Shown here piece after piece: positions 1-41,979 of a stretch of DNA of 41,979 nt. Position 1 is the stretch's first letter. The number at the start of each line of letters is the position of its first letter. Location: IMG/VR virus record IMGVR_UViG_3300023301_000028, positions 1 to 41,979 of that record; one strand, written 5' to 3'. The notes beneath the pieces are model-generated. The model worked only from the letters and a program-made list of their open reading frames with translations. It was not told the origin of the DNA and did not search any database. The position numbers were made by a program, and so were the translations under genes. Origin of the DNA: a virus (taxonomy: Duplodnaviria > Caudoviricetes).

Positions 1-12
1 AGGAGAAGAATT

Positions 13-195
13 ATGAAAAGAAAGTCCGCTAAAGAACAAAGTGATTATGTCGATGCTATTTTGTCAGGACATGTAACAAAGAAGCCTTGGATCGGTCTGA
101 CACCTTCCGAAACCGAAATTTTTAACATGTGGTTGGCGGGCGCAGGGGCAGCAGAGGCTATTGAGCTAGTACTAAAGGAACGCAATGACAACTAA
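13..195 (+). CDS. hypothetical phage protein (60 aa)
   Basis: AGGAGA SD at 1-6; KPWIGLTxxE...IELVLKERN pattern typical of small phage early proteins; overlaps next gene. Confidence 0.7.
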   Translation: MKRKSAKEQSDYVDAILSGHVTKKPWIGLTPSETEIFNMWLAGAGAAEAIELVLKERNDN

Positions 196-514
196 ACCCA
201 GCGGTCGCCAAGCTACCCGTGAGCAGACACAGCAGCGCTCGCGTGTACGTAATGCTTTGGATCAGGCAGGCTTTGGCAACATCAATACCATAGCAGCGAT
301 GCGTACAGCAGTTGTTGCCGAAGTCGGTAACGATCACTTGCCCGAATGGCAGCTCTTTGATTTGTATTTGTTATCACTTAAACATCGCTCACCTACGCCA
401 AAGTTTGTAAAGAACCGCCCGTACGTACTAGACAAGGCGATGCAGCTAGCAGCAAACAGAGCACAGGTTCAACCATCAATGTGCGGCATCCCCCACACAA
501 GGAGTAAAGAATGA
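185..514 (+). CDS. hypothetical phage protein (109 aa)
   Basis: AAGGA SD upstream; overlaps both neighbours in operon fashion. Confidence 0.7.
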   Translation: MTTKPSGRQATREQTQQRSRVRNALDQAGFGNINTIAAMRTAVVAEVGNDHLPEWQLFDLYLLSLKHRSPTPKFVKNRPYVLDKAMQLAANRAQVQPSMCGIPHTRSKE

Positions 515-897
515 CCGAGGACGAAGAATTTCAAATGCTGGAGCTAGAAATGCAACGCAAGCAGGGCGGCTACGCACACCCTATAAAAACGCTTACGCCT
601 GACGAGCAAGAAGCTATTGACGAACGTAATGCGTTGATTCGGCACAACATACTGACAGCGAACGCTAAGCTGGCAGCTAACGATAAACAAGTGGGCGGCG
701 ACCACTATAAAAAGATGGGTGTGCAGACATGGGATGTTGTTGGCACTTGGCCTATAGAGCAACAAATCGGTTACTACAGGGGCAATGCGCTAAAGTACAT
801 CATGCGTATGGGTGCGAAGGATCAGTCCGAGCAAGAGATTGGCAAGGGCATTCACTACCTTGAGAAGTTATTAGAAGTGTTCAAGGAATCAAGATGA
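511..897 (+). CDS. DUF3310 / SaV-like protein (T7 gp1.7 nucleotide-kinase family)
   Basis: QVGGDHYK...GNALKYIMRMGAKD...KGIHYLEKL matches the family signature; AAGGAG SD. Confidence 0.8.
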   Translation: MTEDEEFQMLELEMQRKQGGYAHPIKTLTPDEQEAIDERNALIRHNILTANAKLAANDKQVGGDHYKKMGVQTWDVVGTWPIEQQIGYYRGNALKYIMRMGAKDQSEQEIGKGIHYLEKLLEVFKESR

Positions 898-1082
898 ATG
901 TAATTATTATCTACCTAGAAGATACCGAAGACGGCAATGTCTTGGTGTCTGCCGAGGCGCTTGGCAATCCAGAAGGAGCGCTTGATCTAGCCAATGAGGT
1001 GCTGTCCGAGATACTAAACGCACCCGATACAAACTTCTTACGTAGCAGCGTCTTTACCCGTCCTGCTCAGCGCGTGCAATAA
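894..1082 (+). CDS. small acidic hypothetical protein
   Basis: ATGA overlap with upstream gene; AAGGA SD; 3' end overlaps the convergent primase gene. Confidence 0.65.
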   Translation: MNVIIIYLEDTEDGNVLVSAEALGNPEGALDLANEVLSEILNAPDTNFLRSSVFTRPAQRVQ

Positions 1083-1859
1083 CTCTTCCCCCGCAGCTTG
1101 CGCTCCCACCTGAATTTCATAGTCATTAAAGTCAAACCCTGCAACGTCTGATGCCCAGTACGGACGTTTGGTTTGCATGGCAACTTTGATGCCAGTAGCA
1201 TCGTTGTCCGCCACCACAAAACACGCAGGGAATTCCTTAGCAACCTCAACCAGATTCCCCGCCGAGAAGGTAACGTGGATGCGGTAGCGTGTCTTCACAG
1301 CCTTTAAAGCCCTACGTACTGACAGAGCTGTTGCATAACCCTCAGTAATGATGTCTACCCCTTTGTTATCGAACGTAGCTATAGCATTCTTTGTGACCTG
1401 TCCAGACAAAAACTTCTTATTGCCGGTTTTATCTATCAACTGACAACCCACAAGTCTTCCCAAGATACGCATCGGTATCACTAAAAGATCGTTCCACACC
1501 CATCCTTTCTCGTCTGAAAAGCCTTTCTTGTCCAGATACGGGTGACTTTGCTTGGAACATTGTTTCAATATCCATGCAGCCCTGTTTGCAGCCTCTTTTT
1601 GGGCTCTCTGGCGCTCTTGTAAGGCTTGGGCAGCCCTTTCCCTGTCTTTGACTGGATCACGCTTATACGTCGATTCTTGCGCCCATCTAATAGGCTTTTC
1701 ATGGATTGCCCAATTCTGTAGAAATGCCACATCGCCGTCGTATTTGTAGCTGCCGTTAAAGTGATGCGGCTTATCTGTGGTTTTAACTCTGACCCACCGG
1801 TGCATGACCAGACTTTTAATAATTAAACCGTGAGCAAGCGCAAAGGCTTCGAACGTCAT
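1038..1859 (-). CDS. Toprim-domain primase-like protein
   Basis: HPYLDKKG, LLVIPM, Q-x-I...KKFL-x-G, ITEGYATALS (Toprim Glu) and VVADND (DxD); coupled to helicase by ATGA overlap. Confidence 0.85.
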   Translation of the reverse strand: MTFEAFALAHGLIIKSLVMHRWVRVKTTDKPHHFNGSYKYDGDVAFLQNWAIHEKPIRWAQESTYKRDPVKDRERAAQALQERQRAQKEAANRAAWILKQCSKQSHPYLDKKGFSDEKGWVWNDLLVIPMRILGRLVGCQLIDKTGNKKFLSGQVTKNAIATFDNKGVDIITEGYATALSVRRALKAVKTRYRIHVTFSAGNLVEVAKEFPACFVVADNDATGIKVAMQTKRPYWASDVAGFDFNDYEIQVGAQAAGEELLHALSRTGKDAAT

Positions 1860-3334
1860 GCCGCTCTCGCTTTAGACTTCGCAAACGCAATTGTCCGCGA
1901 CCGAATCCAATTTAAAGTTTGAGGGCTAGCCTGTTCTGGGGCGGATGATAACCCCCTTGGCTCAGAGCTAAATTTTTCTTTGTATTTATGAAATGCCCAC
2001 CCGGGCTTGTAACCTTTGGCTTGCGCGTAGTAAATAAGTTGAGAATAGAAGGATTGATTGTCTACGCGTAACTTCTTATTGGCGGCTGCAAGCTCTTCTA
2101 GTTCACCCGGAACTGTCTGGACAGTAGACATCCTGACCTTGACATATCCACAAGACCCGCACGTATCAGACTTAAACGTCCATAATACCGAACACTTAGG
2201 GCATTTAGATTCTGTCTTCTCTTTCTCTGTTGGTTCTTTCTTGGCTGCCTCACCGCCGTCTTTAAGCGTACTCACGCCATTGGCAAAGACATCCTCCCAG
2301 TCATCTCTAAACCGGATGAAATTTCCAGAATGGTCAAGCCACAATGCAAAATCCTTGCCCTCATGGCTACGCATGACCCGTCCCATCTGCTGAACGTGGC
2401 TGCTAAAAGACTTGGAGAATGGTCTGGCCGAGATGCCGATCATCACATCCGAGACATCAAAGCCTTTAGTCAGAATGTCTGTGGCAATCAGGCCGGTAAT
2501 TCTGGAATCAGGCTTAGAGAATTGCTCAATAGTTTGCCTCTTAAACTCGTCGTCTTCTTTGTACGAGATAGAGACAAAGTTATACCCTGCCGCATTGAAT
2601 TGCTTTTCCAAGTCTTTGCCGTGGTTGACTCCGGAGCAAAATACGATAGTCTTTCTAGGCTCACCAAAGACTTCGTGTGTCTTCTTGACCCATTCGGTCA
2701 CGATGTCCCCAGTAATCTTCATACCACGACTAGCCACTTCATCTGCCGCCCATTCACCGGCCAGTTTCTTCGCCCCGCTCATGTCTATCTCTTTGGCGAT
2801 ATAGACTTTCAATGGGCACAAGAAGCTTTTTTCTATCAGCGCTTCTGTAGAGGTCGCAGTAATGACGTTAGTGTAAAGATCATTAAGACCTTTCGTAAAG
2901 GGCGTGGCCGATAAGCCAATGACACGCATCTGGGGATTGGCTCTAATGTAGTCGAGCATAGACTTATGAAGGACGTGCGCCTCATCGTACAAAAGAATAT
3001 CGGGTGTCTTAATCTTTCCACGACGAGCCAAGGTTTGAATAGAACAAACTTGGATTCGCTCTGACGGTCTGTAGCGCCAATGGCCGGCTTGCATGACGCC
3101 GTGATCTATTTGATACTTGCCAAGTCTTAGACTGGTTTGCTCGACCAAGACAACGCGATCCATAACCATCGCACATCTTTGGTATTGACGAGCATATTCT
3201 TGCATTATTGCAATAGCGCACTCTGTCTTTCCTGCGCCTGTAGGTGCATACAAAAACTGTCTTGTGTGCCCTGCGTTAAATCCATCCTCAAGCTTCTGAA
3301 TTGCGTAAGCTTGATGCTCTCTTAGGTTAAGCAT
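1856..3334 (-). CDS. superfamily 2 DNA helicase (DExH, SSL2/RadD-like) with C-terminal Zn ribbon
   Basis: APTGAGKT (Walker A), DEAH, GLSATP, GFDV, QQMGRVMR; CPKC...CGSC; AGGAGA SD. Confidence 0.93.
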   Translation of the reverse strand: MLNLREHQAYAIQKLEDGFNAGHTRQFLYAPTGAGKTECAIAIMQEYARQYQRCAMVMDRVVLVEQTSLRLGKYQIDHGVMQAGHWRYRPSERIQVCSIQTLARRGKIKTPDILLYDEAHVLHKSMLDYIRANPQMRVIGLSATPFTKGLNDLYTNVITATSTEALIEKSFLCPLKVYIAKEIDMSGAKKLAGEWAADEVASRGMKITGDIVTEWVKKTHEVFGEPRKTIVFCSGVNHGKDLEKQFNAAGYNFVSISYKEDDEFKRQTIEQFSKPDSRITGLIATDILTKGFDVSDVMIGISARPFSKSFSSHVQQMGRVMRSHEGKDFALWLDHSGNFIRFRDDWEDVFANGVSTLKDGGEAAKKEPTEKEKTESKCPKCSVLWTFKSDTCGSCGYVKVRMSTVQTVPGELEELAAANKKLRVDNQSFYSQLIYYAQAKGYKPGWAFHKYKEKFSSEPRGLSSAPEQASPQTLNWIRSRTIAFAKSKARAA

Positions 3335-3374
3335 TTATATCTCCTGACCGGATACCGCCGGACTTCGGATTTGT

Positions 3375-4166
3375 TTAGGCTGCTGCCTTCTCTGCTTGCT
3401 TCTTCCAGTATGCCAATTGCTTGAGCATATCTGCATTCTTGGCTTGGAGCTGATCTCTTGACGACTTCAATGCGTGGATCTCTGCCTCTTGTGTTTTGAT
3501 CGTGGCACGCAATTCTGCCATAGTATCTTCGATGCTGTGTTTTTCTTCTTGAGGGATGTCCATAACCTTCAAGGCTAGGCGATCCTTTAATGCGGCCAGC
3601 TCTTCTACCAGCTCGACGTTGGCGTGCGCTAGCTCTTTCATTGCCTCATCTTCTTGAGGAGGCGCTACAACGGGAGCCTTGCCAACTGGCTTGATGGTTT
3701 TCTCTTGGCCATGCTTATTAATGTATTTCTTCTCGGTAACGTCAAGATCTAGTACCTTGCGAACCCGACCCACGAATGCCGAAGAAACTTTGCACTTGCG
3801 AGCAATAGCAGCGTCTGACCATTCTGCCCACTCCATATCATTGAAGAGTGTCATCACGGCTTTACGCTTGTCTTCGTTCGAACGGCGTAGGCCATGATCG
3901 TCATTGACCCCGACTGCGTACAGCACCGCGTCACGCAAAGTTCCATTCATAACTTTGACGTCTACATCCTTAGCTCCGGCTTTTTTATACGCAAAGTAAC
4001 GATGGTATCCATCTACCAAGTAGTTCTGTATCCCGTCAAAGAAAACCGTGAGCGCCGGAAACTTATCGCCCTCTATCATGGCTTCCGCATACTCAGCGAC
4101 CGTCTCCTGTGAAATCTCTGTGCGAGACTGGGTTTGTTTGTTGAGTGTAATTTCTGTGATTAACAT
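3375..4166 (-). CDS. ParB/Srx-fold protein with HTH and C-terminal coiled coil
   Basis: LVDGYHRYFA ParB motif; WSDAAIARKCKVSSAFVGRVR helix-turn-helix; heptad-rich C-terminus. Confidence 0.85.
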   Translation of the reverse strand: MLITEITLNKQTQSRTEISQETVAEYAEAMIEGDKFPALTVFFDGIQNYLVDGYHRYFAYKKAGAKDVDVKVMNGTLRDAVLYAVGVNDDHGLRRSNEDKRKAVMTLFNDMEWAEWSDAAIARKCKVSSAFVGRVRKVLDLDVTEKKYINKHGQEKTIKPVGKAPVVAPPQEDEAMKELAHANVELVEELAALKDRLALKVMDIPQEEKHSIEDTMAELRATIKTQEAEIHALKSSRDQLQAKNADMLKQLAYWKKQAEKAAA

Positions 4167-4231
4167 TGTGATCCTTTAGACGTGCGTAAGCCGCTGCGAG
4201 GGCAGTCGGCCGTGTGTTTGTGTGTGTTCAT
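4160..4231 (-). CDS. putative 23-aa leader peptide MNTHKHTADCPRSGLRTSKGSQC
   Basis: AAGGGGA SD just upstream; ORF overlaps the ParB start (ATG 4166) and stops at 4160. Confidence 0.45.
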   Translation of the reverse strand: MNTHKHTADCPRSGLRTSKGSQC

Positions 4232-4272
4232 TCTATCCCCTTGTAAACACGATCCCTCAACCGTGTCTAGTA

Positions 4273-4301
4273 ATTCTATACTTGTAATCTAACGTTTGCA
4301 A
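4273..4301 (-). promoter_or_regulatory. sigma70-type promoter for the ParB-helicase-primase operon
   Basis: TTGCAA (4301-4296), 17 nt, TAGAAT (4278-4273). Confidence 0.7.
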
Positions 4302-4344
4302 TACTGTTAATTTGTACAGGAAATTTCTAAATGCGCAAAAAAAT

Positions 4345-4616
4345 TCGCCCCATAGGCTATCCAAGGGTGAGAGCAGTGGCAGTGTGCAGTTACGCAGTAT
4401 GCCCTTAGCCCTCCCGCCTGACCCAAATCATCCTCAAAATTCCTTAGACGATTCCAGTCCTACCTGAGTTAATGTTCGTCGATCCGTGTAAGTTCACCAT
4501 AGCCACAGATCTTGTGTAGTCGCCATCCAACGCTACGAGGCTTATTAGTGAGGGGTATCACCTGCCTATGTTTCCTTCCACGCAGCCCATTTAGGCTCTA
4601 TCTATCGTGTGGAGAA
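4345..4616 (-). ncRNA. candidate ~270-nt multibranch structured RNA (family unknown to me)
   Basis: Closing helix CAUAGGC (4570-4564)/GCCUAUG (4357-4351) plus GGUGA/UCACC; internal hairpins GAUCUGUG/CACGGAUC, AAUCGUCU/GGAUGAUU and AGCCU/GGGCU, whose mismatches become G-U pairs on the minus strand; no credible ORF. Confidence 0.55.
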
Positions 4617-4626
4617 CGGGAGAAAT

Positions 4627-4742
4627 AAAAAAACCGCAATAGTCAATGCCCCCTTGGAACGCAGTCTTTGTGGGACTGAACCCCTTGCGGGGTGGGACAC
4701 TGATTATTGCGGTCTTCTCTCATCGGCGTTCCAATTCCGACA
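4627..4742 (-). ncRNA. C4/CI-like antisense RNA with upstream target hairpin and intrinsic terminator
   Basis: 20-bp outer stem 4713-4694/4652-4633 (19 pairs, 2 G-U) followed by U7; inner ACCCC-GCAA-GGGGU GNRA hairpin and CAGUC/GACUG hairpin; junction GCGUUCCAA (4662-4654) complementary to UUGGAACGC (4734-4726) in the upstream hairpin. Confidence 0.72.
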
Positions 4743-4752
4743 ATATGTAGTA

Positions 4753-4781
4753 ATTGTATACCGCATAAAACAAAAAGTAAA
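4753..4781 (-). promoter_or_regulatory. sigma70-type promoter for the C4-like RNA
   Basis: TTTACT (4781-4776), 17 nt, TACAAT (4758-4753); predicted +1 near 4746, just before the first hairpin. Confidence 0.6.
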
Positions 4782-4907
4782 GTGTGGGCTCGATAAAGCA
4801 CGATTTCCATTAGACAACAAAACATTGGGCGAAGAGTGCAGGTGCGTGCCAGAACCTTTGTTGCAACGCCCTTTGTAACATTGGGCGGCTAAGACCCAAC
4901 CCCACAT
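4780..4907 (-). ncRNA. candidate ~125-nt structured sRNA
   Basis: 5' end GUGGGGUUGG pairs with 3' end UCGAGCCCAC, followed by a U-rich tail; CGCCC/GGGCG and GGCACG/CGUGCU helices; 11-nt direct repeat; extended -10 immediately upstream. Confidence 0.42.
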
Positions 4908-4911
4908 TTAT

Positions 4912-4920
4912 ACAATATCA
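4912..4920 (-). promoter_or_regulatory. extended -10 element
   Basis: TG-A-TATTGT; weak -35 TGGTCA at 4941-4936. Confidence 0.4.
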
Positions 4921-5015
4921 CAAAGAAGAATCCCCTGACCAGATAGGCGAGGGGATTCTAGGGGACGCTCAGGAGATATTACCTGTTGGAGAAACAGACC
5001 AAGGAGGGACTTGGT
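4920..5015 (-). ncRNA. candidate ~95-nt sRNA with anti-Shine-Dalgarno loops
   Basis: ACCAAG-UCCCUC-CUUGGU and CUGUU-UCUCC-AACAG hairpins, linker GUAAUAUCUCCUGAGCGUCCCCU, then the terminator; own strong promoter whose predicted +1 coincides with the first base of hairpin 1. Confidence 0.68.
4921..4959 (-). terminator. intrinsic terminator
   Basis: Perfect 10-bp stem AGAATCCCCT/AGGGGATTCT (4927-4936/4950-4959), 13-nt loop, followed by UCUUUG on the minus strand. Confidence 0.65.
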
Positions 5016-5021
5016 GTAAAC

Positions 5022-5050
5022 ACTATACCAATAAACCTTTATCGCTGCAA
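5022..5050 (-). promoter_or_regulatory. strong sigma70-type promoter for the anti-SD sRNA
   Basis: TTGCAG (5050-5045), 17 nt, TATAGT (5027-5022), with extended TG at 5030-5029. Confidence 0.72.
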
Positions 5051-5494
5051 TAGCCACAGCGCCATAAGTAAGGCATCCGCTCTTCCGTGGTGTTTCACTA
5101 ACTTCAGCGGCGCTTCCGGCCACAGTCCCCTAGCTAACTCAAGACTTGCGCTTTTATCCGTTCCGATAAGCCCGTGGTGCTTCTTCCACACCTGAGGACG
5201 TACCATTGAGACACTCGCCCCCGTGAGCGCTGCCACGGCCTCTATAGATCCGGCCGCCCTCATAAACTTCCCCGACGAAGCGATCCCCTGCCCCGGACGA
5301 ACCCAGACATCCTCTATGGCAATCTTTGCTGGGTCACGCAATAACTTGTACAAGTCTATGGCCAGAATCCTACCGTCAAGCACAGGTAGATCCCCGCACC
5401 CTACGAATGATCCGTCCTCGCCTATAGCGCCCCAAGCCCCAGAAGAGCTCCCCGGATCAATACCGTAAATTATTTTGCATGACATACTTGACAT
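5039..5494 (-). CDS. RuvC-like Holliday junction resolvase
   Basis: IYGIDPG, IAIEDV, PQVWKK and GRADALLMA acidic RNase H-fold motifs; start may be 5485. Confidence 0.82.
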   Translation of the reverse strand: MSSMSCKIIYGIDPGSSSGAWGAIGEDGSFVGCGDLPVLDGRILAIDLYKLLRDPAKIAIEDVWVRPGQGIASSGKFMRAAGSIEAVAALTGASVSMVRPQVWKKHHGLIGTDKSASLELARGLWPEAPLKLVKHHGRADALLMALWLLQR

Positions 5495-5517
5495 CCTTGC
5501 AACACATGAATTATGAT
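5488..5517 (+). promoter_or_regulatory. sigma70-type promoter for the rightward recombination operon
   Basis: TTGACA (5488-5493), 18 nt, TATGAT (5512-5517). Confidence 0.75.
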
Positions 5518-5571
5518 GTACCTAATCTGTTTGGAGACAGGTGTTGTACGAGGATAACACAGGAGAGCATT

Positions 5572-5727
5572 ATGGACTACAGCGAAATAATTATTCGCAT
5601 GACTCAGCGTCTCAAGCAATACCAAGACGCGATTAACAAGCAAGACATTCCCGCAGCCAAGACGCTTGCAGCAGTCATTTTTGAACTTTCTGACGAGCTT
5701 TTGTTTACCACGCGGAGTATGAAATGA
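5572..5727 (+). CDS. small hypothetical protein (51 aa, MDYSEII...)
   Basis: AGGAGA SD at 5561 supports ATG 5572 rather than the track start at 5479. Confidence 0.7.
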   Translation: MDYSEIIIRMTQRLKQYQDAINKQDIPAAKTLAAVIFELSDELLFTTRSMK

Positions 5728-5867
5728 ACGCATTTTCTATTGCGTGCGAAGACGCATTCTACGAAACATTTAAAGACATATCGTTCCCAGACGATGCGGC
5801 CATACATATTTGGCGATCAGCATGGGCAGCAGCTATGAAACACGTTGAGGAGCACGACAATGAATAG
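5724..5867 (+). CDS. small hypothetical protein (47 aa, MNAFSIACEDAF...WRSAWAAAMK)
   Basis: Not in the ORF track; GGAG SD, ATGA overlap, fills the operon gap. Confidence 0.65.
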   Translation: MNAFSIACEDAFYETFKDISFPDDAAIHIWRSAWAAAMKHVEEHDNE

Positions 5868-6150
5868 TCAAGAGTTTAACGAAAAGGAAATGGAACTCAC
5901 ACGTATTCTTGTAAAAACTATAAAAGAATTTACTGACCAAGAAAATTTGGAAATGGGAATAAAAATTTCATTGCGTGCTTTGGTAACAGTCTCTGCCGGC
6001 ACAATATTTATGCTTAGCTCGCAGAATAAATATAGCGACAAAACGGTGTTGGAATATTTTGTTGATTCACTTATGAAATCGGTAGACATTTTTCAATCAT
6101 CCGCAGATCAATCCGCAGCAGTCATTAACAAAGCGATGGGGAAACAATGA
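5860..6150 (+). CDS. hypothetical protein
   Basis: GAGGAG SD before ATG 5860; overlaps both neighbours. Confidence 0.7.
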   Translation: MNSQEFNEKEMELTRILVKTIKEFTDQENLEMGIKISLRALVTVSAGTIFMLSSQNKYSDKTVLEYFVDSLMKSVDIFQSSADQSAAVINKAMGKQ

Positions 6151-7025
6151 AGCTGACCAACAAGCACAATCTTCCAGAAACGTTTATGAACGTCCTTCGC
6201 CGGCCGACATACACAAAAGGTGGAGCTAACATATCGGCGACTGAGCTCATTAACAGCCCACGCATCGTGCAGCTCAAGAGATTGAACGAAGAGCACCTTG
6301 AGGAAGACGTAGCGGATCGTATCTGGGCAATCTTTGGTACGGCTATCCATGCTGTGCTCGAGCATGGCAAAGATGCGAATCACTTGGTCGAAGAAAGACT
6401 GCACGCCGTATTAGATGGATGGTCAATCTCGGGCGCCATTGATCTTCAGGTGACGAACAAGAACGGCATTCATGTTGCGGACTACAAGACTGTTGGCGCA
6501 TGGTCAGTCATGAACCAGAAGGCCGAGTGGGAGCAGCAACTCAATATCTACGCATGGCTTGTGGAGACTGTAAAGAAAGTGCCTGTGACCGGGCTGAGCA
6601 TTGTGGCCATCATTCGTGACTGGAAACGCAGGGAGTCAGAAACAAAAGACACCTACCCCAATGCGCCGGTCAAAGAGATTCAAATTACAGTCTGGTCGTA
6701 TGAGGAGCGCACAAACTTTATTCGTCAGCAGTTAAAGCTTCACTCCGAAGCCCTGTTGGCCGCAGAGACGAACGAAGAGTTACCACAATGTACGCCAGCA
6801 GAAATGTGGGAAAAGTCTACGAGCTGGGCGATTAAGAAAGTAGGTGGGGTACGTGCCAAGCAGATTTGCTATAGCAAAGAAGACGCTGATATTGCGCTAG
6901 AGCAAGTAGGTAAGGGCTATGCCATAGAGGTGAGGGAAGGGGAACGAACACGCTGTCAGAATTACTGTCAGGTACGGGATTTCTGCGGTCAATGGAAGGA
7001 TTACAACTCAGGGAGAAATGAATGA
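6147..7025 (+). CDS. PD-(D/E)XK exonuclease (RecB/Cas4-like)
   Basis: SATEL, GTAIHAVLE, SGAIDL, VADYKT, QLNIY and C-terminal CQNYC...FC; adjacent to ERF recombinase. Confidence 0.85.
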   Translation: MKLTNKHNLPETFMNVLRRPTYTKGGANISATELINSPRIVQLKRLNEEHLEEDVADRIWAIFGTAIHAVLEHGKDANHLVEERLHAVLDGWSISGAIDLQVTNKNGIHVADYKTVGAWSVMNQKAEWEQQLNIYAWLVETVKKVPVTGLSIVAIIRDWKRRESETKDTYPNAPVKEIQITVWSYEERTNFIRQQLKLHSEALLAAETNEELPQCTPAEMWEKSTSWAIKKVGGVRAKQICYSKEDADIALEQVGKGYAIEVREGERTRCQNYCQVRDFCGQWKDYNSGRNE

Positions 7026-7693
7026 GCGTTTACAAGAAACTAATGCAGGCACGACTAAAGCTGCAAACAACCAAGATTGCTAAAAGCGGACACAACAAGT
7101 TTGCCAATTATTCATATATGCAGCTCGATGATTTTCTGCCGGTAACGCAGAACATCTTTGCCGAGCTCGGGCTGTGTGGGATTATCAGCTACGGAATGGA
7201 AATTGCGACGCTAACCATTACAGACACCGATGGCGGCGGAGAGATTGTCATTCAAAGCCCGATGTCTACGGCGGCCTTAAAAGGATGCCATGAAGTACAG
7301 AACCTTGGCGCTGTTCAAACTTACCTCAGGCGCTACCTGTGGGTGACAGCAATGGAGATTGTTGAGCATGACGCCTTAGACTCTGCGCCTCCAGTCGAGG
7401 AAGAGAAACCCAAGGCCAAGCCTAAGGCCGAACCCAAGCTTGAGCACGTACAAGGCAAAGACGGTCCTTGGCAGATCACGATTAGCGAGAAAGAGCCCGG
7501 TGGTTTTGCGGGAGCGCTCAAGGAATGCACAGACATTCTGTTAACTATGAGCGAATCCGTTGACAATGTGAACTCAATCTTTCAAGCCAACCGCCAGTTA
7601 TACGACAAGCTCAAAGTCGAAAACAAAGTTATCTACGACGAAACCCTTGAAGCATTTAAAACACGTAAAGCAACATTTCAACAGGAGAAATAA
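7022..7693 (+). CDS. erf: ERF-family single-strand annealing recombinase
   Basis: KSGHNKFANYSY...L.D and QNLGAVQTYLRRY...EHDALD ERF signatures. Confidence 0.88.
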   Translation: MSVYKKLMQARLKLQTTKIAKSGHNKFANYSYMQLDDFLPVTQNIFAELGLCGIISYGMEIATLTITDTDGGGEIVIQSPMSTAALKGCHEVQNLGAVQTYLRRYLWVTAMEIVEHDALDSAPPVEEEKPKAKPKAEPKLEHVQGKDGPWQITISEKEPGGFAGALKECTDILLTMSESVDNVNSIFQANRQLYDKLKVENKVIYDETLEAFKTRKATFQQEK

Positions 7694-7969
7694 ATGGAAT
7701 ATCCCAACACCGGCTCATTGTGGCCAAACAAAAACAAAACTACAGAAGCACACCCAAACGTGCGTGGCACCATCAAGATTGAGCGCAGCTTGCTCAAAGA
7801 GCTGATGACAAATAGTGATGAAGAACTTATTGAGATTGAGATTTCTGGTTGGACAAAGACCTACCAAGAGCAAAAGTTTCTTTCGCTCAAGGCAGCCAAG
7901 CCATACAAGAAGTCTGCCCCCAAGCAATCTAAGCCCGCCAACGATGATCTCGATTCGATGCCTTTTTGA
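7694..7969 (+). CDS. putative single-stranded DNA-binding protein (DUF736-like OB fold)
   Basis: NTGSLWPN...HPNVRG...ISGW...FLSL; SSB-like acidic tip DDLDSMPF; follows ERF. Confidence 0.7.
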   Translation: MEYPNTGSLWPNKNKTTEAHPNVRGTIKIERSLLKELMTNSDEELIEIEISGWTKTYQEQKFLSLKAAKPYKKSAPKQSKPANDDLDSMPF

Positions 7970-7980
7970 AGGAGAAAAAT

Positions 7981-8166
7981 ATGACTGTTAAAAAACAAGT
8001 GGTGAACTGGGAAGACTTGGCCAAGAAGTTACAAAAGTCTCTGGAAGATCAGATTGACGAGAATGAAAAACTTGAGCGTCGCTTAGAAGAAATGTACGCA
8101 CAGGCTATTAAGTTTCAAGGGGTGGTTGAATATCTGGAGAGGAAGATTGAAAACTCTAAACTTTGA
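7981..8166 (+). CDS. small coiled-coil hypothetical protein
   Basis: AAGGAG SD before ATG 7981; heptad pattern. Confidence 0.7.
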   Translation: MTVKKQVVNWEDLAKKLQKSLEDQIDENEKLERRLEEMYAQAIKFQGVVEYLERKIENSKL

Positions 8167-8204
8167 AGGCGTCAAGTCATACCGCAAAAGAAAGGAGAAA
8201 ACAA

Positions 8205-8621
8205 ATGCATCCGCAATTTGAGGCAGTCAAACTCGGTCTTAAGCAAGACAAAAATGGTTACGTTCTTACGTTAAGCATTCATCCGGACGATCTTGATGAT
8301 GCAGTCATGCGTGATTTTGTAGGTTCTAGGTATCAAGTGGTCATGGTTCGTCTTGGGGATGACGAGCAACCCATGAGTAGAGAGGGAGAGTTTCCCGGAG
8401 ATCATGCCGTAAAGATGGCCGGCATTCTATGTAGGGATAGCGATTTTTGGGAATGGTTGCACCAACGGGAGCTGCTACTGGAGAAGAACGAGAAAGCTTG
8501 CGCAGAATGGTTAATTAGTTATCTGAGCATTGAATCACGCAAAGAACTGAAAACCGACTCTGACGCACGCAATCTTTTTAACCAACTTAAGCGCAGCTTT
8601 GATGCGTGGCAAAAATCCTAA
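8205..8621 (+). CDS. hypothetical phage protein
   Basis: AAGGAG SD before ATG 8205 (MHPQFEAVK...). Confidence 0.75.
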   Translation: MHPQFEAVKLGLKQDKNGYVLTLSIHPDDLDDAVMRDFVGSRYQVVMVRLGDDEQPMSREGEFPGDHAVKMAGILCRDSDFWEWLHQRELLLEKNEKACAEWLISYLSIESRKELKTDSDARNLFNQLKRSFDAWQKS

Positions 8622-8630
8622 GGAACCAAC

Positions 8631-8912
8631 ATGACTAAACTCATACCCTATTCGGTCTACTTATCGAAAGAACACTACGACAAGATCCGACAGCACGCCA
8701 AGAACCGTAAAGCTTCCTCATTGGTACGGGATGCGATTACTATGATTATTGACGGCAATGACCCCTACAAAGCAGGATACAGCCAAGCCTTGCGTGACGC
8801 TGTAAAAATTGTAGACGCTTGCAAAGAAATAGAACACTTTGCATTCAAGGGCAAATACCTAAACGACATCTTAATCGACAAGCTCAAAGGGCTTGATACC
8901 AGTACTAAATAG
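8631..8912 (+). CDS. putative ribbon-helix-helix-like DNA-binding protein
   Basis: YSVYL-helix-ASSLVRDAI beta-alpha-alpha pattern; AAGGA SD. Confidence 0.55.
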   Translation: MTKLIPYSVYLSKEHYDKIRQHAKNRKASSLVRDAITMIIDGNDPYKAGYSQALRDAVKIVDACKEIEHFAFKGKYLNDILIDKLKGLDTSTK

Positions 8913-8921
8913 GAGCAGGTC

Positions 8922-9164
8922 ATGGCAACACGAGATTACAAACGGGAATTCCAGACTCAGCAAGATCGTGGCGAATTGCCAGACCGCATGGAACGCCAAC
9001 GCGCTAGACGGGCTCTGGACGCGAAAGGAGTGTCTAGGAAGGGTAAGGACGTAGCACACGTCAAAGCGCTCTCTAAGGGCGGCTCTAACGCAGATGGAGT
9101 GCGTTTAGAGGCGCCTAGCAAGAACCGGAGCTTCAAACGCAAGCCAGACGGGAGTATGAAGTGA
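8922..9164 (+). CDS. small HNH-like endonuclease
   Basis: RDYKRE...DVAHVKALSKGGSN...NRSF, a degenerate HNH motif; AGGAG SD. Confidence 0.7.
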   Translation: MATRDYKREFQTQQDRGELPDRMERQRARRALDAKGVSRKGKDVAHVKALSKGGSNADGVRLEAPSKNRSFKRKPDGSMK

Positions 9165-9355
9165 AAGATGAAGATATGAGGGACTTTTTTGCGGCGTTTG
9201 CCATGCTTGGAGGGGTTGTTAGGCATGGTGCAATGCACAAGTTTGTGGCCAACGATGCTTATGCTATGGCAGATGAGATGATGTTGGCACGAGTGCAGCA
9301 CGAAGAAGTGGGGATTACCGCAGTTAAACCTAAACGAAAGAGAGAAACAGAATGA
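9161..9355 (+). CDS. hypothetical phage protein
   Basis: RDFFAAFAM...AYAMADEMMLAR, a recurrent small phage protein pattern; GTGA overlap. Confidence 0.75.
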   Translation: MKDEDMRDFFAAFAMLGGVVRHGAMHKFVANDAYAMADEMMLARVQHEEVGITAVKPKRKRETE

Positions 9356-9489
9356 AAACAATTATATTTACACTAGCATTATTGATGTCAACATCAGCAC
9401 TTGCTGTCATTAAATGCGAGAGCACACCTACCGGCACTTGTTGTTGGGATACCCAGAAAGAAGGTCCATTTCGACCCATTTCATGTTAA
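9352..9489 (+). CDS. 45-aa exported Cys-rich peptide
   Basis: MKTIIFTLALLMSTSALA/VIKCESTPTGTCCWDTQKEGPFRPISC: signal peptide with ALA site and 4 Cys; ATGA overlap; not in the ORF track. Confidence 0.7.
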   Translation: MKTIIFTLALLMSTSALAVIKCESTPTGTCCWDTQKEGPFRPISC

Positions 9490-9500
9490 TAAACCAAATG

Positions 9501-9522
9501 TCACCCTAAACGTTTAGGGTGA
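9501..9522. repeat. perfect 22-bp palindrome
   Basis: TCACCCTAAAC-GTTTAGGGTGA, intergenic. Confidence 0.9.
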
Positions 9523-9531
9523 GAACCGATT

Positions 9532-9825
9532 ATGTCTACAAAAACAGAGAAGAAACACTACGACAGGCTCGCTCAACTCGGGTGCAGCCTGTGTAGACAT
9601 CTGGGCTATGGTGAGAGCCCAGCGCACATTCATCATATTCGACGGATGGGAATGAAAAGAGATAACTCGCCTGTTATACCATTGTGCCCAGCGCATCATA
9701 CAGGTAACGAAGGTGTGCACGGTATGGGCAAGAAAGCCTTTGCCGCATACTATGGCGTGACGGAAGAAGACTTGTTAGGGCAGACAGAGACGCTTATCTC
9801 TCCACCTGACGCACTCGATCATTAA
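9532..9825 (+). CDS. Ref-like recombination-enhancement (RecA-dependent HNH) nuclease
   Basis: GCSLC...PAHIHHIR...VIPLCPAHH...GVHG. Confidence 0.8.
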   Translation: MSTKTEKKHYDRLAQLGCSLCRHLGYGESPAHIHHIRRMGMKRDNSPVIPLCPAHHTGNEGVHGMGKKAFAAYYGVTEEDLLGQTETLISPPDALDH

Positions 9826-12800
9826 ACGTTTTCATCATGCGTAATTTTTGATCGTCAATACGTTGAATACGCTCATCATCAGGGTTCTTGTCAAACAGTT
9901 GCTTCTTCGTTTTGTTCAGCTTGCTAATCTCGTTCTCTAAACGATTGGCATCTTTTACATACCTAGCACTAGGGTTATCTCTAAGGTATGCAGGCGCTTC
10001 TCCGCGGGGGGCAAGACCTTTAAGTTCATTTTCATGCTTAGCCATTTCGGTAACATTTACATAAAATTTATTGGCTACGCTAGCAGGAGCATTGAGGTCG
10101 CCATATATTTTGCCAAGAATAGGAATCTTGTATGGCTCAACAGCTTCGCCTTTGCTTGTTCCTGCAACATACTCAGCCGCACGACCAATTTCTCGGCCTA
10201 CACCGCCAAGATATTGCTTCACGACATAATTAATGTCGTCGCCCGTTGGGCTAAAACCACCTTTGTTAAATTCACTACCTAAGCTAATGTAGTTAATAAA
10301 CTCGGCTATTCCTTTAGAGATTTCTCCAGCAGACTCCCGCGAACGCAAGTAACCCGGCGAAGGACTGGTAGCGCGGTCTTCTTTGGAGATGGGGCGACCA
10401 AACGCATCACGGTTCATGATGACGTTGGCAATTGGATCAGCAATTGTTGGCATCGATATTTGAATTGCATTGCCACCACCCAAAGGGTTAAAGGATGAGA
10501 CAACCGCTTCCATTAAATCTGTGACCTTTCTTTGTCCAGACTTTTTGTCGCCGAACGCCATTTCAGAAAGAATACGCCCGATGTTTGGCAGAATGTTAAA
10601 CCCAAGCGGCATTGGAATCATGACGTAACCGCCATCGCCAGTCGGGAAAATTAAATTCTTTTGCTTAATAAACTCTGACGGATCGTCCTCATCAAAGTCG
10701 GCCATAGCTAACAACGCAGCTTGGAACGCCCCAAGTAAAAATCCGCCCGCAATGATTCTTCTTCCGGCAGGCCCACGTAGCGTTTCTATCATGCGAGTAG
10801 TGCCTTGCACGGCAGAGTTAAAGAACGCATACAGAGCGCCTATGCCGGCCGTCTTGGCGCCTTTGCGGTTAAAGTTGACCGTGATGTTTTTAGCAATCTC
10901 AGCCGACTCTTCTTTAGATAATCCAAGTTTTAACGCTTGTTCATACGCAGACAAACGAACGACATTTTCAAGGGTATCGTTATAGTCAGACAACCATCCG
11001 ACCACCACGGACGCTACTTTCTTGACGTTACCTTGGTTTAGGTTTTTAAGCTCTCGCTCGACAATCGTGCCTTTCTTTTGGAAGCTCGTAAACTGATTGA
11101 TAAAGCCAGTCTTACCGCCGCTCGCTTCCATGTCACGGTACAAGTCGGAGTAATGCCCTTGCGCTTGTCCGCCCTTTCGACGTGTACGTGTTTCTTTGTA
11201 AATACCGCGCATTGCTTTGAAAGCACCAGCCACAACTTCTGCTTTTTTATCTCTAAGCGGCGTGGTCGTTAAGTTTAATGCGGCTGCCTGTACGTCTCGG
11301 GCAAAGTTCCATGCGCCAAAGATGGGGTTGTACTGGGTGCTTAGCGCTGCAATGAAACGAGTAACGGTGCCGAGCACTTGAGTAAGTTCTCCAAGCTGTT
11401 CGGCATCCAAGTTTTTAATCGACTGAACCATGCGTTTAGCACGTTCGTTGTTTGGATTAAAGAACAAATACTTATCTTCACCGTTGATACGCACAGGCAA
11501 AACGTTTGTACTAAAACGATTTTGCTGATTGATGTTGTAACGAACGATCGCGTCAAACTTTTTGGTGACAGGGTTATAGACTTTTTTAATCGAAGCAGTC
11601 TTCGGCTCTTGAGCGATGTTTTGCATAAGCTGCGTAACATCTGCTGGATCAAACCCGTAGTCCAACAACATCTGCCGAGTTTGTGCCAGACTCTTTTTGG
11701 AGGCTGGGTCAATCGCAAGCCAATAATCTGGGTTAGGATTCGCAATCGCCAAAGCAAACAAAGACTTGCCAACACGGGCTTTCTCAGAACGCACAATGGC
11801 TTTCTGACGCTGCTCCGCTACGCTTGCCAAAATCTCCTTGACGGGCTTATCAGATCCAACGGCACGCTTAGATGAAGATCCTCTTGTGGAGAAGCCCTGA
11901 CCCATTCCTGAGCCTTCTGTGACGTAATCTAACTCTGTTCTAAACAATGGCACATAGTTAGGCCATGTTTTATTCCATCCGTCGATCTTCGATTGCTGCT
12001 CAAGGCCGCCCTGAACTTCTATAGCTTGTGTGCCTGCAATAATCTTGCGGACACGCGTTGCCAGACTTTGCAAGTCTTTGAGTTTGTCAGCAGGAATGCC
12101 GGCAAGTAGTTTCTTGGCGTCGGCAGTTGTCATGCCCGAACCACCGTCTGCCATGCCGCCAAGCTTCTTGGCTATAGAATCGTTACGTTCTTGTGCATGA
12201 AGTGCTTGCAAGTAATTATCAATCTCATCAAGACTGATTTTCTTGTCGCTCAATTCTTTGAGTAATGGCTTGAGCTCAGAGTTTAAAAACTTCTCTGTCT
12301 GGTCTGCAACGCGGCCATAGTACAGAGTTTCTTTACGGTACGCATTCAGAGCATCATCAATACGGCCGGTTGTCGCTTCAATTTGTTTCTGTACGTCTTT
12401 CAGGTCAACCTGTTTATCTTGAAACTTATAGACGAGCGGCGTCAGCCTTGTCTCTGGTGCTGCTAACCATGTTCCTTCAATAGGCTGATTGACAATACTA
12501 AGCCGTGGCATACCTGTAGAGGGGACTGTGGCGCCACGCTGTGGTAACGTAATTATTTCATCTACGCGTTCATTGTCTCGATCTTGGACGCGTTCAGCCT
12601 GGCTGACTCCAGAGCCGACCTTGCCAGCTTCGGATTGAATTGTTGTATCTTTTGGAGTTCTTGAGGGCTGTACTTTGACTCCAACAGCGCTTGTCTTTGT
12701 TGCGCTTGCTGCGCCTGATCTTTGCGATTCATTTTGGATTCCTTCAACGATAGATTGAATTTGTGAGTAAGCTTCTGGGGCGTTCGTCTGCAAATCTACA

Positions 12801-15800
12801 GGGCTAACAAAGTAAAAAGAAAATGCTTGCGCAAACGACTCTGAAGTCAGTATAACTTTGTCTTTGAATTGTTTATCAAATGGATAAGCAAAAGGGTGTT
12901 TTGTTTTTGTATTGCTTGTATCGTACCAATTTTTAAGCTCATCGTTAGCTTTTGACCAAGCGTTACCTTCAGAAATAGGTGTTTCCACACCATTTATTTT
13001 TGTTTTATCAACAGAATGACCTAACTCGTGAATGATAGATTGAAGTTTTGCTGCGCGAGACGATGATGCCCACGTCTTACCTAAAAGCAACCAGCCTCTC
13101 GCGGACGCAATGGCCGCAGTAGCGTCCATTCTTGTTGCGCCAGCAGCCGATATGTTTGCAAATACAGAGGCCGGCACACCTTGATCAATTGCTTCGCCTG
13201 CAAGATCCTTAATTAACGCCATTTGCGGGGCGCTCAGAGGCTTTGGTCTTAAAATACTTGTGCTTCCAGCGCTTTTGGCGCGAAACGAAGGAACAGCTTT
13301 TAAAAGGACTGCCTCTAACTTGTTTAACGCATCAATCTTTTGTTGTTCAGGACTGATTTGCACCGGTGTAGAAAAAATGTCCGTTTGACCAGACAGGCCT
13401 TCCTCTGCGGTCTTGCCCAGAACAAACTCGCTAGCAGCCTTCTCGCTACGAGCAGCAACTTCTTTGCGCTCGGCATCAGCTTTAGCTTTAGCATCGGTTT
13501 CACGATCGGCCTTGGCCTTGTCAGCAGCGGCTTTGTCGATTGCATCTTGTTGGGCTTTTAATTCTGCGGCTGTAGGGGCCTTTAAGCCCTGTTCTTCCTC
13601 TGTGCTTTCCTGTGAGACCTGATCTGCCGGAATATTTGCAGACTCTTCTACGATGGCGCTCGCAGATTTACGCGCCGGAACCTCGCCAAACATATCAGGC
13701 TCTTGTGAACGAGTGGCTTCAGTATTTAAATCAGTAGCAATTTGACGCAATCCAGCGCCTATCTTTTTAGATGAACGAGTATTGTTTGCAAACAATTGCA
13801 ACACAGACTGAATGATAGGATCTTGGTTTAAAAAGTCTTGTTGACCCATGACATCAGAAAGTTTCTGACCTTGCCTGTTTGCATTTATCGCAGTCTCTGC
13901 TGCTTGCACAACCTGAGGCCGTATATAATATTCTCCGGCATTTGCGAGCTTTGCCATCTGAGGCGCTGCTTGTAAGAGACCGTTAATAATATTAGCGGCG
14001 TCTACAGTCTTCGCTTCCGCTGCTAAGGCTACTAAAGCATCGTTGCCATAAGCCTTTTGGAAGATAGCTGCATTCAGCCGGTCGTAAGCCTGCCGACTAG
14101 GACGTCCTTCCTTATCAATAAGTTGCTGTTGCTCGGCCTGTGGCATCGCTGCAATAAACCCACGAACAGTCTCTGGGCTGATAGCGCCGTCATCTCGGAA
14201 CATTAGGCCATCAAGATCAATGCGATTAGCGTCGTTCTTAGCCTGTTCAGTAGCAGATAACGTAAGTGTTGAGGATGTGTTGCTTTCGTCGGCAATATCC
14301 GCAGTCACTTGATTTTGTGGCATGACTCGGACTAAGACAGGATTCTTCATGCCCGCAATGACATCAGGTTTGATTCCGTGTATGTCATCAGCAATTAAAT
14401 CTTGCTTGTACTGATTCATGGTGCCACGCGTGTAGCCTTCCTTCAGCCCGGCAACACGACCGTTTGTAACCGCTTTAAAGCCGGTAAATGACGGGTTGGC
14501 ATATTCAGGAACGGAGCTTCCATCTACTGTATTAGAAGGTAGTAATTGATCCGCCTCTAAAACTGCATACTGAACGGGGATCTTGCGATTAGATTTTGCA
14601 GACGAAATTGTTGCCTTGCGCCCTAGCTGACCGGCATCTATGGTTTGCGAACCAAAGACAACCGGAGCTCCCTCCAAAAACGAGTTAGACACAGAGACAC
14701 GCGAATAGTCGGGTGTATTGGCAATCGAATTCATCTGTGCAATCAAGGCAGGGCTGTTACGTCCGCGGTTCTGTAGCACCACGTTTTCTGGTAATGATGC
14801 GGCTGAGTCAGCAATCTGGGGATCAACGATTGGAGGTTCAACGATTGAAGGTTCATCTACCGTTGCTTCAGGTGGCGCAGCGGCCTCAACTGTAGGAGCA
14901 ACAGGAGGCGCTGCGGTAGTGGCTGCGGGCGGTGCAATTAGCGGCAAAGTAGCCTGTGCCGGCGGTGTTACTTCTGCGGGCGTTTTGGAATAGACATAGT
15001 AATTAATTCCGTCTTCTTCTTGCTGCCCAGTCAAAACGTATCCGGCGTCAAGCATCTCTTGAGGCAGGGGTGTCTCAGAATAAAATATTTCTGGTTGATT
15101 TTCTTTTTCCGGCGCTTTTGATAGATCTTCTTTTTGGTTAACGTATACCTGCTCACCGTTTCTGTCTTCCAAGACAAAACCTTTGTCGAGCATTTCTTTC
15201 TGTAAGGCTTGATCTTTGGCTGCCCGCACCTCTCGTCTAGCATTGATTCCACCAGACACTCCGCCCATTGTGGCACCGCCAATAGTAGCCATAGCGCCTG
15301 CTTCGCCCAATCCCTCGGTAAGGCTCGTCTCTGGAAAAACTTCTTGCTTGCCTATGTTGGACGCAAACTGACCGCCAATCTCTTCAATGTTTTCGCCAAG
15401 CGTCTCGCCTGCAGCGCCCTTCCCAAAGCCCTTGGCTGCCGCAGCCTTGGTGCCGCTCTTTGCTAATTCTGCGGGGCTAAGTGACTTCTTAAACATGAGT
15501 TTTTCAACTTCACGAGCTCCCGGTATTTTGGATGTGGCGTAAGACAATCCGGCCGCTTCCACGGCAGCAACACGGCCTTTTTGCAGTGCAATAGTGTTGG
15601 CTTCTTCAGGCGATGTCCCTTCCTTAACTAGACGCTCATAAATATCTTTATAAGTATCGTAGCCAATATCGGCGCCCTGCATAGCCACGCCGGTTCCTAC
15701 TGCGCCTGAAACGCCAATACGCGACAAAGCTTGCTCAGATGCGTTTTTCATCAGCAACTTGCCGGCGCCCTTGGTAATCAGACCGCCAATTCCTGTGCCA

Positions 15801-16285
15801 ATGACGTTTGGAATTTGCTCAAACAAAAATGACGAAATTAACGATGGATCGCTAACGGTGTCCGCAAATGCTGTACCAAATTTATTTAATGCACCTTCGG
15901 TTTGCTGCAAACGTTCTGCGCGTTCTTTTTCTTTTTGTTGCAGCCCAAGCGTCTTAGCCTCTTGCCCAACCTTTTGCAGACTTTCGCCAGACTCTTGCAC
16001 TGTTTTTGATGCAAACGGTAGCAATGTGCTAATAATGTTTCGGCCAATACCAGCTTGTTCGCCGGGTGCTGTGCCTGTCACTAAGTCAGCCAACTGACCG
16101 GGCATTTGCATCAACCCGCCTATGCCAGAAGCTAGGCTTGGTGTAATGTTGGCCGCAACACCATAGATAGGGTTTTCTTTGACTGGAGCTGGGGTGTAGC
16201 TGGAATACCGTGCTAACAAGTCTTCCTGAGTCATATCGTCAGGAACATTGGTGACAATAGTGCCGTCCGGCATTCTTACGTCCAT
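9794..16285 (-). CDS. large polyvalent internal virion/ejection protein (ddrB-like ParB domain, zincin motif, LPD38-like C-terminus)
   Basis: 2163 aa; Gly/Ala-rich hydrophobic N-terminal part; LQNRGR...GAPVV...YAVLEADQLLPS...NGRVAGL...PVLVRV; HELGH; VNFNRKG...LYAFFNSAVQG...IPMPLG...ANVIMNRDAFGRPI. Confidence 0.8.
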   Translation of the reverse strand: MDVRMPDGTIVTNVPDDMTQEDLLARYSSYTPAPVKENPIYGVAANITPSLASGIGGLMQMPGQLADLVTGTAPGEQAGIGRNIISTLLPFASKTVQESGESLQKVGQEAKTLGLQQKEKERAERLQQTEGALNKFGTAFADTVSDPSLISSFLFEQIPNVIGTGIGGLITKGAGKLLMKNASEQALSRIGVSGAVGTGVAMQGADIGYDTYKDIYERLVKEGTSPEEANTIALQKGRVAAVEAAGLSYATSKIPGAREVEKLMFKKSLSPAELAKSGTKAAAAKGFGKGAAGETLGENIEEIGGQFASNIGKQEVFPETSLTEGLGEAGAMATIGGATMGGVSGGINARREVRAAKDQALQKEMLDKGFVLEDRNGEQVYVNQKEDLSKAPEKENQPEIFYSETPLPQEMLDAGYVLTGQQEEDGINYYVYSKTPAEVTPPAQATLPLIAPPAATTAAPPVAPTVEAAAPPEATVDEPSIVEPPIVDPQIADSAASLPENVVLQNRGRNSPALIAQMNSIANTPDYSRVSVSNSFLEGAPVVFGSQTIDAGQLGRKATISSAKSNRKIPVQYAVLEADQLLPSNTVDGSSVPEYANPSFTGFKAVTNGRVAGLKEGYTRGTMNQYKQDLIADDIHGIKPDVIAGMKNPVLVRVMPQNQVTADIADESNTSSTLTLSATEQAKNDANRIDLDGLMFRDDGAISPETVRGFIAAMPQAEQQQLIDKEGRPSRQAYDRLNAAIFQKAYGNDALVALAAEAKTVDAANIINGLLQAAPQMAKLANAGEYYIRPQVVQAAETAINANRQGQKLSDVMGQQDFLNQDPIIQSVLQLFANNTRSSKKIGAGLRQIATDLNTEATRSQEPDMFGEVPARKSASAIVEESANIPADQVSQESTEEEQGLKAPTAAELKAQQDAIDKAAADKAKADRETDAKAKADAERKEVAARSEKAASEFVLGKTAEEGLSGQTDIFSTPVQISPEQQKIDALNKLEAVLLKAVPSFRAKSAGSTSILRPKPLSAPQMALIKDLAGEAIDQGVPASVFANISAAGATRMDATAAIASARGWLLLGKTWASSSRAAKLQSIIHELGHSVDKTKINGVETPISEGNAWSKANDELKNWYDTSNTKTKHPFAYPFDKQFKDKVILTSESFAQAFSFYFVSPVDLQTNAPEAYSQIQSIVEGIQNESQRSGAASATKTSAVGVKVQPSRTPKDTTIQSEAGKVGSGVSQAERVQDRDNERVDEIITLPQRGATVPSTGMPRLSIVNQPIEGTWLAAPETRLTPLVYKFQDKQVDLKDVQKQIEATTGRIDDALNAYRKETLYYGRVADQTEKFLNSELKPLLKELSDKKISLDEIDNYLQALHAQERNDSIAKKLGGMADGGSGMTTADAKKLLAGIPADKLKDLQSLATRVRKIIAGTQAIEVQGGLEQQSKIDGWNKTWPNYVPLFRTELDYVTEGSGMGQGFSTRGSSSKRAVGSDKPVKEILASVAEQRQKAIVRSEKARVGKSLFALAIANPNPDYWLAIDPASKKSLAQTRQMLLDYGFDPADVTQLMQNIAQEPKTASIKKVYNPVTKKFDAIVRYNINQQNRFSTNVLPVRINGEDKYLFFNPNNERAKRMVQSIKNLDAEQLGELTQVLGTVTRFIAALSTQYNPIFGAWNFARDVQAAALNLTTTPLRDKKAEVVAGAFKAMRGIYKETRTRRKGGQAQGHYSDLYRDMEASGGKTGFINQFTSFQKKGTIVERELKNLNQGNVKKVASVVVGWLSDYNDTLENVVRLSAYEQALKLGLSKEESAEIAKNITVNFNRKGAKTAGIGALYAFFNSAVQGTTRMIETLRGPAGRRIIAGGFLLGAFQAALLAMADFDEDDPSEFIKQKNLIFPTGDGGYVMIPMPLGFNILPNIGRILSEMAFGDKKSGQRKVTDLMEAVVSSFNPLGGGNAIQISMPTIADPIANVIMNRDAFGRPISKEDRATSPSPGYLRSRESAGEISKGIAEFINYISLGSEFNKGGFSPTGDDINYVVKQYLGGVGREIGRAAEYVAGTSKGEAVEPYKIPILGKIYGDLNAPASVANKFYVNVTEMAKHENELKGLAPRGEAPAYLRDNPSARYVKDANRLENEISKLNKTKKQLFDKNPDDERIQRIDDQKLRMMKTFNDRVRQVER

Positions 16286-16288
16286 AGC

Positions 16289-17581
16289 TTATCTCCGTGG
16301 GGTCAGCGCATTAAAGTCTACCACTCCTGAGCTGGGTGCTGTGGGAGACAACCCAAGTGCCGATTGTACGCGTTGCCCCGCGGTAGGTTTAGGCGGTGGA
16401 GCGGGCGTTAATTCCGGGAGCGGATCTGGCTGGAAATAATCGCCAACTCCAAACTTAGAGTAAATGTTTTGCCCTATTTCATTTAAGCGGGTGTAATAAG
16501 GCACGGCTGCGGGGGAATCCGGAGTAATCATAGCGGTTTGTAATTGCTTTGCTACTCTTGCTTTTTCTTTTTCAAAACCATACTCGGCCGCTTTAAGCTT
16601 ATTTAAATCAAGAGATGTGCCTGTTCGTGAGGCCGCCGCTTGCGCCGCTGCTAAACGTGTTGCAGCATCAGCACCATAATGCAAACCGGTAATGGCATTT
16701 TTTTCTGCTTCCTGACCTAGTTTCATGCCTTGGAAGCGTGAAGCGGGACCTGTATCCACAAGACCGGCCTCTTGCTTCTGACGATCAACCATAGCCTGAC
16801 GCTCTTGCGAATCCATTGTGTCGTTGTAATTTACATTGGCTGCGCCTGCGCCCGCAAGCACACTGCCGATGCCAGTACGTCCGGCTGCGCCTAACAAAAA
16901 TCTAGTCAAGCTTTCCGAGCGTCTGCGATCAGAATCATAACGGTAATCATCTATTGCGGCTCGCGCATCAATCTGACGCTGAATAACGGCACGCTCTTCA
17001 GGGGTATACCCTGATGCCTTGGTGCCTTCGTCTCGTCTTTTCTCATACTCTGCCTGTGGGTCTGCTCGGCCAATTAAAGCGCGAATTGCCTGATTAGTTA
17101 ATGCGCCCAGCCCTGTATTGCCACTTGGCGCTACGTCTGTTGGTCCGCCTTCTTCAAACGCGACAATGCCACCGGCAGCCATAGCTTTTGCACCTATATT
17201 AGGAGCAGGTAACGCACCCATGCCCTGAGTCATAGGATTCATGTTTTGCATAGGCGCTTGAGAAGATCGCTGGACTAAATCTTTAGCCGCTTGTTGCTGT
17301 TGTCTTTGCTGCGTTTGCATAGCGCCCGTGGTTTGTTGAGCCAACTCTTGCTTCGTTAAGTCAAGGACTTCTTGTTCACGAGCGTCTGCAATGGTAGGCA
17401 TTTCACCCCCCATCTTCATCTGCATATCTCTCGCGGCAGCCTCTTTCTCGGACTTGAGTTTTTGCAACGCAAGCAAGTCAATAAGTTGTTGGCTTTGCGA
17501 ATACTTTTGCGCTAACGCCTGAGGATTGCCACGATAGGCGTCCATCTTGGCTTGTACATCTTGGTCAATTCCGTTAAGCAT
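16289..17581 (-). CDS. internal virion (ejection) protein
   Basis: Gln/Ala-rich helical protein with MAAGGIVAF motif; position before the large ejection protein. Confidence 0.65.
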   Translation of the reverse strand: MLNGIDQDVQAKMDAYRGNPQALAQKYSQSQQLIDLLALQKLKSEKEAAARDMQMKMGGEMPTIADAREQEVLDLTKQELAQQTTGAMQTQQRQQQQAAKDLVQRSSQAPMQNMNPMTQGMGALPAPNIGAKAMAAGGIVAFEEGGPTDVAPSGNTGLGALTNQAIRALIGRADPQAEYEKRRDEGTKASGYTPEERAVIQRQIDARAAIDDYRYDSDRRRSESLTRFLLGAAGRTGIGSVLAGAGAANVNYNDTMDSQERQAMVDRQKQEAGLVDTGPASRFQGMKLGQEAEKNAITGLHYGADAATRLAAAQAAASRTGTSLDLNKLKAAEYGFEKEKARVAKQLQTAMITPDSPAAVPYYTRLNEIGQNIYSKFGVGDYFQPDPLPELTPAPPPKPTAGQRVQSALGLSPTAPSSGVVDFNALTPRR

Positions 17582-17593
17582 GGCCGATCCTTG

Positions 17594-18430
17594 TTATTTC
17601 GTGGGACCAAATAGCGTGTCATACAGTGACTTAATACCACCGGCGCTACCCAGTACGTTTGAAAGAGTACTTGGCTGTTGATAGCTATAAGACTGCGCTG
17701 CGAGTGGCATACCTTGTAGTAACGACTGTTGGTACTGAACTTGCTTGAAAGGGTAATCTCGCTCTTCTTTAAACTGACCGTAATCAGCCGCAATACCTTC
17801 GCCTTCAATGCCACGCTGCACTGCACCAAGTTCTGCTTGTCTACCTAGCGCATTAAGACCGTATTGATTCGTAAGGTTCTGAGCCTCCATGCCACGGCCT
17901 TGCTCGGTATTAAATTGATTGGCAGCCCTATCATACGCAGCGTTATAACCAATGCCTGTAATGTCAGCCTGCTTAGCCATTAGGTTACGGTTAAGCTCAG
18001 ACTCCATAATGGCTTGCCGACTACCACCGTAAGCGCCTGCCTTGGATAATCTAGCTGCGTCCCCCATGCGAGAGATTTCCGCTTGGCGCCGAGCTTCATT
18101 TAGTTGAGGATCTAACGCCGACTGAATATACGGGTTCATGTACTGCTGAGCCGTGCCTTGTGCCGTAAACGACTGAGGAGTAAAGCCGCCCATGTTCTGA
18201 GGCAACGCTAGCCCCGCTACGCCCTGAAACGCTTGATCCTGTAGCCCAGATGTACCGGCCGTCAAAGGACCCGTGTAGGCCTGATAAGGCGTCTCACTAA
18301 GCGCCTGACCTTTGCCAAGCATATTGGTGACGTAATCACCCGCCCAGTTAGAGAGAGACGATTCTGTGCCCGTTTGTTTGCCCGCTAGTGGATCGGGAGG
18401 AGCGATAATTCCGGTTGCTGCTGTTGCCAT
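17594..18430 (-). CDS. DNA ejection/pilot-like virion protein
   Basis: PYQAYTG, YMNPY, AGAYGGSRQA and C-terminal Gly-rich hydrophobic segment typical of podoviral pilot proteins. Confidence 0.65.
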   Translation of the reverse strand: MATAATGIIAPPDPLAGKQTGTESSLSNWAGDYVTNMLGKGQALSETPYQAYTGPLTAGTSGLQDQAFQGVAGLALPQNMGGFTPQSFTAQGTAQQYMNPYIQSALDPQLNEARRQAEISRMGDAARLSKAGAYGGSRQAIMESELNRNLMAKQADITGIGYNAAYDRAANQFNTEQGRGMEAQNLTNQYGLNALGRQAELGAVQRGIEGEGIAADYGQFKEERDYPFKQVQYQQSLLQGMPLAAQSYSYQQPSTLSNVLGSAGGIKSLYDTLFGPTK

Positions 18431-18438
18431 GATTTACC

Positions 18439-19365
18439 TCACGCGGGTAGCGTTTTCTTTAAATTAGCGGGTTTAATTTGTTTCTTTGTTCCGTGGGCGT
18501 GTTTACGCACTCTGTCCATCATTTTGTATAAAACATCTGCACCAGCTTCGGAATTTCCGCTACCCAATGCGCTTACTACGTCTGCGGAAATAACAAATTC
18601 TCCGTGTCCTAGTTTTGCAGGGTGTTTGCCATCAATCACTGCTGGTATTTTATCAGCCATTCCGTCTGTTTTACCACCTAAATAGTATCCAGCCGAGCCA
18701 GCCTCTGCCAGGCCGAGTAGACCGCCTTGTGCGTAACCGATATGACCGCCCGCAGCATTGCCACCACTATTGCCGGCTTGGCTTTGATCGAAACCTTGAA
18801 ACTCCTCTTGCGCCGGCGTAGTTGCAGTATTAGGTGTAGGTGTTGCGGCAGTAGGAATCGGTGCTTGGGGATCTAAAGGCACATACATGGGATATGCAGA
18901 CTGCGCTGCGTTCAACAACGCCGCTCTCTCGCCCTGTGTAGCAGCCAAGTTAGCCTGACTAATCGCATTCGATTGTTGTTGCATAGATTGTTGCGCCGCA
19001 GCAATGCCGGTAGCATCTGCTCTAGGTAGGTATTGAGTATTTGTAAAATACTGTCTACCGCCAGAACCCGGACGTCTTGCCGGATCTTGGTTAGCCATAG
19101 GCACTTGTTGGCGCACGGCTTGGTATTTTGGTACCGTACCTTGATAGCCGCTAGGACGTGATGATCCGCCACCGCTTCCCATAAGACCCGCAATACCACC
19201 AGCACCTGCTGATAAGAGAGATCCGAGATTTAACCCGCCAGAACCACCGGCTCCAGACAAAGACTGGCTCAATTCATTGGCGTAATAGCCTAACGAACCG
19301 TAGTCTCCGGAATAAAGATTGTTTATGCCTTCAACATAGTTGTCAATTTCGTCCATTCCAAGCAT
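18439..19365 (-). CDS. putative internal virion protein with AxGG / DxIPA...GEFV domain
   Basis: YAQGG...GGKTDGMADKIPA...LGHGEFVISADVVSALG.GNSEAG. Confidence 0.65.
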   Translation of the reverse strand: MLGMDEIDNYVEGINNLYSGDYGSLGYYANELSQSLSGAGGSGGLNLGSLLSAGAGGIAGLMGSGGGSSRPSGYQGTVPKYQAVRQQVPMANQDPARRPGSGGRQYFTNTQYLPRADATGIAAAQQSMQQQSNAISQANLAATQGERAALLNAAQSAYPMYVPLDPQAPIPTAATPTPNTATTPAQEEFQGFDQSQAGNSGGNAAGGHIGYAQGGLLGLAEAGSAGYYLGGKTDGMADKIPAVIDGKHPAKLGHGEFVISADVVSALGSGNSEAGADVLYKMMDRVRKHAHGTKKQIKPANLKKTLPA

Positions 19366-21503
19366 TATTTGCTCCTTAACATTTCGTATAAATCATTAAT
19401 AGTCTGCAAGTCATTTGAATCAATTAGGCCGCCCTCTGCATACGTATAACCACCTTCGGGCTTATAGTACTGATACCGTGGCATAGCACCCTCTACCGGC
19501 GCAGGGGCACTTTCAAATGGCGATAGCATCAAGCTTTCTTGCTTCGGCGTGGCAAACAGACTGTCGCCGCTTATGTCGTACAGGTAGTCAATCTTTGCAA
19601 CTTGAGGCGTCTTAACCGTCGAAGTCGCCATTTCAGAGAGCAAATCTACTGCTTCTTGACCGTTTCTTCTGCGATTCTCTTTATCTGCGTCCGTATCTCC
19701 GTCACCCGTGCCATCACCGGTGCCGCCACTACCTGTGCCATCACCTACGCCGCCCGAACCGCCTACATCGCCTGTGCCGCCCCCACTTACATCACCCGCC
19801 CCGCCGCTGCCTATGCCGCCTAAGCCGTCTCCTGCGCCTATACCACCAGCATCCGTGTCCGCACCACCTGTACCGCCTACACCACCCACGCCACCAGAGA
19901 CGCCGGGGATATTGCCAACTTCAGAACCTGCGTTCGGCGGTCTAATGATGTCTTGTTTAGGTGTGTAGTTTGTAAAGCTATCTAGGTAAGGCAACGTTGC
20001 AACAAAATTATTTATATTTTTTACAATGTTATCGGGCAGTGAAACGCTACCATCCGCTGCGGTAACAGCGTTTTGTTTTATAACATCTTTAAAATAATCA
20101 GCAAAATTTGCAAAATTACCGCCAAAACTCTCAGTCAAATCCACCATCGGTATGTCGTAATTAAACGCTTCCGGAATCAATATGTCCGCATATCGAGGAT
20201 CTGTTAGGTCAGTAAGAACGTTCGGAGCAGACATTTTAGGCAAATTAATACCTAAGCTTTTGTAATAATCCAAATCAGCATCTGAAGCACCAATAATATT
20301 AAAAGCACTTTCGCTGCCCGCGATTGGCTGTACATTTGCGCCCGCCTCGTAACCTTCTGTCAAGGCTTGCATCAACGAAGATTCTGCATCGCTAAAATTA
20401 ATATTTGGCATGCTCTGAAACTCGTCATACCCAGTCTCAAGGTCTGAAGGCAAGAGATCAGACAGTTCGTCAAATATGCTCGCGGTAGCGTAACTAATGG
20501 CGCCTGTCTTTAATCCGCTCTTAAGAGATTCGCCAAAATTTTGGCCGTTTGACATTCCTTGGGCTAACGTAGCAAGTCCTGCAATTACTGCCTTACTAGC
20601 CGTTGCACCTAACCCAATACCAGAAAACATAGCCGGATTAGGAATAAGACCGGCAGTTAAACCCGCCGCAACCAAGGCCGCCATCTGACCCCATCCGCCT
20701 TCACCTAAAAAGCCCCCTTGATCTTCCTTATACGGGTTAATCGTATTAGCGTTAGATTCTGTAATGTTTTTTCTGGGTGAATTCGGACTTGCATAAGTAG
20801 TTTCTAACTCGCCACTACTAGGATTAAATTGCAGGCCTGTAGGTTGAAAATCACTAGCTTTTTGGAACACCCCATTTTGATCTAAGTATTCTGTTAAATT
20901 TCCCTGAGCATCAAACTTGCGATATAAATTACCTTCGGAGTTATTCATTCCGTATTCGTAACCTAATGCTGGACCCATTGCCGTACCAAAAAGCACAGTA
21001 GAAGCCATGGCTTTTTCATTAAGTGCGTTTAAATCAAGCGCAGCAAACGCATCCTGCCCAACCCTTGTTGAGTACCCAACAGTGTTCCCATAACCGTCAT
21101 CATTAGGCACCACATTAGCTACACGATTGCCGTCAGGACCTATCAGGGCATACTCATAGCCGGATCCTGCGTCTCCGCCTGCGCCAGTGGTAAAACTTTC
21201 AATACGATAAGCCGGTTTTGGTGAAGGTGCGGGCGCAGGGGCGGGTGCCTGAGCCTGTGCCTGAGCCTGTGCTTGAGCCTGTGCTTGTGCTTGTGCTTGT
21301 TGTTGTTGTTGTTGCCAAGCTGCAGCAGCTCTTAGTTCCTCTGCGTAGTATCCGTGCATTTGAATTTGACCGTAATCATCCATGTAGTAACGATTATCGT
21401 AACCATAGTCACTATCTTCGTACACCGCCATTGATCCGCCCAAGACGCTGCCACGGCGCTGAAACGCACGGATGGGTAACATCGAGTGAAACTTATATTT
21501 CAT
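19365..21503 (-). CDS. large low-complexity putative virion protein (712 aa)
   Basis: Poly-Q/QA/PA tract, central hydrophobic helices, Gly/Asp-rich tract, C-terminal YAEGG. Confidence 0.7.
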   Translation of the reverse strand: MKYKFHSMLPIRAFQRRGSVLGGSMAVYEDSDYGYDNRYYMDDYGQIQMHGYYAEELRAAAAWQQQQQQAQAQAQAQAQAQAQAQAPAPAPAPSPKPAYRIESFTTGAGGDAGSGYEYALIGPDGNRVANVVPNDDGYGNTVGYSTRVGQDAFAALDLNALNEKAMASTVLFGTAMGPALGYEYGMNNSEGNLYRKFDAQGNLTEYLDQNGVFQKASDFQPTGLQFNPSSGELETTYASPNSPRKNITESNANTINPYKEDQGGFLGEGGWGQMAALVAAGLTAGLIPNPAMFSGIGLGATASKAVIAGLATLAQGMSNGQNFGESLKSGLKTGAISYATASIFDELSDLLPSDLETGYDEFQSMPNINFSDAESSLMQALTEGYEAGANVQPIAGSESAFNIIGASDADLDYYKSLGINLPKMSAPNVLTDLTDPRYADILIPEAFNYDIPMVDLTESFGGNFANFADYFKDVIKQNAVTAADGSVSLPDNIVKNINNFVATLPYLDSFTNYTPKQDIIRPPNAGSEVGNIPGVSGGVGGVGGTGGADTDAGGIGAGDGLGGIGSGGAGDVSGGGTGDVGGSGGVGDGTGSGGTGDGTGDGDTDADKENRRRNGQEAVDLLSEMATSTVKTPQVAKIDYLYDISGDSLFATPKQESLMLSPFESAPAPVEGAMPRYQYYKPEGGYTYAEGGLIDSNDLQTINDLYEMLRSK
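21246..21314. repeat. hexamer/trimer tandem repeat encoding Q6-(AQ)n
   Basis: GCCTGA/GCCTGT/GCTTGT hexamers followed by (TTG)n. Confidence 0.85.
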
Positions 21504-21514
21504 GCGGTTGCCTT

Positions 21515-22180
21515 TTATGGTAAGCGTGATACGTAGTTAATGCTACCTACGGCTGATGGGTTAGACGGACGAGGATACGGCAAAGTCTGTGCAGGCTGGG
21601 CTTCCATATAGATTCCGGCTACAGGCCCTATTGGATTGTAAGCCTTACTTGTGGCCCACCAAAACTTAATTTGATCGTCTTTTGCTATCTCAAATTCAAT
21701 AGAAGAGTAGGCAACAATATAGCCATAAACGCCTGCGCTCTTTCTGGCGGGGACTGTAAAGCGGCTTGAAGAACCCGGCACTAACGTTCCATTGGTTTGC
21801 AGCCAGACAAATGCATCATGTGAAACGTTATCGGTATTAACCATCTGAAGGCTGAAATCAATCTTATAGACGCCATCCTGCCCCGCTGTTGATGAGCTAT
21901 CCAGATTAAGGGTAAACCCGCTAACCGATTCTAAGGTATTAAACACAACAATAGTTGGGTCGTCATCGCCATCTGCGTATTGACTGGTTGAATCTGATGC
22001 CGCAATGTGTGGATTTTGCAGGTACTGACCGCCATTGTCGCCTAACAAGGCCTGAATAATTGCATCAATCTGCGCAAAATACAGCCGCAAAATATTCGAA
22101 TAACGGTTTTTAAAGTCCCGTGTATAGACGTTCTCAGCCATAGGTAAGGCAGGAGCTCTTGTCGGGATTAGCTTAGCCAT
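21515..22180 (-). CDS. putative virion structural protein
   Basis: APALP...NILRLYF helical N-terminus then a beta-rich domain; directly after the nozzle gene. Confidence 0.65.
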   Translation of the reverse strand: MAKLIPTRAPALPMAENVYTRDFKNRYSNILRLYFAQIDAIIQALLGDNGGQYLQNPHIAASDSTSQYADGDDDPTIVVFNTLESVSGFTLNLDSSSTAGQDGVYKIDFSLQMVNTDNVSHDAFVWLQTNGTLVPGSSSRFTVPARKSAGVYGYIVAYSSIEFEIAKDDQIKFWWATSKAYNPIGPVAGIYMEAQPAQTLPYPRPSNPSAVGSINYVSRLP

Positions 22181-24051
22181 TAACGTCTGCCGTCTTTTAC
22201 GAAATCAATTCTGGTCGCGCCCGTTTGCCATGCTGTACCAATCTGATTGGATTCATAGCGCAGCACAAACTGCCGGCCTCTCACTCGGATAAAGACTTGA
22301 CCCGTAAATTCTTCAATCGGCGCCTGTGCAATACGTACGACCGGATCAAACGCACTACCACCTACAGAGAGGGGACTATTAAAGCCTGAGCCAGAGTTTT
22401 TCATCGGCTTGATGGTCATCGTCAACTGAGGTGTTAACGACCCTGTAGACGCTCTAAACGATACGTCCGGCAATACTCGTCGAATAAACGTAAAGCTATC
22501 ACCATCACCCACGTCCCACTCGGCCGTTTCAATATAGGCATTTAATGGCAGAGTCTCGGCGCCTTCGTTATTGTCCGTGCCTATTTCATGTTCAACCAAG
22601 TTATTGCTATACGTCGCTGCAACGGGGTTATTACTTACGTCAGCGCTAATCCACGCGGTTCGTTCCATTGTGCCGTAGTACCAAATAGCTTCTACGTAGT
22701 TATAAATGACATATCTGTCTACAACAGTACTGTTCTTAGAGCAATAGAACCACCAGACTTCGTTAAAGGCCTCGTTGACACCACCAAACGCCTGATACTT
22801 CTGGGCTAAATTAATGTCCGCAAACACGTATTGTCGTAAATCACACACTAAAGTTGTTACGTTACCGTCGTATTTATAAAACTTATCAATCCCCATCCAG
22901 TACGTCACGCCAGACGCAACAACAACAGCATTGGGTCCAATGATCGAAATACCGTCCGCAAGAAGGGTCGAACCCCAAACAGCCGGAGGACCTAAGTACT
23001 GCAAGCTATAGACTGAAATATCAGTAAATACGACCATTTCCTGCCGTGTTGGCACCGCAGCAACAATTCCCGAGCCGTGGGATAAAGATAAACTACCTGC
23101 TTGGTTCGTCGCAGAGGGCGTCCAGTTAGCTGCTAATTCTTGGTCTGACCAACGAATTAGCATTGGATTTAGTGTGCTTGACCCAATATCGTTGGTGCCA
23201 AACGCCAAGACAAAACGGGAAACATTAGATACTAATAATACATTCTGGAATAACGGAACGTCAGACGCACCAACTAAAGAGCTCAGCGCAACGCCTCGAG
23301 TCGTTAATCCAGCCGAGGCATCCCAGTAATAAATACCACCCCCACGAGGGCCAAAAATTAAATCTTCGCCAAAGTTACTTTGCGACCAGATTCTTAATTC
23401 GTTTGTGGACGGAGCACCAATGCCCCATGCACCGCCACTCCAGATTCCAGAGCTCCAGCCAGTAAGAGGGATTTGTATCTCAGGGCCGACATTAAGTTGA
23501 TACGCCCCTATAGTTGTGGCACCGCCATTTCCAATATCTCCAGAAGTAGCGTTTACCCCTACATTAATCGTGTATGAGTTATCAGTTAAGATCGAAACGA
23601 CTTGATACTCTTTATTTAATACCGTAGCGGTTATTGCTCCGCCTAAACTTACAGCCCCACTATAAGTAACAAAATCTCCAATGACCACACCATTGGCGGT
23701 ATCTGTCACCGTAATAATGGAAGAACCTGTCGCAGCCGCAAAGGTAACGTCACCAGCCGCAGTGGTTAGGCGAATCGGCGTAATGTCGTAATAGGCACCA
23801 CCGTTCTCTAGGTAATATTTAAGATTAGTGCCAACAGAAATAATATTGGCGCCACCAAGCGTAATCCAGTTCCACATTGACCGGCAAACGCCGAGATATG
23901 TATTGTTAGAGACCCTCTGCCAACCGCCAATAGTTTCAGGCGTGCCTGCACGAAACCGAATCTTATCGCACTCGTACCAGCCAGTTTCCTGTTGGTAGCG
24001 GGTGTTTTCTCTATTTAGTCCACTTTTAAGTTGTAATTTTGTTAAAGCCAT
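22180..24051 (-). CDS. tail nozzle / DNA stabilisation protein (P22 gp10 or T7 gp12-like beta-propeller)
   Basis: 623 aa; LIRWSDQE...W.P...NQAG, EVWWFY, YVIYNY, RVRGRQ...DGRR. Confidence 0.75.
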   Translation of the reverse strand: MALTKLQLKSGLNRENTRYQQETGWYECDKIRFRAGTPETIGGWQRVSNNTYLGVCRSMWNWITLGGANIISVGTNLKYYLENGGAYYDITPIRLTTAAGDVTFAAATGSSIITVTDTANGVVIGDFVTYSGAVSLGGAITATVLNKEYQVVSILTDNSYTINVGVNATSGDIGNGGATTIGAYQLNVGPEIQIPLTGWSSGIWSGGAWGIGAPSTNELRIWSQSNFGEDLIFGPRGGGIYYWDASAGLTTRGVALSSLVGASDVPLFQNVLLVSNVSRFVLAFGTNDIGSSTLNPMLIRWSDQELAANWTPSATNQAGSLSLSHGSGIVAAVPTRQEMVVFTDISVYSLQYLGPPAVWGSTLLADGISIIGPNAVVVASGVTYWMGIDKFYKYDGNVTTLVCDLRQYVFADINLAQKYQAFGGVNEAFNEVWWFYCSKNSTVVDRYVIYNYVEAIWYYGTMERTAWISADVSNNPVAATYSNNLVEHEIGTDNNEGAETLPLNAYIETAEWDVGDGDSFTFIRRVLPDVSFRASTGSLTPQLTMTIKPMKNSGSGFNSPLSVGGSAFDPVVRIAQAPIEEFTGQVFIRVRGRQFVLRYESNQIGTAWQTGATRIDFVKDGRR

Positions 24052-24059
24052 AGTATAGT
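24031..24059 (+). promoter_or_regulatory. sigma70-type promoter for the GIY-YIG gene
   Basis: TTGTAA (24031-24036), 17 nt, TATAGT (24054-24059); overlaps the first codons of the nozzle gene on the other strand. Confidence 0.55.
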
Positions 24060-24083
24060 ACCTCTTTTAACAGGGAGAACACT

Positions 24084-24770
24084 ATGTATGTATATGTATG
24101 GAAAGACGCCGATGGCACGCCTTTTTATGTTGGCATGGCAAAAAACGTTCGACGCCCCAATCCAAAATCTGTTGGACATAGGAATGCAGCCTGCGTAGAG
24201 GCGGTAAAAAAGATTGGTGCAGACAACGTTATTATTGAACTTCATATAGCTCCAGACGCTGAGACCGCTAAACAAATGGAACGCGATCTAATCGAACGTT
24301 ATGGCAAAATTTCCAATGGAACGGGAACATTAACAAACATCGCAAAAGGTGGGGCATATCACAAAACAACTCAAGCGACCAAAGACAAACTTAAAACGTT
24401 ATGGCAAGACCCTGTTCATAGACAAAAAACCATACATCGAAAACCTAGAAATTTAGCCGACAGCACAAAACTTATACTGCGTGATAACTTGCAGAACAAC
24501 CCTGCCATGAAAACATGGTCTGAACGTAACGGCAAAGACGAATCTTTCGACGCAAAAAGAATAGCTGGTATTAAAGCCGCCCAACCTAAAAGAGCAGAAA
24601 AAATGCGCGACCCTGTTGCTTTAGCGCAGAGGAAAGAACGGTTAAAAGTTACCATGAGCTCCCCCGAGTATAAAGCCAAACGTGCAAAGTTTGATACCCC
24701 TGAGTACCGCCAAAAGCTTTCTGAGGCAAAGAAGCGATACTGGGCAGAAAAGAAGTTGCAGTTTACTTAA
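24084..24770 (+). CDS. GIY-YIG endonuclease, free-standing homing-endonuclease-like
   Basis: YVYVW...PFYVG...R...E..LI...LTN.AKGG; basic C-terminal repeats (YRQKLSEAKK); only plus-strand gene in the late operon. Confidence 0.82.
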   Translation: MYVYVWKDADGTPFYVGMAKNVRRPNPKSVGHRNAACVEAVKKIGADNVIIELHIAPDAETAKQMERDLIERYGKISNGTGTLTNIAKGGAYHKTTQATKDKLKTLWQDPVHRQKTIHRKPRNLADSTKLILRDNLQNNPAMKTWSERNGKDESFDAKRIAGIKAAQPKRAEKMRDPVALAQRKERLKVTMSSPEYKAKRAKFDTPEYRQKLSEAKKRYWAEKKLQFT

Positions 24771-24778
24771 CATAGAGC

Positions 24779-25294
24779 TTACGCCAGCAGGTTAGTTGCT
24801 TTGATTTTAACCGCAGCGACCCTATTTAGCCACCCTTTACCGAACGTCTCAAAGGTGTTCAGGCTACGGTAGAAGTCTTCTTTAGCTTGGCTAAACTTTT
24901 TAATCAAATCGTCGCCGTCCATCTTGTTAACAGCCTCTAGTGTAATTGGTCCGATACCACCATCAGCAGGCACACCGACTGCAGTCTGTAGAATCTTAGC
25001 CGAGCGTCCGGGGCCAGCGTTGACAGCAAAGTCAAATACTAAGTAGTCAATTCCTGTGGGCATATCATTGCACTTGCAGGCATCCCAAAACTTACGCTTG
25101 TACAGAGGAGCCACTAGCTCTGGAGTTAAGGCACGCATCTCTTTTTCGTTTGACTCACGTCCAACCCACTCTTCCCAAACGCGCTTAGTCACGCCAAGGT
25201 TGGTCATGCCACCCGGATCTGAGGGGTGGTTAACATAGCCGCCTTCCGAAGCTAACATCATTTCAAACGATTTTTGCCAATTTTTAGCAGCCAT
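24779..25294 (-). CDS. endolysin, glycoside hydrolase family 108 with peptidoglycan-binding domain
   Basis: EGGYVNHPSDPGGMTNLGVT, FDFAVNAGP, DGGIGPITL, FGKGWLNR. Confidence 0.93.
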   Translation of the reverse strand: MAAKNWQKSFEMMLASEGGYVNHPSDPGGMTNLGVTKRVWEEWVGRESNEKEMRALTPELVAPLYKRKFWDACKCNDMPTGIDYLVFDFAVNAGPGRSAKILQTAVGVPADGGIGPITLEAVNKMDGDDLIKKFSQAKEDFYRSLNTFETFGKGWLNRVAAVKIKATNLLA

Positions 25295-25548
25295 TATTTA
25301 CCTTGGGAAGGACTGTTGGTAGGTTCGGGAATCAGCGGCGTGTCCGTCAGCATCTTTTGCCACTTCTGTAAGTCTTGTAGAACACTCTGAGAATACGGTT
25401 GCAAGGGTTGTGGCGTAGTTACGGGTGGAGGCGCAGGTAGCATTGGCGATGGAGGCACTATTGGCAAGCTGGCGACGCACCCGGTCAAGCTCAGTACGAG
25501 CAGAGGCAGCAGCATTTGCATTCTTTTGTGCGGTCTTATTTGCTTCAT
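25294..25548 (-). CDS. o-spanin (Rz1-like outer-membrane lipoprotein)
   Basis: Lipobox LTG-C after a hydrophobic stretch; Pro-rich mature part; nested in the i-spanin; start could be 25521. Confidence 0.85.
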   Translation of the reverse strand: MKQIRPHKRMQMLLPLLVLSLTGCVASLPIVPPSPMLPAPPPVTTPQPLQPYSQSVLQDLQKWQKMLTDTPLIPEPTNSPSQGK

Positions 25549-25750
25549 TTAGTGCCTCATCTTTCACCTGTTGTAACCGAGCCGATTCAAGCATTGCGTT
25601 CTTTCCGGCCTCTACAAGGGTTTGGCTATAGTCCGCGACCATCCGGTCTATCTTGCCGTTCAGTCTCCAGCCGTTCGTTGTCCACCCCACTGTAACCCCC
25701 AGTAGAAGCGCCGCCCCCGCCGTTATAACCATCGCTTTTAAATCCAGCAT
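25298..25750 (-). CDS. i-spanin (Rz-like)
   Basis: MLDLKAM..., single N-terminal TM followed by GW...GWR, coiled coil, Cys near C-terminus; ATG 25750 preferred over the track start. Confidence 0.82.
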   Translation of the reverse strand: MLDLKAMVITAGAALLLGVTVGWTTNGWRLNGKIDRMVADYSQTLVEAGKNAMLESARLQQVKDEALNEANKTAQKNANAAASARTELDRVRRQLANSASIANATCASTRNYATTLATVFSECSTRLTEVAKDADGHAADSRTYQQSFPR

Positions 25751-25946
25751 TTTTATCATCCCATGTTGCAAAGCCAATATACGCCGCAACCACCATACCA
25801 ATAAAAGTATAAAAAGGCAGCGCGATTTGTCCCAGCGTTGCAGACTCGGTTGCCAGAATAAGTAGAGGGAAAGCCAGACCCGACAGCATAGACAACCACG
25901 CCATCTTGCGTCTATTCTTCCACCTATCAACTGTTGTCTCGGTCAT
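25626..25946 (-). CDS. putative holin (2 TM)
   Basis: RWKNRRKMAW, two hydrophobic helices, AYIGFATWDD; first gene of the lysis cassette. Confidence 0.72.
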   Translation of the reverse strand: MTETTVDRWKNRRKMAWLSMLSGLAFPLLILATESATLGQIALPFYTFIGMVVAAYIGFATWDDKNAGFKSDGYNGGGGASTGGYSGVDNERLETERQDRPDGRGL

Positions 25947-25951
25947 TCGTC

Positions 25952-26305
25952 TTACGCCCAAGGCAAGGGAGCAGGCGTCGCAGTTAACATATTAACGAGC
26001 AATGCTTCCGTGTTTGTCACAAGATTAAGACCTAACTCCTGCTTGCTCCAGCTAACAACCTGAGCTTCGGTAAGCTGATCGTATGAAATATAGTTACGCC
26101 CTTGCTTTTCAGGAGAAAATGTTAACCCAAACTTTTCGGTCTGTGTATTTACGCCGTCCGTTTCAGGGTGTGGCAACTTGTCATGCGTAATTACGCCCGC
26201 AAGTACAGGCAGATTGCGTTTACAGACAGGGCAATAGTATTTAGACAAACCCATGCTATTAGCGTCAAGTGTGTCGCTCAAGTATTTTTCTAATCCGTTG
26301 CTCAT
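25952..26305 (-). CDS. tail-fibre-associated protein, apparently chimeric
   Basis: C-terminal YDQLTEAQVVSW...PAPLPW pattern of fibre-associated proteins; atypical N-terminus with CPVC. Confidence 0.6.
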   Translation of the reverse strand: MSNGLEKYLSDTLDANSMGLSKYYCPVCKRNLPVLAGVITHDKLPHPETDGVNTQTEKFGLTFSPEKQGRNYISYDQLTEAQVVSWSKQELGLNLVTNTEALLVNMLTATPAPLPWA

Positions 26306-26321
26306 TTGATAGACTCAGTAA

Positions 26322-26615
26322 TCATGTCTTCGGAATCCTGTCCTTGATATCAGCCTGCCAGTCCACCCAAGTCGTCGTGCCGTTTACCTGATCGTCATAC
26401 TGCATGGCGAATTGTTCGCCTGTGCTTTTCAGGTTGTACTCAGCGGCTCGGAGTTCTTGGTAGGTTGGCTCTGGTGGTATGTCCGCAGGCTCTGGCGTGT
26501 TGCCTTCTGCTAGCCATTGAGTGTATTCAGCAAAGTCAGTATTTTGCGGGTCAGCAGGGATGCTTGCACCGTCATTGCGGGTGATGCTCGTTGAGTTTTG
26601 ATTTAGTTTGTACAT
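26322..26615 (-). CDS. tail-fibre assembly/chaperone-like protein
   Basis: IPADPQNTDFAEY..WL.EGNTPEPA and ELRAAEY...Q..M.YDD. Confidence 0.7.
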   Translation of the reverse strand: MYKLNQNSTSITRNDGASIPADPQNTDFAEYTQWLAEGNTPEPADIPPEPTYQELRAAEYNLKSTGEQFAMQYDDQVNGTTTWVDWQADIKDRIPKT

Positions 26616-26617
26616 TT

Positions 26618-27457
26618 TTATAGCTCCGCATTTATTAAAATACTATTAGTGCTAACAATGAACGCACCCGCATTCTGCACCCCGGCAGACGAACACACAA
26701 CAGCCAAATACAAAGATCTTAGATCAGGCCATATATAGAACGTAAGGATGCTAGTTACCGTAGTTGATGTGCCGTTTGTATATACCAATGAGCCAACTAG
26801 ATTAGAGGTTATTGATGGGCTAGCTCGCATAGGCACAGGAAGAACGTAGGTATTGCTTTCCAACTGAGTCGCCGTCCTAAAAAAGCCTGTCATGAAACCT
26901 GTACCCCCAGGGATCCGGAAGAAATACCGCTGACACAGCACCAGCTCCAAACCCACAGGCCTGCGCTCAAAAGGGGTGGCGACTGTTCCAAGCTCAAGCT
27001 GTGCTGTAGCCAAAGTGCCTGCGTTAAACTCAACGCTCATGGTTGTGCCAGCAGTCTGCCCGGTAATCAAGATGGGGCTGACAACAAACGTACCCGATGG
27101 AGTAGCAGAATCAACCCCAACACGAGCAAGCGCTGTGCCAGTCCATGACAACACGTAACTACCGCCCACCACGTTCTTGTCTTCAACCACTTGAATCAGG
27201 CTTTTACCCGAAGCAATCGTTACCTGCGTGCTGGAGTTAAGCTGGGTGAATGAGTAGTCCCCGCCAGATGCGCCTGCTTTGAATCGGTCATGGCCGTAAG
27301 CACCTGCTGCAAGGGTTGCTGCTGAGACGTAGCCCCGCTGATTAATTCGGAAGTCTGCGTTGAATAATGCGTTACGCATACCCAGTGAGTTGGCAGAACC
27401 CATCCGCGTGTTGTCGTTGAATGTCAGGCCATTCGTGCCGTCTAGTGATGCCGCCAT
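26618..27457 (-). CDS. tail fibre / receptor-binding protein
   Basis: RN.LFNADFRINQRG...DRF...AQLELGTVATPFERR...EL.LCQRYF; divergent AT-rich tip. Confidence 0.75.
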   Translation of the reverse strand: MAASLDGTNGLTFNDNTRMGSANSLGMRNALFNADFRINQRGYVSAATLAAGAYGHDRFKAGASGGDYSFTQLNSSTQVTIASGKSLIQVVEDKNVVGGSYVLSWTGTALARVGVDSATPSGTFVVSPILITGQTAGTTMSVEFNAGTLATAQLELGTVATPFERRPVGLELVLCQRYFFRIPGGTGFMTGFFRTATQLESNTYVLPVPMRASPSITSNLVGSLVYTNGTSTTVTSILTFYIWPDLRSLYLAVVCSSAGVQNAGAFIVSTNSILINAEL

Positions 27458-27714
27458 TATTTAATCTCCTGCTGTTGGGTGTAGGTTTTAATCTGACACA
27501 AGAGTGTTGCTCCGAATTCAGCGCCTGTATCGGTTTCCCACCATCCTTTTTCAGATGTTGTTTGTGTTTTATCCACGCCATCCAGTAGTTTGGTAATGCG
27601 GGTTTGATCTACTTTCTGCGCCGATTCCCAGCACTCTTTTAATAAGTCTTCGTAGCCGCTGTAGTTAGCGTCATAACGGTCTTGCATATCGGCGAACCAT
27701 TGTTCAAAGGTCAT
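27457..27714 (-). CDS. hypothetical protein (85 aa)
   Basis: Abuts both neighbours; MTFEQWF...ECWESA and GWWET.TGAEFG; no fibre-like composition. Confidence 0.65.
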   Translation of the reverse strand: MTFEQWFADMQDRYDANYSGYEDLLKECWESAQKVDQTRITKLLDGVDKTQTTSEKGWWETDTGAEFGATLLCQIKTYTQQQEIK

Positions 27715-28770
27715 TTATGCGCTCCCTTCTAATGCCGTGAGGCGGGTTGTGAGAGATTCAATAAGGGCTTGTTGCTCTTGAATGGCCTTGACCAAAACAG
27801 GAATCAAAGCGGTATCAACCATGCGCAGTTTGTCTGCATCTTCGTTGTCAACGATGACTGGGTTAGCGCCTTCTAATGCCAATACGTCTTGGGCCTTAAA
27901 GCCGTAACGCACACCGCCATTGGTTTCTTCAGAGTCCCGTGCAGTACGGAACTGATACGCCGTAGGTTGCAGAGCTTTGACAAACTCAAGGCCATGCGGT
28001 ACAGGTGCAAAGTTGGTCTTGTCCCGAGCATCTGAAACCACTGTCCAAGCTACTTGAATGTAGGCGTTGGTGACACCCGTTGACCCCATGCAAAACCGAT
28101 TGTTTTCGGTAGTGGGGTCAAAGACTGGAGCGTAACTGCCTGCTGAATTGCGAGGGTTGACTGCTGTGTTTCCACTACCAGTGGTGTTGCTCCCGAGTGC
28201 GCTCTGCCCGATAGCTGTGTTGCCAGCGCCTGTGGTGTTGTTCGGGAGTGCTTGAAACCCGCTAGCGGTGTTGTTGCTGCCTGTGGTGTTGTCCCGTAGT
28301 GCTTGAAGCCCGCTAGCCGTGTTGAAGCCTCCTGTGGTATTACTCTGGAGTGCGTCAACCCCGCTAGCTGTGTTTCCGCTGCCTGTCGTGTTGAAGAAGA
28401 GTGCTTCTCTCCCGTTAGCCGTGTTGAAGTTGCCTGTGGTGTTGTTCTGGAGTGCGCTCACCCCGCTAGCTGTGTTTAAGATGCCTGTGGTGTTGGCATT
28501 CAAAGCACCCGAACCCAATGCGGTGTTAGACGCTATTGCTCCAGCGCCTTTGCCCACTCGCACACCTGATAGGGTTGCATCGGTTGTGGAGGTTACTGCA
28601 CCTGTTACTGCTAGGCCATTTGTTGTTGACACCGCACCAGCCGCGTTAATCGTCATAGCCACAGTACCGCCAGCAGCAGTGCCTGACCTCAACTCTAAGA
28701 TACCGTCAGTGGCCCCGGTTGTGACAAGGCCTGTTGATGCGGCGTTACCTGCTTGGATGATGGATGGCAT
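27715..28770 (-). CDS. tail fibre/spike with 17-aa repeats and intramolecular chaperone (peptidase S74) domain
   Basis: NTAxGxxALxxNTTG repeats; SDARDK autocleavage motif, GFKAQDV, LIPVLVKAIQE coiled coil. Confidence 0.88.
   Translation of the reverse strand: MPSIIQAGNAASTGLVTTGATDGILELRSGTAAGGTVAMTINAAGAVSTTNGLAVTGAVTSTTDATLSGVRVGKGAGAIASNTALGSGALNANTTGILNTASGVSALQNNTTGNFNTANGREALFFNTTGSGNTASGVDALQSNTTGGFNTASGLQALRDNTTGSNNTASGFQALPNNTTGAGNTAIGQSALGSNTTGSGNTAVNPRNSAGSYAPVFDPTTENNRFCMGSTGVTNAYIQVAWTVVSDARDKTNFAPVPHGLEFVKALQPTAYQFRTARDSEETNGGVRYGFKAQDVLALEGANPVIVDNEDADKLRMVDTALIPVLVKAIQEQQALIESLTTRLTALEGSA
28171..28527. repeat. seven degenerate 51-bp coding tandem repeats
   Basis: Asn codons of the first and eighth NTA units are 357 nt (7 x 51) apart. 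Confidence 0.85.
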
Positions 28771-29003
28771 TAGGTTGGCTCCTTGGGCATTGCTGCTTTA
28801 ATCGCGTCTGCTGTAGTTGCCGCGTTGATGGCTGTTTGCATATCGTCATACTTGGTTCGAACAACAGCACGGGCTTCTTCGGCTGCTACGGCTTCTGAGG
28901 GGATAGTTGCTTTAATGTCCAGCGGCGCAAACTCAACTGAGCGAGCAGCGCGACGAGCAGTATGTGCAATGTCTTTGTCTTTACCAATGTTGACTGTAAT
29001 CAT
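28770..29003 (-). CDS. tail-fibre-associated small protein
   Basis: MITVNI.K.K.IAH..RR.AR..EFAPLD; GGAG SD before ATG 29003. Confidence 0.7.
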   Translation of the reverse strand: MITVNIGKDKDIAHTARRAARSVEFAPLDIKATIPSEAVAAEEARAVVRTKYDDMQTAINAATTADAIKAAMPKEPT

Positions 29004-29185
29004 GTGATCTCCCATGCGTTGCGAAACGTACGGTCGGTTGGAATGTCTGCAACGTCTACGATGCTGTAGGGCTTGCCTGCGGGTACATCTTTGGCTGCAA
29101 TCTCTTCGATGGTTAAGCCGCAGTCAGCTGGAACAATGATGGCAACGCCGCCTTCGTCGTTTTGGTAAATTATTCGTTGGTTCAT
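29000..29185 (-). CDS. tail-fibre-associated small protein
   Basis: MNQRIIY...IAAKDVP.G.PY.IVD..DIP.DRTFRNAW; AAGGA SD before ATG 29185. Confidence 0.72.
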   Translation of the reverse strand: MNQRIIYQNDEGGVAIIVPADCGLTIEEIAAKDVPAGKPYSIVDVADIPTDRTFRNAWEIT

Positions 29186-29195
29186 GGTGTTCCTT

Positions 29196-29630
29196 TTAGC
29201 GAAAGATTGCAGCGGAAACTTGAGAGGTATCGACAAAAATATTACTAGAAGATTCCCTAGCGCACATTTTTATAGCTGCTGTGTTTCGTACTGGGGCAAC
29301 ATCTTGTTCGTTGTATGTTTTTGAAGTGCTTCCATTAGCTTGAAACGAGTAGTTAGCATCAGGCATAGCAGTAGCAAAATTAACCGTGTAGTCACCAGTC
29401 CCGTTATCAGTAATACTTGACACATTCCCACTAGCCCTAATAGCCACAGTTCCAGTGCCGTTAAAGTTCACCCAAGCCCTGCAAGCATACAAAGGTGCAG
29501 AGCCAGCGGCGTTTAGTGCTACAGTAATACGTGCAGCAGCAACATCACCTGTTGAGTCTTCACCATCAAATCCAGCTGTTGAATCAATGTCCGGCGTTGT
29601 AATGCCAGTTGTCCCATTTAATATAATCAT
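29196..29630 (-). CDS. short tail-fibre tip protein
   Basis: CRAWVNFNGTG...NVSSITDNGTGDYTVNF...DANY. Confidence 0.75.
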   Translation of the reverse strand: MIILNGTTGITTPDIDSTAGFDGEDSTGDVAAARITVALNAAGSAPLYACRAWVNFNGTGTVAIRASGNVSSITDNGTGDYTVNFATAMPDANYSFQANGSTSKTYNEQDVAPVRNTAAIKMCARESSSNIFVDTSQVSAAIFR

Positions 29631-30157
29631 ACTAACTCCTTTGCAAAATACTTTGTTGTGCCATTAACAATACGCTGGATTGTTGACCTAGAACAACCGT
29701 AAGCCTTTGCTAACTTTCTGGTGCTTTTATGCTCCATGTGTTCATATATGGCACAAATGTTATAAGCATGCGTTTCGGTAAATATAGCATTGGCTTTACC
29801 TGCATTTTTATGCATTAAGTTTAAATGATCTTCTGTAATTTTAATCAATCCGTTTACATAAGCGTGTTTTGAATTTTCTGATCTTGTTACCCATTCAAGA
29901 TTGCTAACAGCATTGTTAGCCTTATTGCCGTCTTTGTGGTTTACTTGTGGTTTGTTTTCTAAATTTGGAATAAATGTTTCCGCAATCAGTCTATGGCCTA
30001 AGTGTTGACTTTGAACCCCGTCTTTTCGTAGGGAATAAGTCCTATACCCAACTTGATTACCACCCTTAAGAATAATGGGTTGCCCTGTTTTTATTGAAAC
30101 AATTTCGCCATGTTTTGTGGCGGCATAAATTCCTTCAAAATTATTTATTGGTTTCAT
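29627..30157 (-). CDS. HNH homing endonuclease (NUMOD4/HNH_3/HTH type)
   Basis: HRLIAETFIPN...QVNHKDGNKANNAVSNLEWVT.SEN; C-terminal HTH; AT-rich relative to neighbours. Confidence 0.9.
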   Translation of the reverse strand: MKPINNFEGIYAATKHGEIVSIKTGQPIILKGGNQVGYRTYSLRKDGVQSQHLGHRLIAETFIPNLENKPQVNHKDGNKANNAVSNLEWVTRSENSKHAYVNGLIKITEDHLNLMHKNAGKANAIFTETHAYNICAIYEHMEHKSTRKLAKAYGCSRSTIQRIVNGTTKYFAKELV

Positions 30158-30158
30158 A

Positions 30159-31250
30159 TCAGATCACCACCCAGCGTGAGCCGGATGCAACTGTTACTGT
30201 TTGGCCTGAAGCCACTGTTATTGGGCCAACTGACATGCCGTTACCGCCTGCTGCAATTGAGTAGCTAGCCGCAACTGTCTGGCTGTTTATCACAATCCCG
30301 TTACTAGCATTGAGCACGTTTGATTTTAATTCACCTGTAGACGGCTTATATAACAACTTACTATTACTTGTGTAAACGTTAGCCGCAGTGCCAGAAGTGG
30401 CATCAGCAAAAAGAGGGTAAACATCAGTCGCCGTTGCTGTATCGTTTGTAATAGCCGAGCCGCCCACACTTGCCCAAGCTGTGCTGTAGCCCTCAAACTC
30501 TCCGCTAGTACTGTTAAATCTAAGCATACCCGCACTAGGTGTAGGTCGTTGAGCAGTAGAGCCTACAGGTATTTTTACTGCTTCATTTGATGTAAACGTT
30601 GCAGTGCCAGAGCCTGTAAAGTTTGTAAATGCGCCCGTAGATGGCGTTGAGGCGCCGACTGCCGTGCCGTCAATCGTACCGCCATTTATATCAACGGACG
30701 ATACAGCCAAACTTGTACCATCAAAGGTTAAGTTTGCAGAGGTATTTAGAGCGCTAGTTCCGTTGCCATATAAAACACGATTTGTTGTAACGCTCGTTAA
30801 CCCAGTGCCGCCTTTAGTAACTGGAAGCGTGCCGGTAATATTCTCAATATTCTGCGCTATTAAAGCAAAGTCTGCACCATTCCATGCGACCAGAGCATTT
30901 GTTCCGGCTGCAATGGTTGCGCCAGTTGTTGCTGACCCTTTCAAAACTACAGCAGCATTAGACTGGTTGACGACAATAAAAGCTTTACTAGACGATGGGG
31001 CGATGATGTTGCGTGAGACACCCGGAGCACCGGTAGGAATAAGGATGGCAGCTCGCGCTTGGTTGGCTACACCAGATCCAGTGGTCGTTAAAGTCCAGTC
31101 GCCTGAAGCAACCGAAGCCGTAGCAGAACCCGCAATAGAAGACTCTACCAACGAGGTAATGCTGTTGTTAACAACATCACCCCATGTTCCGTTAAGCTCC
31201 CCGGTAACTGGAAGAGCAAAGCCTAAAAGGGAGGTATACGCGGTAGCCAT
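30159..31250 (-). CDS. proximal tail fibre / fibre adaptor protein
   Basis: GTWG..VN N-terminus, GTLPVTKGGTG, G.TAQRP...GMLRFN...FEGY, SVGPITV...SRWVV. Confidence 0.72.
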   Translation of the reverse strand: MATAYTSLLGFALPVTGELNGTWGDVVNNSITSLVESSIAGSATASVASGDWTLTTTGSGVANQARAAILIPTGAPGVSRNIIAPSSSKAFIVVNQSNAAVVLKGSATTGATIAAGTNALVAWNGADFALIAQNIENITGTLPVTKGGTGLTSVTTNRVLYGNGTSALNTSANLTFDGTSLAVSSVDINGGTIDGTAVGASTPSTGAFTNFTGSGTATFTSNEAVKIPVGSTAQRPTPSAGMLRFNSTSGEFEGYSTAWASVGGSAITNDTATATDVYPLFADATSGTAANVYTSNSKLLYKPSTGELKSNVLNASNGIVINSQTVAASYSIAAGGNGMSVGPITVASGQTVTVASGSRWVVI

Positions 31251-31259
31251 AATTAATCC

Positions 31260-32045
31260 TTATGTCGTGGCAACATCTTGCCAGTCTGATACTTGATTAT
31301 CGTTGATATTCTGCCAATTTGCCACTTGATTGTCATTCACGTCTTGCCAATTTGCAGGCTGGAAATCGTTAATTTGATCCCACAACGGTCTGCCTATTAA
31401 TTGGTCAGAAATAATAGCGCCTTCATCTACGGCAGCTTGGAACACAGCAAGCGCTATAAACGCCTCGGCAGCCTGTATAGATTCATTTACAGCCGCCACA
31501 AAATCTATCTTTGCAGCCACGGACTCTTGCCCCGTAGCGGATTCTTCCACACTTGCGTCAAAGGCAACCAACGCGGCATTGCTGTCTGTTGCTGTTGCAG
31601 ACTCATTCATGTCGATTAAAAACGCAGAGCCTATCTCTGGAGCAAAGTCCTCTACAACCGCCGATTCATTGACAACCGACGCAAAAGCCTGCGCCACGCT
31701 ATTTATTTCAAAAGCCGTGGAGAATTCACTCACACTTGCTGCAAAATCTACCGTGGCTGCTACAGCTTCGCTTCCGACAACAGACTCGCTTACCGAAGAT
31801 CTAAACTGAACCGTGCTTGATGCCACATCTGACACAACCGAGCTTTCTGACACAAACAACCCGGCCACCAGAATTGTAGTCGCTAGATCACTAACTTGGG
31901 CAGACTCGCTTACACTAGCACTAAGTGCTACACCTGCTGCAACTGCATCGCTCACAGACGCCGATTCTGAGGCACTCCGATCATAGACCGACATACCCCA
32001 TGCAGCCTGACTCCAAGTACCAGAGCTCCAGCCGCCATCGCTCAT
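31260..32045 (-). CDS. repetitive Ser/Ala/Val/Glu-rich structural protein
   Basis: Quasi-periodic SVSES units; Trp-Gly N-terminus; WQxIND repeats at the C-terminus. Confidence 0.7.
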   Translation of the reverse strand: MSDGGWSSGTWSQAAWGMSVYDRSASESASVSDAVAAGVALSASVSESAQVSDLATTILVAGLFVSESSVVSDVASSTVQFRSSVSESVVGSEAVAATVDFAASVSEFSTAFEINSVAQAFASVVNESAVVEDFAPEIGSAFLIDMNESATATDSNAALVAFDASVEESATGQESVAAKIDFVAAVNESIQAAEAFIALAVFQAAVDEGAIISDQLIGRPLWDQINDFQPANWQDVNDNQVANWQNINDNQVSDWQDVATT

Positions 32046-32046
32046 A

Positions 32047-32226
32047 CTAGCCCGCCACTAACTGATCTTCGTCAAACCAACGCTGTTGATTGCTACCACT
32101 GGCATCAACCCATGAAATTAAATACTGAATGTTTCCGTCTTCGTCCATACGCAAAGCTTCGACCGGACCCTCAGGTATGACGGCCGCGAGCTTTACGACT
32201 TGGTTTTTAGCAAATTTGGTAGCCAT
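32047..32226 (-). CDS. small hypothetical protein (59 aa, MATKFAKNQVV...QRWFDEDQL)
   Basis: Not in the ORF track; AAGGA SD; exactly fills the gap in the operon. Confidence 0.75.
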   Translation of the reverse strand: MATKFAKNQVVKLAAVIPEGPVEALRMDEDGNIQYLISWVDASGSNQQRWFDEDQLVAG

Positions 32227-32235
32227 ATCTATTCC

Positions 32236-32817
32236 TTATGCTGCATCGAGGCTAAACGTATACGAGATCTGGATTGTGTCACCTGATGCTACAGAGCGAT
32301 CGCCGGGAGAAGCAAAGTCAGACGCTGAAAATAACACGCCAGCCGTACCACTCTTGGTGTTGTCGCTAATTAAGAACGCACCACCGACCGTAGCCGTAGC
32401 GTTAATCGTAAAGACCGCAGGAGATGCGGAGTTTGAAATCACCGATGGGTCAGCAGTCGTTGCTGTACCAAAAGTAGCCGCTGGGCGTGTAGCATTACTG
32501 TAAGGGACAACTTCGGTAAACCCGCCATGAGAGGCCGCTGTGTCGCCTGCCACTGGGTTGTTAGACGCCGCAGCACCGTAAAGACCGATATACCAAGTCG
32601 CTGTATATGAGACGCCTTTAAAGTACTTAGTGTTCATGTCTTGTAAGCCTTGGTTCACAACAAGGTTCTTTAAAGACTCTTGCCACTTAACCTGACCGTC
32701 TGCGCCAATACATTGCACAGCAAACACGCCACCACCAGAGATTTTCTCATCTGCGCCTAGTGTACGAGTAAGACTTGCCCCAACAATATCCGAAGATGCG
32801 GCATTATCAATCATCAT
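32236..32817 (-). CDS. virion structural protein
   Basis: KW...NLVVNQG...WYIGL...VGGAFL...GVLFSA..F; beta-rich. Confidence 0.7.
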   Translation of the reverse strand: MMIDNAASSDIVGASLTRTLGADEKISGGGVFAVQCIGADGQVKWQESLKNLVVNQGLQDMNTKYFKGVSYTATWYIGLYGAAASNNPVAGDTAASHGGFTEVVPYSNATRPAATFGTATTADPSVISNSASPAVFTINATATVGGAFLISDNTKSGTAGVLFSASDFASPGDRSVASGDTIQISYTFSLDAA

Positions 32818-32828
32818 TTATAGCTCCT

Positions 32829-33260
32829 TTAAACTGAACGCACGATGGCGGTTTGTGCTGTAGATAGCGGAAATTCAATCTCAAAACTTCCACCGCTGGT
32901 TGTAACGTCCTCGCCGAATAGCAAGGTAGCAACGGCAGGGTTTGTCACACCATCTGCCTTGTAAATAAGGGCACCACGCGCCGTAATCGACGTAACAGGC
33001 AGGATCACATTGGCAAAGTTTATATACGCTACAAAGCCGTCTATTGTGGGGTTAACAGAGATTGTTAACGTTGCGCCGCCTGCTGTGTAACCAGAACCCA
33101 CTACTTCATTCGTGGTCGTATAAACATCAGTCGTAGCACTTAAAGTCGCCGCAGACGTATAGAGCGCAATCTTATAAACCTGCGTAGTCGTGCTACTAAA
33201 GTCAAACTTGCCTTCTAGCAAGCCTTTTTTAAATGAGTTGCATATCGCTTGAGTAATCAT
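32829..33260 (-). CDS. virion structural protein
   Basis: CNSFKK.LL...KIALYTS...GYTAGG...TARGALIY; AAGGAG SD. Confidence 0.7.
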   Translation of the reverse strand: MITQAICNSFKKGLLEGKFDFSSTTTQVYKIALYTSAATLSATTDVYTTTNEVVGSGYTAGGATLTISVNPTIDGFVAYINFANVILPVTSITARGALIYKADGVTNPAVATLLFGEDVTTSGGSFEIEFPLSTAQTAIVRSV

Positions 33261-33261
33261 C

Positions 33262-33930
33262 TTAGCTTACCTGCGCTCGGTATTGGCCAGAACGATAGGC
33301 GTCTTGACGTAACTTGCCGTCACCCAATTGTTTGAGCAGCGCAATCGACTGTAGATACAGCTTGTCATACATGGCAATCATGTCGCCCTCACCCTTAATG
33401 AAGCGAAGCGCTTGAATCAAAGCGCCGTTCAATAGAGCGGAATCAAAGTTATCGCCTAGCCACGAAGTCCCAGTAACAACAATTGATTCAGGGTAGTAGA
33501 AATAATGGAGCTCAACGCCATACGCTGCATTAGGCGTGGGCCCAACAATTAGGCTTAGCTCATTAGTCGTAACAGGAGGAGCACCGTTTGTAGTCGTAGG
33601 ACCAAAGATAGCGTAGTACCTAGGAAGTGCCGTAACCGTAGGGTTGGGGTAGGCTTGACGAATAAAGTTTACGTCTTTGTTCAGCAAGTACTCGTAACGT
33701 CCCGTACCATCAATAACAGCCAGTGAAAACACCGACAAGAAATCAGCGGGGGTTGAGAGATACTTGTTATTAATCGTGAGAGTGGCTGTAGAATTCTTGC
33801 GCAACGAAGGAAGCTGAACAGTGTTGAAGATCAATTGCTCAGCCTGCTCAATAAACATATTAAGCTGGTCCGTGGTAAAGGAGTTCTCCACCACGTCCTG
33901 AATATTTGCGCAAAGTTCTGTATAGTTAAT
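33262..33930 (-). CDS. head-tail adaptor-like protein, probable ATT start
   Basis: Frame is open upstream of the track start to ATT-AAC-TAT-ACA-GAA-CTT ((M)NYTEL); TAAGGTG SD 7 nt upstream; FI.QAE...P.YYA...GPTP...Y..EL.Y...LL.GAL motifs. Confidence 0.72.
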   Translation of the reverse strand: MNYTELCANIQDVVENSFTTDQLNMFIEQAEQLIFNTVQLPSLRKNSTATLTINNKYLSTPADFLSVFSLAVIDGTGRYEYLLNKDVNFIRQAYPNPTVTALPRYYAIFGPTTTNGAPPVTTNELSLIVGPTPNAAYGVELHYFYYPESIVVTGTSWLGDNFDSALLNGALIQALRFIKGEGDMIAMYDKLYLQSIALLKQLGDGKLRQDAYRSGQYRAQVS

Positions 33931-33941
33931 TTTGTTTCACC

Positions 33942-34223
33942 TTAGGCCATAGGTCCACGAGAGGTTTTGCCACGAGTTGCTGCACCCGCACCACGCATTG
34001 TAATGCCTGAAGTCTTCGTAGGCGCAGAAAGATCACCAACACTCACTCGCATCGCGGGAGTGCTAACCAACGTCTGCTTAGAAGACAAAGTATTAGGATC
34101 TACCGCACCTGATACGGCGTCTTGTGCTGAACGAGCATCAATCTTTTTGCCTTTCATGGTGTGTGGCTCCGCATAAACAGAAGCCTGACCGACTTCTTTG
34201 CCCATAAGTTTTTTACTGTACAT
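33942..34223 (-). CDS. small basic protein
   Basis: C-terminal MRGAGAATRGKTSRGPMA; GAGG SD. Confidence 0.7.
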   Translation of the reverse strand: MYSKKLMGKEVGQASVYAEPHTMKGKKIDARSAQDAVSGAVDPNTLSSKQTLVSTPAMRVSVGDLSAPTKTSGITMRGAGAATRGKTSRGPMA

Positions 34224-34414
34224 TATGCGCCTCGGCTTGATTTGTACTTAAACGAAGAGACTTTTTGATTTGCAACTTTAGCCAAACCACGACCGAGTTC
34301 TTTCATTTGCAAATTAGTCTTGCCGCCTTTAGCAAAACCTTTGGCGCCGTGCATCTTCTTTTCGTGCGCTTTCACTTCCGTGTCAGCAATTTTCTTTACT
34401 GTTTTCTTGTCCAT
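34223..34414 (-). CDS. small basic protein
   Basis: AHEKKMH...FAKGG...GRGLAKVANQ; AAGGAG SD. Confidence 0.7.
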   Translation of the reverse strand: MDKKTVKKIADTEVKAHEKKMHGAKGFAKGGKTNLQMKELGRGLAKVANQKVSSFKYKSSRGA

Positions 34415-34424
34415 CTCTGGCTCC

Positions 34425-34736
34425 TTACGTTGTGCGTACAGTAACTCGTCCTACAAATGTCGTAATCGTCATTGCTAGAGGCTCTACAACTTGACCCCTG
34501 CTTTGAGGATAACCCGTGAAATCTGGTCTTGGATTGCGTAAAGCTTGCGGATCTTCAACTGGATACATACCTAACTGAAGCTGTGGTTGGTCTGGATTCC
34601 AGCACTCGGGACACGCTTTAATATTGGTATTTCTAGTCTTAACAATTAACTCTTTTAATTGACGTAGTTTATACCGGAATCCGCAAATATCACACTCTGC
34701 TATTGCTCGATTTCCGGATGCAAATCTATTACCCAT
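34425..34736 (-). CDS. Zn-finger-containing phage protein
   Basis: CDICGF...CPECW.PDQPQL...DPQALRNPRPD. Confidence 0.78.
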   Translation of the reverse strand: MGNRFASGNRAIAECDICGFRYKLRQLKELIVKTRNTNIKACPECWNPDQPQLQLGMYPVEDPQALRNPRPDFTGYPQSRGQVVEPLAMTITTFVGRVTVRTT

Positions 34737-35391
34737 GTTGCCACCTATTACTCTTGCGTAGATTCTCTATGGCAGGAATAACTTGTAAATTAGTCGGAAC
34801 GTGCAAGCCAGAAACGGTTTTACCTGTTAATGGAATTATATGATCTACGTGCCACGGAAAGCCAAACATTTTGGTACGCATTTCGGCCAATTCATAAGCC
34901 TGCGCTATCATCCAATGGTCGTCTTCGGTAAGCCATGCTGGTACTCTATTCTTTCGATCTTTACGATTACGTGCCTTAGCAGCACTCGTTAATCCCGGAT
35001 TCTTTTGATCCCACTTTGCCCTAGCAATTCTACGTGCTTCTGGCTTGTTAATGGAATAATCGCGATCCATCTTTGCTTTGCGTTCTTTGTTTTTCTCGCA
35101 CCAAGATTTTTTGCTAGCAGCAATACGCTCTGCATTTTGTGCGCGATATTGTTGACCAAAAGCTTTGATGCAAGCTTTGCATTTGTTGCCTTTTGCCGGA
35201 AAACTTCCTGCATCCCTAATTGTTCCGCACACATAGCAGGGAAGCGGGGTCTTTTCTTTTTTAGGCAATAAAGCTTTTTCTGCCTGTAAACGCAACCGAC
35301 GAGATTTGCTGCGCTCTAAAAATATTTCCTTATTTTTAAGGTATTGAGCGTGTGCGTAAATTTTTCTCGCGGCAAGGTTTTTTATTGGCAT
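34729..35391 (-). CDS. HNH endonuclease, free-standing
   Basis: CYVC/CKAC Zn motifs; PAWL...WHVDHIIPL.G..VSGLHVP.NLQVI...EN..KSN. Confidence 0.88.
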   Translation of the reverse strand: MPIKNLAARKIYAHAQYLKNKEIFLERSKSRRLRLQAEKALLPKKEKTPLPCYVCGTIRDAGSFPAKGNKCKACIKAFGQQYRAQNAERIAASKKSWCEKNKERKAKMDRDYSINKPEARRIARAKWDQKNPGLTSAAKARNRKDRKNRVPAWLTEDDHWMIAQAYELAEMRTKMFGFPWHVDHIIPLTGKTVSGLHVPTNLQVIPAIENLRKSNRWQHG

Positions 35392-35393
35392 AT

Positions 35394-36098
35394 TTACCTG
35401 ATATATCCAATTCTAGCTACAAGACGCAGAGGGGCTTTTTCTCTATCTTCGCCCGCAGTAATATCCCAAGCCTCGTCATACTGAGCCTTAAGTATTTGCA
35501 ATCTTTCCATCCCACCCGGAACCTTCATGGCCAAGTAATACGCTAAACCTGCAATCATGCAAGGGACAAAGCGAAAGGGAACATCCATTGTATTAGAACC
35601 GTCTCCAGCGTCTTGAATCCTACGCATACGCCAATAGGCAAAAATGTAGTACGGGTCTAGTAGAGTGCCTTGATTGGGCACAGGCCACACAGTAAAACGT
35701 GGGCCGTCTACGCGACGCTCAATCCACACCTGAATAGGTCGACCTTGTGTAGGCTTGTTTGGAATTGTGGCATAGGTAGAAACACTAATACGTGAGATTG
35801 TTAAATCTGACTGCGTAGAGGGATTTCCTGCGCCCGTGCGAATGACGTGCTCTAAGAGATCAACTGTATCAGCCGGCAAGTCATACGTGGCCTGCCCTTG
35901 AATAAGAGGAATTGTGCCTTGCTCAAAAGTAAACATATTCAAGCCACGAGACACCCACTCTTGAAACATTAGATTTAACGAGATCCGAGCGGTCTTTAAG
36001 TCCCAGCCTGTGCGCATTTCGTATCCGGCGCGAGCGTAGGCCTCTTCACAAATTTCTGTTAGATCCAGATTAAACGCGTATGTGCCGGATGTGGTCAT
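35394..36098 (-). CDS. head-tail connector / tail tubular protein-like
   Basis: TSGT..F.L...EEAY.R...AR.SLN...W..RGLN...GRP.Q...WPVP...VPFRF.P...AGLAYYLA. Confidence 0.72.
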   Translation of the reverse strand: MTTSGTYAFNLDLTEICEEAYARAGYEMRTGWDLKTARISLNLMFQEWVSRGLNMFTFEQGTIPLIQGQATYDLPADTVDLLEHVIRTGAGNPSTQSDLTISRISVSTYATIPNKPTQGRPIQVWIERRVDGPRFTVWPVPNQGTLLDPYYIFAYWRMRRIQDAGDGSNTMDVPFRFVPCMIAGLAYYLAMKVPGGMERLQILKAQYDEAWDITAGEDREKAPLRLVARIGYIR

Positions 36099-36346
36099 GG
36101 TTTCTTCGCTGTTTTAGCCGATTGTTTAAAAGCATCTAAGGTAGGTGCACCTTTACTTCCGGGCTTACGCATTTTCTCACCAGAGCCGGTAGCAATGCGT
36201 TTCTTCTTGGCATTAATATTTGCATACAAGCCAACCTCACCGCCCGCAGCATACTCGGTAAAGTCAGTATTGTCGCGACGCGCCTTCTTCTTACCTTTAG
36301 GCATTTTTGCGGGAAGAATATCGCCCATACCGCGAGAACTTATCAT
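36095..36346 (-). CDS. small basic protein (two modules joined at YAAGG)
   Basis: SRGMG...YAAGG then GLYANINAK...EKMRKPGSKGAPT. Confidence 0.7.
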   Translation of the reverse strand: MISSRGMGDILPAKMPKGKKKARRDNTDFTEYAAGGEVGLYANINAKKKRIATGSGEKMRKPGSKGAPTLDAFKQSAKTAKKP

Positions 36347-36687
36347 CTCATCATTCCCTTTGTTTTGCCGCGCACAGCACAGCCATCGGCTCGGCTAGAG
36401 GCTGAACCACCTGCGGCCATCTTCTTAATCATGCCGCCTTTCTTTTTGAGATCTTGTTTCTTTGTAAACTCGTAACCAGCATCCGTGTCCGCACGCATTT
36501 TCTTGTCTTCTTCTGAAAGAAACTCAAGAGGATTTGGGCCTTTGTTTATTTCCAAGGCTGCCGGAGGTATTTTGGCAATGTTCTGCTGAATTGTTTTAGC
36601 CCGATCTTCAGCTAACAACTCTTCTGTAGTTTTGCCTTTATTAAGCCGAAATGCTGCTAATTCAGCCGAGGTCATTTTCTTTTCCAT
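36343..36687 (-). CDS. basic protein with shared C-terminal tag
   Basis: ...KKGGMIKKMAAGGSASSRADGCAVRGKTKGMMR. Confidence 0.75.
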   Translation of the reverse strand: MEKKMTSAELAAFRLNKGKTTEELLAEDRAKTIQQNIAKIPPAALEINKGPNPLEFLSEEDKKMRADTDAGYEFTKKQDLKKKGGMIKKMAAGGSASSRADGCAVRGKTKGMMR

Positions 36688-37344
36688 TTAGCACATCCGT
36701 CCTTTTGTTTTACCACGGGAAGCAATACCATCACCGCGCTTAGAGGCCGAAGAAACACTTCCACCGGAAGCCATTTTCTTCACTGCTCCACCCTTTTTGG
36801 CGCCGGGAATATCTTCTGATGTGCCACGATATATTTGTGGGTTTGGGTTTCCACGGCCTCGTCGCGCACTATTCCTTATGATGTCCATGAGATCACCAAT
36901 TGGTCCGGGGCGATCATAACTACCACGGCTAGGAGGCGCACGTCGGGGTGCTGCACTAGCCGCAGGAGCCTCAGGAACTTCTCTGCTTGAGCGATTGACG
37001 CCGGGAGAGGCGGAAGCTGATTCTTCTGGCATCTCTACAGGCATGGCGCGGGCACGAGGAGCTGCACTAGGCGTTGCTCTTGGTCGTGGAGCTGGTGTGC
37101 GGCTTCCGCCTAAATCGACAGGAAAAGCCTGCGCATCAGGGTGTGTTGCACGATTGCGATATTGATCGACAACGCTATCGAAACCCTCACGCTCTGCATT
37201 CATGCGAGCACGCATACGGTCGTCATCGCTAATGCGCTCGTTGCGACCGCCACGCATACCTGCGTCAAACATCTCTTGCGTAAGACCTGCGTCAATGTCC
37301 GCCTGAGTCATGCCACCAGCAGCGTATCGTTTTGCTTTTTTCAT
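36688..37344 (-). CDS. Pro/Arg-rich disordered protein with shared C-terminal tag
   Basis: ...KKGGAVKKMASGGSVSSASKRGDGIASRGKTKGRMC. Confidence 0.75.
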   Translation of the reverse strand: MKKAKRYAAGGMTQADIDAGLTQEMFDAGMRGGRNERISDDDRMRARMNAEREGFDSVVDQYRNRATHPDAQAFPVDLGGSRTPAPRPRATPSAAPRARAMPVEMPEESASASPGVNRSSREVPEAPAASAAPRRAPPSRGSYDRPGPIGDLMDIIRNSARRGRGNPNPQIYRGTSEDIPGAKKGGAVKKMASGGSVSSASKRGDGIASRGKTKGRMC

Positions 37345-37628
37345 AACATCATTCCTTTGGTTTTACCACGCAATGCGCAGCCGTCAGCACGACTAGACGC
37401 GCTTGACACGCCTCCGCCCTTTGCCATTTTCTTTGGTTTCTCTGTCTCATACGGCGAGACACCGGGGGTAATCTTACCCATAGACGCTAAGTTGCGAGGA
37501 CGAGGCGAACCTAACCTCGCCCCCATTCCCGGTGTGCGCATAGTCTTAACATCCTCTGTGCCACGCAAGCGCTTAGGTAGAAATACTGTATCAGTATCGG
37601 TATCTGGGGAATTAGGAGCTTCGATCAT
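37341..37628 (-). CDS. basic protein with shared C-terminal tag
   Basis: ...KKMAKGGGVSSASSRADGCALRGKTKGMML. Confidence 0.75.
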   Translation of the reverse strand: MIEAPNSPDTDTDTVFLPKRLRGTEDVKTMRTPGMGARLGSPRPRNLASMGKITPGVSPYETEKPKKMAKGGGVSSASSRADGCALRGKTKGMML

Positions 37629-37637
37629 GTCAGTTCC

Positions 37638-38003
37638 TTAGCAGGCTTTGCCGCCCTTTGCCATCTTAACCATTGCGCCAACGGTCTTGCCTTTCTTTTC
37701 AATTCCGCCGCCACGAGCCATTTTAACCATAGCACCAACAGTCTTGCCTTTTTTCTCGATGCCACCGCCACGAGCCATCTTAGCTTCGGCCATCTCGTGC
37801 TTCATCATGGATGTAGGAGCGCCTTTCTTTTTCATGAAGCCTACTTCTTTCTTCATCATTGCTTTTGATTCTTTCATTTCGCCACCCTCAGATTTTGTGA
37901 ATTCTTTACCGACGTTTGTAGGAACACCGACTTTCTTAGCAAACTTTGGATTATTTGCCACGGCTTGCATGAACTTCTTTTGTTTTGCGCTAGTGGCTGG
38001 CAT
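37638..38003 (-). CDS. Lys/Met/Gly-rich basic protein
   Basis: MPATSAKQKKFM.AVANNPKFAKKVGVP; duplicated MARGGGIEKKGKTVGAMVK. Confidence 0.75.
   Translation of the reverse strand: MPATSAKQKKFMQAVANNPKFAKKVGVPTNVGKEFTKSEGGEMKESKAMMKKEVGFMKKKGAPTSMMKHEMAEAKMARGGGIEKKGKTVGAMVKMARGGGIEKKGKTVGAMVKMAKGGKAC
37650..37778. repeat. 57-bp coding tandem repeat (2 copies plus a partial third)
   Basis: Met codons at 37778, 37721 and 37664; identical 19-aa units with synonymous differences. Confidence 0.88.
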
Positions 38004-38006
38004 CAC

Positions 38007-38249
38007 TTAACCCTTAACAACTTCTTCAAGGCGGATTTCAAGGCGGTCAAAACGCTTGTCGACGTGTTGCAAAATGCGCTCCATGTCTGCTTTAACTTCA
38101 GCGCGAGTAATGTGGTCACGGGCTACCTCCTCACGGGTTTTGTTTAAAAGAATACTGATTCTATCAAGCTCAGAGAATTTATCTTTCAAGATAAACCCCA
38201 GCAAGGCCACGATAGCGGAAAGCACCACGTTCCAAATCATCATTTCCAT
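38007..38249 (-). CDS. small membrane-anchored coiled-coil protein
   Basis: N-terminal TM (WNVVLSAIVALLGFIL), then ILLNKTREEVARD coiled coil. Confidence 0.75.
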   Translation of the reverse strand: MEMMIWNVVLSAIVALLGFILKDKFSELDRISILLNKTREEVARDHITRAEVKADMERILQHVDKRFDRLEIRLEEVVKG

Positions 38250-38275
38250 TTAACACTTCCATTTAACACTTCCAT
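38244..38275. repeat. 13-bp tandem repeat (about 2.5 copies)
   Basis: TTCCATTTAACAC x2 + TTCCAT. Confidence 0.9.
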
Positions 38276-38307
38276 CTTTTGAGACTCGCGGCTTTGCGGG
38301 TAGGCTT
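38263..38307 (-). pseudogene. orphaned 3' end of an allele of the 38791-39054 gene
   Basis: Reads KPTRKAASLKRWKC*, ending like NAARKRWKC* of the upstream gene; lies directly after the HNH stop. Confidence 0.65.
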
Positions 38308-38308
38308 T

Positions 38309-38803
38309 TTATACATGATAGCGCCCTATAATTTCTCCTGACTCACGCATAGCTGATAACTTTGCTTTCGATAAAATTTGCATTGCACTATTGCGTGTTT
38401 TATCTACTATACACGGGTGTAGGCGACCATGTGCTACGGCTGATAAAACACGCAAATTTGTGTAGTGGTTGTTCTGGTGATCACCGTCAATATGGTCTAC
38501 CTGAGCGCCTTCATACAACTCCCCAACAAAAGCCTGAGCTACAAGACGATGAACTAAGAAACTTTTACCAGGCACCGTGCGTACAGAACCGTCTCTTAAT
38601 TTAATTTCTATGTATGGCAAAGTACGACCCCATGCGCTACGCTTTTTAGGTTGGAGGCGCATTATTTTTTCTGGTATAGGAACCATGCACCCAGATTTTC
38701 CACGGCGATACCTTTGCACGGATTTAACTCGCCCATGGTCACTGACTTCATACATTCCTGCGTACCCATGTACGGGCACCCAACGTTCAGTTAGCATTTC
38801 CAT
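38309..38803 (-). CDS. NUMOD4-HNH homing endonuclease
   Basis: ERW.PV.GY.G.YEVSD.GRVKS (NUMOD4); VHRLVAQAF...QVDHIDGD..NN...NLR. Confidence 0.9.
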   Translation of the reverse strand: MEMLTERWVPVHGYAGMYEVSDHGRVKSVQRYRRGKSGCMVPIPEKIMRLQPKKRSAWGRTLPYIEIKLRDGSVRTVPGKSFLVHRLVAQAFVGELYEGAQVDHIDGDHQNNHYTNLRVLSAVAHGRLHPCIVDKTRNSAMQILSKAKLSAMRESGEIIGRYHV

Positions 38804-39054
38804 CTTTTCCTCGCGGCATTCAATCTACTATTTGGGTCTTTAGCGGCTTCTGGAAACATCTTGGCTTGCCCAGCGCTTCTTGCACAAAATGATTTCTTAC
38901 GTGGCCCACCTGCGGGCTGCGGAGCCTTTAGATTTGACCCATTTTTTGCATTATACGCCGTACGTCCAGCAGCAGTCATACCTGCACCATCCTTGGTGCT
39001 CAGGTAGTTCTTGCCTTTTCCAGTAGTCGTTTTGGGTATGGGTGTTTTAGTCAT
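38791..39054 (-). CDS. small basic phage protein (DUF6321-like)
   Basis: GAGMT.AGR..YN...GSNLKAP...RKKSFCAR...DPNSR...RWKC. Confidence 0.75.
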   Translation of the reverse strand: MTKTPIPKTTTGKGKNYLSTKDGAGMTAAGRTAYNAKNGSNLKAPQPAGGPRKKSFCARSAGQAKMFPEAAKDPNSRLNAARKRWKC

Positions 39055-40484
39055 TATGTTGAAATTAGTGAAACGCTAAAATCTGGGGCTGTGGCCGTTG
39101 GGGTCACATCATTATTTGCCGCGCCCAGAGTCATTGTTGCGCCGATGCCGTTACTAAATGCAAAGCCCTCAAGAGGTAGCGGATAAACCAAAGTGCCGCC
39201 TGCTGGCAAGCTACAAACAATTATTGGAGTACCCGCCCCCGCAACTGGTACTGATGCTGTGTTGTAAAGCTTGAAATGCCTTGCAGTTGCTGCGTAGTTT
39301 GTAAAAACAACCGTCCGCAAAATAGCTGGCACGTTGCGGATGGAGACCGAGTTAACGTTCACTGCGCCCGCCGCCCCTAGTATGAATAACGGTATTAACG
39401 GAACCGCGCTGGGGCCGATGGCTATTGAGCTGGTGGATGATGATATTGGTGAGGCCGCTGGAAAGTTGCCAACGTTAATCGTCTGCCCAGCCGCTACACC
39501 TACAGAACCGATGACGTTACCGCCAGCAGGGATAGAGGCGTTCAGGAATACAGTGCCAGTGCCGTAGCTGTTGCGGATGTAAATCGTAGCATTTGTGCCT
39601 GTACCACCAACAGCGCGGACACGGAAGTATTTAGTGCCTGCGGTATTACCTCGATACACCCCACCGACTGTAGTATTACCAGCGAGAATCGTGTTCACAA
39701 CTCCAGTTTGCCTGCCAATGATGTTAGTCCAGCCACCATCAACACCGTTGGTCGAGCTTACGGACGCTTCAAAATAAAACGTCGCACCACCCAATGTGCC
39801 GGAAATTTCTACAATCCACGCGGAATCTTCTGTAGTGCCTTCTAAAACCACGGTCGAGTTAGCACTAGGAGCGCCCGACACAAGCACGCCATCACCCGCA
39901 GGTGCGGCAGCATTGGTATCTGAGACGGTTATCGTGCCCGTGATAAACGATGGCGCTTGGGCAACATTAACTGTACCGATAACTTTTGTTGTCTCTTCTG
40001 TCAGTGCCACTGTACCCGTTGCGGAAATCTGCCCTGTATCGTTCGATTCCTTGAACCCGAACGCGAAGCCCTCCACGGTGCCGGACGTGTAAGCCGTCAC
40101 CCGCACGCGCAAGAACTTGTACAGGACTGGAATCTTGATAACGCCGTTCGCCGTGGCTGTCAGGGTGTAAGGGTCTAGAACAACCCCTGTTTTCTGCACG
40201 ACGATTGGAACGAACGTGCCGTTATCATTAGAGCCTTGGAATTGTACAGAGCCTGCCCAAGTGCCAGTGAGTTGCACCGAAATAAACTTGTAGATGGAAG
40301 CGTCAAATGAGGCGATCAGGTCATTGCTGACCACCGTTACGTCTGATACCGAAATGCTGATCGGCAGGGATGGGACTACCTCAACCCCTGCGCTGTCGTA
40401 GAGCGTAACGCGTGCGGCCTTGCTTACCGCATCAATGCGTAGTTGGTCTGTCCCGCCGTTCCCGTCTTTTATTTCGACTGACAT
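39054..40484 (-). CDS. putative head fibre / decoration protein with repeated beta-sandwich domains
   Basis: Two similar domains (GTW.GSVQFQGS.D...FLRVR and GTLGGATFYFEAS...YFRVR); C-terminal KLYN.A..P..G...FSNGI domain. Confidence 0.55.
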   Translation of the reverse strand: MSVEIKDGNGGTDQLRIDAVSKAARVTLYDSAGVEVVPSLPISISVSDVTVVSNDLIASFDASIYKFISVQLTGTWAGSVQFQGSNDNGTFVPIVVQKTGVVLDPYTLTATANGVIKIPVLYKFLRVRVTAYTSGTVEGFAFGFKESNDTGQISATGTVALTEETTKVIGTVNVAQAPSFITGTITVSDTNAAAPAGDGVLVSGAPSANSTVVLEGTTEDSAWIVEISGTLGGATFYFEASVSSTNGVDGGWTNIIGRQTGVVNTILAGNTTVGGVYRGNTAGTKYFRVRAVGGTGTNATIYIRNSYGTGTVFLNASIPAGGNVIGSVGVAAGQTINVGNFPAASPISSSTSSIAIGPSAVPLIPLFILGAAGAVNVNSVSIRNVPAILRTVVFTNYAATARHFKLYNTASVPVAGAGTPIIVCSLPAGGTLVYPLPLEGFAFSNGIGATMTLGAANNDVTPTATAPDFSVSLIST

Positions 40485-40493
40485 TTTTCGCCC

Positions 40494-40928
40494 TTATTGG
40501 CTAACGATCCATTGAACGCCATACGTGCCGTTGCCATTACCGTCCGGCATTTCGCCGTAGATTGAAAACCCATCACCCGGAACAAGCGAATAAACGGCCA
40601 GCCGGATCGGGTCAATCAGCATGTCATCTACCGAGTGCGCGGCAGTTGCAAGGATTCGCATAGCAATGCTGATCTTTGAAGCTGGAGTGACTTGCGTAAC
40701 GCCTGTCACCGTTACAGTGGCAGTTTTACTACCCGCGCCAAAATCTAACGTAGCCACTCCCGATGCGCCCGCCCCACTAGATGCTGATACCCATCCTTCT
40801 GTAGACAAAATATACCCTAATTCTGCACTCAGCGGCTGTGGTACTTCACCCTGAATCCCGTCTTTTAAAGGCGTACTAGGGGCAAATGCGCCAAATTCGA
40901 CTATGCCTGCGCGGGGGGCGACTGACAT
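40494..40928 (-). CDS. putative structural protein
   Basis: G.QGEVPQP...LSTEGW; GVATLDFG; beta-rich; coupled to neighbours. Confidence 0.62.
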   Translation of the reverse strand: MSVAPRAGIVEFGAFAPSTPLKDGIQGEVPQPLSAELGYILSTEGWVSASSGAGASGVATLDFGAGSKTATVTVTGVTQVTPASKISIAMRILATAAHSVDDMLIDPIRLAVYSLVPGDGFSIYGEMPDGNGNGTYGVQWIVSQ

Positions 40929-41485
40929 TATAGACTCGCAATAAAGGCTTGGTGTTTAGCTAAGAAAGCAGATTTTTCTGCGGCGACCTCAATTTTTGCT
41001 TGCGCTACTTTAGCCAACTGAATATCTAACCCCTCTAATTTCTGTTTTGCAGCTTCTATTGCGGTCTTAGCTTTCGCTGTTGCGTCAATGAGTGCTTTAT
41101 TATTTTCTTTTGCTGTTAAGTTAAGTGCTGTTGTTTCGTCAGCTAACAAAGCGGCGCTGGCAATAGTTTGGTCTGCAACAATCTGTGCTCTAGCGTTAAT
41201 ATCAACAGCTTTGGACTTTGCATCGGCAACAAGTTTTGCAGCAGAAATTTTGGCATCAGATACTTCTTGATCCGCGTTCTGCTTATCCACCGCAATTTGT
41301 TTTTGGATGGTTAGGATTTCAGCCGCAGGGCCAACCAGCTCAACAAATTTTTTATACTCATTAGTTGCGTCTTGAATTGCTGTTAGCTTACTTTTATATT
41401 CTGCTGGGTTTGCAGTGACCACGGCAAGCAAATCCATAAGCTGAGAGCCATTACCGTTAGAGCCGTCAATATTAGAAGCAATCAC
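40928..41485 (-). CDS. Ala/Lys-rich coiled-coil protein
   Basis: GTGA overlap with GGAGG SD; long heptad repeats. Confidence 0.7.
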   Translation of the reverse strand: MIASNIDGSNGNGSQLMDLLAVVTANPAEYKSKLTAIQDATNEYKKFVELVGPAAEILTIQKQIAVDKQNADQEVSDAKISAAKLVADAKSKAVDINARAQIVADQTIASAALLADETTALNLTAKENNKALIDATAKAKTAIEAAKQKLEGLDIQLAKVAQAKIEVAAEKSAFLAKHQAFIASL

Positions 41486-41820
41486 GCCACACCTCCACCA
41501 GCCTGAATTGCAGTAAACACAATTGACCCACTGCCAGAAAGTAATTGCACGCGAACGCCTGTAACAGGATAGGCAATATTAGAATCTTTTGTAGCCGTTT
41601 GTGCTGTCATACTTGGGTGGTTCGTCCAGTTTCCAGACGCAGGCGCGTAGCCTTTGGCAAATACATCATCAAACGTATATTGAATTGTGTAACTCACTAT
41701 ACCCGTAACAACCACATTTAATGCTACGTTAAATGGTGAAACATAGTTATCTGGTGGGTACACAGAGGATGTTTGCACTCCTGCGCTTGCATCGGACAGG
41801 GTATATACAACAGGACGCAT
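41482..41820 (-). CDS. putative structural protein
   Basis: SPFNV...Y.IQYTFDD...W..HP...SNIAYP.TGVR...IQAG; GGAG SD. Confidence 0.72.
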   Translation of the reverse strand: MRPVVYTLSDASAGVQTSSVYPPDNYVSPFNVALNVVVTGIVSYTIQYTFDDVFAKGYAPASGNWTNHPSMTAQTATKDSNIAYPVTGVRVQLLSGSGSIVFTAIQAGGGVA

Positions 41821-41846
41821 ATCAATCTCCCGATTGTTAAGAGTTA

Positions 41847-41979
41847 TTAAGCAGCGGCGATAACTGTACCAGCGGGAGAGATCCAGTTTGTGCCATTACC
41901 AACAGCGATGCAAGGTGCGCCGGCAAGACCGTCCGATACATAAATGATTTGACCTGCGGGCTTAGTAGCCAAGGCATTT
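41847..41979 (-). CDS. 3' end of a truncated gene, possibly a capsid-associated protein
   Basis: Open frame from the window edge: NALATKPAGQIIYVSDGLAGAPCIAVGNGTNWISPAGTVIAAA*. Confidence 0.6.
   Translation of the reverse strand, partial: NALATKPAGQIIYVSDGLAGAPCIAVGNGTNWISPAGTVIAAA

Follow-up and report, generated by a model that had tools for sequence, protein, structure and literature searches.

In ColE1, the RNA II pre-primer starts replication and the antisense RNA I controls it. Structured elements of 223–349 nt, the ARRPOF, GEBRO and PAGEV motifs, have been reported in plasmid replication regions (PMC5737381), and a region containing ARRPOF is described as supporting replication without a rep gene (Weinberg et al. 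2017, PMC5737381). The CI RNA of P4 is reported to control replication-gene expression via premature termination (PMC4825925). In the accounts of P4 CI (seqA/seqC), P1/P7 C4 (RF01695) and Gifsy-1 IsrK, a promoter is followed by a short leader hairpin complementary to the loop of a long-stemmed downstream RNA, the loop is variable and target-specific, and the arrangement is placed ahead of replication functions (PMC4825925, PMC5320573). For GIL01, the host SOS repressor, and not one of the phage, is reported to act on early replication promoters (PMC6182141).

The stretch of DNA analysed here (41,979 nt from a tailed phage, hereafter the window) resembles these systems in part. The gap ahead of the replication genes of this aquatic phage contains a conserved sequence of about 270 bases, here named the large RNA, that is absent from RNA catalogues (Rfam). 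The joint reading that we favour, whose truth we regard as evenly balanced, is that of an origin of replication that depends on transcription and whose copy number is under antisense control, together with SOS-gated replication genes. As in ColE1, replication is proposed to begin from a long folded transcript, with no Rep DNA-binding domain and under antisense control. Unlike in ColE1, to whose RNA I and RNA II Rfam revealed no similarity, the control RNA is encoded on the same strand and its action would be attenuation. Helicase and primase, or else a truncated initiator, are supplied by the phage itself, and the persistent RNA-DNA hybrid of the ColE1 type, with RNase H cleavage and Pol I extension, is hypothetical here. 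In contrast to ARRPOF, GEBRO and PAGEV, the large RNA belongs to another family, occurs in tailed phages and lies behind a CI-like attenuator. That attenuator differs from P4 CI, C4 and IsrK in having one complementary site, no seqC or a2/b2 target and no Rfam match, and in being followed by the large RNA and not by a kil, icd or ant ORF. Compared with GIL01, this phage is tailed, has dsDNA and carries a box of the E. coli type, whose binding is predicted, and no gp7-like partner was identified. The features are as follows.

1038–1859, minus strand: Toprim primase gene.
1856–3334, minus strand: SF2 helicase gene (the SF2 and Toprim pair spans 1038–3334).
3335–3368, minus strand: conserved hairpin immediately ahead of the helicase ribosome-binding site.
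3375–4166, minus strand: ParB-like gene (phrog_1033).
4160–4267, minus strand: P4 leader, with a 5' hairpin (4248–4267) and an upstream ORF.
4301–4273, minus strand: promoter-like site P4 (TTGCAA-17-TAGAAT), for the parB-like/helicase/primase operon.
4304–4319: box CTGT-N8-ACAG, which fits the LexA consensus of the E. coli type, with 2 bp between it and the P4 −35.
4353–4622, minus strand: large RNA, about 270 nt, with covarying helices (54 phage sequences).
4391–4399, plus strand: C-GCA-G triloop hairpin of the GNA DNA mini-hairpin type, opposite the variable 3' arm of the large RNA.
4627–4716, minus strand: CI/C4-like RNA, with a long stem, two inner hairpins and a seqB-like loop (4654–4662).
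4720–4745, minus strand: leader hairpin, with a seqA-like loop (4726–4734) complementary to 4654–4662.
4781–4753, minus strand: promoter-like site P3 (TTTACT-17-TACAAT), for the attenuator and large RNA.
4784–4906, minus strand: sRNA2, a structured unit kept in homologues, in which two loops are invariant.
4920–4912, minus strand: P2, extended −10-like site with no −35.
4919–5015, minus strand: sRNA1, with a C/U-rich loop in its 5' hairpin and anti-Shine-Dalgarno-like tracts.
5050–5022, minus strand: promoter-like site P1 (TTGCAG-17-TATAGT), 8/12 consensus.
5039–5494, minus strand: Holliday-junction resolvase-like gene (phrog_1770, E 4e-27).
5488–5517, plus strand: sigma70-type promoter of the exonuclease/Erf/SSB operon, 11/12 consensus, kept in L008, L002, L005 and L016.
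5525–5542, strand unset: inverted repeat, hairpin or operator, with a 5–6 nt spacer (five sequences).

The fold of the large RNA pairs 88% of 3169 cells across the 54 sequences, against 36–43% in slid controls, with double changes at 49 of 60 pairs; the structure was derived from the same alignment on which it was scored. Rows L339, L355 and L366 were dropped from alignment A3 on account of long inserts. Pseudoknot-type pairings join 4616–4618 with 4606–4608, positions 4588 and 4592 with 4570 and 4568, 4524–4531 with 4468–4474, and 4494–4498 with 4366–4370, and a lone pair joins 4466 with 4455. At the 3' pseudoknot, one of four pairs has double changes, and complementarity averages 5.8 nt within a sequence and 5.1 nt after swapping. 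As a single sequence the large RNA folds no better than shuffles (z −0.44), and its model R1 gives 162 bits on a training sequence. No open frame is conserved across it: the sequence is stop-free over 95% of its length, on either strand, in 9 of the 54, and open-frame lengths spread over all three frames. Rfam gave no match in the window, nor to the large RNA in relatives. Homologous regions bear out, by covariation, the proposal of a preliminary description of this DNA that the gap holds a cassette of separate, conserved, structured minus-strand RNA units. Its remark that mismatches become G-U pairs on the minus strand is likewise upheld, by conserved G-U pairs in the large RNA and by the better folding of the C4-like unit on that strand (z −6.2 vs −3.6).

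One 17-base word of the family leads to an estimate of about 210 IMG/VR stretches. Searches with R1 found no full-length copy in 5, 151, 5 and 5 bacterial genomes (prophages), a degenerate word was present in 93 of 401 genomes with no large RNA at any of the 20 loci checked, and family member L350 had no match among plasmids. A literature search that covered few subscription papers returned no account of the large RNA or of the arrangement, and fragments of it may be among the 29–151 nt candidates of Fremin et al. 2023 (PMC10690425).

The function of the large RNA is suggested by its neighbours. In two lambda-O-like initiator families, A5 and A6, it is confined to forms without the N-terminal DNA-binding half. 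In A5 it lies just upstream of 20/20 truncated and 0/56 full-length initiators (9/9 vs 0/25 after deduplication), an association that may reflect one or two events, since RNA-bearing loci served as seeds for the family and its truncated forms are closely related. In A6 the figures are 29/70 and 0/9, and after deduplication 17/51 and 0/8, which is not significant (p 0.09). Five contig-edge loci were dropped from these counts, and four weak partial matches were scored as negative. HTH_36, DUF6291, DUF1376 or Phage_rep_O is found in longer relatives of the A6 protein, which match it through their C-terminal part. Within 1.5 kb, then, the RNA accompanies none of the full-length initiators (0 of 56 and 0 of 9), and the absence of an intact DNA-binding initiator beside it matches the ColE1 type. 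Betaproteobacteria-1 (RF02932), unrelated in sequence and fold and never co-detected with the large RNA in the loci scanned, fills the equivalent slot in related phages such as L004; it lies upstream in 6/20 truncated-initiator loci without the large RNA vs 0/20 full-length ones. The large RNA goes with initiators that have lost their DNA-binding half, which points to replication initiation and not to a lysis/lysogeny decision. We conclude that this RNA, predicted to be multiply pseudoknotted, probably acts in cis as the origin, replacing the DNA-binding half of the initiator.

GNA hairpins have been reported at the priming sites of phage G4 and RSF1010 (PMC13037366). Such hairpins occur on the strand opposite the large RNA, in its 3' arm, in 16 of the 54 sequences (shuffles: mean 0.22, maximum 2) and on the RNA strand in none, the arm being at least 25 nt long in only 31. 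A ColE1-type R-loop exposes the non-template strand, and the GNA hairpins lie on the template strand, which counts against the origin reading. They favour an alternative that we find distinctly unlikely, in which the element acts as folded single-stranded DNA, a loading site for primase or helicase that transcription merely unwinds. Covariation, as stated for the plasmid motifs (Weinberg et al. 2017, PMC5737381), cannot separate RNA from single-stranded DNA; however, the G-U pairs conserved in the helices, like the lone tertiary pairs and the pairings between loops, are consistent with an RNA of the transcribed strand, and the GNA loops and the fold are on different strands.

The CI/C4-like RNA ahead of the large RNA ends in a terminator-like U-tract. 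The leader loop and internal loop share at least 7 nt of complementarity in 43 of 53 loci, against 261 of 2756 swapped pairs (19 of 72 loci were dropped because the long stem was undetected), and we conclude that their pairing is a phage-specific code. A promoter match of at least 7/12 precedes the leader in 47 of the 53 loci (no null was run). A downstream target of the CI-like RNA (seqC or a2/b2) was absent over 600 nt in 47 loci (complementarity 5.9 nt within a locus and 6.0 nt after swapping). The preliminary description had a C4-like RNA followed by a large RNA; the leader, the loop code and the covarying fold agree with this, whereas no Rfam C4-type model matched over 3900–5900 at E up to 10, or in two sets of 20 related loci. 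The attenuator probably limits synthesis of the large RNA. The same attenuator stops 14–18 nt short of the initiator ATG in 3 of 33 full-length loci, and the attenuator and large-RNA slot is exchanged among relatives, with breakpoints at 4320 and 4740–4782 even in near-identical contigs.

It is possible, if somewhat unlikely, that the large RNA is instead a regulatory leader, a processive antiterminator or a free orphan ncRNA or RNP for early genes, with no part in initiation. Its position would fit, with an attenuator before it and varied genes after it, many copies being followed by genes unrelated to replication (for example terminase-like genes and small ORFs, read by eye), as would the other, non-homologous structured elements in the same slot in relatives and the governing of P4 replication genes by CI RNA through premature termination, as reported (PMC4825925). 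Yet most close relatives have a separate P4 after the large RNA, so that read-through is unneeded, and neither the link to truncated initiators nor the opposite-strand GNA hairpins would be explained.

The support for the promoter-like sites comes from homologues and not from this genome alone. The four sites of the preliminary description exist as strings, each with a hairpin at the predicted +1, but in this genome their number is at chance level (4 found, 4.0 expected), and a promoter scan recovers only those at 4781 and 4301 among the four. The P1 −10 element is retained in alignment A7. In the P4 leader, a 23-codon upstream ORF (4231–4160) ends over the parB start; a Shine-Dalgarno sequence, ATG and ORF of 17–24 aa are present in 12/12 parB leaders, although the frame is not conserved. 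The preliminary description had overlooked this start.

The CTGT-N8-ACAG motif, given as the E. coli LexA site in PMC8565304, has its sole match in the 42-kb window at 4304–4319 (0.67 expected by chance). In 12/12 loci (the window and its 11 closest ParB-like relatives) the box is found between positions −143 and −172 relative to the parB start, a conservation that is in part plain kinship, as the spacer is near-identical among close relatives. It was also found in L051 and L055, and at P3 in L016. It was scored against the E. coli-type consensus, which may not be that of the host. The known LexA motifs of other phyla gave no clear signal upstream of distant ParB-like genes (L199 and L057 dropped), the alpha-type motif having 7 matches in 160 kb upstream vs 6 in 472 kb downstream, at scattered places. 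We conclude that the helicase-primase promoter P4 is likely repressed by host LexA at this putative binding site. The box, too, had been overlooked.

The preliminary description proposed that both early operons are governed by a small-RNA cassette, which would replace cI/cro in switching between lysis and lysogeny; we consider this very unlikely. In its favour, neither an integrase nor an S24 peptidase nor HTH_3 turned up in G001, a complete relative of 63 kb (87 of 118 ORFs in one scan), and the P4 leader loop is complementary to tracts of sRNA1 (7 bp), as is the helicase ribosome-binding site, the best of 65 sites in the window genome. In relatives, however, the helicase site ranks 5th of 23, 3rd of 18 and outside the top 7 of 110, the 11-nt match is not kept in L008, and no conserved mRNA target of sRNA1 was found in the window genome and relatives. 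The CI-like RNA lacks a downstream target, a conserved operator-like box for a host protein lies at the replication promoter, and L003 and L037 have HTH/Cro-like genes beside the same RNAs (read by eye), which speaks against RNA-only control in place of a protein switch. With no integrase or repressor seen in G001, there is no sign of lysogeny, and the absence of a repressor cannot be read from the record of the window, which is only 66% complete. Nothing links the RNAs to the recombination operon that they were said to control.

sRNA1, which is conserved in 6 distinct loci, has a terminator-like hairpin (4927–4959) and, in the window, a folding z of −4.0. It resembles the Betaproteobacteria toxic sRNA (RF02278), a short, C/U-rich, anti-SD-like RNA with a terminator, which matches related locus L305 below threshold (34.8 bits vs 50) and does not match sRNA1 of the window. 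For sRNA2, 14 of 18 predicted pairs have double changes (12 sequences), while the single sequence folds no better than shuffles (z 0.36); the unit is conserved, and the 11-nt repeat in it is not kept in homologues.

The phrog_1770 match confirms the resolvase named in the preliminary description, and none of the three gap ORFs of at least 60 aa has a family match, in line with its finding of no convincing ORF. Judged from homologue starts, the resolvase-like gene probably starts at 5485; the first ATG of its ORF is overlapped by the −35 of the exonuclease/Erf/SSB promoter. The inverted repeat at 5525–5542 lies at the start of the rightward transcript; its spacer of 5–6 rules it out as a LexA box. 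The 51-aa first ORF of that operon has no family match. Against annotated phages, the region gave just two 35-nt matches and L304 none, and no RNA run was listed among the sequencing runs that carry the region.

Sequence comparison shows the covarying fold, the loop code, the truncated-initiator association and the conserved box; the mechanism that follows we infer. Host RNA polymerase would begin at P3 and would pass the U-tract because the leader and internal loops of the nascent RNA pair earlier than the long stem can close. Processed CI-like RNA already in the cell would pair with the leader loop in trans, so that the stem closes and transcription stops, which would limit copy number and exclude phages sharing the code. 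Once folded, the read-through RNA would open the DNA near its 3' end, either through an R-loop or by extrusion driven by supercoiling; loading of primase or helicase may be aided by the GNA hairpin. DNA damage would strip LexA from P4 and raise the supply of ParB-like protein, helicase and primase, with sRNA1 as a possible broad translational brake.

A wider proposal, which we offer tentatively and think unlikely, is that folded RNA replaced the origin-binding domain of the initiator in a widespread class of tailed phages. Such an RNA-protein initiator would mark and open the origin and recruit the remaining helicase-loading domain, or helicase-primase directly, with interchangeable RNA families (the large RNA, Betaproteobacteria-1 and others) and a 7–10 nt code defining incompatibility groups. 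Large ornate RNAs of bacteria and phages are mostly without a known job, and the large RNA family offers a testable one: it appears to replace a missing initiator domain in two families, within a small swappable cassette. It also hints at the same role for Betaproteobacteria-1, an orphan family in Rfam, and the SOS-type box suggests how phages without repressor or integrase could time replication to host DNA damage. If the large RNA is indeed an origin, RNA-dependent initiation with antisense copy control would extend beyond plasmids and be common in aquatic phages.

The virus record of 41,979 bases is 66% complete, and relatives were drawn from IMG/VR and metagenome contigs. Among sequencing runs, the sole match to the whole stretch was labelled hypersaline lake, which may be its source, and two partial matches freshwater. 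The gap and its flanks are arranged as follows.

from 5572, rightward: exonuclease, Erf and SSB genes
5039-5494: resolvase-like gene
5022-5050, 4912-4920, 4753-4781 and 4273-4301, minus strand: promoter-like sites P1, P2, P3 and P4
4919-5015, minus strand: sRNA1
4784-4906, minus strand: sRNA2
~4627-4745, minus strand: CI/C4-like attenuator
4353-4622, minus strand: large RNA
from 4166, leftward: ParB-like, SF2 helicase and Toprim primase genes

The four promoter-like strings of the preliminary description, with hairpins at their starts, are present at these positions. Within the window genome alone such strings are no more frequent than chance predicts (4 found, 4.0 expected), and the question of their reality is settled by syntenic relatives, where identity is 78-97% in the non-coding blocks of the gap and 69% in the resolvase protein. 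In 47 of 53 loci the C4-like leader is preceded by a promoter-like match of at least 7/12, a count made without a null. The Rfam search suggested earlier for the gap returned no match, and no conserved reading frame was found across the large element. We conclude that the RNA cassette is real, conserved and uncatalogued. At 5488-5542 divergent -10 elements overlap, and the rightward start has a conserved inverted repeat, possibly an operator for some protein. Up to two additional tandem promoter-hairpin-terminator units lie between sRNA1 and the resolvase gene in L002 (2640-2790), L046 and L122. Elsewhere in the window, homing-type, endonuclease VII and HNH nuclease genes (24084-24770, 34729-35391 and 38309-38803) are late-region insertions, and ORF 29627-30157 of the structural region contains a weak HTH_3 match below the cut-off (29654-29719, minus strand; E 7.8e-5).

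The attenuator RNA starts at ~4746 with a small hairpin, followed by a long stem with a closing U-tract (z -6.2); the loop of the hairpin (4726-4734) is complementary to the internal loop of the stem (4654-4662). Among 72 surveyed loci with the large RNA the long stem was detectable in 53, and only these were scored: leader and own stem matched over at least 7 nt in 43 (mean 7.8), whereas swapped pairs did so in 261 of 2756 cases (mean 5.2); the letters differ from phage to phage. This is the working principle of P4 CI and seqA (PMC4825925, in part), and variable specificity loops are likewise described for C4 in excerpts of PMC5320573; c4 motifs in phages are among those of Weinberg 2010 (PMC2864571, in part). 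The attenuator works like CI/C4, yet is not a member by two tests, because nothing in Rfam matched it and a search of 47 loci found no downstream target (own 5.9, swapped 6.0). Geometrically, a loop 20 bp up a closed stem would be out of reach for a 7-bp hairpin, and leader pairing should therefore precede stem closure or act in trans. Pairing with the internal loop before the stem closes would give read-through; pairing in trans would give termination.

The small RNA sRNA1 is kept in six distinct loci. Complementarity links its tracts to the P4 leader loop (7 bp in four of five, one mismatch in the fifth) and to SD sequences, but tracts and sites are short and nearly invariant. As a candidate sRNA1 target, the helicase site ranks 1/65 in the window genome; in relatives it ranks 5/23, 3/18 and outside the best 7 of 110. 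For sRNA2, 14 of 18 pairs show double changes (12 sequences). An upstream ORF (4160-4231 in the window, minus strand) is present in all 12 P4 leaders; it has a strong SD and 17-24 codons, is often His-rich, is not conserved in frame, and stops on or close to the parB start. A hairpin (3335-3368, minus strand) immediately precedes the helicase SD; its loop is constant and its stem varies freely. It can be seen in most of 47 relatives (a strict pattern finds 23), is duplicated ahead of an inserted gene in L016, and looks like a translational operator.

The E. coli LexA motif is common to most Betaproteobacteria. That motif, CTGT-N8-ACAG (PMC8565304, in part), has a single match in the window, against 0.67 expected; the match, at 4304-4319, is 2 bp off the -35 of P4. 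Across 138 phage-like loci surveyed, there were 21 boxes in 160 kb upstream versus 12 in 472 kb downstream. Of 213 non-redundant ParB-like loci, all 12 closest (window included, at least 56% identity) have the box at -143 to -172. It lies at -76, ahead of their promoter, in L051 and L055; L016, without P4, has one box ahead of P3, and the majority of distant relatives lack it. In L136 two tandem boxes, 1091 and 1070 nt ahead of the parB-like start, lie over a promoter-like site that precedes a resolvase-like ORF. GIL01 is the precedent for host LexA in place of a phage repressor (PMC6182141, in part). In G001, a complete relative of 63 kb, integrase, S24 peptidase and HTH_3 are all absent, and the 87 of 118 ORFs scanned include no integrase- or repressor-type PHROG. 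The RNA-only switch proposed earlier seems to us very improbable.

Homologues of the large RNA occur in loci whose ParB-like proteins are 37-64% identical. One 17-base word was found in 120 stretches in 36 of 64 parts of IMG/VR (estimated total ~210), and the profile matched 78 of 86 non-redundant stretches. Nested helices and crossing pairs were derived by mutual information from 54 aligned sequences, out of 57 representatives less than 85% identical (mean 56%). In this fold 88% of alignment cells pair and 49 of 60 pairs show double changes (slid controls 36-43%), a comparison that flatters the fold because the structure came from the alignment on which it was scored; single-sequence folding does not set the RNA apart from shuffles (z -0.44). 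The crossing elements are:

a 5' helix of three pairs
a loop-junction pairing in which two pairs covary
a loop-loop helix of six pairs, double changes in 5/6
a lone pair, paired in 54/54
a weaker 3' pairing, double changes in 1/4 (own 5.8, swapped 5.1 nt)

A sister family shares the 5' domain in Burkholderiaceae genomes, adjoining primase genes (L235, L214), and ends in an interrupted G-tract, unlike the window family. Its place in records of Zeimonas arvi and Burkholderia pseudomultivorans is directly downstream of the parB-helicase module. Its members are:

L235, 8362-8620
L214, 8619-8870
L564, 1501-1721
L408

No Rfam 15 family matched the large RNA, and the literature search, partial for its sources, found no description, although parts may be among the Fremin 2023 models. 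ColE1 RNA II is among its nearest precedents. So are ARRPOF, GEBRO and PAGEV (PMC5737381, in part).

In 16 of the 54 sequences the variable 3' arm has a triloop hairpin of the form C-TNC-G, with all four N seen (at most 2 in 200 shuffles). Read on the opposite strand, it is of the GNA DNA mini-hairpin type reported at priming sites of G4 and RSF1010 (PMC13037366, in part), and none of the 54 has such a hairpin in GNA sense on the RNA strand. That the element works as ssDNA is unlikely. The GNA hairpin sits on the template strand, which counts against an origin role. The slot from P3 to the box is exchanged among relatives: near-identical contigs have breakpoints at 4320 and at 4740-4782, and unrelated elements fill it in L008, L002/L005/L016 and others. 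One of these, a second and unrelated gene-free element of ~380 nt, follows a CI-like RNA in L002 (3209-3590), L005, L016, L055 and L121; further types occur in L008 (4915-5400) and L180/L189/L197.

In several phages an ORF of ~100-120 aa follows the large RNA. Longer relatives of the L291 protein bear HTH_36, DUF6291, DUF1376 or Phage_rep_O, only the C-terminal part being common, and the gene after the L282 ORF weakly matches lambda P (E 0.002). For two lambda-O-like initiator families, A5 and A6, 80 loci each were classed by N-terminal extension and searched with R1, the model of the large RNA. In A5 it was found at 20/20 truncated loci, lacking the N-terminal DNA-binding half, and 0/56 full-length loci (deduplicated 9/9 and 0/25); in A6, at 29/70 and 0/9 (deduplicated 17/51 and 0/8, p 0.09). 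These counts represent few independent events, because the A5 set started from loci bearing the RNA and related loci have their states in common. Betaproteobacteria-1 RNA lies upstream in 6/20 picked truncated A6 loci without the large RNA and in 0/20 full-length ones; the attenuator ends 14-18 nt ahead of the initiator ATG in 3/33 full-length loci. Betaproteobacteria-1, an Rfam RNA, occupies the replication-leader slot of phages in L004 (2754-2870), L436, L438, L443, L455, L462 and L465. Many copies of the large RNA precede non-replication genes, which counts against an origin role; a regulatory or orphan RNA is a conceivable but doubtful reading. The chances are about even that the large RNA would act as a replication origin of these phages.

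Follow-up and report, generated by a model that had tools for sequence, protein, structure and literature searches.

A conserved phage small RNA gene whose anti-Shine-Dalgarno loops co-vary with orthologous early ribosome-binding sites

What does the short non-coding stretch behind the Holliday-junction resolvase gene of this phage encode, and which messages could its product reach? The window, by which we mean the whole 41,979-nt stretch of DNA analysed, is part of a tailed-phage genome, and because complete relatives measure 60-65 kb, this 42-kb record is probably partial. A rightward operon begins at 5572 and encodes r1, r2, an exonuclease, Erf and SSB. It diverges from a leftward block that comprises the resolvase gene, three non-coding units, a ParB-like gene, helicase and primase; the genes for structure and lysis, also leftward, occupy 41820 to 9794. 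The first of the non-coding units is a small-RNA gene with a definable anatomy, fold and strand, a conserved promoter element and a terminator, and it co-varies with orthologous early gene starts. As read from its sequence, this conserved phage gene carries four C/U-rich modules of anti-Shine-Dalgarno (anti-SD) type (Table 1).

Table 1. Positions in the window of the small RNA gene, its parts, its neighbours and its candidate targets
Feature	Position	Strand	Basis or remark
Helicase gene	3334-1856	-	PHROG 16
Candidate target: helicase RBS UCAGGAGAUAU	3337..3347	-	11-nt complement to AUAUCUCCUGA
Candidate target: uORF SD AGGGGA (4241-4236) and 23-codon uORF (4231-4160)	4160..4241	-	UCCCCU complement
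Candidate target: 5' hairpin of replication leader, GAGG(GA) loop	4244..4269	-	fold
Third non-coding unit	4625-4750	-	behind sigma-70-like promoter 4781-4753
Second conserved structured RNA, closed by GUGGG/CCCAC	4784-4905	-	directly after small-RNA terminator
Small RNA, about 95 nt	5015 to about 4921	-	covariance model R1
Intrinsic-terminator-like hairpin with U-rich tail	4921..4959	-	fold z -4.91
Module 4, single-stranded UCCCCU; UUUCCUC in B type	4960..4965	-	sequence
Module 3, UCUCCU core; contains AUAUCUCCUGA at 4979-4969	4966..4982	-	sequence
Hairpin P2, CUGUU-UCUCC-AACAG; loop UCUCC is module 2	4983..4997	-	alignment
Hairpin P1, ACCAAG-UCCCUC-CUUGGU; loop UCCCUC is module 1	4998..5015	-	alignment
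Extended -10, TG-n-TATAGT (TGGTATAGT)	5022..5030	-	predicted start at A 5015
-35-like hexamer TTGCAG, weak	5045..5050	-	within last resolvase codons; 3/6 to consensus
Holliday-junction resolvase gene	5039..5494	-	PHROG 1770, E 4e-27; directly upstream of RNA
Hairpin A of rightward leader, UUGGAGA at 5531-5537	5525..5542	+	UCUCCAA site of the preliminary description
Candidate target: r1 RBS CAGGAGA	5560..5566	+	r1 at 5572-5727, first gene of rightward early operon
Further candidate target: complement before 45-codon ORF at 9352	9342..9351	+	10 nt; -11.4 kcal/mol

The preliminary description of this locus had given the sequence and coordinates of the RNA, and both proved correct when the window was re-read. 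It had also credited the gene with a strong promoter and terminator. The promoter is an extended -10 element with a weak -35 hexamer; a consensus promoter and terminator scan of the window listed neither the small-RNA promoter nor its terminator. The 101-nt stretch folds at -31.7 kcal/mol (z -3.83), below every one of 200 shuffles, a signal that comes mostly from the terminator, with the 5' 56 nt alone at z -1.91. Folded singly, the window RNA prefers a CAGG/CCUG pairing over P2, and the alignment favours P2. In the alignment of 13 rows, pairing holds for 95.8% of 260 cells, against 28-56% in slid controls, and both partners change in 8 of 20 pairs, with compensatory changes in all three helices. 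P1 is paired in 100% of cells, with C-G replaced by U-A in 3 of 13 rows, P2 is 96.9% paired and changes on both sides at 3 of its 5 pairs, and the terminator does so at 4 of 10. The P2 stem occurs as CUGUU/AACAG, CUACG/CGUAG and CUUCC/GGAAG, while the loops remain pyrimidine anti-SD sequences. Module 3 forms a third hairpin in several relatives and is open or weakly paired in the window RNA. The terminator loop of B-type loci (L073, L074, L082, L236) reads UCCUCC, a possible fifth anti-SD module. Coding readings were rejected on both strands: the start codon of a plus-strand TTG ORF at 4986-5195 is lost to TCG in L002, and 1-2-nt indels cross a minus-strand ORF at 4908-5123 in relatives.

This phage sRNA family is real and uncatalogued. 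Loci were gathered by protein scans, pattern scans and a covariance model, R1, trained on 13 sequences, and 17 distinct loci in ParB-helicase phages score 33.8-96.9 bits with it (L065, L067, L106 and L236 were found by R1 or a sequence profile). Copies of the window sequence (L001, L057, L063, L147, L153) were counted once, and weak model matches in L077/G180 (20-21 bits), L138 and L261 were excluded from all counts. All 18 loci listed (17 distinct) have the element TGnTAnnnT 5-9 nt ahead of the RNA, and each of seven loci viewed (L003, L004, L155, L010, L065, L073, L074) has a terminator of its own just upstream; the RNA is thus an independent minus-strand unit. The earlier proposal of a minus-strand sRNA with several anti-SD modules is upheld by its conservation across 17 loci, the compensatory changes and the kept extended -10. 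On the ParB tree, A-type carriers form one starred clade that also includes two short or partial non-carriers, and L010, L106 and the two B-type branches fall outside this clade, in the deep part of the tree where branching order is unresolved. Nine relatives that are at least 91% complete gave no R1 match better than E 0.5, and a heuristic scan of the same nine found no convincing unit. P1-only patterns retrieved 36 loci, five of them family members and the rest mostly chance; a metagenome pattern retrieved 13, of which 11 were members and 2 chance; and a B-type pattern gave no new member among the matches listed (120 loci). At the same genomic position, L077 (1622-1702) and L138 (3297-3370) hold weak, divergent promoter-hairpin-terminator units with C-rich loops, possibly distant members of the family.

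Rfam gave no match at gathering thresholds and none on the RNA at E 10 over 4100-5700, and in 8 further loci the sole exception was an E 4.3 overlap with the terminator. A blastn search of 4150-5600 against 50,697 GenBank phages found no match, and protein searches returned distant records only. The listed sequencing runs included no holder of the RNA, which carries no weight for or against. A cellular homologue was rejected: among 151 Burkholderiaceae-family genomes a single one gave an R1 match, which covers the terminator only. The RNA may be among the 8,495 unnamed candidates of Fremin et al. 2023 (PMC10690425), in whose searched supplement files our motif and contig terms were not found; the passages covered of Weinberg et al. 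2017 (PMC5737381) hold nothing on it.

If the loops are anti-SD in type, which ribosome-binding sites (RBSs) do they fit? Four complements to the phage's own leaders had been proposed, all of which lie at the positions given for them, and they are unequal in weight. The helicase RBS is the only 11-nt complement of the RNA 5' part in the window, and the exact match stands, but it is not supported as a co-evolved pair. The complement measures 4-8 nt in the 13 other loci, and L002 keeps a 25-nt helicase start region identical to the window while its module 3 has changed (6 nt). The proposed check for compensatory change between sRNA and helicase RBS came out negative in the closest clade (p 0.41), where r1 pairing also lacks co-variation (p 0.31). 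Module 3 and the own helicase RBS could form a 13-bp helix with one G-U in L073 and L082. When SD-like cores were fixed and flanks shuffled, a match of at least 11 nt to one of 59 start regions arose in 5.7% of 20,000 shuffles (3.8% with early genes only), so we regard the helicase match as suggestive, not decisive. The match of loop 1 to GAGGGA at 4258-4253 recurs as a 5-6-nt complement in 9 of 9 loci having the hairpin, but because that loop is invariant it is uninformative on co-variation. The UCUCCAA match to hairpin A is true of the window and unconserved: a UUGGAGA hairpin loop occurs in 2 of 12 leaders, with 7 nt matched in the window alone. A full duplex between P2 and hairpin A was rejected, the 7-nt loop match being missing in 11 of 12 leaders. 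In the uORF match, GGGGA faces UCCCC in 9 of 9 loci, with extensions to 7-9 nt in L151 and L149; within the clade this pairing gives a nominal p of 0.0008 over only about three independent groups. The best predicted site in the window is the further complement at 9342..9351 (Table 1).

A better conserved candidate target on the rightward side than hairpin A is the r1 RBS, which was absent from the preliminary description. A complement of 6-9 nt precedes the r1 orthologue (MDYS...) in all 16 loci, and its site reads CAGGAGA, GGAGAAACA, CAAGGGG or ACGGAGG by lineage, each matched by the lineage's own RNA. We used an exact permutation over orthologous starts (7 lineages, 5040 pairings, 32 choices of member), in which p-values are nominal because the lineages are related. 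Cognate RNA fit gave p 0.0002-0.011 for r1, an RBS picked after data inspection, 0.0012-0.015 for the ParB-controlling start (that of the uORF, or of ParB), 0.004-0.26 for helicase, and 0.0002-0.002 for the three together. The control starts gave p 0.37-0.77 (exonuclease, no signal) and 0.045-0.59 (ParB itself). When the lineages were grouped coarsely into four, the cognate set came first among 24 for all 16 choices. A longest-match score gave weaker values in the same order (r1 0.001-0.08, helicase 0.02-0.23). Module 4 switches in step with its counterpart, from UCCCC opposite the uORF GGGGA to UUUCCUC opposite a ParB RBS, GAGGAAA, in 3 of 3 L073-type loci. These comparisons use gene starts from our own ORF caller and an energy model that is our own simplification, combining unbroken helices with ViennaRNA opening energies and differing from IntaRNA; many RNA-target duplexes are only 5-7 bp. 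Co-variation of the RNA with the phage's own early leaders, as first suggested, is thus seen for the r1 and uORF/ParB-controlling starts, where the seed co-varies with the target RBS, and is weak for helicase.

We also compared early and late starts across genomes, the labels resting on position and homology, not expression. Predicted pairing of the own RNA is stronger at early than at late starts in the window (19 vs 40 genes, p 0.023), G001 (52 vs 46, p 1.8e-5), G003 (41 vs 44, p 7.6e-4) and G004 (48 vs 26, p 3.5e-5); the difference is absent in G002 (p 0.47), and G005 has 3 late genes only. This asymmetry alone was rejected as evidence, as the nine near-complete relatives without a detectable RNA (G006-G014) also carry GGAGA at 105 of 410 early and 29 of 403 late starts (summed), so that SD asymmetry does not require the RNA. 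Early GGAGA sites in those relatives may have another reader; a search of three of these genomes for RegB gave nothing above cut-off. Specific to the B type is a switch of site. The lineage with CCUCCGU loops (B type) uses ACGGAGG in early genes only: the motif stands at 5/41, 6/48 and 6/40 early starts (17/129 summed), and at 2/410 in the nine relatives without the RNA. GGAGG as such occurs at 10/41, 13/48 and 12/40 early and 0/44, 0/26 and 0/3 late B-type starts (summed, 35/129 and 0/73), and at 3/159 early starts of A-type phages (summed). In G178, a sister of L074, 8 of 10 ACGGAGG sites precede an ATG, and one B-type RBS complements its own RNA exactly over 12 nt. The absence of any shift with RNA type at late starts (one-sided p 0.64-0.94) speaks against a mere host dialect, which would predict one. 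The suggested comparison of start regions with a shuffled background, made here by shuffling the flanks, was modestly positive in G001 (p 0.003-0.06) and the window (0.02-0.5), and not significant in G002 and three B genomes. Own-type advantage over all early genes is weak (p 0.0095-0.26).

We consider it probable that the RNA pairs with the RBSs of the phage's own early genes and lowers early translation. Host sigma-70 polymerase would transcribe it from infection onward, and the RNA would accumulate. Its loops could then block 30S binding by covering the r1 RBS at the head of the recombination operon, the RBS of the uORF coupled to the ParB-like gene at the head of the replication operon, and the RBSs of helicase and a set of small early genes. 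Most late genes, with AAGGA/AGGAG-type sites, would pair poorly and escape, and the result would be a delayed early shut-off, with some host mRNAs with GGAGA sites presumably affected as well. Expression, pairing in vivo, blocked initiation and timing are all steps that we infer from sequence. The uORF is present in 9 of 9 A-type loci that have the replication leader, with an unconserved peptide, and it ends at or next to the ParB-like start or RBS, its stop overlapping the ParB-like start in the window. The uORF and the ParB-like gene are likely translationally coupled, so covering the uORF SD would lower ParB synthesis.

The closest functional parallel is T4 RegB, which, in the part of the source used here, cuts GGAG in the SD of early mRNAs, inactivating these and sparing late mRNAs, and needs S1 (PMC3014915). 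RegB is a protein nuclease, whereas the phage reader here would be an RNA; PF10715 was over cut-off in 0 of 5 genomes. We put at a little under even the chance that the locus is an RNA counterpart of RegB, in which a lytic phage has a private early RBS code and a single multi-loop RNA as its reader. Each loop would be assigned to the head of one early operon, and code and loops would switch jointly (GGAGA/UCUCC, AAGGGG/CCCCUU, ACGGAGG/CCUCCGU). If true, the phage would time its early-to-late transition without a protein, and the shut-off of early translation is largely open for phages without known repressors or RegB-like nucleases. In a largely open-access literature we found no paper on a phage sRNA repressing its own early gene set via several anti-SD loops. 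The natural swap pairs (A, L010-type, B) make the idea of early repression amenable to reporter tests. It also bears on the question of a reader for the start-associated sequences of cluster K mycobacteriophages, which the parts of PMC3203893 drawn on here describe as phage-specific extended RBSs of many genes, with bases unexplained by 16S pairing and a single reverse copy in four genomes. Those authors left an RNA or protein reader open (PMC3203893, same parts). That work shows no RNA and concerns other hosts and another sequence; in the phages studied here, an RNA gene with a multi-loop fold co-varies with the sites.

Cellular RNAs offer structural rather than functional parallels. RNAIII/RsaE and 6C are cellular, Gram-positive sRNAs with C-rich loops, in which UCCC-type loops pair with the SD. 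Such loops are common to them and the phage RNA, and the empty Rfam scans are the whole of the sequence comparison. A loose likeness to cuckoo/CcsR RNAs had been suggested, and it holds for the plan but not for loop motif, sizes or an Rfam match. The alphaproteobacterial cuckoo/CcsR (RSs0680) has hairpins of 24-50 nt and loops of 9-27 nt with the motif CCUCCUCCC, as given in the portion of PMC4615179 considered. Both have two to four adjacent small hairpins (here two conserved and a third in several members), variable stems and module number, and anti-SD-like loops, as far as that portion extends. The phage RNA differs in being phage-encoded, in its 14-18-nt hairpins (P1 18 nt, P2 15 nt) and 4-8-nt loops, and in loops that vary by module and lineage (UCCCUC, UCUCC, CCUCC, UCCUC) instead of repeating CCUCCUCCC in each hairpin. 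The betaproteobacterial toxic or double-hairpin sRNAs of RF02278 are cellular, with host metabolic genes as predicted targets (sections of PMC5688073 and PMC4603805). On those sections, they are likewise short RNAs with CU-rich unpaired stretches complementary to RBSs, a terminator of their own and a UCUCC core. In the six examples compared, a single-stranded GUCUCCUCC at the 5' end is followed by one hairpin and then the terminator, an arrangement not seen in the phage RNA, and RF02278 has no match on the latter while matching in 4 of 5 betaproteobacterial genomes. The phage RNA thus appears to be a variant of the C-rich anti-SD kind, notable for the evidence of co-evolution with its own early RBSs.

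Other functions would also suit an RNA with such loops. It could serve host take-over as a broad silencer of GGAG-type host mRNAs, its matches to phage leaders a by-product of common SD vocabulary, and cellular double-hairpin RNAs do hit many mRNAs likewise (part of PMC5688073). GGAGA is the common strong SD (31 of 228) among starts drawn from five Burkholderiaceae-family genomes as a stand-in for the real host, and A-type P1 contains CCUCCUU although A-type phages hardly use GGAGG. Predicted energies of -6 kcal/mol or lower are reached on 25 and 16 of the 228 stand-in starts by A-type RNAs, the window RNA accounting for the 25. Against this, B-type RNAs reach that value on only 3 and 8 of 228, compared with 8/41 and 8/40 of their own early starts (6/19 and 8/52 for the A-type RNAs on theirs), and own early starts are predicted to be better bound than the stand-in starts (p 0.021 to 2e-8). 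The SD switch is limited to early genes, and orthologous leaders co-vary with the RNA, so we find host take-over unlikely. An immunity or exclusion RNA, keeping early genes off in a carrier state or blocking related superinfecting phages, has its model in the P1 C4 and P4 CI RNAs. The position between divergent early operons, the constitutive-looking promoter and the adjoining c4-like fold agree with it, as do the predicted pairing of A-type RNAs with early GGAGA sites of RNA-less relatives and the absence of an HTH_3 repressor match in the complete carrier G001 (over cut-off in 1 of 5 genomes, G003). The idea that the RNA replaces a repressor was not supported. A search of 5 complete relatives, two carriers among them, found tyrosine integrase in none, and for this reason we favour a lytic-cycle timer over immunity. 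There is no Rfam C4 match, and none of the 9 bacterial-genome loci scanned with R1 (out of 78) is a carrier. A plasmid-like prophage state is possible; immunity as a whole we hold to be quite doubtful.

Two further readings do without RBS pairing. In one, the RNA belongs to the end of the resolvase (or upstream) transcript, as terminator region or 3' UTR, with C-rich hairpins that merely stabilise the mRNA; in its favour, the window has no terminator between the resolvase gene and the RNA. It is very unlikely nonetheless, given the separate upstream terminators and universal extended -10 described above, an upstream gene that varies between types, and stems that change while loops remain anti-SD. 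Decoy RNAs typically have repeated similar loops, and this RNA has them, so its pyrimidine loops might be a binding motif for S1, Hfq or a phage protein and no pairing seed at all. Such a decoy leaves the lineage-wise match to orthologous RBSs unexplained, and we give it hardly any credence, slightly less than the 3' UTR.

The surroundings of the early-repressor candidate contain further elements. The structured RNA directly after its terminator has a -10-like element of its own and the motifs GUUAGCG, UGGCA.GCAC and GCUUUAU; both partners change in 11 of 22 consensus pairs (5 sequences), and it has no Rfam match. The third unit, which may resemble c4-type antisense RNAs, has a hairpin loop with TTGGAACG and a long stem (arms 4630-4652 and 4694-4716) that holds the complement CGTTCCAA; related loops occur in L004, L010 and L065. 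Upstream of the RNA, L003 (2050-2110) and L004 (4200-4280) carry an extra mini-unit with the loop AUCUCCU and its own terminator, and short units of this sort in other carriers lack the loop. The Betaproteobacteria-1 RNA (RF02932) occurs on the plus strand in L074 (1347-1472, 92 bits) and L236 (3756-3881, 87 bits), 300-400 nt downstream of the B-type RNAs, where A-type phages have unnamed RNAs; these two B-type loci provide the only pointer to the host group. The rightward promoter region at 5488-5517 (plus strand, TTGACATCCTTGCAACACATGAATTATGATG) is almost invariant in A-type phages though it overlaps the resolvase start, and it is possibly an operator.
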